From: an archaeon
Lineage (GTDB): Archaea > Nanobdellota > Nanobdellia > Pacearchaeales > GW2011-AR1
Reading direction: 5' to 3'
NCBI GenBank assembly: GCA_043810775.1
Contig: JBDRNU010000010.1
Location: 1 to 44,907 of the forward strand
DNA: 44,907 nt
This document shows, one piece after another, positions 1-44,907 of the stretch (position 1 is the first letter of the stretch; each line of letters begins with the position of its first letter). A program made the translations under genes and the position numbers. The notes beneath the pieces are model-generated. The model was not told the DNA's origin and ran no database searches. It saw only the letters and a list, made by a program, of their open reading frames with translations.

Positions 1-2
1 GT

Positions 3-170
3 TGTAAATGCAAAGCTGGATTTAATTCTGGAATTGTTTTGGATCCTTTTATTGGCGCTGGAACTACTGCGATTGCTGCTAAACGTTTAGGAATGGATTA
101 TCTTGGTTTTGATTTGAATAAAGATTATATTAAGATAGCCAACAGGAGGGTAGCCAAGTATGGAAACTGA
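3..170 (+). CDS. Site-specific DNA methyltransferase (N4C/N6A), C-terminal fragment cut by the window edge
   Basis: Manual translation of frame 3: CKCKAGFNSGIVLDPFIGAGTTAIAAKRLGMDYLGFDLNKDYIKIANRRVAKYGN*. VLDPFxGxGTT is SAM-binding motif I near the C-terminus, as in beta-class MTases. Not in the ORF track. Confidence 0.9.
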   Translation, partial: CKCKAGFNSGIVLDPFIGAGTTAIAAKRLGMDYLGFDLNKDYIKIANRRVAKYGN

Positions 171-250
171 ATTATCATCTGATATTGGTGAGGAGATTAT
201 TATGAAGCTAAAGGAAATTGTATCTAAATTAGATAAAATATTAAATCAAA

Positions 251-481
251 ATGGGAAATACATTTCAAATACATCTCCGTATGAGTCAGGAGCTTCAGGA
301 GACGTTAAAGAAACAAGCATTGGAGAGTAAGATATCTTTTGCAGAATTGTGCAGAAGGAAACTTAAGAATAATTCTCAGTTAGATAAATTTGAGATTGTA
401 CTAAAAGATCTTATTGAAATAAAGTCTATTCTCAGTAATAAGGGTCTTTATAAACCAAAAAGCCTAACCAATTCTAATTAA
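251..481 (+). CDS. Ribbon-helix-helix (CopG/Arc-like) DNA-binding protein
   Basis: N-terminal FQIHLRMSQELQETLKKQA..KISFAELCRRKL fits the strand-helix-helix RHH pattern. Confidence 0.65.
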   Translation: MGNTFQIHLRMSQELQETLKKQALESKISFAELCRRKLKNNSQLDKFEIVLKDLIEIKSILSNKGLYKPKSLTNSN

Positions 482-609
482 ATTCAACGTAAAAAAACAG
501 TCCCTCAGACCTGCCAAAAGGGCTATGATTTCGGTGGGGGCATTAAACTTTTTAAAAATAATGTTTCTAAGATAATAATTTTTAAAAAGAGCTTATATTT
601 AAGTATCCT

Positions 610-1542
610 ATGGAGAAAAAAAGCAAATTAATTACCCGAGAAGATTTATTTGTGTACCCTTCTTCAACAACATCTTTTCCTGATATGTGGATTTATTTCT
701 TGACTGATTATGAAAATCATCATGGTGGTGGTGAAGATTATGTTTCAAGAGCAATAACATTAAGTAGCGCTTGGATGGAAAAAAAGAAAATAATAACTAA
801 TTTCCATAAAGAGATATTAGATACAATAGGTGAAAAGAAAATTATCCCAGAAAAGGATGACCCATTGATTTATTTTAATCTTTTCAACCATTTGAAACAT
901 AATTTATTAGGTTCTCTTTTAAACCATCGTGATTATGAAGTTTGGGAAAAAACTGCAAGTGGAAGCCTTTATTTTTATCTTGCGACACGTAACTCTTTAT
1001 TATTTTTAGATGAAATTTCTACACCAAAAAGAGAAAAAGGGTTTGAATTATTTAACCATGAAGATTTCGAAAAAGAACTGGAAGAAAGAGATAAAAAAGC
1101 AAGTAATCATATAGAAAATTTAGTTGTCAATCTTGAAAATAATAGACTTGATAAAAATTCTCTTCATTGGGTTTATACTGAAGGGTTTGATTTTGATAAT
1201 CATAAAACTGATTTATGGTATTGGGAAAAAAGAGCAGTAGCAAAAAAATTAGAAGCAGGGGCAAAACTAATTGGCAATTCATGCCATGATATTGACATTG
1301 ATTTTAGGAATATAGATGATTCTGAAAGACTAATGCGAATTGCAAAGGAGGTTCTTGATATCTCTAAAGGATTGGCTGAAAAAGGAAAAGATCCAGATTA
1401 CTCAAAAAAATTATTAGCTAGAAGTGAAAGAGAATTAGAAGGAGCAAAAGCTAATTTAGACGCGGACCCAGAAAATTCAAAACTAAGAAAAATTTATGAA
1501 CTAATTAATCAAATTCACATATCTCTTTTAGAAGATATTTGA
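610..1542 (+). CDS. Hypothetical protein (310 aa)
   Basis: Long ORF with a TATA-like TTTTAAA about 30 nt upstream; no motif recognised. Confidence 0.75.
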   Translation: MEKKSKLITREDLFVYPSSTTSFPDMWIYFLTDYENHHGGGEDYVSRAITLSSAWMEKKKIITNFHKEILDTIGEKKIIPEKDDPLIYFNLFNHLKHNLLGSLLNHRDYEVWEKTASGSLYFYLATRNSLLFLDEISTPKREKGFELFNHEDFEKELEERDKKASNHIENLVVNLENNRLDKNSLHWVYTEGFDFDNHKTDLWYWEKRAVAKKLEAGAKLIGNSCHDIDIDFRNIDDSERLMRIAKEVLDISKGLAEKGKDPDYSKKLLARSERELEGAKANLDADPENSKLRKIYELINQIHISLLEDI

Positions 1543-1583
1543 GTGAAAAGCTTAGTCCTTAAAAAGGAAAATAAGTATAATAG

Positions 1584-2315
1584 TTATTTCTCGTAACTTC
1601 TAACCAACTCTAACTCCTTACGAACAGAATAAGCAATATCTTCAGCTTCTTCATCCAAAACAACTCCTTCAATTATTTTTGGCACATTCATATAATTAAG
1701 TGCGCTAGAAATAACTTCAGAATTTTTTTCAGCCTCAATCAGCAGTGAATGATAATTACCCTCACTACAACCACTAACATGAATATGGCTTAATTTACCA
1801 GCCATAGCAGCATACAACTCTAAAGCAAGCTTCATAGAAGGATCATGCTCATAGCAGTGTTGCAAATCAATTATAGCACCAATATCAAACTCTCCTAAAA
1901 TTTCATCAAAATATTCAGGAGTAGTTACTAACTGCTTCCTAATATCTAAATTTTCAATTAAAGGTCTAAAATCTCTGTTTTCAAGTAATTCAAAATCATC
2001 AACAGTATCAGGATGAAACACCACCCCATTAACAAGAAATACACTGCAAATATCTTCTAATCGAGATAGTACTCTCTCACTTTCACCATCAGAATCATAA
2101 ACAATACTCATCCAAGGAGCATGTACAGAAATAAAATCAAATTCTAAAACATCTTTAACAAACTCATTATACAATTTAAAGCCTAAAATTGAATCTTCAT
2201 CAGGAAAACTTAACTCAAGGGCATTAGCCCCCAATTTCCTATAATAACTAGGCCTAAGTTCAAAAGGTATAATAGTATTATATAAACTTCCAGTTGAAAA
2301 ACCAACTTCTGCCAT
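1584..2315 (-). CDS. Xylose isomerase-like/AP endonuclease 2 TIM-barrel metalloprotein
   Basis: Metal-ligand pattern ALELS, SVHAP, VVFHP, IENL, DLQH, HIHVS, YH, IIEG. Confidence 0.8.
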   Translation of the reverse strand: MAEVGFSTGSLYNTIIPFELRPSYYRKLGANALELSFPDEDSILGFKLYNEFVKDVLEFDFISVHAPWMSIVYDSDGESERVLSRLEDICSVFLVNGVVFHPDTVDDFELLENRDFRPLIENLDIRKQLVTTPEYFDEILGEFDIGAIIDLQHCYEHDPSMKLALELYAAMAGKLSHIHVSGCSEGNYHSLLIEAEKNSEVISSALNYMNVPKIIEGVVLDEEAEDIAYSVRKELELVRSYEK

Positions 2316-2415
2316 AAAATCTCAAAAATCTGAGTATATAAAAGAATTAAGGTAGTGCAAAATATCCTTTCAAAAAGGTTTATAAAAGTATGATATAACT
2401 TTATTGAAAGTTAAA

Positions 2416-3282
2416 ATGGAAATACATGGATTTACTGTGCAAAATTGGAAATATATTATAGGGAAAATGCCTAAGGAAGATGCATTTAATATTAGGAAAA
2501 ATCCTATAATCCTAGCTGTAGCTGATGGAGTCACTCGCGATCCAATGACTTATCTTCCAGGTACCTCTGATTTAATTGGAAAAATTATATTTGCAGTAGA
2601 TTATCCAAGACCAAGCCCTGCAAGTGAAATTTCAGAAAAATTTTGTGCAGAATTTCCCCTTACTATGTCTTCATTTTTAAATCAAACTACAAGTGCAATA
2701 AATACTTCCTTTAATTTTATTAATAATAAAATTATAAAAAAGTATAATCAACAAGCTTTTCCAAAACCAGACTTCATAACAAAAGATTTAGCAGGCTGTG
2801 TGGCTGCAGGAGTTGCAGTTCTTCAAAACCATATAAACTGGGGATACATATGTGATTCAGGAGTAGCCTTATTTGATTCTCACGGAAATCTAATTGAAAA
2901 AACAAAATCAGAAGACCCCCACAGGCTAGACAAAATTATCTGGGAAGACCATATAATTAAAGGAAAATCATGGAGAGAACCAGAAGTAAGAGCAAGAATA
3001 AGGTCTTACTACAGAAATAATCCTTCAAACCCAAATTCTTACGGAGTTCTTACAGGTCAAGAACAAGCAATGCACTATGTTAGAACAGGCACCTATGAAT
3101 TCAAGCCAGGACAGCTAGTAATAGCTTATACAGATGGGGTTTCAGATATTATTTTTGAAAATGGTGATATACAAGGCACAGTAGCTGATATGATAAAAGC
3201 TAGAAGATTTAAAAAGCTAAGAAAACACTGTAAAAGAAATGTAAAGCATGAAGGAACTTTAGCTTATTGCCTGAATAACTAA
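2416..3282 (+). CDS. PP2C/PPM-like phosphatase-domain protein
   Basis: EDAF, AVADG, CDSG, YTDG motifs. The ATG at 2416 is preferred over the TTG at 2404 because TTTATAAA lies at 2379-2386. Confidence 0.75.
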   Translation: MEIHGFTVQNWKYIIGKMPKEDAFNIRKNPIILAVADGVTRDPMTYLPGTSDLIGKIIFAVDYPRPSPASEISEKFCAEFPLTMSSFLNQTTSAINTSFNFINNKIIKKYNQQAFPKPDFITKDLAGCVAAGVAVLQNHINWGYICDSGVALFDSHGNLIEKTKSEDPHRLDKIIWEDHIIKGKSWREPEVRARIRSYYRNNPSNPNSYGVLTGQEQAMHYVRTGTYEFKPGQLVIAYTDGVSDIIFENGDIQGTVADMIKARRFKKLRKHCKRNVKHEGTLAYCLNN

Positions 3283-4424
3283 GCTGCCTTCCCAACAATA
3301 TCTCTTTTCCAAAAAGTAACATTAAACCTATCAGTTCTAACCTTAACTCTTCTAGGTCCTTCATCAACATATCCTAACTCCATTGCCTCACTGCCATTTT
3401 GTTTAGCAATTTCAGGAATTCTTGAGTCTTTTCTTGAAGTATAAACTACAAACCCCACACCATTATTATAATTTTCAAGCATTTGTTTATCACTATTGTT
3501 AGAACGCTTATGAATATAATCAAAAACTTCAGGCCTCTCTGGAAGTTTAGTAATAATATAAGTAAGATCTTTTCTTGCTCTAGCAATTTTCTTAAAACCA
3601 TGACCAGTAATTGGCTGCAAATAAGTTATAGGAACACCAGCATCAAACATAGCCTGAACAGCAGGAGAATAACTTGGAGTAGGTTTCAAAACAGCCTCAC
3701 CAAAAGTTATTCCGGAAGGAAGTTCTTGAAAATATCCTAACCTAGAATGATCAGCTATTTTCCTTATTAAAGAAATTCCATTAGCATTCACACCTGGAGT
3801 TAGTAATCCATATAAAATATTTCCAGGCTGCACTCTAGCACCATGGCAAAATCTACTTTTAGGTGAAATCATCCCAAAAGAAGCGCCCATTAAATCAGCC
3901 ATTCCAGGAACAACTATTCCCTTAACCATTCCTGTCTCTCCGCCAGTAATAGCCACCTTATTTTCATCAGCGGCAATTCGATATCCTTCTAAAAGAGCCT
4001 CATTTTTTTCAGGATCACTAATAAATTCATCATCCCCAAAGCACATGATCAGCTGATAAGCAGAAGGCCTTGCACCAACTCCCAACAAATCATTCAAAGA
4101 CATGTTTGCAGTGTCAATTCCTGTAGTTGAAAAATACCTTAACATATTCTTGGGGTCTCTTCTTGACATTTCAACAGCAACAGCAACCTTAGTTCCAAGA
4201 ATTTCAGCATTAAAAGCTAAATAATGATCTTGCCCTTCTTTTAAATCAAAAACCTGTGCAGTTTCTCCAAGAGATTCTTCTAAAACTCTTTCTTTAGGAT
4301 TATTTAAAGTAGGAGCAAACTTAGTCATAGCAAGAATAGTAAAAGGGTCTAGAAAATCCTTATAATTAACAATCTTGCTATAATCAAAATCCTCTTTTCC
4401 CATAAATTTACTTGCCACTTTCAT
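3279..4424 (-). CDS. purM: Phosphoribosylformylglycinamidine cyclo-ligase (AIR synthetase)
   Basis: LGTK, GIDTANMSLNDL, GGETG, GVNANGISLIRK, LKPT, ITGHG motifs. Confidence 0.93.
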   Translation of the reverse strand: MKVASKFMGKEDFDYSKIVNYKDFLDPFTILAMTKFAPTLNNPKERVLEESLGETAQVFDLKEGQDHYLAFNAEILGTKVAVAVEMSRRDPKNMLRYFSTTGIDTANMSLNDLLGVGARPSAYQLIMCFGDDEFISDPEKNEALLEGYRIAADENKVAITGGETGMVKGIVVPGMADLMGASFGMISPKSRFCHGARVQPGNILYGLLTPGVNANGISLIRKIADHSRLGYFQELPSGITFGEAVLKPTPSYSPAVQAMFDAGVPITYLQPITGHGFKKIARARKDLTYIITKLPERPEVFDYIHKRSNNSDKQMLENYNNGVGFVVYTSRKDSRIPEIAKQNGSEAMELGYVDEGPRRVKVRTDRFNVTFWKRDIVGKAA

Positions 4425-4486
4425 TTAAATTCATTTCTACACTCTAAACCTTACTTTTTTTCATCACTTAAACCCAATACCTAAAA

Positions 4487-4494
4487 TTTATAAA
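4487..4494 (+). promoter_or_regulatory. Archaeal TATA box for purC-purB (leaderless start)
   Basis: TTTATAAA 27 nt upstream of the ATG at 4522, with an A-rich BRE-like sequence before it. Confidence 0.6.
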
Positions 4495-4521
4495 GAAAAG
4501 AAATTAAGAAATTCTAATAAA

Positions 4522-5841
4522 ATGGGTAGCGTTAAAGACCTTATAACAAGATCCGGCAAACTAAGAAATTTTAATATCCCAAAAGGGCTTTATATCCCAC
4601 CTTTAAAAAATAAATGGGGGCAAGGTGCATGGGATGTTAGTGGAAGATTTTCTGTTCTGGATTTAAAAGAGCAAATTCCAGAAACTGAAATCAGAAATAA
4701 AGCAGAAATTCTGGCAATGCAAACAGCTCATTATTTTGAAGCTTTGTTAAATGATTATCATGGCATAACTCAATGCTATAGGGGAATGCTTAATCACGAC
4801 GGAAACGTAACAACTTGTCAAAACCTCCTTGATAAAGGAGAACTATCAAATATAATTGTAATGTCTCTATCTCACTCTCCTGAAACATACTGGAAAAAAA
4901 TAAGAAAACAAAAATTTGACCCTAAATCACCTGAACAATTAATAGAATATAGGAGAGCTCTGCGTTCTGGGAGATTAAAAAACGGAATAGCAGATGTAGA
5001 ATCAATATTCAGAAAAGGCTTTCCTCTAGGAAGTTCTACATTTAAAAAAATATTTGAAGCAGTTGGAATGAAAGAAGACTATCTTCAGCTAGCTACCTAT
5101 GACGAAGTTGTAAACGGTCTAGATGAAGTAAGAAAAAGGGTAGAAAATCAAGGAATTCAAGCTTTTCCAGGACTTGAAGGAGTTCTTGCAGAAGCTCAGC
5201 TTGATAAAATCCCAAATCCAGGTTATATTCTTAAAGGAATTGCAACAGACTCTACAACTAAATTTGAAAAAGCTGGTGATCGCGCTATTTCAAGGCAAGA
5301 AGCCCAGCACCTAAGTGGAATGGACCCAGAAAACTATGCAATATGGGCAGAAAGCTGGGTTCCATTAATAGCTGCGCACCAGATAGCTTACTCAGAAGAT
5401 AGGGGAATTCTAAATATTGATGGAAAGTTAGAATGTGTTGTTTACTATGGAAGACCATGTGTTACTGATTTTGCAAATACAATAGATGAAAATAGAACAA
5501 TGATACTATACCAAGCAGAAAGTGGACTATGGGCAATACCTTCAAATAAGGAAATTCAAAGAGCAATTTTTAGAGCAGCTGGAGTTCCTCAAGCCATAGA
5601 AAGGTCAAGAGCCCTAGCTAAAGAAAAAGGAGGAACTTGGCAAGGTTATTTTGAAAAAGCATGCCAAGAGTTTAATATAGATGTAAGTGCAGTAACAGAA
5701 GAATCTGTAAGGCTAATGGAATATGCAGCTGCAGAAATTGGTAATAGAACCTTTCAAAAGAATATATTTGACGCGCCTCCCCTAAGTTCATGGGCTCCCG
5801 AATTCTTACCTTATGCTAGCAAGATTGAATATCAGGAATAA
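4522..5841 (+). CDS. purC: SAICAR synthetase, long divergent form
   Basis: MGSVKDL, SGRFSVLD, KAEILA, FRKG...GSS, STTKFE, DGKLE, DENR motifs, plus pur context. Confidence 0.85.
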   Translation: MGSVKDLITRSGKLRNFNIPKGLYIPPLKNKWGQGAWDVSGRFSVLDLKEQIPETEIRNKAEILAMQTAHYFEALLNDYHGITQCYRGMLNHDGNVTTCQNLLDKGELSNIIVMSLSHSPETYWKKIRKQKFDPKSPEQLIEYRRALRSGRLKNGIADVESIFRKGFPLGSSTFKKIFEAVGMKEDYLQLATYDEVVNGLDEVRKRVENQGIQAFPGLEGVLAEAQLDKIPNPGYILKGIATDSTTKFEKAGDRAISRQEAQHLSGMDPENYAIWAESWVPLIAAHQIAYSEDRGILNIDGKLECVVYYGRPCVTDFANTIDENRTMILYQAESGLWAIPSNKEIQRAIFRAAGVPQAIERSRALAKEKGGTWQGYFEKACQEFNIDVSAVTEESVRLMEYAAAEIGNRTFQKNIFDAPPLSSWAPEFLPYASKIEYQE

Positions 5842-5847
5842 ATAAAA

Positions 5848-7302
5848 ATGGATCCATTAGATTTAGTATCAAAATTAAGTCCTGAATTTAGAGCTTTAGA
5901 AGAAGCAGCTCTTAAGTGTATTTCTCCCGATGATGCAAAATATAGAAAAGCTTCACAAAAACTAGAGCACTGCCTAAGCGCATCAGCTGAATGGAGAGTC
6001 TGCGCACTAGTGCAAGAAAAGCTTATTGAAACTCGTGTAGAATTTGGGCAAGCAGATCGAATTTATCTTGAAGAAGTATCTCAAGCAGTTAAGAAAATAA
6101 TTCCGCTTAACATAGCATACTTAGAAGATGCAATACGTCATGATCAGCTCGCTTTAATTGAAGAGCTTGGAAGATTTATATCTCCAGAAGCAAAAGCATT
6201 ACTGCATCCAGGGACTACTTCATATGATATTTTAGATACAGCCCGAGCTTTAATGTATAAGCAAGCTTGGGAAGAAGTACTAAGGCCAACAGTGGCAAAA
6301 TCAGTAACAAAATTATGTGATATAGCAGAAAAATCAAAAGACTGGCTTCAAGTTGGAAGAACTCACTTACAAGATACCTCACCAGTAACTTTTGGTTTAA
6401 CAATGGCAATTGGAGCAGCAAGAATAGCAAATAGATTTCAAGAGTGTGACCGTTACTTTGGAAATTTAAAAGGTAAATGTTCAGGAATAGTGGGAACTGG
6501 TGCAGGAATTGAAATGGTCATAGGACAAGGAAAATCACTTGATTTTGAAAAAGCAGTTCTTGAAAAATTTAATTTACTTCCAGATTACACTGCAACTCAA
6601 ATTACTCAAAAAGAAAGAGTTGCAGACGTTGGTCACGGCTTAACTACTATGATGCTTGTCCTAAAAAACTTTGCAAGAAACATGAGGAAAATGTATGCCT
6701 CTCCAATAAGAGAAGTTTCTTCAGCTGACAGCTCAACTGAATTAGGAGGATCAAGTACAGACGCAGCAAAAGACAACCCTATTCAATGGGAAAATATTGC
6801 AGGAAAAGGAATAGTAGTAGAAAGTGGTATGCTAATTTTATATGAAATGATAACATCAGACTTTCAAAGAGATTTAGAAGGCTCAGTTCAGGCTCGCTAC
6901 GAACCAGCACAAATGATAGTAAGAACCTATGAATCTTTCTCAAGACTAAATAAAGCACTAGAAAAAATACAGATTAATGTTGATGCACTAAATAAAAATC
7001 TTCAATCAGTAAGAGATAAGCCAAGTGAAGCAATGGTTACAATTCTTAGAGGTACAGGAGAAGTCCACCCAGAATATGGGGGAGGGCATGATTTTGTAAA
7101 AGTAATGAGTCAAAGAGCAAAAACAGGACAACACCCTTTAATTCAGATTGCAAGAGAAGATCCACATTTTGAAAAAACATATCAAAGACTTTCTGATGTT
7201 AAAAAATATATACTAAACGGTAAGCTAGAACATTATATTGGCTCTGCAGTTGAAAGAGCTGACATAAATATCAGAGATGCTAAGCTAGCAATTGCAGCTT
7301 AG
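5848..7302 (+). CDS. purB: Adenylosuccinate lyase
   Basis: RHD, LHPGTTSYDILDT, GRTHLQ, SGIVGT, TQI, GSST..K.NP, QRDL motifs. Confidence 0.9.
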   Translation: MDPLDLVSKLSPEFRALEEAALKCISPDDAKYRKASQKLEHCLSASAEWRVCALVQEKLIETRVEFGQADRIYLEEVSQAVKKIIPLNIAYLEDAIRHDQLALIEELGRFISPEAKALLHPGTTSYDILDTARALMYKQAWEEVLRPTVAKSVTKLCDIAEKSKDWLQVGRTHLQDTSPVTFGLTMAIGAARIANRFQECDRYFGNLKGKCSGIVGTGAGIEMVIGQGKSLDFEKAVLEKFNLLPDYTATQITQKERVADVGHGLTTMMLVLKNFARNMRKMYASPIREVSSADSSTELGGSSTDAAKDNPIQWENIAGKGIVVESGMLILYEMITSDFQRDLEGSVQARYEPAQMIVRTYESFSRLNKALEKIQINVDALNKNLQSVRDKPSEAMVTILRGTGEVHPEYGGGHDFVKVMSQRAKTGQHPLIQIAREDPHFEKTYQRLSDVKKYILNGKLEHYIGSAVERADINIRDAKLAIAA

Positions 7303-7341
7303 TACAATAATAGTTATAAATACTAAAAATCTAGTTAAAAA

Positions 7342-8226
7342 ATGCCAGGAAAGAAAATACTATTCATTGGAAAAGGTTCAGATCGAGACCCTGGATTTGA
7401 AGGATTAACTATAGAAGGCATTACTTATCAAAACTGGATGGAAAGAAAAGGAATTTTTGTATTTGAAAAAGAAATAGTGGAGTCATGCCACGGCTGTCCT
7501 GATTTAATGAATCAATACAGTGAAGAATTGCAAAAAAGAGTTGATGCAGGGGATAGAGTAGTTGGAATTTTTAGTGGAGGGTTATATCTTGCCTTGTCAA
7601 GTCTGCAAGCAACTCAAGTCACCTTCCCAATAATAAGTGTTCCTACAGATCTTGTAGCATACCAAGCATTTATGGTCCCCTCAGGACACGCAGTAGTTGC
7701 AGGAGTTGGAGTTGATAAAGGAGGACAAATTCTAAATAAAGAATATGAAACAACTCAAAGAGTTAAAGCATTAAGATTAGCTCAAAGAATTCTAACTTTA
7801 GAATTCGAAGAAGTTTGTATTGTAGGTGATGAAAGCAATGGAAAACTAGAAAAAAAACTTCTTGATTTTGGAATAAAATATAGAACATCAAGTGAATCCC
7901 ACTTACTACACTTAAGCTATTCAAAATATGACCAAAAAGAAGTTTATCCTTATGTTTCATGCTTAATTAGAGCAGATTCAGATGAAGATATGAATGACTG
8001 GAATTACTTAAGAAATTCAGAACAGAGAAATCATATTTATGATTTTGGAAACCCAATAAATACAGTTCCCTTCGCTCAAGTCCGAGGAGTAGATAATCTA
8101 GCAATCTACGCAGCTAAAATTCTCTCATTGCAGCGCCATGATTTAAGGCAAAAGCTAATAGATATGAAAGTAGGTAAAAGAAAAACCTATGAACAAAGAG
8201 ACCTTTCTTCAGAATTAGCAGATTAA
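7342..8226 (+). CDS. purE: Divergent PurE-like AIR carboxylase/N5-CAIR mutase with an extra C-terminal domain
   Basis: GKGSD (cf. GSxSD), SCHGCP (cf. SAHRTP), GGLYLAL..FPIISVP (cf. AGxAAHL..PVIGVP), MVPSGH, and C-terminal NLAIYAAKIL (cf. NAALLAAQIL); pur context. Confidence 0.65.
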   Translation: MPGKKILFIGKGSDRDPGFEGLTIEGITYQNWMERKGIFVFEKEIVESCHGCPDLMNQYSEELQKRVDAGDRVVGIFSGGLYLALSSLQATQVTFPIISVPTDLVAYQAFMVPSGHAVVAGVGVDKGGQILNKEYETTQRVKALRLAQRILTLEFEEVCIVGDESNGKLEKKLLDFGIKYRTSSESHLLHLSYSKYDQKEVYPYVSCLIRADSDEDMNDWNYLRNSEQRNHIYDFGNPINTVPFAQVRGVDNLAIYAAKILSLQRHDLRQKLIDMKVGKRKTYEQRDLSSELAD

Positions 8227-9596
8227 TTTTTCTCTAGCTCAAAAGCCTTTCTGCCAATGTCAGTTCTATAATGAAACTTGCTTCCTACTAAGCCTATTTT
8301 ATCAACAGCAGAATAAGCTAACTCTTGAGCTTTTCTAATACTATCAAAAACACTTGCTCCTTCACCATAAGCAGTAACTCCTAAAACTCTTCCTCCAGAA
8401 GTAAGAGGTGTTTTATAAAATTCAGTTCCGCTATAACTCTTATCACCACCACGAATTTTAGTTCCAGCATGAAATACTATTACATTATCCATTTCTTTTA
8501 CAGCATCTAACCCTTTAATTTCAAATCCCTTATCATATTTTTCTGGATAACCATCACTAGCTAAAACAACACAAACACTAGCACCTTTATTAAATTCCAA
8601 ATCAATTTCATCTAATCTACCATCTAAAGCAAGATTCAATGGCTGATACAAGCCATTTTTCAGCATCATCATTGCAGGTTGAGCTTCAGGGTCACCAAAC
8701 CTGATATTATACTCAATTACCTTGGGCCCTTCTTTAGTCATAATCATCCCGCCATAAATAAATCCCTTATACTCAATACCCCTCTCATTTTTCATATATC
8801 TCACTAAAGGAACAAAAATCTCATCATTAATCTTCTTTACAATGCCTGAATCTGCAATAGGAGCAGGACAATAAGCTCCCATTCCGCCAGTATTAGGCCC
8901 TTTATCTCCGTCATCTCTTCTCTTATGGTCCTGAACAGCCATTTCAAATGGCTTGACATTCCACCCGTCTGAAATCCCAAAAACAGAAAATTCCTGTCCA
9001 ACTAATCTCTCAGCAACCAATACTTCAGGCCCAAAAGCACCAGCATGCCTTTTAACATCCTCTAAAGCTTCTTCTATGCTGTCATAAACACTAACCCCTT
9101 TGCCAGCAGTTAAACCTCTTGCCTTAACTACAATTCCCTTTTCAACAGAAGCCCCACTAATTAACTGAAAATTTTTTATTGCATCAATTGCCTGTTCAGT
9201 ACTTTCACATAATATAGATCTTGCTTGTGGAATTCCCACTGCCTCATTAACTGAATAAGAAAAAAACTTATCACTCTCTAGTCTAGCAGCATCTTTAGTA
9301 GGCCCAAAAATCCTATTATACCCTCTTTCATTAAAAAAATCAACTATACCATTGCAAAGCGGGTCTTCTGGGCCAACAACAACCATATCAACACTATTAT
9401 CTTTAACCCATTTATATAACTGCTGAAAATTCTCGGGTTTAGTGCCATTAATATAATCAAGATTAAATCCATCAAGATTAGTTCCATAATTTCCAGGCGA
9501 GCAATAAACAACAGCTCCAGGTTCATGATTTAAACTCCTCACCAAAGCATGCTCTCTGCCACCGCTTCCAATAACTAAAATAATTTTTTCATCCAT
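8223..9596 (-). CDS. purD: Phosphoribosylamine--glycine ligase
   Basis: VIGSGGREHAL, VVGPEDPL, AGKGV, QDHKR..GPNTGGMGAY, EYNIRFGDPE, FHAGT, GGRVL. Confidence 0.98.
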   Translation of the reverse strand: MDEKIILVIGSGGREHALVRSLNHEPGAVVYCSPGNYGTNLDGFNLDYINGTKPENFQQLYKWVKDNSVDMVVVGPEDPLCNGIVDFFNERGYNRIFGPTKDAARLESDKFFSYSVNEAVGIPQARSILCESTEQAIDAIKNFQLISGASVEKGIVVKARGLTAGKGVSVYDSIEEALEDVKRHAGAFGPEVLVAERLVGQEFSVFGISDGWNVKPFEMAVQDHKRRDDGDKGPNTGGMGAYCPAPIADSGIVKKINDEIFVPLVRYMKNERGIEYKGFIYGGMIMTKEGPKVIEYNIRFGDPEAQPAMMMLKNGLYQPLNLALDGRLDEIDLEFNKGASVCVVLASDGYPEKYDKGFEIKGLDAVKEMDNVIVFHAGTKIRGGDKSYSGTEFYKTPLTSGGRVLGVTAYGEGASVFDSIRKAQELAYSAVDKIGLVGSKFHYRTDIGRKAFELEKN

Positions 9597-10405
9597 TATT
9601 CAAAATACCTCACTCCATTTTTAAATATTTCCAAGCCGCCAGCATATTCAGGAATTTTCCCACCCTCTCTTTTTACCTGCTCCTTAATCCAAGTCCAGTG
9701 CGGAAGCTGAGTGAAATACATCCCTCTTTCTGGATGAGGCATCAGCCCAAAAATCCTTCCATCTTCATTAGTAATTCCTGCAATATCTTCAAGCGAGCCA
9801 TTAGGATTATAATCTTCATAACCAAGCCACTTGCAAACATCTCCTCTAACATATCTTGCTGCAACTAATCCCTTCTCGCTAATCTGTTTTAATACTTCAG
9901 GAGAAGCATGAAATTTTCCCTCTCCATGAGCAATAGGAATAGGAATTATCTTATTAATTCCAATAGTCCAATAGCTTTTTCCTTCAAATCTAATATCACA
10001 CCATCTATCCTTATATCTTGGAAAATCATTTGAAACTAAAGCAACTTGAGGCATTCCATAAACACCATCTAATGCAGGCAACAAGCCAAGTTTAGCTAGC
10101 ACTTGAAACCCATTGCAAATTCCAATTACTAGCTTCCCTTTATCTTGTGCAAAATCCAAGATTACCTCACCTAAATGATTCCGTATCTTATTGGCAAGAG
10201 CCTTTCCAGCACCAGTATGATCTCCATAAGAAAATCCTCCAGGAACAGCAAGAATCTGATAATTATCTAATTTATCATTTTTGCAAGCTAAATCATTAAC
10301 ATGTACTAACTTAGCAAGTCCTCCAGCTAGCTCAAAAGCTTTCTTAGTTTCATGATCACAATTAATTCCTTCTCCAGTAAGCACTAAAACATTTGGCTTA
10401 ATCAT
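9596..10405 (-). CDS. purQ: FGAM synthase glutaminase subunit
   Basis: GINCD, PGGFSYGD, GICNGFQ, IAHGEG, NPNGS, GLMPHPER. Confidence 0.97.
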   Translation of the reverse strand: MIKPNVLVLTGEGINCDHETKKAFELAGGLAKLVHVNDLACKNDKLDNYQILAVPGGFSYGDHTGAGKALANKIRNHLGEVILDFAQDKGKLVIGICNGFQVLAKLGLLPALDGVYGMPQVALVSNDFPRYKDRWCDIRFEGKSYWTIGINKIIPIPIAHGEGKFHASPEVLKQISEKGLVAARYVRGDVCKWLGYEDYNPNGSLEDIAGITNEDGRIFGLMPHPERGMYFTQLPHWTWIKEQVKREGGKIPEYAGGLEIFKNGVRYFE

Positions 10406-10420
10406 ATTTAAATTTTCTCC

Positions 10421-10462
10421 AATTTTCTTGAAAATTTAAATGCTTGAAAATTTTAATTTTCA
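10421..10462. repeat. Tandem hairpin element in the purL-purQ spacer
   Basis: AATTTTC-tt-GAAAATT followed by TGAAAATT-tt-AATTTTCA. Confidence 0.5.
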
Positions 10463-10468
10463 TTGTGT

Positions 10469-13400
10469 TTAAAAATCCTCAAAAGTTAATTTATATGGAA
10501 CCTGAACGCTTTCTGTACTTGAATCAATAATCTCTTTTCCATTCATTCCCTTAATTGAAAATCCTGTATCTTCTTTAACTTGCCCAATTAGTGAATAGAT
10601 AGTTCCCTGCATTAATTCTTCAAATCTTTCTCTATATTCAGGAGCAATACTTACAACTAATCTTCCCTGAGACTGAGAATACAAAGCAAAATCATCTCTA
10701 GAACAATCACAAGCAAGATTTTCAAAGCTAGCTTCAAGTCCTAAATTTCCAGCAATTGCACTTTTACTTAAAGCTACCCCTAATCCTCCCAAGCCAACAC
10801 TCTGGCAAGAAGCAACAAGCTCTTCATCAATTGCTTTTTCCAAAGCTTCATAAGTTTTCATATTTTTCTCAAGGTCAACCTTAGGAACTGAATTTCCAAT
10901 ATATCTCTGTCCCTTAATCTCCTCTCCTTTCATAGCAAAATACTCGCTTGCACCAAGCTCATCTCTAGTATATCCTAAAACATAAACCAAGTCTCCTACA
11001 TTTTTAAAGTCCAAAGATACAGCTTTAGTTGCATCATCCATTACAGCAGTAGCAGTAATAAGCAAAGCAGGAGGCACAGATATTTTAATAGGATTTCCAT
11101 TCTCATCATATCCTTTAAAATCATTAAACATGCTGTCTTTTCCAGATATAAATGAAGTCAAATAACCAACAGCATAATCATAACAAGCCCTGCATGCCTC
11201 TTTTAACTGGCCTAGCCTATGAGGATTCTTTGAACTAGACCAAAAAAAGTTATCTAATAATCTAATATTTTTTAACTTAGCCCCAACACTAACTGCATTT
11301 GCAATTGCACTGTCAATAGCACAAGCAGCCATATCATACGCACTTATATCACTATAAAAAGGATTATAACCCTGGCTTATTGCAACAGCTTTCTTTGAAT
11401 CCAAAACCGGCTTAAAAACAATAGCATTTGCATTTACTCTTCCCCTGCCTTGCAGTGGTTTAATTACAGAACTGCCCTGAACCTCATAATCATACTGCTG
11501 ATTAATAAATTCAATGCTTGTAATATTAGGCCTGGATAGCATAGCATGTAATGAATCAGTTAAATCAGCTAAGCACTCAAAATCTGGCTCTTGATAATTT
11601 CTTTTTATTAAAGCTGTTTTCATAGGCCTTTTTGGAGCACCATCATGCAAGAAATCCATATCAAGATCCATTATCTTACTCCCATTATCATAAACTACAG
11701 CTCTTCCTGAATCAGTAAATCTTCCGATAATAGTTGCTTCAACATCTCTTCCATTTAATAATTCTTCAAGCTGTGACCATTTTTCTTCTGGCACTGCAAG
11801 AGTCATTCTCTCTTGAGCTTCAGAAATCCATTTTTCCCAAGCAGCAAGTCCTTGATATTTAACAGGAGCTTTCTCTAGTTGAACTTCAAATCCTCCGCTT
11901 TCCTTAGCCATTTCACCAACAGAACAGCTCAATCCTCCAGCACCATTATCAGTTATGCTTCTATACAGCCCTAAATCTCTTGCTTCAAGTAAAGCATCAT
12001 GCATTTTTTTCTGAGTAAATGCGTCTCCAATCTGAACAGCAGTAGCAGGGCTTCCAGAATCCATTTCTTCAGATGAAAAAGTAGCTCCATGAATCCCATC
12101 TTTCCCAATTCTTCCCCCTACCATAACAATATAATCTCCTGACACTGCTTTTTTCAAATGACTTGGCTTTCCATTAATTTCCTTTGGCATAATGCCTGCA
12201 CTGCCAACAGGAACTATAGGTTTTCCACCATAGCCTTGGTAATCTTCGTCACTATCATCTAATTTATACCTTGATTCAAAAACAAGGCTAAAATGAGCTG
12301 TAGGAATTCCAGACTGATTTCCACCATCCCTCACTCCATCAACTATCCCATCTAGCAATCTTCTTGGAGAAAGCATTTTCTGTGTAAAATTCTTTCCTTT
12401 ATATAAAACTCTTTTATCATCAGGCAGCCCAACTCCAAAAGGTCCAGATAAATTATAAACAAGTTTAGCCCCCATTCCGCTTCCAAAAGGATCTCTATTA
12501 ACACCAACTATTCCTGTAATAGCTCCTCCATAAGGGTCTAAAGCAGAAGGAGAGTTGTGTGTCTCTACCTTAATGCAAAGATTATTATTTTCGTCAAATT
12601 CAATTATGCCAGCATTATCTGAAAATACAGAAATGCAGTCATCTCTTTCACCACTTTCTCTCTTTATCTCACTTATTTTTTCAGTTGCACCTTTAATATA
12701 CCTCTTCATTAAACCCTCTTCAATCTCATCCATAGGGTCACCAAAAATTGTATGCTTACAATGCTCACTCCAAGTCTGAGCTATAGATTCAAGCTCAATA
12801 TCAGTAGGATTTCTACTTTCTTCATTAAACATATAGTCTTTAATCGCATTCATATAAGTTAAATCTCCGTCTGCATCAACTAAAGCTAAAGGCCCTCTTC
12901 TCTCATTAGTTCTAGAATCTAAAATTCCAGCCTTGCCTATAAGTTCTAATTCAGAATCAGGCGCATTAAGAATATTTACTACATCAACTCCAAGAATTTT
13001 TTCTAGCTGAACTTTAGGAATTCTTATACCCATACCTTTATCTCTTCTAAATTCCTCTTGGCTCTTTACTCTTACTTTTTGAATTAAAGTATTAGCAAAA
13101 CTCTCTCCAATAGAAACAGCATCTTCCCCACTAATATTTCCTTTTAAGTATAAAGCTCTTGAAGAAAAAACCCCTTGATCTTCAAATTCAATTCCAATCT
13201 TATCAATTATACCGTCTCTAGCTGTTCTTCCAACATTATCAGTAACTCCTGGATGAAAGCCAATTTCTACCACACTATCAAACTCCTTATCAAAAATTGG
13301 TTCATTAACTCTGGCTGTCTCAAAAACAGGGTCAACTAACATAGAAACCACTTCATCTAATTGTTCTGAAGTTAGATCAGCATCAATGTTGTAAGCTTCA

Positions 13401-13507
13401 ACTAATCCAACATCATCAACAGAAAATCCTAAAGCATTTATTTTTTTCTTAATATCCAAAGCTCTAGAATCCTCAATTTTTGGCATCACCTCAATTCTGT
13501 GTGGCAT
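10469..13507 (-). CDS. purL: FGAM synthase PurL with fused N-terminal PurS-like region
   Basis: QTWSEHCKH, DNAG, KVETHNSPS, DNGAGG, SEAQERM, ISGKDS motifs, plus PGVTDNVG in the ~200-aa N-terminal extension. The true start is likely MPHRIEV at 13507, because the ORF-track start overlaps purO and the promoter region. Confidence 0.95.
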   Translation of the reverse strand: MPHRIEVMPKIEDSRALDIKKKINALGFSVDDVGLVEAYNIDADLTSEQLDEVVSMLVDPVFETARVNEPIFDKEFDSVVEIGFHPGVTDNVGRTARDGIIDKIGIEFEDQGVFSSRALYLKGNISGEDAVSIGESFANTLIQKVRVKSQEEFRRDKGMGIRIPKVQLEKILGVDVVNILNAPDSELELIGKAGILDSRTNERRGPLALVDADGDLTYMNAIKDYMFNEESRNPTDIELESIAQTWSEHCKHTIFGDPMDEIEEGLMKRYIKGATEKISEIKRESGERDDCISVFSDNAGIIEFDENNNLCIKVETHNSPSALDPYGGAITGIVGVNRDPFGSGMGAKLVYNLSGPFGVGLPDDKRVLYKGKNFTQKMLSPRRLLDGIVDGVRDGGNQSGIPTAHFSLVFESRYKLDDSDEDYQGYGGKPIVPVGSAGIMPKEINGKPSHLKKAVSGDYIVMVGGRIGKDGIHGATFSSEEMDSGSPATAVQIGDAFTQKKMHDALLEARDLGLYRSITDNGAGGLSCSVGEMAKESGGFEVQLEKAPVKYQGLAAWEKWISEAQERMTLAVPEEKWSQLEELLNGRDVEATIIGRFTDSGRAVVYDNGSKIMDLDMDFLHDGAPKRPMKTALIKRNYQEPDFECLADLTDSLHAMLSRPNITSIEFINQQYDYEVQGSSVIKPLQGRGRVNANAIVFKPVLDSKKAVAISQGYNPFYSDISAYDMAACAIDSAIANAVSVGAKLKNIRLLDNFFWSSSKNPHRLGQLKEACRACYDYAVGYLTSFISGKDSMFNDFKGYDENGNPIKISVPPALLITATAVMDDATKAVSLDFKNVGDLVYVLGYTRDELGASEYFAMKGEEIKGQRYIGNSVPKVDLEKNMKTYEALEKAIDEELVASCQSVGLGGLGVALSKSAIAGNLGLEASFENLACDCSRDDFALYSQSQGRLVVSIAPEYRERFEELMQGTIYSLIGQVKEDTGFSIKGMNGKEIIDSSTESVQVPYKLTFEDF

Positions 13508-13620
13508 AAGTATTCGTGCTTTTTTTTGTTTATAAGTATTTCTGTACTTTATAGTTTGTATTTTTTTATTACTTAATTCAGATGAACAGAATTTAAATAT
13601 TAGAAATATTAATGAAAAAT

Positions 13621-14433
13621 ATGGTAAATGATTTTTCAGCACTACAAGAAAAAGTTTATTCTGGAAGAGGTATTATCGCAGGATTAACTCCTTCTGGAAA
13701 ACCAGTAATGGCTTATTCGCTAACAGGAAGAAGCCCTTCAAGCCAGGCAAGAAAACTAGCATATGACTCAGTTTCAGGAGTAATAAGAACAGATGTCACT
13801 GACAGAGAACAGCTGGAAAAAGGAAGCCCTGCATTGCTAATTTATCCTGCAATGGTAGAATTAGATGAAATGATTATTGCTAGTAACGGCTCTCAAACAA
13901 GAATAATGTATGATAAATTCAAGAGATTGACAAGAGTCAAAGCTAAAGTTACAGCAGAAAGAATAATAAGAGATTCATTTGATTATAATTCTGGATTTCC
14001 TTTTATGGAAAGTTTTGAATATGATCCAAAAAGTCAAACATGGATTAACCTTACATCATATGAGCCAGATGCTCCAAATTTTACACCTAGGATAAATGCT
14101 ACAATAAAAGATGAAGAAGTGGTATTTGGTATACTTAAAAAAGATGAGTATCTTTCACATATTCCAAAAAGAGAATTCTGGAAATTTATACTTAATCCAG
14201 GGCAAGGATTTGGCCTAACCACCTATCAAGGAGGAAATGAAAATCCTCTTTTACCATTTGAAGGAGAATTATTAGAAGTAAAATTAGCTTCAGACTCTCC
14301 AGTTGAAATCTGCCAAGATATTTATGAAGCTATTTCCCATGGCGAAAAGCCAGGGGAAAACTATGCTGTCTCAGCTGCAGTAATGATTCAAGGTCAAGAA
14401 AAAGGAGTTTATATAATAAACAGGAATAAATAA
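13621..14433 (+). CDS. purO: IMP cyclohydrolase, PurO/Ntn-fold type
   Basis: YSGRGI, Y..TGRSPSSQAR, LIYP, SNGSQT, YEPDAPNFTPRI, TTY. Start is at 13621 or 13612. Confidence 0.88.
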   Translation: MVNDFSALQEKVYSGRGIIAGLTPSGKPVMAYSLTGRSPSSQARKLAYDSVSGVIRTDVTDREQLEKGSPALLIYPAMVELDEMIIASNGSQTRIMYDKFKRLTRVKAKVTAERIIRDSFDYNSGFPFMESFEYDPKSQTWINLTSYEPDAPNFTPRINATIKDEEVVFGILKKDEYLSHIPKREFWKFILNPGQGFGLTTYQGGNENPLLPFEGELLEVKLASDSPVEICQDIYEAISHGEKPGENYAVSAAVMIQGQEKGVYIINRNK

Positions 14434-14434
14434 G

Positions 14435-15727
14435 ATGCCAGAAAATCAAGAATCAAAGCTGGGAATAGTCGATGTAGATGCATTTCAAGAAGAAATTGAA
14501 TCATATTTCAAGGGAAATAAAGAAAAAATCCGAAAAATAATGGAAACACTGGCAAATAACTCCCAAATTTATGACATGACAAAGCTTGGAAGATACGGTG
14601 AAAATCCTCATCAAGTTGCTTCTGGTGGAAAACAAAGAGGATATAAAGGGCCAACAGTAATGAATCCTCCCCTGCATGGAAAGCCGCTAGGTTATAATAA
14701 TCTTAAAGATGCAAATGCTGCATTAGAAACAATTTTAGAATTCCAAGATAAACCAGCAGTAGTTGTGGTTAAACATAAAAATCCATGTGGACTAGCTACT
14801 GGCGAGAATCTTGCAGAAGCTTTTGAAAATGCGTGGTATGGAGATCAAATCAGCTCATTTGGGTCAGTAGTAGGATATTCCAAAATTGTCGACGAAGAAA
14901 CAGTCCAACTACTAAAAAATAAATTTGTAGAAGTAATAATAGCCCCAGGATACACAAATGGAGCTCTTGATTGGATAAAAAGTCAAAACTCAAAAAAAGA
15001 CTTAAGAGTTATTGATATAATGGGAGAAAAAGGAGACATTGAATTACCAAAAATAAAAGATTACAATGAATTAAATACTGTAATAGGTGGAATGCTAAAA
15101 CAAACTGCAAATCAGAAACTCTTCTTAACAAATTTAGAGGCCTTACTAGGAAGACCAGTAAAATACACAGAACTAAATTCAGGAAATGAATATATAGTAG
15201 GAACAGTAACACAAGAAAAATTTGATGAAAACCAACTAGGCTTAATAGAATTTGCATCAATTGCAGGAAAACACACTCATTCAAATGCAATTGTCCTAGC
15301 TTATGAATATGCAGGTGATAAATACAGAGTATTAGGAATGGGTGCAGGACAGCCAAATAGAATGGATTCAGCTAAAAAACTCGCCCTGCCAAAAGGAAGA
15401 GAAAATTTAATGAGACAATATTTTAGGATAAAAGGATTAGATTTTGCTCAAATGATGGATACCATGATTAATACGTGGCCAATTCAAAACTTAGAGACTT
15501 CAGCACCAATTGGAGAATACATTGATAAAATATTAGGGTCTGCCCGAGTTGTATTATATTCTGATGCAATGTTTCCAAAAAGAGATGGTTTAGACGCAGC
15601 CGTAGATATGGGGGTAAAATATGTTATACAACCAGGTGGCTCAAAAGCAGACGATGAGATAATAAAAGCTGCTAATGAATCTGAAATAGCAATGATATTT
15701 ACTGGAATGAGGCACTTCAAACACTAA
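14435..15727 (+). CDS. purH: AICAR formyltransferase (PurH lacking the N-terminal IMP cyclohydrolase domain)
   Basis: RYGENPHQ, GYNN..D, VKHKNPCG, SNAIV, GAGQPNR, SDAMFP, IQPGGS, RHFKH; no GRVKTLHP. Confidence 0.93.
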   Translation: MPENQESKLGIVDVDAFQEEIESYFKGNKEKIRKIMETLANNSQIYDMTKLGRYGENPHQVASGGKQRGYKGPTVMNPPLHGKPLGYNNLKDANAALETILEFQDKPAVVVVKHKNPCGLATGENLAEAFENAWYGDQISSFGSVVGYSKIVDEETVQLLKNKFVEVIIAPGYTNGALDWIKSQNSKKDLRVIDIMGEKGDIELPKIKDYNELNTVIGGMLKQTANQKLFLTNLEALLGRPVKYTELNSGNEYIVGTVTQEKFDENQLGLIEFASIAGKHTHSNAIVLAYEYAGDKYRVLGMGAGQPNRMDSAKKLALPKGRENLMRQYFRIKGLDFAQMMDTMINTWPIQNLETSAPIGEYIDKILGSARVVLYSDAMFPKRDGLDAAVDMGVKYVIQPGGSKADDEIIKAANESEIAMIFTGMRHFKH

Positions 15728-15728
15728 A

Positions 15729-16631
15729 ATGGCTGATAAAATAACTCAAATTTATCAAGGTGAATTTGAAGATTTTACCTGGGCTGGCTTTGGCTCTGGT
15801 TCTGGAACTAATCTTGCAGCTCTTGCTCAAGAAGTAAAACCACCAGCACTAATTTTCTGTGACAGGCCTTCAGCAGACTTGCTAGACCAAGAAAAGCGCC
15901 CAGAACTAAAAGATACTCCAAGAATTATTCTTAATGGCTATAAAGATTGCGGAAGCTATAAAGCACTAGATAAAATCACAATTCCAGAATCAAAGCAAGC
16001 AGCTCTTGATGAGTATATAGCAAAATGCAAGGTATTTAATGAGCATATTCTAGATGAATTGCGAAAATTTGAAAAAAAATCAGGAAAAAGACTTGACCTA
16101 ATAGTCCTCGGAGGATATATGAGATTTGTAATGGACCCTCTTTTAGAAGAATTTACAGACAGAATAATTAACGTACATCCATCTTGTCTCCTTTACAATC
16201 CAAGAGTAAAAGGAAAAAGAGATTTTATTGGAGAAGATGCAGTTTATGAAGCTATTAAAATAAAACAATGGACTACACACTCATCTGTAATAATTGTTGA
16301 CGAAGGAGAAGACCATGGAGAAATTCTCGCTCAAGGCCCAAAAGTGCCAGTTTGGGAAGAAATAAGGCAGCCTGAATTCAAAGAAGCAGATGAAAAACTC
16401 ATTAGAAAATACGCAAAAATTCATCAAGACAGGCAAAAAGAAGTAAGTGACTGGCCTGCATTTGTCTGGACTCTAGAGATGATAGCAAATTCAAGGCTAG
16501 CTTTAGGAAGTGAAAAAGTCCACTATAATGAATGGAGGCGAGTTTACTGGAAAAATAATAGTGAGTGGTTGGACAAGCTCCCATATGGAGGATTTTCAAC
16601 CCCTCACAAAGAAATAAAACTAGCAGCCTAA
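15729..16631 (+). CDS. purN: Folate-dependent GAR formyltransferase with insertions
   Basis: GSGSGTNL, LIVLGGYMR, IINVHPS, DHGEILAQ (catalytic Asn, His and Asp retained). Confidence 0.88.
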   Translation: MADKITQIYQGEFEDFTWAGFGSGSGTNLAALAQEVKPPALIFCDRPSADLLDQEKRPELKDTPRIILNGYKDCGSYKALDKITIPESKQAALDEYIAKCKVFNEHILDELRKFEKKSGKRLDLIVLGGYMRFVMDPLLEEFTDRIINVHPSCLLYNPRVKGKRDFIGEDAVYEAIKIKQWTTHSSVIIVDEGEDHGEILAQGPKVPVWEEIRQPEFKEADEKLIRKYAKIHQDRQKEVSDWPAFVWTLEMIANSRLALGSEKVHYNEWRRVYWKNNSEWLDKLPYGGFSTPHKEIKLAA

Positions 16632-16948
16632 TTCTTTTTTCTTTCTTTATATCCTCTAAAAAAACTAGCTATATAGCACATATCTCCATTAACATCAATA
16701 CTAATAGCCAATTCCTTATCGCCATTAGCACTTGAAATATAAAGATAAATCTCATCATTATAATAATGATTATAACCTCCTCCCCTCTCTTGCTTTGAAT
16801 ATTGCACATCCAAAGACTCCCCAGTAGTTAATTTACTGCTAAGATAATCAGCCATTCTAAGAAACTCCTTGAACATTTGATGAAATCTGAATTTTTTAAA
16901 TTCTTCATTTATTCTTTTTTCAAGTTCTTTATTCTTCATCTTCAACAC
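16628..16948 (-). CDS. Hypothetical protein
   Basis: ORF coupled to the upstream genes; no motif recognised. Confidence 0.6.
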   Translation of the reverse strand: MLKMKNKELEKRINEEFKKFRFHQMFKEFLRMADYLSSKLTTGESLDVQYSKQERGGGYNHYYNDEIYLYISSANGDKELAISIDVNGDMCYIASFFRGYKERKKN

Positions 16949-17315
16949 TCAAAAGAATTTTTTCAGGTTCATCTAGCCATGAATTTTTAGTATTTCTCAA
17001 GCAAAGCTGCGCATAATACAAAGCACGTTCACAAGTATCAGGCCTTGGAAAACATCCAAATCCAGGCAAGCATCCAACTCCCAGCCCTCTAGTAACAGGC
17101 GGAAAAAGTTCTTTGTCATTTTTTCCCCATACAGGAACAACAGAGACTACACTTTTCCTGTCAAAATAAACATCATAACACTTGTCTTCACTATCTTTAA
17201 CTGCTATAACTCCTTCTGCTAGTTTATATGAGTCAATTATTTCTATATCTGGACAATTTCTTTTCATTCTCATATAGCATTTTTCTATTCTCTCTACTAG
17301 TTCGGACTCTTTCAT
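16929..17315 (-). CDS. Hypothetical protein
   Basis: ATGA overlap with the HD gene; several Cys residues; no motif recognised. Confidence 0.65.
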   Translation of the reverse strand: MKESELVERIEKCYMRMKRNCPDIEIIDSYKLAEGVIAVKDSEDKCYDVYFDRKSVVSVVPVWGKNDKELFPPVTRGLGVGCLPGFGCFPRPDTCERALYYAQLCLRNTKNSWLDEPEKILLSVEDEE

Positions 17316-17968
17316 TTTAACTTGCCTCCATTTTTAATCAACTCAAAAAGTTTTAAGATATTCCTATACTTTCCTTCATTTCTCAGCTTTCTGGCACTTT
17401 TAGTATGATATTTATGCCCTTCAAGAAGTTTTAATGAACCTTCATACCATCCTCTTCCCTCAGGAATTCCTAATTCCTTTCTTACCCCATCACCGCACTC
17501 AAAAAATTCATCACCCCCAAAATTCCACAAATCAGCATCACATATTATTTCTTCAAGCAAATCTTGAGGAATTTGAGGCATCTTTGTAGCTAAAACTAAT
17601 CTAGAACTGTCTTTAGCTATCTTATCACTAAATCCAATTAAAGGAAAATAATGCCTCACAAATAAAGCACTTCTTTTTTCATTTTCCTGCGAGTAACTAG
17701 CTGAACCATTATTTCTAATTACTTCAACGACAATATCATGGCTAAAGCCTGCAGCAGCTAGTGATAGTCTGCCATCATAATCAATTCCTTCTTCATCAGC
17801 AATTAGCAAAGCTGTACTAACAAGATAATCAGCATGCTTTTTATTATGATAAGGCAGATTAGGCATTAAAATTCCAGCCATATAATCTAACTTCACTAAT
17901 TTTTCTTCATCTTGTTCATTAAATTTATTTTTCATTTTCTCTCTATCCTTCATAATCATATAGTTCAC
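17312..17968 (-). CDS. HD-domain metal-dependent phosphohydrolase (PDEase-like subgroup)
   Basis: PYHN..H, FSHD, NE..SA, LATKMPQ.P, ICDADL. The start may be a later ATG (about 17935). Confidence 0.88.
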   Translation of the reverse strand: MNYMIMKDREKMKNKFNEQDEEKLVKLDYMAGILMPNLPYHNKKHADYLVSTALLIADEEGIDYDGRLSLAAAGFSHDIVVEVIRNNGSASYSQENEKRSALFVRHYFPLIGFSDKIAKDSSRLVLATKMPQIPQDLLEEIICDADLWNFGGDEFFECGDGVRKELGIPEGRGWYEGSLKLLEGHKYHTKSARKLRNEGKYRNILKLFELIKNGGKLK

Positions 17969-18069
17969 AGAATATAAGAAATCTTTTAGTAGAATTTACA
18001 CATTAACCTCAATATTTAAATACTTATTAAGTTTTATAAGTAAAAGTAAATTAATGGTTTTAAATAAAA

Positions 18070-19113
18070 ATGAAGCTTAGATATAATATGAGATACTTGC
18101 AAGAAAAATCTGCAGATAGAAAACCAAAGATTGATTTAAAAGATAAAAAAATACTCTGCCAGCTAGCTGGGAATGCACGTCTTCATGCTACCCAAATCGG
18201 GAAAAATGTAGGGCTTTCAAGAGATGTTGTCTCATACAGGATAAAAAATCTAACTGACAACGGAATAATACAAGGATACAGGACAGTTATAGATATAAAA
18301 AAAATGGGTTATGTCCCCTATCATCTTTTTATTAGCTTGACTAAAACAACTAAAGATATAGAGCAAAAACTAATTTATAGGCTGAGTAAATTCCCATTCA
18401 TGCGAGCTGTGTTAAAATTCGCAGGAAAATATGACCTTGAACTGGCATTTATAGCTAGAAATATGGAAGACTTAGATGAAAATTTAAATACAATAATTGA
18501 AGCCTGTTCAAAATACTTGCAAGACTATGAGCTTCTCTCAATTTCAAGATACCATAAATTAGGGGCATTTCCAACAAGTTTTTATTCAGACTGCCATGTT
18601 CCAGCTCAATTTGAAAAAAAAGATTATAATGGTGATTTTAAGCAATTAATTAAAGACAAGAAAAACATTCAAATCCTGAAAACAATTGCAGACAATGGTA
18701 ATCTCGAGCTTTATAAAATTGCAGACAAGTGCAAATTAAGCCCTGATGCAGTTAATTACAGGATGAAAAAAATGATAGAATCAGGTTTAATAACTAAATT
18801 TGTCCCAGTAATAAATTACTCTGCACTTTCTTATAACATTTATGCTATCTTGTTAAATATTCAGGGACTTATTAAAGAAAAGGAAAAATTGCTCTTAAAT
18901 TGCTTAAATGAAGATAACAATATTTTATGGGCAGTTAAAACAGTTGGCAAGTACAATGTCTTGCTATATGTCTGCGTGAAAAATGCAGATGAAGTTCACA
19001 ATACACTAAAAAATATTAGAAATACCTTTTCAGCTGACATAAAAAGTCATGAAACGCTGATTGCTTATGAATCATATAAGTATACTTATTTTCCTAGCTA
19101 TATCTCAATTTAA
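18070..19113 (+). CDS. Tandem (double) Lrp/AsnC-family transcriptional regulator
   Basis: Two HTH+RAM units: DLKDKKIL..IGKNVGLSRDVVSYRIKNL..GKYD and NIQILK..IADKCKLSPDAVNYRMKKM..GKYN. Confidence 0.92.
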   Translation: MKLRYNMRYLQEKSADRKPKIDLKDKKILCQLAGNARLHATQIGKNVGLSRDVVSYRIKNLTDNGIIQGYRTVIDIKKMGYVPYHLFISLTKTTKDIEQKLIYRLSKFPFMRAVLKFAGKYDLELAFIARNMEDLDENLNTIIEACSKYLQDYELLSISRYHKLGAFPTSFYSDCHVPAQFEKKDYNGDFKQLIKDKKNIQILKTIADNGNLELYKIADKCKLSPDAVNYRMKKMIESGLITKFVPVINYSALSYNIYAILLNIQGLIKEKEKLLLNCLNEDNNILWAVKTVGKYNVLLYVCVKNADEVHNTLKNIRNTFSADIKSHETLIAYESYKYTYFPSYISI

Positions 19114-19124
19114 TCTGTCTAACC

Positions 19125-20288
19125 TTACCCTCTAGGATCTTCAATCCTATTAAGAAATATTAAAGAGCCTGTTTCATTATCAACTACCATTTCCAAAAAA
19201 GGCCTGTCAGCTACAAATTCAACTGGTCTATCCATACTAGCACATAATCTTGCTACTGCAAAACCAGTTGCAGCAGCTCCCTCAGAGCCCTCTTCATCTG
19301 TTTTAAAGTAAGTCTGATGAACTCCCTTACTAACACATAATGGTCCTTCTCCAATGCCACTCAAATCAGCTCTCTTAAATGAGAATATTCTCTCAATTCC
19401 CATATCCATAAATGGCTCATTTAGAACATAATTTCCCCTAATCTCATGCCTTGGTATTTCTAATCTTCCAAACTCCTTTTCTCTAAGCATATCATATAAA
19501 TCACTAAAGCTCTTTCGGCTATTCCCTAATTTTTCTTCTAAATCCTTCACACTAGTTCCCCTAGGGGACAACATAATCATTTTTGATAATTTATATCCTT
19601 CATATGGAAGTGATACCATCTGCACTCCATCAATCTCTCCATACTTGAATTTAGGAGATCTTTCTCCCACTATCCTACCTTTTTTCATCATATCCACTTC
19701 AACTCTCTCTCCACCTGATAAAGTAAATTTTTCTTTTCTGGTGTGCTCAGGATTAAATTTATTTTCCCACGGAGCCTTAAAATATAGTGCATTTGCAAGA
19801 ACAAGAACAGTTAATGGATTCATTGAACCAGCAGAAAATAACTCTGGAATTTTTCCTTCAGTCTGATCACTAACCCAATGATTTATTCTTGCTCTTTGTA
19901 CTTCATAATTTCTTTCAAAATCTACATTTTCAACCTGAGCCCTATAATTTCCTAAATTATCTTTAAAGTCAGGAAGAATACTGTATTTATTATCAAACCA
20001 AACACCATTTGCACATCTCAATTTGTATTGTTCAGATACTGGATTAAGAATACTGATAAGTTGTTTAAATCCTTCATGCCTTAAATAAGGATCTTCAGGA
20101 ATAAAAGCTACATCTGCAATTTGTTTAGCTGTATCTCCTTTAGCACCTTCATACAGCATAGATAAGGCAGTTCTAACACTTAAAGGCGAAATTGGAACAT
20201 TACCCTCCCCTAAATTTGACATTAAAGAAAGCCCAAAAGCTAAATCTCCTTTTGCTAACTCTCTTCCATAATTTTTATTAGTGCTCAT
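19125..20288 (-). CDS. Serpin (serine protease inhibitor)
   Basis: ISPLSV..LSMLYEGAKGDT, INHWV..TEGKI, LANALYFKAPW, hinge EEGSEGAAAT, FVADRPF. Confidence 0.96.
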   Translation of the reverse strand: MSTNKNYGRELAKGDLAFGLSLMSNLGEGNVPISPLSVRTALSMLYEGAKGDTAKQIADVAFIPEDPYLRHEGFKQLISILNPVSEQYKLRCANGVWFDNKYSILPDFKDNLGNYRAQVENVDFERNYEVQRARINHWVSDQTEGKIPELFSAGSMNPLTVLVLANALYFKAPWENKFNPEHTRKEKFTLSGGERVEVDMMKKGRIVGERSPKFKYGEIDGVQMVSLPYEGYKLSKMIMLSPRGTSVKDLEEKLGNSRKSFSDLYDMLREKEFGRLEIPRHEIRGNYVLNEPFMDMGIERIFSFKRADLSGIGEGPLCVSKGVHQTYFKTDEEGSEGAAATGFAVARLCASMDRPVEFVADRPFLEMVVDNETGSLIFLNRIEDPRG

Positions 20289-20353
20289 TTTAACTACTTG
20301 ATTTTAATGAGAACTAATAAAATAAGAACTATATAAATATTTTGGTTTATTTG

Positions 20354-23300
20354 CTACTCTAAAATTACTTCACCAGTCAAAACTTTCTTACTTGACAAAA
20401 TAGCATTTCCAGTTCCAATTGAACCCTCATCTTCAAGCATACTCTCCATATAATCTTGCTTCATCTCATCGCACTCTTCACCCTCGCATTCAGGCTTATC
20501 CTCATCTAAATCCCCCATTTTAAATACAAATGCTTTCATCAAGCTTTTAGCTTCACTCTCAGAACTTTCTGGAGTAACTTTAGCATCACTAATCATACTT
20601 CTAACTTTAAAATACATTTTCACGCCATTTTTCACATTATTAAATGATTCTTTTACATCACCTTTATTACTATCCCAAGGTGGCCTTTCTAGTCTAGTTC
20701 CCTGCATTTCTTTTTCCTCCATATAAATCAAATCATATAAATCAGCAAAGTCAAGCTCAATCCTTACATCTTCCTTAGGAACTTGTTCAGGTAGCATAGG
20801 CTTGGCAATAAAAATATCTTCTTCATTAATCTTAGCATAAACATTAAAAACTACTTCATTAGTATCATAATCGATAAATCTTACAACTGCACTAACCTCT
20901 CCATTATAATCTTCTGTTGCTTTTCTTATTTTTTTCATAAATCCTTCGTCTTGTTTTATAATTTCTCTTTCTTCATCAGTCAATCCATCCTGTTTGTCTC
21001 TTTCTATTTTGTCCTCAGGCTTTCCAGGAAACTCTCCAGTTTCCATTGCTTTTTTCATCTCCAGTACAATAAATTCCTTGGGTGGAAAAATCCATATTTT
21101 CATATATGGGGAGATTAACAGCCTTTCATCTTTTGTTCCAGGCAATTCAGCTGTCTTTATTTCTTCCCAAAATTCTAAGCTCCCAAATTCAGACTCGTAT
21201 TTAACACTAATAAGATTATTACTTGGCAATTCATTATTGCCTACACACTTGCCTAACTCTGCAATTCTTCTTGAAAGTTCAACATCTTTCCAGTAAAGTT
21301 CATATATTCCTGAAACATGAGCTTCCCAGTCTTCAGCTGAATTAGCTAAATACTTTTCAAATATCCATTTTACAAACTCGTCATTAAAACCTTTTTCAAA
21401 TTCTGCCCTCTGCTTTATCAAGTTTTCATATTCTTGCTTGCACCAGTCATCCTGTCCTCCAGTATAATATTGATTTTTAATTTCCTCAATACCTTTAAAA
21501 GGATCACCCCACCCCCCAAAATAAATAAAACCCTCTGTCTTTGATTGGGATGTTCTGCACATTCCACCAACCTTAAACACTCCTTTTTCCATCATTTGAG
21601 CTTCTTGCTCTTGAAAATTATCTTCTTTTTTATCATCTTTATATTCATTATCATAATTATCTTCGTGTCTTTCTTCATCATAATTATTATTATACTCTTG
21701 ATTATTATTATCTTGTTCATAATTATTAATCTCCTCCCCAGAATAAGATTCTTCATCCCCCTCAATATCTATTACAGCATTATTCTCATCACTAACCTCT
21801 CCAGAGTCATAATCCTCTCCTCTATCACCAGATTCACTAGAACTAGAATCATCTCCGCTAGATTCACCACTATCACTTGGCTCGCTACTAGAATCATCTT
21901 GAAGCAACTGAATAGCATATCCTGTAACACTTCTTAATAATCTAAAAGCTGTCGTCTCAACCTCTCCATCATCACTAGATTCACTAGAACTAGAATCACC
22001 CCCTCCTGAATCTTCACTAGCAGGTGGAAAACTACTAGATTCGCCAGAGTCGTCATCTCCAATTCTCTCTTCTTGCATTTCCTCTCCACTATCATCATCT
22101 CCAGAGTCATCATTTCCTCTTCTTTCATCTGCTTGATCATCATCTCCATGCCCTCCACTAACTTCTTGACTTTCTTCTCTTTGAGGAATAGTCACACACT
22201 CACCATTACTGCAAACATCATTTTCACCACCACAATCATCTCTAACATAACACTCATGACTAACTTCAGGTTCGCTTACTATTCTTTCTTCAATCTCTTG
22301 CCCAGCTTCACCACCTTCACCACCTTCTCCACTCCCTAAAATAACTGAACAACTTGCTCCTGTTTCCCTCCATACACCTTCATCACAAATCTCAGAAATC
22401 ACTTCTTCTCCACCCTGACAATTCTGCCTTTTTTCCTGCCCAGAATTACATTGCGCTTCTTCACACCCACTTATTTGTACTGTTTTACACCCCCCTTCAA
22501 CACATTCAGCTACTCCACATAAAGGCTGGTTGCAATCTTCATTGCTTGAACAAGTTTGATTTTCTTCAATACATATAGGTTCAAGTGGACATCCATTTTC
22601 ATCTTCTCCAGAAAATATAACTCTTCCATTGCACTCAACAGCTTCATAGACCATACAAGAAGAACAATCTTCTAAACAACTTTCAGATTCATTGCCTTCA
22701 CATACATGATTACCGCAAATAGCTTCCTGAATTTGAACAATCTCCTCTCCAACTTGGCAAATTCCCTGAATACAATAATAATCTTTTATTTCAGTCCTGC
22801 TGCTATTGCCATCACTAACACTAACTTCTCCTGCACCACAAATTTTTCCAGCACATTGGTCATCAGAACAGTCTGTTTTCTCATCCTTATTATCATCTAT
22901 ATTATTATTGCATATTTCCTGCCCAAACTCTATAAATTCCTCAACTAATCTTTTTTCAAATTCTATTTGTGTATAATAAAACTCTTTTTTCTCATAGCTA
23001 GAAAATAATCCTTCATAAAAAGATTTTCTCTTTTCATAATTTGCCTGCCTAATTTCTTTTTCTTTTTCTTTTTTTAGATTTTCAAATTGCATCCAGTCAT
23101 CCTGAGATGATTGGCCTTGCTGCATTGATTCAGCTTGTCCTCTCATCATATCATCAACTTCTTGCCAGACATTATTTGCTTTTTCATTCCAGGCATTATT
23201 AATTACTTGCAATTTCATATTTTGTTTTAGTTCACCATTTTCAAGTTCTTGCTTGTAGTTTTCAATCTCACTTCTTATTGCCTGCTCAAATTGAGAATCA

Positions 23301-24166
23301 CTATAATCTTTATACTGGCTCATTGAAACTTTTTCAGTTTCTCCTGATCTTTTATCGCCAAATCCCCTGCTTTCAACCCAAGAATTCATGCTTATCCAGT
23401 TCCACTCGCATTCCTCACACATTTCAAGCCTTAAAATAGCCTCAAAATCTTCTTCCTCATAAAAGCTGATTTCTTGAACTAATAGCTTCTGGCTCGGCAC
23501 CTGGTTCTCAAATCCAAACACGCTTTTCATAGTTTCTTCGCATTTGTCTCCTTTTTGCCTTAAATACGGCTCAAACATTCTTTCTGCCAGTACACTTTCC
23601 TTAGCCAGTAATTCAGCATTTTCGCTAGTTGGATTTAAATTATAGCTCATTGCCAGCTCTTGGATATCACTTATTTTACCGCGAATGTCAAGCTGTTCTT
23701 CTGGCTTCTTAAATTGAACATCAACATTTAGTCTGTAAACTAGAATTTCCTCTCCAGTCTTTTTCTTAAACAAATTTGGCCAGGAGCCTATAAAAATCTG
23801 AATTTCTTTCCCATCATAAATTATTTTATGCCAAGCTGGAACTTCTTCATCCATTTTTTTCTCGCGGTCCTCATTTTCCACCCACACCCACCTTGTCTCC
23901 TCAATCGGCTCTCCTAAAACTTTTCTTATTTCTTCCTGCTTTAAAACTCCCCCCATTTCCTGATTCGTAGCTCCCAAAACTTCATTCATTTTTTGCCTCA
24001 CATAACTTGAGTAAATTACAAACTGTACATAATCAATATTTCCAGATTCATAATCTTGGGCATAACTTACCAGCTTCTGAATTTCTATATCAATTGAAGC
24101 AGCAGAAACTAAAGAGCAAGCTAAAAAAATAAATAAGAAAAACACTACTAAACCTCTTTTTTTCAT
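20354..24166 (-). CDS. Large secreted acidic Cys-rich protein (1270 aa)
   Basis: Signal peptide MKKRGLVVFFLFIFLACSLVSA; Cys modules CNNNIDDNKDEKTDCSDDQC and CGNHVCE..SCLEDC; D/E/S low-complexity tract. Confidence 0.85.
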   Translation of the reverse strand: MKKRGLVVFFLFIFLACSLVSAASIDIEIQKLVSYAQDYESGNIDYVQFVIYSSYVRQKMNEVLGATNQEMGGVLKQEEIRKVLGEPIEETRWVWVENEDREKKMDEEVPAWHKIIYDGKEIQIFIGSWPNLFKKKTGEEILVYRLNVDVQFKKPEEQLDIRGKISDIQELAMSYNLNPTSENAELLAKESVLAERMFEPYLRQKGDKCEETMKSVFGFENQVPSQKLLVQEISFYEEEDFEAILRLEMCEECEWNWISMNSWVESRGFGDKRSGETEKVSMSQYKDYSDSQFEQAIRSEIENYKQELENGELKQNMKLQVINNAWNEKANNVWQEVDDMMRGQAESMQQGQSSQDDWMQFENLKKEKEKEIRQANYEKRKSFYEGLFSSYEKKEFYYTQIEFEKRLVEEFIEFGQEICNNNIDDNKDEKTDCSDDQCAGKICGAGEVSVSDGNSSRTEIKDYYCIQGICQVGEEIVQIQEAICGNHVCEGNESESCLEDCSSCMVYEAVECNGRVIFSGEDENGCPLEPICIEENQTCSSNEDCNQPLCGVAECVEGGCKTVQISGCEEAQCNSGQEKRQNCQGGEEVISEICDEGVWRETGASCSVILGSGEGGEGGEAGQEIEERIVSEPEVSHECYVRDDCGGENDVCSNGECVTIPQREESQEVSGGHGDDDQADERRGNDDSGDDDSGEEMQEERIGDDDSGESSSFPPASEDSGGGDSSSSESSDDGEVETTAFRLLRSVTGYAIQLLQDDSSSEPSDSGESSGDDSSSSESGDRGEDYDSGEVSDENNAVIDIEGDEESYSGEEINNYEQDNNNQEYNNNYDEERHEDNYDNEYKDDKKEDNFQEQEAQMMEKGVFKVGGMCRTSQSKTEGFIYFGGWGDPFKGIEEIKNQYYTGGQDDWCKQEYENLIKQRAEFEKGFNDEFVKWIFEKYLANSAEDWEAHVSGIYELYWKDVELSRRIAELGKCVGNNELPSNNLISVKYESEFGSLEFWEEIKTAELPGTKDERLLISPYMKIWIFPPKEFIVLEMKKAMETGEFPGKPEDKIERDKQDGLTDEEREIIKQDEGFMKKIRKATEDYNGEVSAVVRFIDYDTNEVVFNVYAKINEEDIFIAKPMLPEQVPKEDVRIELDFADLYDLIYMEEKEMQGTRLERPPWDSNKGDVKESFNNVKNGVKMYFKVRSMISDAKVTPESSESEAKSLMKAFVFKMGDLDEDKPECEGEECDEMKQDYMESMLEDEGSIGTGNAILSSKKVLTGEVILE

Positions 24167-24209
24167 TATAAAAACAATAAAATATACTTTAAATATTTAA
24201 CCTCTAAAC

Positions 24210-25013
24210 TTATTCCACTCCAAAATAATCATCAATGTCACAACTAATTTCTAAACCAGTTCTTCTTACAAAACTGGAATTATCTCTATGACCTGAAGGA
24301 ATAATTCCTGTAATACCTCTTCCCTCTTGGGGCAATGTAGTGCCATAAGGCATAAGTGCAACAACTCTACATCCCTCATTCTCAACCTTTTCTAAAAAAT
24401 AATTATATAATTCTCTATTATTACTAAAAGGAGATTTCCAGCTACTCACAATCAGAATTCCCCTATAATTTCCAATTTCTCGAATATCATATCTTGAAAC
24501 TTCAGTTAAAATCTCTGAATCACACGCCCTATTACAATAAGTTCTAAGTAATCTCATAAATCCTTGAGCTTTTTCAGGACCGATAAATAAGTATCCTTCT
24601 TCAATCCTGTCTTGATTTATTTCATCTGCCTTTCCTAGCTTCCTTGCAATTTCCTCAGCTAATCCTGAAGGATTATTTCTATGAGCTATAAAGCGATAGT
24701 CAAGTTTCCGTTTCCTAATCCTTTCAGGCAAAGGATATGGCAAGCAAGCAGATGCAACTTTCGTTCCAACATCACTAGCTACTCTTAAAAATTGAAAATA
24801 ATCATCTTCACTGCCGTTAAAAACAGGTTCCTGCCTTCCAACTAAAACAGCTAAATCAACACTATCCCAATCTAAATAAGGATTATGATGAAAAGAAACC
24901 CACATATCTTCATAAAGAAATCCATACTCATAAAGCTCTCTCCTAACATCCTGAATAAACTCTTCCTGCTTTCCATCAGCTAAAAAAAGAACTTTCTTAT
25001 CCATACTGTTCAC
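24210..25013 (-). CDS. Hypothetical protein with two similar alpha/beta domains
   Basis: Internal similarity between the two halves; probable ATG start at 25004. Confidence 0.7.
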   Translation of the reverse strand: MNSMDKKVLFLADGKQEEFIQDVRRELYEYGFLYEDMWVSFHHNPYLDWDSVDLAVLVGRQEPVFNGSEDDYFQFLRVASDVGTKVASACLPYPLPERIRKRKLDYRFIAHRNNPSGLAEEIARKLGKADEINQDRIEEGYLFIGPEKAQGFMRLLRTYCNRACDSEILTEVSRYDIREIGNYRGILIVSSWKSPFSNNRELYNYFLEKVENEGCRVVALMPYGTTLPQEGRGITGIIPSGHRDNSSFVRRTGLEISCDIDDYFGVE

Positions 25014-25102
25014 CTAATTTTAATATTTATAAACATTTTTATATTATAAAATAACTATCAATCACTCTTGAAGCTAATTCAGGGTAAGCTTAAAAGAAAA
25101 TC

Positions 25103-25151
25103 TCAGAAAACTTTGGTTTCTGATGACTGTCAGAATTCTAAAGAATTCTGA
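25103..25151. repeat. Tandem palindromic hairpin element
   Basis: TCAGAAA-actttgg-TTTCTGA, a 6-nt spacer, then TCAGAATTC-taaa-GAATTCTGA; lies directly 3' of the rhomboid gene. Confidence 0.75.
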
Positions 25152-25156
25152 AGCCG

Positions 25157-25777
25157 TTAGGTGTTCTTTAATAGGTATCTATCTTCCCAAAGCCTAATTC
25201 CCTGTTCAGGAATCTCAACTCTGGGCATCTTCTTTTTTCTCCTGATTTTACTCTTAAAGTAAATTCCAAATATTAATCCAATAGCTAATCCAGATAAATG
25301 CGCAAAATTTCCAATTCCTCCCTGTCCATATCCAAAAGCTCCAAGTACATCACCAATAGTCCATAAAAAAGAAGCAATAATCAAGGGCATTGGAACAGAA
25401 AAAGCCCATACAGGCATACCTGGTCTAATTACAGTCAAAGCTCCAATCACACCCATTATTGCTCCACTAGCTCCTAAGCTTGAGCTATAAAAATTAACTG
25501 AAAACAAGTTAGCTAAAATACCAGAAACAAAAAATATAGCTAAAAAATTCTTCCAACCTATAAATTTCTCTAAAATCAATCCAAAAAGTAATAAAGCAAA
25601 CAAGTTAAAAACAAGATGAGTCAAGCTTCCATGCAAAAATATTGCTGTAATCAATCTCCAGGGCTGAGAATATGACAGCTGATTTAACACAAAAACATCA
25701 GTAAACCCGGGAATAATTACTTGAAAAATAAATACACCAATAATAAACAAGCTCATCCACAAAGCAATAAATTTCAT
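25157..25777 (-). CDS. Rhomboid-family intramembrane serine protease
   Basis: PWR, FLHGSLTHLVFN, catalytic GASG, AHLSG; multiple transmembrane helices. Confidence 0.95.
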   Translation of the reverse strand: MKFIALWMSLFIIGVFIFQVIIPGFTDVFVLNQLSYSQPWRLITAIFLHGSLTHLVFNLFALLLFGLILEKFIGWKNFLAIFFVSGILANLFSVNFYSSSLGASGAIMGVIGALTVIRPGMPVWAFSVPMPLIIASFLWTIGDVLGAFGYGQGGIGNFAHLSGLAIGLIFGIYFKSKIRRKKKMPRVEIPEQGIRLWEDRYLLKNT

Positions 25778-25896
25778 AAAATCAAAACATTTTTAAAGTA
25801 TTAAAATCTTCTCAAAATATGACAGCTAAAACTAGGGGGCTTCCCCATTGTCGAAATTTATGAAGATTTAACTAGCTGTGCTTATTCTGGTAAAAC

Positions 25897-25903
25897 TTAT
25901 AAA
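25897..25903 (+). promoter_or_regulatory. TATA box of tRNA-His
   Basis: AAAAC-TTATAAA 26 nt upstream of the tRNA start. Confidence 0.65.
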
Positions 25904-25928
25904 CTATATTTATCTAAATTAAATACAT

Positions 25929-26058
25929 GGTGGATGTTGTATAATGGTTATTATTTGCGGTTGTGGGGAGTGAGATCGGGAGCGGAAATTCATTTCCAAG
26001 CTATAACGAGCGAGCTCGCGAATTCCGCAAGAAGAGGGTTCGAATCCCTCCTTCCACC
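25929..26058 (+). tRNA. tRNA-His(GTG) with encoded G-1 and a 57-nt intron at 37/38 (25967-26023)
   Basis: Acceptor GTGGATG/CTTCCAC with G-1:C73; anticodon stem TGCGG/CCGCA; GTG at 25963-25965; T arm GAGGG-TTCGAAT-CCCTC; BHB with central helix TTGT/GCGA and outer helix GAGT/GCTC. Confidence 0.95.
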
Positions 26059-26091
26059 CTTCATTCTAAATTCATTTCTTAGGAGGATAAC

Positions 26092-26148
26092 ATGGTAGCT
26101 AAAAATAGCTGTGGTTTAGTTCACAGAGACCTCAGAAATTTACTCTGA
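26092..26148 (+). other. 18-codon mini-ORF with a strong Shine-Dalgarno: either a leader peptide or the out-of-frame 5' end of the PRTase gene
   Basis: AGGAGG at 26081-26086, ATG at 26092, peptide MVAKNSCGLVHRDLRNLL*. Confidence 0.5.
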
Positions 26149-26239
26149 TTTATTCATTTTAGATGATTTAACTCCTTTAGGGGTAAGTCTTCCTTTTGAA
26201 CTTTTAGACACCTTTAAAAAGAAAAAACAACAAGTTTGT

Positions 26240-26830
26240 TTGCTCAATTCTGAAGACCTTGCGCTAGAATTAGCAGTACTTGTAGAAGATTTTAATTCCC
26301 CAGTCTTAGTAGGTAGTGGAGGAGTAATGACCTATACTTTAATGACACGACTAGGGTATAATAAAGACCCTAAGATTATAGGTGTAAAAAGAAAATACAT
26401 TTATGAAAAAGGACAAACTCGTCCAAAAATAAGCTTCTCCGTTAATGGAAACTATGAAGGAAAAAACTTTATTGATGACATAATTGCTAGTGGAGCAACA
26501 ATAAGTCAGTTTGGAGAAAATCTAAGATGTGCCTCACTCCTTCTAAGCTCTCAAACAAGGGGAGAATACCGAACAAAACAAGGAAGTACAATTAAATCAG
26601 TAGACGACCTTTTTGTAATTCAAAGAGTTAATTCTAGACAAGGATTTCCAGCAATTTTTTCTTCAAGATTCCTCGTGAAACAAATCAGAGATAACCCAGA
26701 GTATATGAAATATGTATCTAAATATGCAGACACACTTCTACTAACAGAAGTGATACAAAATATTGATAGAAAACCATTTGATTTGCTTTATGAAAACCCA
26801 ACAAAATTCATCCAAACTTATGGAGGTTAA
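26240..26830 (+). CDS. Type I phosphoribosyltransferase-like protein (5' end uncertain or frameshifted)
   Basis: PRPP-binding loop FIDDIIASGATI, plus VGSGG and VKR. The frame is open back to 26120 without an ATG. Confidence 0.75.
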   Translation: MLNSEDLALELAVLVEDFNSPVLVGSGGVMTYTLMTRLGYNKDPKIIGVKRKYIYEKGQTRPKISFSVNGNYEGKNFIDDIIASGATISQFGENLRCASLLLSSQTRGEYRTKQGSTIKSVDDLFVIQRVNSRQGFPAIFSSRFLVKQIRDNPEYMKYVSKYADTLLLTEVIQNIDRKPFDLLYENPTKFIQTYGG

Positions 26831-26831
26831 A

Positions 26832-27368
26832 ATGATAAGAATAGGAATAATAGGTCCAAGTGAAAAAAACATAAAACTAAACCAAAAACAAAGAATTGAA
26901 AATATAGCAGAAAAAATAGGAGAACTGCTCGCCCAAAAGCGAGCAGTTATTTTAACTGGAGGTATGGATGGTATAATGGAGTATGTAGCTAAGGGTGCAA
27001 AGAAATTTAATGGTTTAACTATAGGAACTCCAGGAAATAAGAAAAACTCATCAAATCAATATATAGATATAGAAATTCTAAGTGATGTTGATGTAGGAAG
27101 TTTTATTTTTAGTGCTCTTCCAAATTGTGATGCAATAATAACTCTTCCAGGAGGAGCTGGGACTCTTGCAGAATTATGTATAGCTTACAGAAGAAAACTA
27201 CCTATTGTAATAATAAAAGGCTTAGACTTATATTATGATAGTTTAGTAAATAACTACCTAGATAATTCTAAATGTGTGCTTATAAGGGGAGCTTCAAGTC
27301 CAGAAAACGCAGTAGAATTAGTACTTAAACTAGCTAAAGAAAACTTAATAAACCAGAAAAAGATATAA
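26832..27368 (+). CDS. LOG/SLOG-family (TIGR00725-like) Rossmann-fold nucleotide-binding protein
   Basis: IGIIG, LTGGMDGIME..AKGA, PGGAGTLAE. GGAGGT at 26822-26827 supports the ATG at 26832. Confidence 0.88.
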   Translation: MIRIGIIGPSEKNIKLNQKQRIENIAEKIGELLAQKRAVILTGGMDGIMEYVAKGAKKFNGLTIGTPGNKKNSSNQYIDIEILSDVDVGSFIFSALPNCDAIITLPGGAGTLAELCIAYRRKLPIVIIKGLDLYYDSLVNNYLDNSKCVLIRGASSPENAVELVLKLAKENLINQKKI

Positions 27369-27375
27369 GGTTATC

Positions 27376-28251
27376 ATGAAAAATCAAATAAAACTAGGAA
27401 TACCAAAAGGAAGCTTGCAGGAAGCAACAATCAAGCTATTTGGAAAAGCAGGCTTCAATATAATAGTAAATGAACGCTCTTATAAACCATTAGTTGATGA
27501 TGATGAGATCTCCTGTCTTTTAATTAAAGCTAAGGAAATTCCCAAATATGTTGAGAAGGGAGTTCTGGATATAGGTATATCAGGAGAAGATTGTATTTTA
27601 GAAACTAAGTCAGAAGTTGAAGAAATTGAAGAACTGCTATACTCAAAACAAAGATTCAAAAAAGTTAAACTAGTTCTTGCAGTCTCTAAAGACTCTAATA
27701 TTAAATCATTAAAAGACTTGCAGGGTAAAAGAATAGCTACAGAATTTGTAAATATAACTCGCGATTACCTTGAAAAAAACAATGTAAATGCTGAAGTAGA
27801 ATTCTCCTGGGGAGCAACTGAAGTTAAAGTTCCTGCGCTAGTAGATGCAATTTCAGAGCTAACAGAAACAGGCGCATCACTAGAAGCAAATAATCTCAAG
27901 ATAATTGATACTATACTTGAATCTACTACAAAACTAATAGCAAATAAAAGTTCAATGCAAGATTCATGGAAAAAACAAAAAATTAATCAAATATCCACCC
28001 TGCTAAAAGCAGCACTAGATGCAGAAGGAAAAGTAGGGCTAAAAATGAATATTGAAAAGAAAAATCTAGATAAATTAGTAAAAATAATACCTGCTTTAAA
28101 AAACCCTACTATTTCAGACCTTACAAACAAAGATTGGGTAGCAGTAGAAACAATTATTAATGAAGAAATCGTAAGAGAAATAATACCAAAACTAAAAGAG
28201 GTTGGAGCTTCAGGAATAGTTGAATTCCCTTTAAATAAAATAATTCACTAA
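27376..28251 (+). CDS. hisG: ATP phosphoribosyltransferase, long form with C-terminal regulatory domain
   Basis: IPKGSL, DIGISGED, RIATE, SWGATE, TETGASL..N.L, PALKNPTIS. Confidence 0.97.
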   Translation: MKNQIKLGIPKGSLQEATIKLFGKAGFNIIVNERSYKPLVDDDEISCLLIKAKEIPKYVEKGVLDIGISGEDCILETKSEVEEIEELLYSKQRFKKVKLVLAVSKDSNIKSLKDLQGKRIATEFVNITRDYLEKNNVNAEVEFSWGATEVKVPALVDAISELTETGASLEANNLKIIDTILESTTKLIANKSSMQDSWKKQKINQISTLLKAALDAEGKVGLKMNIEKKNLDKLVKIIPALKNPTISDLTNKDWVAVETIINEEIVREIIPKLKEVGASGIVEFPLNKIIH

Positions 28252-28264
28252 AAGAGGCAAGAAA

Positions 28265-29425
28265 ATGGAAACAGTAAAAGGATTTAATGACTATACAGGA
28301 CAGGAAGCTATTAAACGTGAAAAAATTACCGAGGTTCTTGTTAAAAATTTCAGGCTTTACGGCTTTGAACCAGCTGAAGCTCCAATTATTGAGTACGAAG
28401 AATTTGTAAAAGGAGATAATCAAAATGATGAAGCTGTTTCAGATATTTACAAGCTTAAAGATAAGGGTGCAAGAAACCTTGCTTTAAGATATGAAGTTAC
28501 ATTTCAGCTTAAACGGCTTGCTAAAAACAAAAAGCTTCCTTATAAAAGATATCAGATAGGTCCAGTATTCCGTGATGAACCCTCATCTTCAAACAGAGTA
28601 AGGCAGTTTACCCAGTGTGATGTTGATACTGTAGGCTCTTCAGCAAAAGATGAAGCTGAAATCCTAGCTCTAACTCAAAAAATATTCAAAGAACTTAAAA
28701 TCCAGGCAGAAATTCAGGTTAATTCAAGGAAGTTATTGAATTCTGTAATTAAAAGCCTGGGCATAGATAATACTGAATTTGTCTTGCGGGAAATTGACAA
28801 GCTAGATAAGCAGGGTGAAGATAATGTAAAGCAGAGCTTATCTAAATTTATTGAAAAGCCAAAAATAATCAAACTATTCAAAGCTCTAAGCCAAAGTCTG
28901 AGCTCTTTTAAGAAATTTGAAGGTTATAAAGAGCTAAAAGAAGTATTTGATTTATGTGAATTATACAAGGTAAAGGTAGTTTTCAAGCCAACTCTAGCCA
29001 GAGGTTTATCTTATTATAATGGCACAGTTTTTGAGGCAAAAACTCGCGAGTTTAAAGAAACTTTAGGTGGTGGAGGCTCATATATGATTAACAATACTCA
29101 ATCAACAGGAATCTCTTTTGGCATTGAAAGAATTTCACAACTATCTAAGCTAGATCCTGAAAATGAAAAAATACTGATTATCTCAATCAAGCAAGATAAA
29201 AAAGCCATTTTACTGGCTGAAAAGCTAAGAAAACAGGGAAAATCAGTAATAATCTCAGATAAAATAACAAAAGCATTAGAATACGCAAATTCCTATAATA
29301 TCTCTCAAGTAATCTTTCTCGGAGAAAAAGAAATTAAATCTAAAAAATATAAAATTAAAGACATGAAAACCGGGAAAGAGCTCCTGGTTTCAGAAAAAGA
29401 GCTAGTCGAAAAGCTGAAAAATTAA
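28265..29425 (+). CDS. hisS: Histidine--tRNA ligase
   Basis: KGFND, LRYEVT, FRDE..RVRQFTQCD, RGLSYYNG, GGGGSY, GISFGIER, and a C-terminal anticodon-binding domain. Confidence 0.95.
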   Translation: METVKGFNDYTGQEAIKREKITEVLVKNFRLYGFEPAEAPIIEYEEFVKGDNQNDEAVSDIYKLKDKGARNLALRYEVTFQLKRLAKNKKLPYKRYQIGPVFRDEPSSSNRVRQFTQCDVDTVGSSAKDEAEILALTQKIFKELKIQAEIQVNSRKLLNSVIKSLGIDNTEFVLREIDKLDKQGEDNVKQSLSKFIEKPKIIKLFKALSQSLSSFKKFEGYKELKEVFDLCELYKVKVVFKPTLARGLSYYNGTVFEAKTREFKETLGGGGSYMINNTQSTGISFGIERISQLSKLDPENEKILIISIKQDKKAILLAEKLRKQGKSVIISDKITKALEYANSYNISQVIFLGEKEIKSKKYKIKDMKTGKELLVSEKELVEKLKN

Positions 29426-29736
29426 TCTTCTTTTTTTAATTTTTCTGTAGTTTCAATAATTTTAGGAGAGGAATAATCACACTTTCTACAAGATGCTAAA
29501 GCAGCACTAGCAACATCTGCCTGCTCAGAAGAAGAGTCATTAACTACTCTCTCCAAAGCTTCCATTGAAGTTCTAGTTGCATTATCTCTCGCAATAAAGG
29601 CAAGTGATAAAGGCACAACCCCCCCTCCGCCAACCTCAGACATCAAAGTGATTCCATCTGTTATACTTTTACCTTTTAAATGTGAAGAATACTCAAAGCA
29701 TAACCTGCAATACTTAATCGCTCTTTCAAATGACAT
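29422..29736 (-). CDS. Hypothetical protein, possible Zn-binding
   Basis: Two CxxC motifs (CRLC, CRKC) about 70 aa apart. Confidence 0.6.
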   Translation of the reverse strand: MSFERAIKYCRLCFEYSSHLKGKSITDGITLMSEVGGGGVVPLSLAFIARDNATRTSMEALERVVNDSSSEQADVASAALASCRKCDYSSPKIIETTEKLKKED

Positions 29737-29777
29737 GTAAAATTAATAAATTAATAGTTTATAAAAATTTATATACT

Positions 29778-30701
29778 TCATTTCAAACCTAAATTCCCCT
29801 TCATTATCTCACTACTAATATCAGAAAAATTCGCCAGAGGATTGCTATAACCAGCATTTAACTCCTCTTTAACTTCCTCAATATCATACTTTATTCTTTC
29901 TTTTACATTCTTATCATAATGCTCAAACAGCCAAATCCAAATTTCACCAAAATGCCCTTCCTGTTCTAAAAATACCTTTCTCTGATGGTCTAGATGCAAT
30001 ACCGGCAAGAAACTTGCAACTTTTTCTTCTTTGCTATCTCCAATCAGTTCAGAATAAGAAATTCTGTCTTTCTTCTTTTTAAACGAAGTTTGAATTCTAG
30101 CATAGATTTTCCTAATCCTGTCTTTAATATTAACTCTTGTTCTTGGAAATACAATTTCAGCTTCCCTTAACTGGTGTTTCCTAGATATTTCCTTTCTAAT
30201 CCTTCTATTTTCAGTAGTGATCGCTGTATTCAGGGCTTGCATTAACTCCTGTAACGATACCTTCCTAAATCTTGGCAAAGGGGTCCTAGGATATAAATCA
30301 GGAACTTCATCAGAATCAAATTCATATTTTTCTTTTTCCTTAACATCTCCCTCTTTTTTTCCAAATAAAATATCATCAATACCCTTAAGGTGCTTATTTA
30401 ATAAAAACTCTGATTTTAATCTTAATAATAAAGAAGCAGCTAATAATACCTTGCTAGATAAAAAGAAATTAGCCTCTTCAAGCTCGCGAATTTTAACAAG
30501 ATACTTATTACTTAACAAGACAATATCTACATCCCAAGGATCAAGCTGCTCGCTATTAATTAAATCATAAATTATAGCCTGCCAACTTACTTCCTCACTA
30601 GTTAATAAATCATAAATATGATTATGATTCATTCTATCATTTCCAACTTTAACCTCGTTTTTTAAGCCTTCTAAAGGCAAAATATCGCCATTTTCAGCCA
30701 T
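29778..30701 (-). CDS. scpA: Segregation and condensation protein A (kleisin)
   Basis: LDPWDVDI..L, LLAASLLLRLKSE, PRFRKVSLQELM, FLPVLHL..LEQEGHFGEI. Confidence 0.93.
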   Translation of the reverse strand: MAENGDILPLEGLKNEVKVGNDRMNHNHIYDLLTSEEVSWQAIIYDLINSEQLDPWDVDIVLLSNKYLVKIRELEEANFFLSSKVLLAASLLLRLKSEFLLNKHLKGIDDILFGKKEGDVKEKEKYEFDSDEVPDLYPRTPLPRFRKVSLQELMQALNTAITTENRRIRKEISRKHQLREAEIVFPRTRVNIKDRIRKIYARIQTSFKKKKDRISYSELIGDSKEEKVASFLPVLHLDHQRKVFLEQEGHFGEIWIWLFEHYDKNVKERIKYDIEEVKEELNAGYSNPLANFSDISSEIMKGNLGLK

Positions 30702-30921
30702 GTTATAATCCAGAACAATAAAGCTTATAAACTTTAGCCAACTATATAATAAAGGACTAGGGTGAAGAAAAAGCAGGTATTAATTTTCGGATTTATCCGA
30801 TATTGTCTACTCATATACTTTGAATCCGTAAGAATTATACGAACTTCACAGAAATATGATGTAACTGTATAAGGGTAACAAAACCGAAACCTTTAAATAC
30901 TAGCTTACCCTGGTTCTATTA

Positions 30922-30995
30922 TCACCTCTTTTTACCCAGAAGAGGCTTGAGGCATCTCTAATTTCATTGCTGAAGAGCCTCTTCAAGGGTTTTAT
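30922..30995 (+). ncRNA. Candidate small structured RNA
   Basis: BRE/TATA (CCGAAAccTTTAAA, 30884-30897), then stem ACCC..GAAGAGGCT / AGCCTCTTC..GGGT (30934-30990) and a short T-run. Confidence 0.35.
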
Positions 30996-31056
30996 GTTCG
31001 TTTAATTTAATATTCACTTAAAAGAGTGATGACATAGAAGTATGCCATTTATTCCG

Positions 31057-31103
31057 TGAAAATCACTGATTTTCAGGGCCCTAAAATTTCTTCCTGAAAT
31101 TTT
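31057..31103. repeat. Tandem palindromic hairpin element
   Basis: TGAAAATCA-c-TGATTTTCA, a GGGCCC spacer, then AAAATTTC-ttcct-GAAATTTT. Confidence 0.7.
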
Positions 31104-31259
31104 TTGGTTTTAGTATCTGGCTCTATGTTTCATATTTATAAAAAAGAGATTTTTTAGTGGACTAAGCTTTTAAATTATTATTTAATGGCCCCACTTTTTT
31201 CATGTTTATATATTCTAAACTAACATAATATTTATATTCTTCTTAATTAAAAAACTATT

Positions 31260-31841
31260 ATGGCTAAAATTATTCTTGCAACAACCTCCCCTTATAGGAT
31301 TCAGGCATGCAAAGATGCTCTAATTGAAGTAATTCCAGAAGGCAGTGAAATTAATGAAGATTTTAAAGGACGCCCTGAACTTCCAGACGATTTAGTAAAA
31401 GAACTGGCAAAAAGAAAAGCAGAGGTAGTGGCACTAAACCATAACTCAGGAATAATTATAGGGCTTGATTCGCTTGCATATTTTAGAAGTCAAATACTAG
31501 AAAAACCAAAATCAGAGCAAGAAGCATTTGACAGGCTAAAATCATTTTCAGGGAACAAACTAGAGTTTTTAACTGGTGTTCATCTTATTAATAAAAATAA
31601 TTCTCCTCAAACAGCACTTTCAAAAGTAGTTCACTCAGACCTTTATATGAGAAATTTGTCAGATCAGGAAATTACTGAGTATCTTGAAACAGATCCAAGA
31701 TATAAAACACTTGCTTTAGGATTCTGTCTGCTTTACCATAAGAGTGCTTCATTTGTAAAAGAAATAAGAGGAGATTATAACAGCCCACTAAGAGGTATTC
31801 CTCTATCAGTAATAATAGAAATGATTAATTCTCAGAAATAG
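31260..31841 (+). CDS. maf: Maf-family nucleoside triphosphate pyrophosphatase
   Basis: IILATTSPYR, LAKRKA, IIGLDS, ILEKP, SG..FLTGV, GDYNS..GIP. Confidence 0.92.
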   Translation: MAKIILATTSPYRIQACKDALIEVIPEGSEINEDFKGRPELPDDLVKELAKRKAEVVALNHNSGIIIGLDSLAYFRSQILEKPKSEQEAFDRLKSFSGNKLEFLTGVHLINKNNSPQTALSKVVHSDLYMRNLSDQEITEYLETDPRYKTLALGFCLLYHKSASFVKEIRGDYNSPLRGIPLSVIIEMINSQK

Positions 31842-31845
31842 ATAA

Positions 31846-32067
31846 TTATCCTTTCTCACTGATAAACTCAGTATAGTGGCACTTTCCGCAATAAACCCTA
31901 TTTTTTGCAGTCATTAAGAACACACCAGGTCCACATCTAGGACAGGACTTAGCTCTAGTAATCTTATCGCCATCAATCTTATACTTCTTCCACTTCTTGC
32001 TAGTAGGTTTATTTTTATGCTTTTTTTTGCCTTTTCTATTTGCTTTTTTTTGTGATTTTTTCCCCAT
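31846..32067 (-). CDS. rps27ae: 30S ribosomal protein S27ae (eS31)
   Basis: CPRCGPGVFL..RVYCGKCHYTE zinc ribbon; conserved synteny. Confidence 0.97.
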   Translation of the reverse strand: MGKKSQKKANRKGKKKHKNKPTSKKWKKYKIDGDKITRAKSCPRCGPGVFLMTAKNRVYCGKCHYTEFISEKG

Positions 32068-32426
32068 TAGCTATTCTCCTTAACTTCCTCTTCCTTAACT
32101 TCCTCTTCCTTAACTTCCTTCTTCTTTTCTTCAGCTAATTTTTGTTCAGCTGCTTTTTTTGATTCATCTCTTCTATGTTTTCTAGATTTAATCTCAAATT
32201 TATCCTTATCTTCCTTGCTTTTATATATATGAGCAGAAATTAAAAAAGTCTCTCTGCCAAACTTTCCTTTTATGCTCTTAATAACAATATTTCCCTTATC
32301 AGTCTTAAATTTATCAGCAATTGAATTTATAGTTTCTTCCTTGCTCGGGTTTTTTACTGATTTAACTAGCAATTTTATTTCTTTTCTATTAAACAAAGAA
32401 CTATCTTTTTCTGATTTAACTTCCAT
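32067..32426 (-). CDS. rps24e: 30S ribosomal protein S24e
   Basis: LFNRKE, PSKEE, IKGKFG, AHIY; conserved synteny; KEEEV-repeat tail. Confidence 0.93.
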   Translation of the reverse strand: MEVKSEKDSSLFNRKEIKLLVKSVKNPSKEETINSIADKFKTDKGNIVIKSIKGKFGRETFLISAHIYKSKEDKDKFEIKSRKHRRDESKKAAEQKLAEEKKKEVKEEEVKEEEVKENS

Positions 32427-32430
32427 TTTA

Positions 32431-32616
32431 CTATTTTGTTTTAATTGTATAAAGTCCCTTATTCTTTACTTTCAAATTCTTGGCAAGAACAGAATTTTCA
32501 GGGTCAAATATCATAACCTTTCCCTTAAAATCGCTGGTAGATTCAGTAGATCCACAATTAGGGCATTTATCTCCTTCATATATTAACTTGCAGATTTTAC
32601 ATGCTTTTTGTGCCAT
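32431..32616 (-). CDS. spt4: Transcription elongation factor Spt4 (RpoE'')
   Basis: KACKIC..CPNCGS..FKG..DPENSVLAK..GLY. Confidence 0.95.
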   Translation of the reverse strand: MAQKACKICKLIYEGDKCPNCGSTESTSDFKGKVMIFDPENSVLAKNLKVKNKGLYTIKTK

Positions 32617-32618
32617 AT

Positions 32619-32972
32619 TTATTTATCCTCACGAGTTATTCCCTTATCAATAACAAGCTCTAGTTTTTCTTCAATTATTTTTTCACCATCAATAAGAATT
32701 AATTCTTTCTGTAAACCCTCTGGAAAAGCCTCAAATTCAGCTCTAAGAACCTGTTCAGCTGTCATGCCTTCTGGCACTTTATTAGAAGATGTAATAACCG
32801 GATCATAGTGTCTGGTTACTTCTCCATAAACTCCAATGCTAACTCTTCCTAAACTATCAACATGTAAGGCAGCAATCTTGCACGGTCCACCAAGCTGGTT
32901 TAAAAATTCATCAGTAGCTTTTGGAGCTTCTTGCATATAAGCACATATTTGTGGAGTGTATTCATCATTCAT
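32619..32972 (-). CDS. Hypothetical protein inserted between rpoE' and spt4
   Basis: ATGA overlap with the rpoE' stop; ends 2 nt before the spt4 start. Confidence 0.7.
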   Translation of the reverse strand: MNDEYTPQICAYMQEAPKATDEFLNQLGGPCKIAALHVDSLGRVSIGVYGEVTRHYDPVITSSNKVPEGMTAEQVLRAEFEAFPEGLQKELILIDGEKIIEEKLELVIDKGITREDK

Positions 32973-33574
32973 TTTTTCCTTCCTTTTTTATTATCTCTTG
33001 CTTTTTCTTCTTTCTCAGCTTTTTTTTCATCTAATATAGATTTTCTTTTATCTTCTTTAATCCACTCTAGCTTTCCAAGACCTGGCTGCCTCATAGTTAA
33101 TCCAATTTTTGGCTCGCCCTGCTTGTAGCTAATAGCCACAACTCTCGCAAGGCATACATCTCCTTTCTTCAGGCTTTTCTTTCCATTTTTGCTCAATAAA
33201 GTTCCTGACTTGCTGAAACTAACATAATCATCCATAGTCTGAGAAATATGAATCATGCCCTGTGCAACTCCTAAATCCATAAAAGCCCCAAAATTAGTAA
33301 TCTCACTAACAGTTCCAAACACTAATTCATGCATCTCAAGTTTCCAGACAAGAAGCTTGAAACTTGAGCTATAATAAGCAGCTCCATCACCTGGAATTAT
33401 AATTCCCTCACCAACATTAATTACATCTACAACAGAAATCACATATCCAAGATCCCTATTTACAAATCCTGAATAAGTTTCGTTTAGCTGCTGCTGAACA
33501 GCTTCCTTAGTGCTAAGTCCAAATAATTTTGGCTCAACTCTAATATGGTCCTCTACCTCAATAATATAAAACAT
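32969..33574 (-). CDS. rpoE1: DNA-directed RNA polymerase subunit E' (Rpo7)
   Basis: DHIRVEP, GIIIPGDGAAY, FGAF, HISQ, KIGLTMRQPGLGKLEWI. Confidence 0.97.
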   Translation of the reverse strand: MFYIIEVEDHIRVEPKLFGLSTKEAVQQQLNETYSGFVNRDLGYVISVVDVINVGEGIIIPGDGAAYYSSSFKLLVWKLEMHELVFGTVSEITNFGAFMDLGVAQGMIHISQTMDDYVSFSKSGTLLSKNGKKSLKKGDVCLARVVAISYKQGEPKIGLTMRQPGLGKLEWIKEDKRKSILDEKKAEKEEKARDNKKGRKK

Positions 33575-33648
33575 TTTCGTGTAAAAAAGTATACTTAAAA
33601 ATTAAGCTAAATATGATTTATAAAGATTTCTATTAGAAGTTTTAGTGC

Positions 33649-34026
33649 TTAAACCTTGCTATTTAAAACCAGCTTCTTAAAATTAGTAATAATTAGGACC
33701 TTTTTACCCCTTAAATTCATTTTTAGCCCTTTATCAAGAGTAGCCACAATAATATCTTTGTCTTCAACATAACTAATAATACCCTCATCAACCTCTTTAG
33801 TGCTTAAATCAATCTTCTTATAATCTAATTTTTCAACAATCTTTAAAGCTAAACTAGCAGCATCCCTGTCTTTTAATTTCTGATTCTTATCTTTTGAGAT
33901 ATTTTCTAGTTCTCTAATCACCTGAATAGGTACAACTATCCTACCGAATTTCTCCTCTATCAAGTCAAAGCTAATTCTATTATTAAGACAGCTTATCATA
34001 AAACTTGTATCTAGCAAAACTTCCAT
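33649..34026 (-). CDS. PIN-domain nuclease (Fcf1/VapC-like)
   Basis: LLDTSF, VIREL, VDEGI, VATLD; usual position upstream of rpoE'. Confidence 0.9.
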   Translation of the reverse strand: MEVLLDTSFMISCLNNRISFDLIEEKFGRIVVPIQVIRELENISKDKNQKLKDRDAASLALKIVEKLDYKKIDLSTKEVDEGIISYVEDKDIIVATLDKGLKMNLRGKKVLIITNFKKLVLNSKV

Positions 34027-34152
34027 AAAACTAAATAGAACTAATCCTTATAAAATTTCCCTTAGTCTTCTTACTTCAGTTAATCAAGGCCAATAAAGTA
34101 TTTAAACCTTCTCGCACTTTTTTTATCACGTTAGAGGAGTAGATGAAATCAA

Positions 34153-34264
34153 AAAGTTCCTTGAGTTTACCACACCCTAAAAGGTGTGGTTTGTTGGAAC
34201 TTTAGGATGCTCAGAAATGCTCATCCACACACTAAAGTGTGTGATTTTCGCCCAGCATTTCTGA
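34153..34264. repeat. Two nested hairpins upstream of tRNA-Trp
   Basis: AAAGTTCC[..ACCACACC-ctaaaa-GGTGTGGT..]GGAACTTT and TCAGAAATGCT[..CACACAC-taaa-GTGTGTG..]AGCATTTCTGA. Confidence 0.8.
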
Positions 34265-34275
34265 CATAATTAGAA

Positions 34276-34400
34276 GGGTGCGTAGTTTAATGGTAAAATA
34301 GACGGCTCCAGCGAGCAAGTTTGCGAGGCTATAAAACAAGCTAAAATCAAACAAGCTTGCGAGAAACCGTCGGCTGGGGGTTCGATTCCCTCCGTGCCCA
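34276..34400 (+). tRNA. tRNA-Trp(CCA) with a 54-nt intron at 37/38 (34312-34365)
   Basis: Acceptor GGGTGCG/CGTGCCC; anticodon stem GACGG/CCGTC; CCA at 34308-34310; T arm GGGGG-TTCGATT-CCCTC; relaxed BHB; intron stem GCAAGTTTG/CAAGCTTGC. Confidence 0.95.
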
Positions 34401-34463
34401 TATTTCTTGCAAATATAAATCATAAAAGAATAATCTTAAATATATTAAAAACCACTAATATTC

Positions 34464-35135
34464 ATGATAAAAAAGAGGGAATTAGAAGCAATTATCCTAA
34501 TCTCTATAATTTTATTGTTAATTTATACTATCTACTCATATGAGTCAAAAGGGATAATATACTATTCCTTAAACAGTGATACATCTTCACTAATACAAGG
34601 TTTAGCTTCATTAGGGGATTTTGCAATAATTGTATTTATAACCATAATAATAGCAGAAGTTATTTTCGCGCCATTTCCCCCCCTTATACTATATCTGGTA
34701 GGGGGGATTTTGTTTGGAGCATTTTTAGGAGGAATTTACGCTTTAATAGGGAATATAATAGGTGCCACTATGGCATTTTGGATTGCTAAAAGATATGGAA
34801 GGACCTATGTAGAAAAAAAAATTCCTAAAAATATTATAAAAAAGTTCGATAAGTTTTCTTCAAAATATGGTGCAGCGTCAATCTTTCTGCTAAGGGTAAA
34901 TCCTTTTACAACATCAGACCTTTTCAGTTATTTGGCAGGATTATCTAAAATAAAGTACTGGGCATTTATAATTGCAACTTCACTAGGATTACTCCCATTT
35001 ATATTTATACAAAGCTACCTGGGAAATGTTTTTAATAGAAATAATACCTTGTTTAATCTATTCTTAATAGTCAGCTTAATATATATAGTAATATTCAGCA
35101 TAATCATCATAATAATTAAAAAAAATGAAAAGTAA
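34464..35135 (+). CDS. DedA/TVP38/TMEM64-family membrane protein
   Basis: APFP, GGILFG..G, GATMAFWIAKRYGR, LLRVNP..DLFSYLAGLS. Confidence 0.92.
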   Translation: MIKKRELEAIILISIILLLIYTIYSYESKGIIYYSLNSDTSSLIQGLASLGDFAIIVFITIIIAEVIFAPFPPLILYLVGGILFGAFLGGIYALIGNIIGATMAFWIAKRYGRTYVEKKIPKNIIKKFDKFSSKYGAASIFLLRVNPFTTSDLFSYLAGLSKIKYWAFIIATSLGLLPFIFIQSYLGNVFNRNNTLFNLFLIVSLIYIVIFSIIIIIIKKNEK

Positions 35136-35167
35136 ATATTTATAAATTAAACTTACCTAGATAACTT

Positions 35168-35734
35168 ATGGCTAAAAAAGCTGCAAAAAAGAGGAAACCT
35201 GCGGGGAAAAAATCTAAAAAAGCTGCAAAAAAGAGGAAACCTGCAAAGAAGCACAAAAAAGTGCAAACTACAAGAATAATTGAAAGTACAGATACAAAAA
35301 CTCTTCACATTTTAGCTGAAAATTTCTTAAGCTTGCAAAGGGCAATGACTAACATGGCAGTTAAATTTGATTCATTAACTGACCAAATATCTAAGTTGCT
35401 AAACCTATTTGAAATATCAGCTAGGGATTTTGTAGAACGAGAGCAAAAAGGTAAATATGAGTCAGATAAAGAACTAGCTAAAAAAATAAACTCTCTAATG
35501 GACCAAAACAGAACAATGGCGCAAGGACTTCATATAATGGGGGAAAGAATTAAAGCACACCCCCATATTCCGACCCCGCCAAGGCAACAATATACTCAAT
35601 CCATAAATGAATCTTCCTCCACCTTACAAGAAAGTGAAACATTCCCAACGCCTCCAATGCCTCCTCAAAGTTCTGCTCCAAATCTTCCTCAAGAAAAAGA
35701 AAAGCCAAGAACAAAACCTCTTCCTCGATACTAA
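35168..35734 (+). CDS. Hypothetical protein: Lys/Ala-rich N-terminus, coiled coil, Pro-rich tail
   Basis: KKAAKKRKPA occurs twice; TTTATAAA at 35139-35146. Confidence 0.8.
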   Translation: MAKKAAKKRKPAGKKSKKAAKKRKPAKKHKKVQTTRIIESTDTKTLHILAENFLSLQRAMTNMAVKFDSLTDQISKLLNLFEISARDFVEREQKGKYESDKELAKKINSLMDQNRTMAQGLHIMGERIKAHPHIPTPPRQQYTQSINESSSTLQESETFPTPPMPPQSSAPNLPQEKEKPRTKPLPRY

Positions 35735-35739
35735 TAAAA

Positions 35740-36444
35740 ATGGCAAGAAAAAATGAAGACTTTATTCTAATTCCTTTTTTAAATGAATTTACTAGAAGTG
35801 TTCTTAAAAGCATAATAAAAAAAGATAAATTAATGCCAAGAAAAAAAAGATTTATAGTTCAGGGCAGGCCTTTCAGGCCACTTATAACAATGCCTCACCC
35901 AGTTCCAGGCTATAGGCAAAGTTTATCTCCAAAACATCTTGCACCTAGAACTCAACAGCCAATGTATGGGCAACCCCAACGCTTTCCACCAAGAAATCAA
36001 ATGCCTTCAAGGATAAATCCTCTGAGTATAGGTGAAGGTATAGGGACAGCTACACCTAAAGAGATGATAATGCCAGACCTTACTAAACCACTTCCACCTG
36101 GATTTGACCTAGGCAAGCTAAATATGTTTCTTCCAGACCAAAGAATTTCAATGATTGAGTGCCCAGGTCCAGGAAAATATATTATAGTAAGATCAAGGCT
36201 TAAATCAAATATGACAAATATAGTTCTAACTGAACAGGAAATACGGGAAGTCGTGGAAAAATTTTCTTTTGCAGCTAAAATTCCAATAATAGGGGGCCTA
36301 TTCAAGGCAGCAGTGGGAAATCTTGTCATGATAGCTCTTATTTCAGATTTTGTTGGTTCAAGATTTATAATAACTAAAGCTTCACCTTATATGATTTTAG
36401 AGCAGCAAAGAAATCAGGCTCAAACTAGGAATAATTTTAATTAA
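35740..36444 (+). CDS. Pro-rich protein with a C-terminal domain resembling the N-terminal domain of VirB11/FlaI-type ATPases (no ATPase domain)
   Basis: GKL..L.D..I..IECPGPGKYIIV..TNIVLTEQEI pattern; no Walker A motif. Confidence 0.6.
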   Translation: MARKNEDFILIPFLNEFTRSVLKSIIKKDKLMPRKKRFIVQGRPFRPLITMPHPVPGYRQSLSPKHLAPRTQQPMYGQPQRFPPRNQMPSRINPLSIGEGIGTATPKEMIMPDLTKPLPPGFDLGKLNMFLPDQRISMIECPGPGKYIIVRSRLKSNMTNIVLTEQEIREVVEKFSFAAKIPIIGGLFKAAVGNLVMIALISDFVGSRFIITKASPYMILEQQRNQAQTRNNFN

Positions 36445-39400
36445 ATAATTTTTCAGCTTTTTTCTTAAGTTCCCTGGCTAATTCTCTTTTTTTATCTTCA
36501 AATTCAAATTGTTGGTCTCTCAAAGATTCTCTTAATCTGTCATTAAATTGTTTCTGTAACTCTAATTTAAGGGCATTCTCATGTCTTTTTAATTCTCTGA
36601 CAATCTCAGCATGCGACTTATTCGCATACTCTTTTTTAAGGGAAATTCTCTCATTTTGAAACCTTAAATTATCCTCTTTTTTTAATCTAATAATTCTTTC
36701 AAGCAGTCCTTTCTTCTCAATAGCTAGCTTAAGATTTTTAGCTTTTAAATCCTCAAGCTGCTTTTCTTCATTTATCTTAAATTGAGACTCCCTTAGCTTA
36801 TTTTTAGACTCAAATTCCTTAATCTTAGCTTCAAGTTTGTTTTTTTCAAAAGCAAGCTGTTTTTTAGATTTATTATTAAACTTCCTGCTAAGGTCTCTTT
36901 GAAGCTCTAATTTTTTGCTTTCAATGCTCCTCAAAAGCTGGTTATGATACTTATTTCTTAATTTTATTTCTTGCTCCCTCTTATCTCTTTCTAAAATAGA
37001 AATAAGTCTTTTCTTTTCAGCTTCTAATTCCTTCTTATCTTTAATATTTAAAAAAGCAAGTTTGCTTTTTGCATCTTGAATCTTTTTCTTTTCTTTCTCA
37101 GATTTAGAAAAAAGATTTTTCTTTTCAGCTTCAATGCCTTTTTCTTCAGTTTTAAGCTTAGAAGCTAGTTTTTTCTTTTCAGCTTCTAATTCCTTCTTAT
37201 CTTTAATATTTAAAAAAGCAAGTTTGCTTTTTGCATCTTGAATCTTTTTCTTTTCTTTCTCAGATTTAGAAAAAAGACTTTTCTTATCTCTTTCTAAAAT
37301 AGAAGCTAGTCTTTTCTTTTCAGCTTCAATGCCTTTTTCTTCAGTTTTAAGCTTAGAAGCAAGTCTTTTCTTTTCATCATCTAATTCCTTTAAATGGGAT
37401 TTATATTTAATTGCAAGTTTTTTCTTTTCAGCATCTAATTCATTGGAATACTTCTTATGTTCAGACTCTGCATGCTTCTTAAGTTCCAGCGTAAATTTGT
37501 TATGGAATTCCTTTTTAGTATTTTCAGCAATATTCTTAACATCATTATTATGCTTATTGACTAAATCCTTGTGCTCTCTTTCTCTCCTTTTAAACTCGTC
37601 TGACTTAATTTCAGACTGCTTGCTGACTAATTTAAGATTCTCCTTTCTCTGCTTTTCAATTATTGCAAGATATTTATGCCTCTCTTTTTCAAGGGCAATC
37701 TTATATTTTGAATTAAGAACTTCAATATCTTTAATTTTTAAAGAAAGATTACTCTCAAGATTACTTTTAAGTTTATTCTGATTCTTAAGGCTCTGCCTCA
37801 GTCTCAATATTTCATCATTTAGTCTAGAAACTTTCCTCCTCTCATTAGCTAAATCAAGGTTCTTTGACAATAAATCGTCTTTTAATCTCTTCTCCTTCAA
37901 TTCTAGCTCTCTCTCCTGCTTGCCAAGTTCTTTTTTTAATAAACTAAGCTCAGACTCAATTTTTCTTTTTTCTTTGCCAATTATTGAAGCTTCCTCTGAC
38001 TCAGCTTTTCTTTCAAGCTCCTTTAATCTCTTTTCAATTATCTTCTTTTCACTGGATTTCAACAGCTCTTCATTAGACCTATATTTAGCCTCTAGTGTCT
38101 TTATATTGGATTTAAACTTGTTTTTTTCACTGGCTAGCTTGCTATTGGCAAGGTTGCTGTACTTTTTTCCAAGTTCAGCTCTTAAAACTGCCTCTTTCTG
38201 ACTTATGCTTCTGCTTAATTTATAGTCATAAATTTTCTTTAATTTAGCCTTTGCTGCCCTCTTCTCCCTTAAACTTAAAAAAGCAAGGGTCTTTTTCTGA
38301 GCTTCAACCTCTTTATCAAGATTAGCTTTTTCATATTCAATATGTTTTTTTAATTCTTCAGAAAATTTAATATTAAACTCATTTCTGATTTTAGAAACAA
38401 GATTTTGCACATCTTTCTTATGTCCATCAATCAGCTCCTGATGCTCTTTGTCCCTTTTAGCCAATTCTTCATTTCTGATTTTAGCCTGATCATCAACTAA
38501 TTTAAGATTCTCCTTTCTCTGCTTTTCAAGCATTTTAAGATATTTTTTTCTTTGCTTTTCTAAAGAATTCCTATATTTTCTATTTTGGATTTCAATATCC
38601 CTGGAACTTTCAACTAAATCATCTTCAACTTCATTTTTGATTTTTTCCTGTTGCTCCAAGGACTTTTTAAGTTCTGAATATTTTTTCTTCTGAACACTAA
38701 TCTTAACATCTTTAAATTTTAGCTTTTCATGAAGCTCTTTTTCTTTTAAAAGAAACTCTTCCTCTTTAAGTTTAGTCTTGGCTTCAAGCTCTTTTATTTT
38801 ATAGCTAAGTTTGTTTTTTTCTATATCAACTCTCTCGCCAAAAATCTTGGCGAATTCACTCTTTAGATTTTCCCTAAGTTTTCTCCTCTCTAAAGCTATA
38901 GCATTTTCAAATTTAGACTCATACTTAGTGTCAAGCCTGCCTTTCAAAAGTTTTCTCTCGCGTTTTCTCTGCTGGTCCATCAAAATTTTATTTCTATTTA
39001 TTAGCTCATTCAACTGCCTTTCAAAATTCCTCTCAAGATTTCTCTTCTCATAGTCATACTCTTTTTCATATTTACTTTTAATCTTTAAAGAATAAATCGC
39101 ATCAAGCTTTGCTTTTTCAGCTTCAAATTTCTTTTTCAATTCTTTAGAAAACTTGTGCTTGATTTCAACTTTCAAACCCCTCTTAACTTTGTTTTTGTAA
39201 TCATCTTCAAGGCTTTTCCTCATGCCATTATACTTTTCTTCAAGAAGCTTTTTCCTCACTAATAAATCTCTTCTTAATTCTTCATCCAGCTGTCTCTCTT
39301 TACTAGACAGCTTGTTTGATAAGTCAAGTTTTACCCCTTTAATAAATTCTTCAAAATTTTCATCAACTACCATTCCTACTTTAGAAGAAACCCTACCTTT

Positions 39401-39769
39401 TGGCTTCTTTTTCAAATTAGTTTCAATATCTTTTAATTCTTTTTCTATCTTGTCAATATCTAAAGTTATTTCACTTACATTTTTTTGCAGCTTGCCAGAA
39501 ACACTTCTTTTGCTCTTTTTCCTCTCATCTAGAATATCTTCCCTTAATTTTTTTAGCCCTCTTTCAAGTTCAGGAAGAGCGCTTACATCTTTTAACCGAG
39601 ACTTCATTACATCTATTCTTTTTTTAAAGCCATCTTTCTCAAAATATCTTAGCTCTCTTAAATAATCAAGCTCTCTTCTAATCTCCTTTAGCCTGTCTAC
39701 TTTCCTGTTAAAGTCATAAAAATCCTTTTTAACCTTGACTATACTATCCTCTTTTTTATCTTTTGGCAT
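36437..39769 (-). CDS. Very long Lys/Glu-rich coiled-coil protein (1110 aa)
   Basis: Heptad-type K/E/L composition, almost no Pro, no Walker motifs, internal repeats. Confidence 0.85.
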   Translation of the reverse strand: MPKDKKEDSIVKVKKDFYDFNRKVDRLKEIRRELDYLRELRYFEKDGFKKRIDVMKSRLKDVSALPELERGLKKLREDILDERKKSKRSVSGKLQKNVSEITLDIDKIEKELKDIETNLKKKPKGRVSSKVGMVVDENFEEFIKGVKLDLSNKLSSKERQLDEELRRDLLVRKKLLEEKYNGMRKSLEDDYKNKVKRGLKVEIKHKFSKELKKKFEAEKAKLDAIYSLKIKSKYEKEYDYEKRNLERNFERQLNELINRNKILMDQQRKRERKLLKGRLDTKYESKFENAIALERRKLRENLKSEFAKIFGERVDIEKNKLSYKIKELEAKTKLKEEEFLLKEKELHEKLKFKDVKISVQKKKYSELKKSLEQQEKIKNEVEDDLVESSRDIEIQNRKYRNSLEKQRKKYLKMLEKQRKENLKLVDDQAKIRNEELAKRDKEHQELIDGHKKDVQNLVSKIRNEFNIKFSEELKKHIEYEKANLDKEVEAQKKTLAFLSLREKRAAKAKLKKIYDYKLSRSISQKEAVLRAELGKKYSNLANSKLASEKNKFKSNIKTLEAKYRSNEELLKSSEKKIIEKRLKELERKAESEEASIIGKEKRKIESELSLLKKELGKQERELELKEKRLKDDLLSKNLDLANERRKVSRLNDEILRLRQSLKNQNKLKSNLESNLSLKIKDIEVLNSKYKIALEKERHKYLAIIEKQRKENLKLVSKQSEIKSDEFKRREREHKDLVNKHNNDVKNIAENTKKEFHNKFTLELKKHAESEHKKYSNELDAEKKKLAIKYKSHLKELDDEKKRLASKLKTEEKGIEAEKKRLASILERDKKSLFSKSEKEKKKIQDAKSKLAFLNIKDKKELEAEKKKLASKLKTEEKGIEAEKKNLFSKSEKEKKKIQDAKSKLAFLNIKDKKELEAEKKRLISILERDKREQEIKLRNKYHNQLLRSIESKKLELQRDLSRKFNNKSKKQLAFEKNKLEAKIKEFESKNKLRESQFKINEEKQLEDLKAKNLKLAIEKKGLLERIIRLKKEDNLRFQNERISLKKEYANKSHAEIVRELKRHENALKLELQKQFNDRLRESLRDQQFEFEDKKRELARELKKKAEKLFN
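37009..37360. repeat. Intragenic exact direct repeats
   Basis: 107 bp at 37009-37115 equals 37171-37277 (offset 162); 49 bp at 37117-37165 equals 37312-37360 (offset 195). Confidence 0.9.
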
Positions 39770-39795
39770 TTTTCCCCTTTTTATATTCCTTAGTA

Positions 39796-42700
39796 TTAAT
39801 CCTCATTTTTATACTTTTCGTTAAATTTATTTCCTTCAAGCTTATCTAATTCCTCTTCAAGCTTAGCTGTGCCATAGTATCTTCTTTTCTTCCATTCTTT
39901 CAGTTTCTTCCTTAATTCCTCAATTTCTCCTGGCTTTACTTGTTTCTTCTTTAGTCTTCTCTTAATTAATACTGCTTCTTTTCTTGCAGCTTTTTTATGC
40001 TTTGCATGGATTTTTTTCTCAGTTTTTATTCTGGTTTTCTCAGCTTGCTTCAGAACTCTTTCTAATTTCCTCTCTTTTCTTCTGACTTTATGCAAGAAGA
40101 ATAAATTCTTCCATTTTCTCATCCATCCTTTCACTGGCTTCTTTCCTGGTTTCTTTGCTTTTTTACTCTGCCTATATCTATAATATAAGTAAAGCGAAAA
40201 TAACAGCAATAGCAGCAATAACAACAACCACAAGATGTATACTATTATTTTTCTCCAGTCAAATATATTCCTATAAGTTAGGCAAGGAGGGCAATTTTCT
40301 CCTCCGCAATCAGTATCTATCTCATCAAAATCCTTAATTCCATTAAAACAATAATCACAGTATCCTGCAAAGTCTCCTGCTGTAAATCCAATATCAACTC
40401 TGAATATATTCTCAATTCTCGTTCCCCTTATTCTGCTTACAAGCTTATTGCTGTTAACATCATAAATTTCAATATAAGGCTCATTACACCACTCAACTTG
40501 TTTAGTCTTAATTGGTATTTTTGAATCACATCCGCTTATTTCTATTCTTGAAGCTTCACAATCTTCCAAATCAACACAAGTTCTCTCTTTCTTTCCATTT
40601 ATAACTAATTCACTTCCCAAAAACTCATTTATATTATAATCTATACTACACTCACTCCAAGCTCCGCACTCCCAATCAGGTATGCAAGCACACTCCCTTG
40701 GATTTGGCATATTCATATGAGTTCCGCATCTATTCAAATCTACGCAATCAACAGAATAACTAAATCCAGAGTCATCACAGCTAGTCCAGTCACAATCCCA
40801 GTTCTCAGTGCATTCTTTCTCACTAGGGTCAAATATATCAACACCCCATATTACTTCATCTGAATGATAAATATTAGAAACTTCTAATCTAATTTCAGTT
40901 GCTCTAAAAAATGTTCTAGTGTAAGAAGCTACAAAATTTCTTACACCACTATCTTCATCCACTAATACTCCATCTAAATACCATCTAGCACTTGTCTCTG
41001 GATGCTGCATAAGAAGTGAAGTATCACTAATACTAGCTACAAAATTAATGGAAGTTCCATTATAAACTATCAAATCCAGTATAGAAGGATAGTAATTAAT
41101 TAAAAAATCATTAATTTCACAATAAGCACTGACATTAGGTCTGCTTATGCTAGTTCCGCAATTATTTATATCAGTACAATTTCTAGTCTGGGTATTTGAA
41201 ATACATAATCCCCAGTTACTGCATGTCCAGGATTCTACACATCCTGGAGCACAATATCTTGCTTCAACAGGTCTTACACAAGAAGCATTTCCGCTAATCT
41301 GCGAGCAATTTCTAATCTGAATCCATCCAGTATTTTCTTCCTCAAATGCTTTAACCTTAATTTCCTGGCATGTCCCATTAATATTACATGTATATCCAGA
41401 ACTACAACTGCATAACGTACAATTACTGACTAAAGTTCCATTATTACAGTATAGTGGTTTTGTAGTTGAACATTGCCTATCTAAAGTACCATCAGAACAT
41501 TTTCCATCAAATACTATTACAGGGATCAACTGGCAGGTTCCATTAATCTGGCAATTATATCCTTCATTGCATCCACATAAATTACAGTTTTCAACTAAAG
41601 TTCCATTATTACAATACACCGGCTTGCTAGTTGAACACTCACCATAATTAGTGCTGTCACTGCACGTTAAATTAGGGGATAGGAAAATCTTTTGGCAGGT
41701 TCCATTAATCTGACATTCATAATCCTGACTGCATCCACATAAATTACAGTTTTCAACTAAAGTTCCGCCTAAACAGAATAAATTAGTATTATTTGAACAC
41801 TCATTATATAATGTACCATCCTCACACATGCTAGTCAATTGCCCTACTAACTCATAATCTAAACTAATAACTGATTTACCAGTATACTCATAATACTCTA
41901 GCTTAATTTCATGCTCACCCGAAGTTAAATTAGCTTCTGCCTCATAACTACTAGTTGACTGTCTTTTCCATTTATCAAGTATCAAGATATCATCAACATA
42001 TAATTTTGCACCATCATCAGATATAACTCTGAAATTATATCTGCCTGCATCAAACTGCTCATCCTTAGTCCATCTAATTGAAAAATAATCCTTGCTTATT
42101 TCACTAACTGGATTGCTATTTTTCCAGTCAAAATTAATTTCAGAATCATCCCTTACTAAAACTGGCTCGCCTTGCAAATCTTTATTATTAAAATACTCTC
42201 CAATAAATCCTTTAAACTGAGTTTCATCTATTTTGCACTTTCCATTAGTACAAGCTCTATATTCAGGACACCCACATTTTTCACAATCTTCAACTAAGTT
42301 CCCATTATTGCAAAATAATGGCTTGCTAGTTGAACACTGCTGATTTAAGGTTCTATCATCACAAGAACCTTCTACATATATTTCCAAAGCATCCCAGCTT
42401 AATTTAGCAACTGCTTTTCCAGTATTTTCAAAATATTCCACCTTAATCTCGTGTTCACCTGATAAAATTATTTCAGCACTGTCAGTTCTAACAGCATGAT
42501 TATTCCATCTATTAATTATTAATTTATTATCAATATACAGCCTAATTCCATCGTCGCTTCTTGTTGTAAATTTATACTTTCCAGATGCAAATTCCTCAGT
42601 TTTAGTCCACCTAACTGAAAACTTGTTTATATTTATTTTCTTGTCAGGAGAACCCTTAGCCCAGTCAAAATTAATTTCAGAATCATCTCTAGTTAATATA

Positions 42701-44907
42701 ATCTTTCCGCTTAAGTCTTTGCTATTGTAATACTCTCCCTTAAATCCCTCTTTAACCTTAGCCTGGCTCATAACTGGTTCTAAGAATTGTTGATTAATCT
42801 TAAATATACTCATCCAAAAGCTTCCAACTAATCTCTGTGCTTCACTCTGGCCAACATAAGTGCATGTACTCCATTGAGTGCAGTTCCAGGTGCATATATC
42901 ACAATATTCAGTAAGGTTTGGTCTGCCAACTGTAGTATTACAATACTTAAAATCTTGGCAAGTTCTGGTTCTTGTAGTTCCAATGCAATCTCCCCACTCA
43001 GTGCATCTCCAGTCAGGAGTGCAAACTTCACCAGTACCGCAAACTCCATTCTGGCAAACCTGGCCTCCAGTACAGACTACATAAGAAGCTGGACTCCATT
43101 CAGTGCATCCATCTCCATTATAATCTCCGCAAATTCTTAGTGAGATAGTTGAAGAATTTGCGCATGTTCTAGACTCATTTCCAGAAGGAGAACATAAGCT
43201 AGTGCAGCCATCATCATCGTCATCATCACCCACTATGGTACAAGTTTGAGTTTCAGTTTCAACACAGCCACTAGTGTCAGTTCTGGTTCTTGATTGTGAA
43301 TTGCTAGAACAAGTGCTCCATTCACTCCAAGCTCCAAAATCAGCTGAACATACATCTCTATCAGAGTGCTCTGAACTAGAAATATAACTTAAATAATTAT
43401 TATCACTAACATTAACTTTCCACATAACTAAAGCACCTTGAGAATAATTAATTGTTATATTAGTCATGTACTGTCCTGTTGAAATTCTTGAAATATTTCC
43501 AGGATAAAAAGTAATTCCTCTTGACTGCCCAGATGGATTCAAAGCATTTGCACTTAAATTCTGAGAGTCATAAGCCAAATTAGTCACTGTTCCATTTGAC
43601 TTTGAAATATTAATATATAAAATAGCTATATCTCCATCATAATACTTATACACTCCACCCACTAACCTTAAATTACCCATAGCAAGTGCTGCCTGATATA
43701 CCTCAATAGTAATGTTAATACCTGAATTATTAATTAATCTAATTTCAGATGTAGAATAATTTACAAATAATTGCCTTGTGCCAGCTGCCCTGCTAGTTTT
43801 ATCATACCCTATATAACAGTCTCCAGTTAAATTAGTGAGTGAGCTTCCAATTAATGACCCATTATCATAAAAATAACAAGTGCTTGCATTTATTCCAGAG
43901 CTTCCAGTATAATGCACATTAGCTGTAATATTAATTGTATTTGCAATTAATCCAGAATCATCTTCCCACTGCACTCCGTCAGAATCTCTGCCCCTTACTA
44001 ATAATTGATTTGGAGTTGGATAAGTGATATTAACTTCTGTAAGTAATGATGAAACACTAATTGTAAAATTAACTTGCTCTGTATTATTTATATTATTACT
44101 AGTATCATTGCACCAAAATCTGGCTGTATAATTTTCATTTGCAATCCCTGAATAAGTATAATTAAAATTAGTACTTATTAATTTAGTCATAGTATAATTA
44201 GTTGCCCAATTATTCAGCGTGAACTTACACAAGCTCCCATTCTCATTTAAAGTCAGGTTAAATAATATTGAAGATTGATTGTAAGTCTGGTTTAATGGAG
44301 AGGTTATGTTTAGCTGAGGAGGAGTTGTATCTCCTGAAACTGCAACTTCAAAATCAACTCTCGATAGATTAATATTTCCAGCAGAATCATTGGCATAAGC
44401 ATAAAAAGTATAATTATTTGTTTCTAAATTTATTGAAACTGGGATAGTATAACTTAAGTTATCGCTTCCATTATACCACCATACTGAATCTGCGTCTGAT
44501 GAGTTTGTGATGTTCACTATTATGCTGGTTTGATTATATCTTGTCCCATTTTCAGGGCTAATAAAAGCTATATAAGGTGGGATATTGTCAAATACAATTC
44601 CAAAAGTCACTGAAGTAGAATTTACATTTCCAGCAGAATCATTGCAGTATAAAGTCCAGGTATTACTTCCTTCTCGCGATATATTAATTCCAGTGAAATT
44701 AGCTCCTCCTGAATTAAATGCTGACAAGCTTCCTGTCTCATTTGCATACCAGCAGCTATCTGGATATAAGTCAGTAGTTGTATAATTCAGCGAAGTAATA
44801 TTATGATTATAAGTTATATTCAATGGATATAAAATATAAATTCCAGGCTTGCTAGTATCTATAGTAACTGTCTGCCTAACTGTTTCTGTTGTAAAGAAAT
44901 TATCAGC
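39796..44907 (-). CDS. Giant membrane-anchored surface protein with Ig-like repeats, TSP1-like W/C repeats, two PA14 domains and Cys-rich modules (5' end beyond the window)
   Basis: The frame stays open to 44907 (ADNFFTTETVRQTVTIDTSKPGIYILYPL...). It has DxxPP..I.SP.N repeats, WxxWxxC repeats, two GF.GEY..INFDW..FS.RW..SDDG..HEIK.EY domains, a C-terminal transmembrane helix and a basic tail. Confidence 0.9.
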   Translation of the reverse strand, partial: ADNFFTTETVRQTVTIDTSKPGIYILYPLNITYNHNITSLNYTTTDLYPDSCWYANETGSLSAFNSGGANFTGINISREGSNTWTLYCNDSAGNVNSTSVTFGIVFDNIPPYIAFISPENGTRYNQTSIIVNITNSSDADSVWWYNGSDNLSYTIPVSINLETNNYTFYAYANDSAGNINLSRVDFEVAVSGDTTPPQLNITSPLNQTYNQSSILFNLTLNENGSLCKFTLNNWATNYTMTKLISTNFNYTYSGIANENYTARFWCNDTSNNINNTEQVNFTISVSSLLTEVNITYPTPNQLLVRGRDSDGVQWEDDSGLIANTINITANVHYTGSSGINASTCYFYDNGSLIGSSLTNLTGDCYIGYDKTSRAAGTRQLFVNYSTSEIRLINNSGINITIEVYQAALAMGNLRLVGGVYKYYDGDIAILYINISKSNGTVTNLAYDSQNLSANALNPSGQSRGITFYPGNISRISTGQYMTNITINYSQGALVMWKVNVSDNNYLSYISSSEHSDRDVCSADFGAWSEWSTCSSNSQSRTRTDTSGCVETETQTCTIVGDDDDDDGCTSLCSPSGNESRTCANSSTISLRICGDYNGDGCTEWSPASYVVCTGGQVCQNGVCGTGEVCTPDWRCTEWGDCIGTTRTRTCQDFKYCNTTVGRPNLTEYCDICTWNCTQWSTCTYVGQSEAQRLVGSFWMSIFKINQQFLEPVMSQAKVKEGFKGEYYNSKDLSGKIILTRDDSEINFDWAKGSPDKKININKFSVRWTKTEEFASGKYKFTTRSDDGIRLYIDNKLIINRWNNHAVRTDSAEIILSGEHEIKVEYFENTGKAVAKLSWDALEIYVEGSCDDRTLNQQCSTSKPLFCNNGNLVEDCEKCGCPEYRACTNGKCKIDETQFKGFIGEYFNNKDLQGEPVLVRDDSEINFDWKNSNPVSEISKDYFSIRWTKDEQFDAGRYNFRVISDDGAKLYVDDILILDKWKRQSTSSYEAEANLTSGEHEIKLEYYEYTGKSVISLDYELVGQLTSMCEDGTLYNECSNNTNLFCLGGTLVENCNLCGCSQDYECQINGTCQKIFLSPNLTCSDSTNYGECSTSKPVYCNNGTLVENCNLCGCNEGYNCQINGTCQLIPVIVFDGKCSDGTLDRQCSTTKPLYCNNGTLVSNCTLCSCSSGYTCNINGTCQEIKVKAFEEENTGWIQIRNCSQISGNASCVRPVEARYCAPGCVESWTCSNWGLCISNTQTRNCTDINNCGTSISRPNVSAYCEINDFLINYYPSILDLIVYNGTSINFVASISDTSLLMQHPETSARWYLDGVLVDEDSGVRNFVASYTRTFFRATEIRLEVSNIYHSDEVIWGVDIFDPSEKECTENWDCDWTSCDDSGFSYSVDCVDLNRCGTHMNMPNPRECACIPDWECGAWSECSIDYNINEFLGSELVINGKKERTCVDLEDCEASRIEISGCDSKIPIKTKQVEWCNEPYIEIYDVNSNKLVSRIRGTRIENIFRVDIGFTAGDFAGYCDYCFNGIKDFDEIDTDCGGENCPPCLTYRNIFDWRKIIVYILWLLLLLLLLLFSLYLYYRYRQSKKAKKPGKKPVKGWMRKWKNLFFLHKVRRKERKLERVLKQAEKTRIKTEKKIHAKHKKAARKEAVLIKRRLKKKQVKPGEIEELRKKLKEWKKRRYYGTAKLEEELDKLEGNKFNEKYKNED

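Follow-up and report, generated by a model that had tools for sequence, protein, structure and literature searches.

Why should a small archaeal genome in which no other gene for histidine biosynthesis is found keep hisG, and keep it between the genes for tRNA-His and histidyl-tRNA synthetase? HisG catalyses the first of the ten steps of that pathway, at a high energetic cost. The question is raised by a stretch of 44,907 nucleotides (the window) from an archaeal genome, here called G000, whose assembly is 0.995 Mb and 80% complete. Five co-oriented genes follow each other on its forward strand: an intron-bearing tRNA-His, a gene with a phosphoribosyltransferase (PRTase) fold (ORF1), a gene of SLOG cluster 4, a long-form hisG and hisS. 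A preliminary description of this DNA had pointed to the tight packing of the last four, which is confirmed by gaps of 1, 7 and 13 nt between ORF1/SLOG, SLOG/hisG and hisG/hisS, and had proposed the cassette as a candidate system for signalling or turnover of phosphoribosyl-ATP (PR-ATP) or PRPP. Judged by comparison of sequences, the five-gene cassette is not one conserved system.

The tRNA-His gene (anticodon GTG) lies at 25929/25930 to 26059 on the + strand. Rfam did not detect it when the entire window was scanned at the gathering cut-off, nor did ARAGORN with intron mode switched off; it was found by aragorn -i and by RF00005 in a search confined to the region (40.1 bits, E 3.9e-7). The intron of 57 nt sits at the canonical place after position 37 (25967 to 26023, reported by aragorn -i as i(38,57)). 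The bases, read directly, give a genome-encoded G-1 at 25929 and C73 as discriminator, which together with the anticodon identify a tRNA-His; CCA is not encoded.

At the other end hisS (28265 to 29425, + strand) codes for 386 amino acids with a class II core (PF13393, 117 bits) and an anticodon-binding domain (HGTP_anticodon, PF03129, 32.6 bits), as expected of HisRS, while the TIGR00442 score (272.5 bits) is just below its cut-off of 286.75. The gene is the only HisRS-like one in the assembly (one tblastn match), and orthologues are present in 184 of 201 genomes of the order. HisZ was considered as an identity for this product and rejected: the anticodon-binding domain is there, and TIGR00443 gives 120.6 against a cut-off of 271.65.

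ORF1 was called at 26240 to 26830, with a TTG start and 196 amino acids. Homology to full-length relatives reaches upstream to a GTG at 26111, and we describe a divergent type I PRTase-fold gene at 26111 to 26830 on the + strand. The match (26114 to 26827) contains one in-frame TAG, at 26117 to 26119, so that the frame is broken at codon 3, after which homology runs uninterrupted to the stop. The genome uses TAG as a normal stop codon, at the end of 99 of 620 long frames. A canonical start codon for a restart is available only at TTG 26240; a product made from there would lack 43 codons at the 5' end, of which about 40 are homologous and include the conserved FILDD strand. Unless the TAG is an assembly error or is bypassed, ORF1 as read here is probably inactive or truncated. 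Upstream, the leader region (26081 to 26148, + strand) has an AGGAGG-like motif followed by ATG 26092, which opens an upstream ORF of 18 codons that overlaps the start of ORF1 in a different frame. By direct comparison, a 15-nt core of the leader, TAACATGGTAGCTAA, is identical in a homologous locus, L026.

That ORF1 encodes a type I PRTase, as first proposed, holds for the fold and the PRPP loop. The family profile matches PDB 1hgx (E 2.5e-7), the AF2 model has a pLDDT of 94.6, and Foldseek gives 37 matches at E<=0.001; among the matches listed all are PRTases except two titled hypothetical or unnamed. The core fold is common with the 6-oxopurine and adenine PRTases (HGXPRT 1hgx, XGPRT 1a95 and S. 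solfataricus APRT 4trb), as are the acidic pair and the SG-T PRPP loop (DDIIASGAT), and the family columns D123-S127-G128-T130 are nearly invariant. It does not extend to an intact reading frame, given the stop at codon 3, or to membership of a Pfam family: ORF1 of the window matches neither PF00156 nor any other Pfam family even at E<=10, and distant members of its family score 17-25 bits against PF00156, under the cut-off. Further, the family differs from those PRTases in an extra N-terminal strand motif (FILDD), in a unique helical C-terminal half and in its restriction to DPANN archaea plus, by Atlas leads, CPR bacteria. It is rare, with full-length matches in 1/401 order genomes and 2/401 class genomes, and its partner is either SLOG or a HAD phosphatase fused in one protein.

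The next gene, at 26832 (probable ATG start) to 27368 on the + strand, is single-copy in the assembly and encodes a Rossmannoid protein of the LOG-like superfamily (SLOG cluster 4, TIGR00725-like). PF18306 gives 105.1 bits against a gathering threshold of 26.3, and 105.4 in a six-frame search of the genome. The name LOG, given to it at first, fits the SLOG fold and the motifs GGxxGxM and PGGAGTLAE (LPGGAGTLAEL read in translation), which are common to LOG/PpnN-type phosphoribohydrolases and to SLOG relatives such as TM1055 (1rcu) and 2iz5. It does not fit the family models. All LOG cut-offs are missed, those of PF03641 and the cytokinin-LOG equivalog included (PF03641 25.7 against 27, NF058542 25.7 against 300, TIGR00730 35.9 against 96.35), and a strict LOG identity was rejected; TIGR00725, at 93.4 bits, is under its cut-off of 106.9 as well. 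Among solved structures it is closest to 1rcu, 6y01 and 2iz5, the MoCo carrier protein. We know of no member of SLOG cluster 4 with a demonstrated activity. PMC8989509 names PGGxGTxxE as the LOG motif and states that it is not sufficient by itself.

The hisG gene itself (27376 to 28251, + strand) is of the long form, as the preliminary description had it. The catalytic domain is recognised by PF01634 (158 bits, cut-off 25.5) and TIGR00070 (179.8, cut-off 75.75), and the C-terminal regulatory, histidine-binding domain by PF08029 (93.5 bits, cut-off 23.5) and TIGR03455 (111.2, cut-off 40.05). The best solved relative is Methanothermobacter HisG-L (PDB 2vd3; 172.8 bits, full-length over residues 5-290), with which the catalytic domains, the regulatory domain and the PRPP-loop region are shared. 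In contrast to a typical HisG-L gene, it lies between a SLOG gene and hisS and not in a his operon.

The earlier statement that this is not a biosynthetic his operon holds for the whole assembly. In these 80%-complete data hisG was the only his gene found, with none for HisE, I, A, F, H, B, C or D. Searches of G000 for hisD-, hisI- and hisB-type genes (PF00815, PF01502, PF00475) and with PF01503 gave no match, and PF00977 gave partial matches of 15-20 bits only. When a complete reference his operon (from L093) was compared to the genome by tblastn, hisG alone was significant. A candidate hisC was rejected, as the reference matched only generic aminotransferases at 28% identity. In G000 itself further his genes could still lie in the missing part of the genome. 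The orphan status is not an artefact of incompleteness, because relatives that are 95-100% complete (G557, G649, G481, G497, G573 and G597) also have hisG without HisD or true HisA/F, and an orphan hisG beside hisS is seen again in relatives that are 98-100% complete. As for the substrate, the genome has two canonical PF00156 PRTases outside this locus, which makes it plausible that PRPP is available. Against the reading favoured below counts that the N-domain of PRPP synthase was not found in G000, and that only 12 of the 22 hisG-bearing genomes searched have it.

The surroundings of hisS were compared between genomes. In 36 of 40 control genomes of the order that have no hisG, a co-oriented tRNA-His lies upstream of hisS. 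In 17 of these 36 loci no more than about 150 nt separate the tRNA from hisS, and in the other 19 the slot between the two holds other genes or none: about nine LMW-phosphatase-like genes judged by eye (PF01451 confirmed in 3/3 tested) and GNAT, confirmed in 5 ORFs from 4 loci. The pair of tRNA-His and hisS is order-wide, and the space between is variable.

ORF1 and SLOG also occur upstream of hisS without hisG. In L026 the order is tRNA-His, ORF1 (237 aa), SLOG and hisS, with no hisG in the 14.7-kb locus. In G567, a 100% complete genome of another family, ORF1 (35% identity), SLOG and hisS follow each other with 4-nt spacing or overlaps, and HisG is absent from the whole genome. The order PRTase-like gene, SLOG, hisS is thus kept in all three genomic contexts on which the synteny of the family rests, and hisG is present in only one of them, that of the window. 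Neither ORF1 nor SLOG was found near hisG in the other hisG loci examined. The check for a conserved linkage of PRTase and LOG genes to hisG, set out in the preliminary description, therefore fails: the pair is linked to hisS instead. The usual partner of hisG is hisI for the long form and hisE for the short form, and hisI is directly upstream in 9 of 14 distinct loci of the clade of the window's HisG (clade A), including all four nearest relatives in the tree. This clade is common in DPANN metagenomes, and its tree conflicts with taxonomy: HisG of G309, of the same genus, is 56% identical, but that of G557, of another family, 73%.

The reading that we favour, with somewhat better than even confidence, is that the slot is here a mosaic of two independent accessory modules, and that HisG is active and retained by selection. 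The mosaic is indicated because the PRTase/SLOG pair recurs with hisS without hisG and because hisG normally follows hisI. The unit of tRNA-His and hisS is conserved across this order of small DPANN archaea, which the labels of homologues name Pacearchaeota, and the slot within it is variable. One module would be the rare PRTase-fold gene followed by the SLOG gene, which elsewhere stand directly upstream of hisS; the other would be a long-form, archaeal-type hisG whose clade is well conserved and subject to horizontal transfer between DPANN lineages. From the window locus hisI would have been lost, with the PRTase/SLOG pair now in its place. HisG would still convert ATP and PRPP to N1-phosphoribosyl-ATP, be inhibited by histidine and be co-transcribed with tRNA-His and HisRS. 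Without HisE or HisI, PR-ATP would be an end product, and might serve in a hand-off, as a signal or as a sink.

It is rather unlikely, but less so than the other alternatives, that hisG is instead a functionless, neutral leftover of a hisI-hisG(-hisD...) operon, either inherited from an ancestor or acquired, placed beside hisS by accident in a recombination-prone slot next to the tRNA. A his gene cluster headed by hisI-hisG is present in G575, a larger relative (2.1 Mb), where hisI-hisG-hisD share a contig with two strong matches to His_biosynth (hisA/F-type). Other relatives retain different fragments (hisI, hisE or hisD), with in-gene stops in G103 and G701; among the nearest relatives of this HisG, G000 alone is without hisI. 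The stop in the adjacent ORF1 and the heterogeneous slot contents of the controls also fit decay. Further, the terminal branch of HisG (0.22) is about twice those of its nearest relatives (0.11-0.14), and the protein ranks third of 32 in deviations at conserved columns, which would fit a slight easing of constraint once hisI had been lost. However, the frame has neither stop nor frameshift, the terminal branch is no longer than the median of 0.24, all 72 of 72 invariant columns are retained, and the deviations at 8 of 127 near-invariant columns are mostly conservative, so that HisG looks intact and constrained. Its close homologues are also abundant (more than 120 clusters at 62-77% identity), and orphan hisG is found in several families, in 95-100%-complete genomes of 0.9-1.1 Mb where neutral genes are not expected to last. 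These observations point to hisG being kept by selection rather than decaying.

A second alternative, which we regard as improbable, is that HisG works with HisRS as short HisG does with HisZ, the histidine occupancy of one protein tuning the other, in ATP phosphoribosyltransferase activity or in tRNA-His charging. As in the bacterial HisG-S/HisZ hetero-octamer (PDB 1usy, 1z7m and 5m8h), an ATP phosphoribosyltransferase gene is here linked to a gene of the HisRS family. A hisG or hisG-like gene is directly beside hisS in 8 of the 12 hisG-bearing genomes of the order, and in a ninth it is within 3 kb on the same strand. In other orders, 4 of 11 hisG-bearing genomes also have the two genes side by side; all four carry the short form, are 98-100% complete and lack the pathway. 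Both forms are found at this one position. The long form is accompanied by hisI, and the short form has hisE as a companion in G115 and G103 and as a fusion partner in G151 and G098, while no HisE was found in G083. According to PMC9437257 HisZ is restricted to bacteria, which would leave archaeal short HisG without its usual partner.

The window differs from that system in three respects: the partner is the sole bona fide HisRS, with its anticodon-binding domain, HisG is of the long form and has a regulatory domain of its own, and the downstream pathway is missing. Long-form HisG needs no HisZ. Long-form hisG is, moreover, away from hisS in G152, G557, G649, G575 and L076; its adjacency to hisS is within this clade confined to one family and may reflect a single insertion event. 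As tRNA-His and hisS stay together regardless of hisG, the adjacency may only mark a site that tolerates insertions.

Very unlikely is the original proposal, in which HisG writes PR-ATP at low histidine for the LOG-like and PRTase proteins to read or erase, or in which tRNA-His or HisRS is modified. The close packing, the purine-PRTase-like fold of ORF1, the independent attraction of both modules to hisS and the LOG-type motifs speak for it, LOG-clade enzymes cleaving N-ribosyl bonds of adenine nucleotides according to PMC9503650, but it is without comparative support, the pair and hisG occur together only here, ORF1 is interrupted, and the SLOG protein is under the LOG thresholds with ligand carriers or uncharacterised proteins as nearest solved relatives.

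The gene for a costly enzyme is thus kept, with good conservation and exchange between lineages, in genomes that are among the smallest known, and its neighbours are often the genes for tRNA-His and HisRS. To our knowledge PR-ATP has no use outside the histidine pathway. Either these symbionts would use PR-ATP, PR-AMP or ProFAR in an unrecognised way, or HisG would have a second job. In each of the few contexts available, the uncharacterised PRTase family is followed by SLOG and hisS, a pattern that points to an undescribed nucleotide chemistry tied to histidine charging. A wider idea, speculative and in our view doubtful, is that DPANN archaea, and perhaps CPR bacteria, keep orphan HisG (with HisI or HisE) and the new PRTase (with SLOG or HAD) as two non-homologous, PRPP-dependent accessories of HisRS and not as biosynthetic enzymes. 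They would then make or process a phosphoribosylated adenine nucleotide or a histidine-related compound, through which the charging of tRNA-His would be informed of the state of histidine, ATP or PRPP. Were this so, short-form HisG beside hisS would mean that an archaeal HisRS doubles as a HisZ-type partner, a present-day counterpart of the form from which HisZ presumably descended. For annotation, hisG or hisI alone in a DPANN genome should not be scored as partial histidine biosynthesis.

A minor observation concerns transcripts. Exactly matching contigs from an RNA library are limited to the tRNA intron and a part of ORF1, and may stem from DNA carried over in the library. One of them, of 87 nt, reads once through the 57-nt tRNA-His intron and on into its first 30 nt again, as if the excised intron were a circle.

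The five co-oriented genes of the preliminary description are all found, on the forward strand between 25929 and 29425. The first is tRNA-His(GTG), with its G-1 at 25929. It is followed by a gene with a PRTase fold (here ORF1), which ends at 26830, by a gene of SLOG cluster 4 (here SLOG; PF18306, 105 bits) with a probable start at ATG 26832, by a long-form hisG matching PF01634 and PF08029, and by hisS, matching PF13393 and an anticodon-binding domain. The gaps among the four coding genes are 1, 7 and 13 nt, and all families in the locus are already known. The window, which has a G+C content of 31-37%, is contig C10 of an assembly (G000) of 0.995 Mb in 26 contigs that is 80% complete; its homologues carry the labels Candidatus Pacearchaeota, Nanoarchaeota or Woesearchaeota, and we therefore take the organism to be a DPANN archaeon of the Pacearchaeota type. 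Synteny is shared with relatives in both flanks (24210..25777 and 29778..30701), where the genes are a rhomboid protease, a 267-aa protein without family match and, downstream on the opposite strand, ScpA.

The gene hisS is found in 184 of the 201 genomes of the order. As controls we used 40 hisS loci (L028-L067) from hisG-less genomes of this order, picked for having enough flanking sequence. In 36 of them hisS is preceded by a tRNA-His in the same orientation, within about 150 nt in 17 and at a distance of 420-2640 nt in the remaining 19, where the gap holds an LMW-phosphatase-like gene, GNAT acetyltransferases, other genes or none. Given how regularly the tRNA is present and how varied the gap genes are, tRNA-His and hisS form an order-wide unit, and the slot between them is variable; a unit of this kind appears to be undescribed in the literature searched. 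The commonest gap gene encodes a protein of about 140 aa of the LMW phosphotyrosine-phosphatase/ArsC type (about 9 loci by eye; PF01451 in all three tested). GNAT acetyltransferases come next, confirmed in five ORFs from four control loci.

In the window the slot holds ORF1, SLOG and hisG. No match to the HisD, HisI, IGPD or PRA-PH models is present in the whole assembly, and His_biosynth gives partial matches only, at 15-20 bits. We rejected the weak PF00977 matches as HisA/F, since they are partial, score 15-32 bits and cover only model positions ~55-120; presumably they are other phosphate-binding barrels. Further, when a complete his operon (hisG, D, C, B, H, A, F, I) from the metagenome locus L093 was used as reference in tblastn, hisG alone was matched, while the hisC reference reached generic aminotransferases at 28% identity. 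The assembly contains one HisG and one HisRS. Within the limits of 80% completeness, hisG is thus an orphan in this genome, as had been proposed from the window alone, and the same search bears out the view that the cluster is not a biosynthetic his operon.

HisG is present in 12 of the 201 genomes of the order, and in eight of these hisG directly adjoins hisS (G000, G161, G177, G004, G151, G098, G115 and G083). In G103 it is on the same strand less than 3 kb away and in G152 it is elsewhere; these positions cover ten of the 12 genomes, all but G029 and G030. A tRNA-His is also close in G161, G177, G151, G030 and G083. Two forms of the enzyme occur. The long form, which is that of the window, has hisI directly upstream in 9 of 14 distinct loci (G161, G177, G152, G309, L071, L072/L076, G557, G649 and G575), and in L071 the order is tRNA-His→hisI→hisG→hisS. 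The loci without hisI upstream are the window and four contigs with HisG at 51-64% identity (L073-L075, L077). The short form pairs with HisE: in G151 and G098 the two are fused, whereas G103 and G115 have them separate. HisD is found in only one of the 12 genomes, G103, with a stop inside the gene, and a true HisA/F in none of them.

Over the class, HisG is present in 16 of 401 genomes. Strong HisA/F matches occur in the larger genomes G575 (2.1 Mb), G701, G697 and G669, with HisD too in G575 and G701; G575 has hisI-hisG-hisD and two hisA/F-type genes on the same contig. Only hisI-hisG is present in G557 (95% complete) and G649 (99% complete). In G481, G497, G573 and G597 (98-100% complete) a short hisG lies directly beside hisS, with a tRNA-His upstream also in G497 and G481, and neither HisD nor true HisA/F was found in these four. 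Since hisG without its pathway is seen in genomes that are 95-100% complete, the orphan hisG is a recurrent trait and not an artefact of incomplete assembly. Its recurrence, with hisI or hisE, beside the tRNA-His→hisS unit appears undescribed: the literature searched holds no account of an orphan hisG beside hisS in DPANN. In one paper (PMC8421398) hisG only figures in a list of gene gains at a Woesearchaeota node, and the supplementary data of that paper may bear on the question.

Two details of these loci should be mentioned. In G151 (L019 5323..6282) and G098 (L020 2459..3340) HisG and HisE (PRA-PH) are encoded in one frame directly upstream of hisS. In G177 (L016 4179..5717) and G309 (L069, C13:4660-6156) the hisS-hisI-hisG cluster is adjoined by a second, longer HisRS-like gene, of 512-527 aa, whose identity to the short Pacearchaeal HisRS is about 34-40%.

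In a midpoint-rooted HisG tree of 16 rows, the window's protein groups with G161, L071 and G557, the last from another family (73% identity), while G309, of the same genus (56% identity), clusters with G177. This branching suggests that the hisI-hisG module moves horizontally. Among the close HisG homologues some bear the label Patescibacteria, and by Atlas leads the ORF1 family occurs in CPR phyla as well. The metagenome contigs L073, L074 and L075, with HisG 51-63% identical to the window's and without hisI or hisS, carry other genes that look bacterial by eye; they may reflect DPANN-CPR sharing or mis-binning.

The pair of ORF1 and SLOG has a different distribution. It is found at none of the other hisG loci examined. 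Full-length relatives of ORF1 are present in one of 401 order genomes (the window's own) and in two of 401 class genomes (the same and G567); the other 41 class matches are 17-25-bit matches to the PRPP loop of other PRTases. An additional relative is present in the species-level genome collection, in a Ca. Pacearchaeota genome (JAAOYJ010000002). In both other contexts visible, the locus L026 and the genome G567, the order is ORF1→SLOG→hisS. In L026 a tRNA-His precedes them by 40 nt, and hisG is missing from the 14.7-kb locus. In G567 the genes are separated by 4 nt and then overlap by 4 nt, identity to the window's proteins is 35% for ORF1, 39% for SLOG and 26% for HisRS, and no HisG is found in this 100%-complete genome. 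As the pair is missing from the other hisG loci and precedes hisS where there is no hisG, it is linked to hisS and not to hisG. A conserved PRTase-LOG-hisG neighbourhood, the search for which the preliminary description had suggested as a check, is therefore absent from the other hisG loci examined. The PRTase-like→SLOG→hisS triad, too, appears undescribed in the literature searched.

The window is a mosaic. Its slot reads ORF1(TAG)-SLOG-hisG, while the slot of the nearest HisG relatives holds hisI-hisG and the same position in L026 and G567 holds ORF1-SLOG; hisI is absent from the window's assembly.

ORF1 matches nothing in Pfam or NCBIfam. Among 5.8 billion clusters it has four relatives, of 225-239 aa, one of them named phosphoribosyltransferase, and a profile search of 1.84 billion representatives gives 35 family members. 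A five-sequence profile matches the HGXPRTase 1hgx over the PRPP-loop half (E 2.5e-7). With a five-sequence alignment AF2 reaches a pLDDT of only 37.4, so we used the model built from 34 sequences (pLDDT 94.6, pTM 0.92). Foldseek with this model gives 37 matches at E<=0.001, with target-normalised TM-scores up to 0.61; those listed are type I PRTases (APRT, XGPRT, HGPRT, HGXPRT, UPRT), except two titled merely as hypothetical or unnamed proteins. By profile, model and fold comparison, the assignment to the type I PRTases made earlier is right at the fold level, and ORF1 represents a family of its own, marked by a FILDD strand at the N-terminus and a C-terminal half that is helical. One protein of the representative library (P0156, 461 aa) joins a distant PRTase domain of the ORF1 family to a HAD-type phosphatase (PF13419, PF00702), and this fusion suggests that the family makes a 5'-phosphoribosyl compound which then undergoes further processing.

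The N-termini of the relatives align upstream of the TTG start called in the window. There the frame reads GTG 26111, GTT and TAG (26117-26119), followed by unbroken homology, and the genome search reports a match at 26114-26827 with "1 TAG". With an in-frame TAG, homology downstream of it and TAG an ordinary stop, ORF1 is interrupted at codon 3. From the TAG up to TTG 26240 the frame offers no ATG, GTG or TTG. The 196-aa product starting at that TTG would be short of 43 N-terminal codons, of which about 40 are homologous, and would so lose a core strand of the model. The TAG is known from the assembly; among the listed matches of the window to RNA-run contigs (not reads), none spans it, and none bridges the SLOG/hisG junction with at least 31 letters on both sides.

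Upstream, an SD-like motif and an ATG open an 18-codon ORF that runs across the start of ORF1 in a different frame (leader at 26081..26148 in the window and 6971..7038 in L026). Of this leader 15 nt, TAACATGGTAGCTAA, are identical in the two, though the ORF1 proteins are merely 57% identical. That a +1 shift from the frame of this upstream ORF would bypass the TAG is pure speculation. A 19-nt insertion after ATG 26092 was rejected as an explanation of the 5' end, as L026 has ATGGTAGCTAA upstream of its own intact start. Recoding of TAG was rejected because this codon terminates 99 of the 620 long frames of the genome.

The LOG assignment of the preliminary description holds in part. The SLOG protein keeps the GGxxGxM and PGGxGTxxE motifs; however, it scores below the LOG thresholds (25.7 against 27 for PF03641 and 25.7 against 300 for the cytokinin-LOG equivalog), and its match is to SLOG cluster 4. 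The SLOG clusters were reportedly defined by Burroughs et al. in 2015. The nearest solved relatives are TM1055 (1rcu), 6y01 and a molybdenum-cofactor carrier protein.

Judged by conservation, the window's HisG looks functional. It has no stops, keeps every one of the 72 columns that are invariant in a 32-sequence alignment and deviates, mostly conservatively, at 8 of 127 near-invariant columns, where the 32 sequences deviate at 0-11. Its terminal branch is 0.22, against 0.11-0.14 in the nearest relatives and a median of 0.24, and its clade comprises more than 120 clusters at 62-77% identity. The PRPP synthase N-domain was not found in the window's genome and is present in 12 of the 22 hisG-bearing genomes searched; since two canonical PRTases are encoded elsewhere in the genome, PRPP must be available somehow. 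Without HisE or HisI, HisG can here make PR-ATP only, while the hisG module of the relatives could go on to PR-AMP or ProFAR. There is one precedent for putting a blocked front end of the pathway to use: in Salmonella, phosphoribosylamine can form from ProFAR when HisA activity is reduced (PMC3485032), a route that cannot apply here because HisI is missing. The idea that HisG writes PR-ATP and the PRTase and LOG proteins erase or read it finds no support in the comparison, and the interruption of the PRTase gene weakens it. A predicted HisRS–HisG complex, run without controls, scored 0.00 and 0.00 and is evidence neither way.

Finally, the tRNA-His carries an intron. It escaped ARAGORN run without introns, and also Rfam at gathering settings across the whole window, but scores 40.1 bits with Rfam when the search is confined to the region. 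With the -i option aragorn predicts a 57-nt intron after position 37 (25967..26023); the gene encodes G-1 (25929) and C73. An 87-nt contig in the groundwater metatranscriptome run X4 consists of the 57-nt intron and a 30-nt wrap-around, with 0 mismatches. As this is the expected product of a k=31 assembler on a 57-nt circle, it suggests that the intron is cut out at exactly the predicted borders and then circularised. All run shares are at most 0.19, so we make no claim on habitat. A second intron-bearing tRNA in the window is tRNA-Trp(CCA), at 34276..34400, with an intron of 54 nt.
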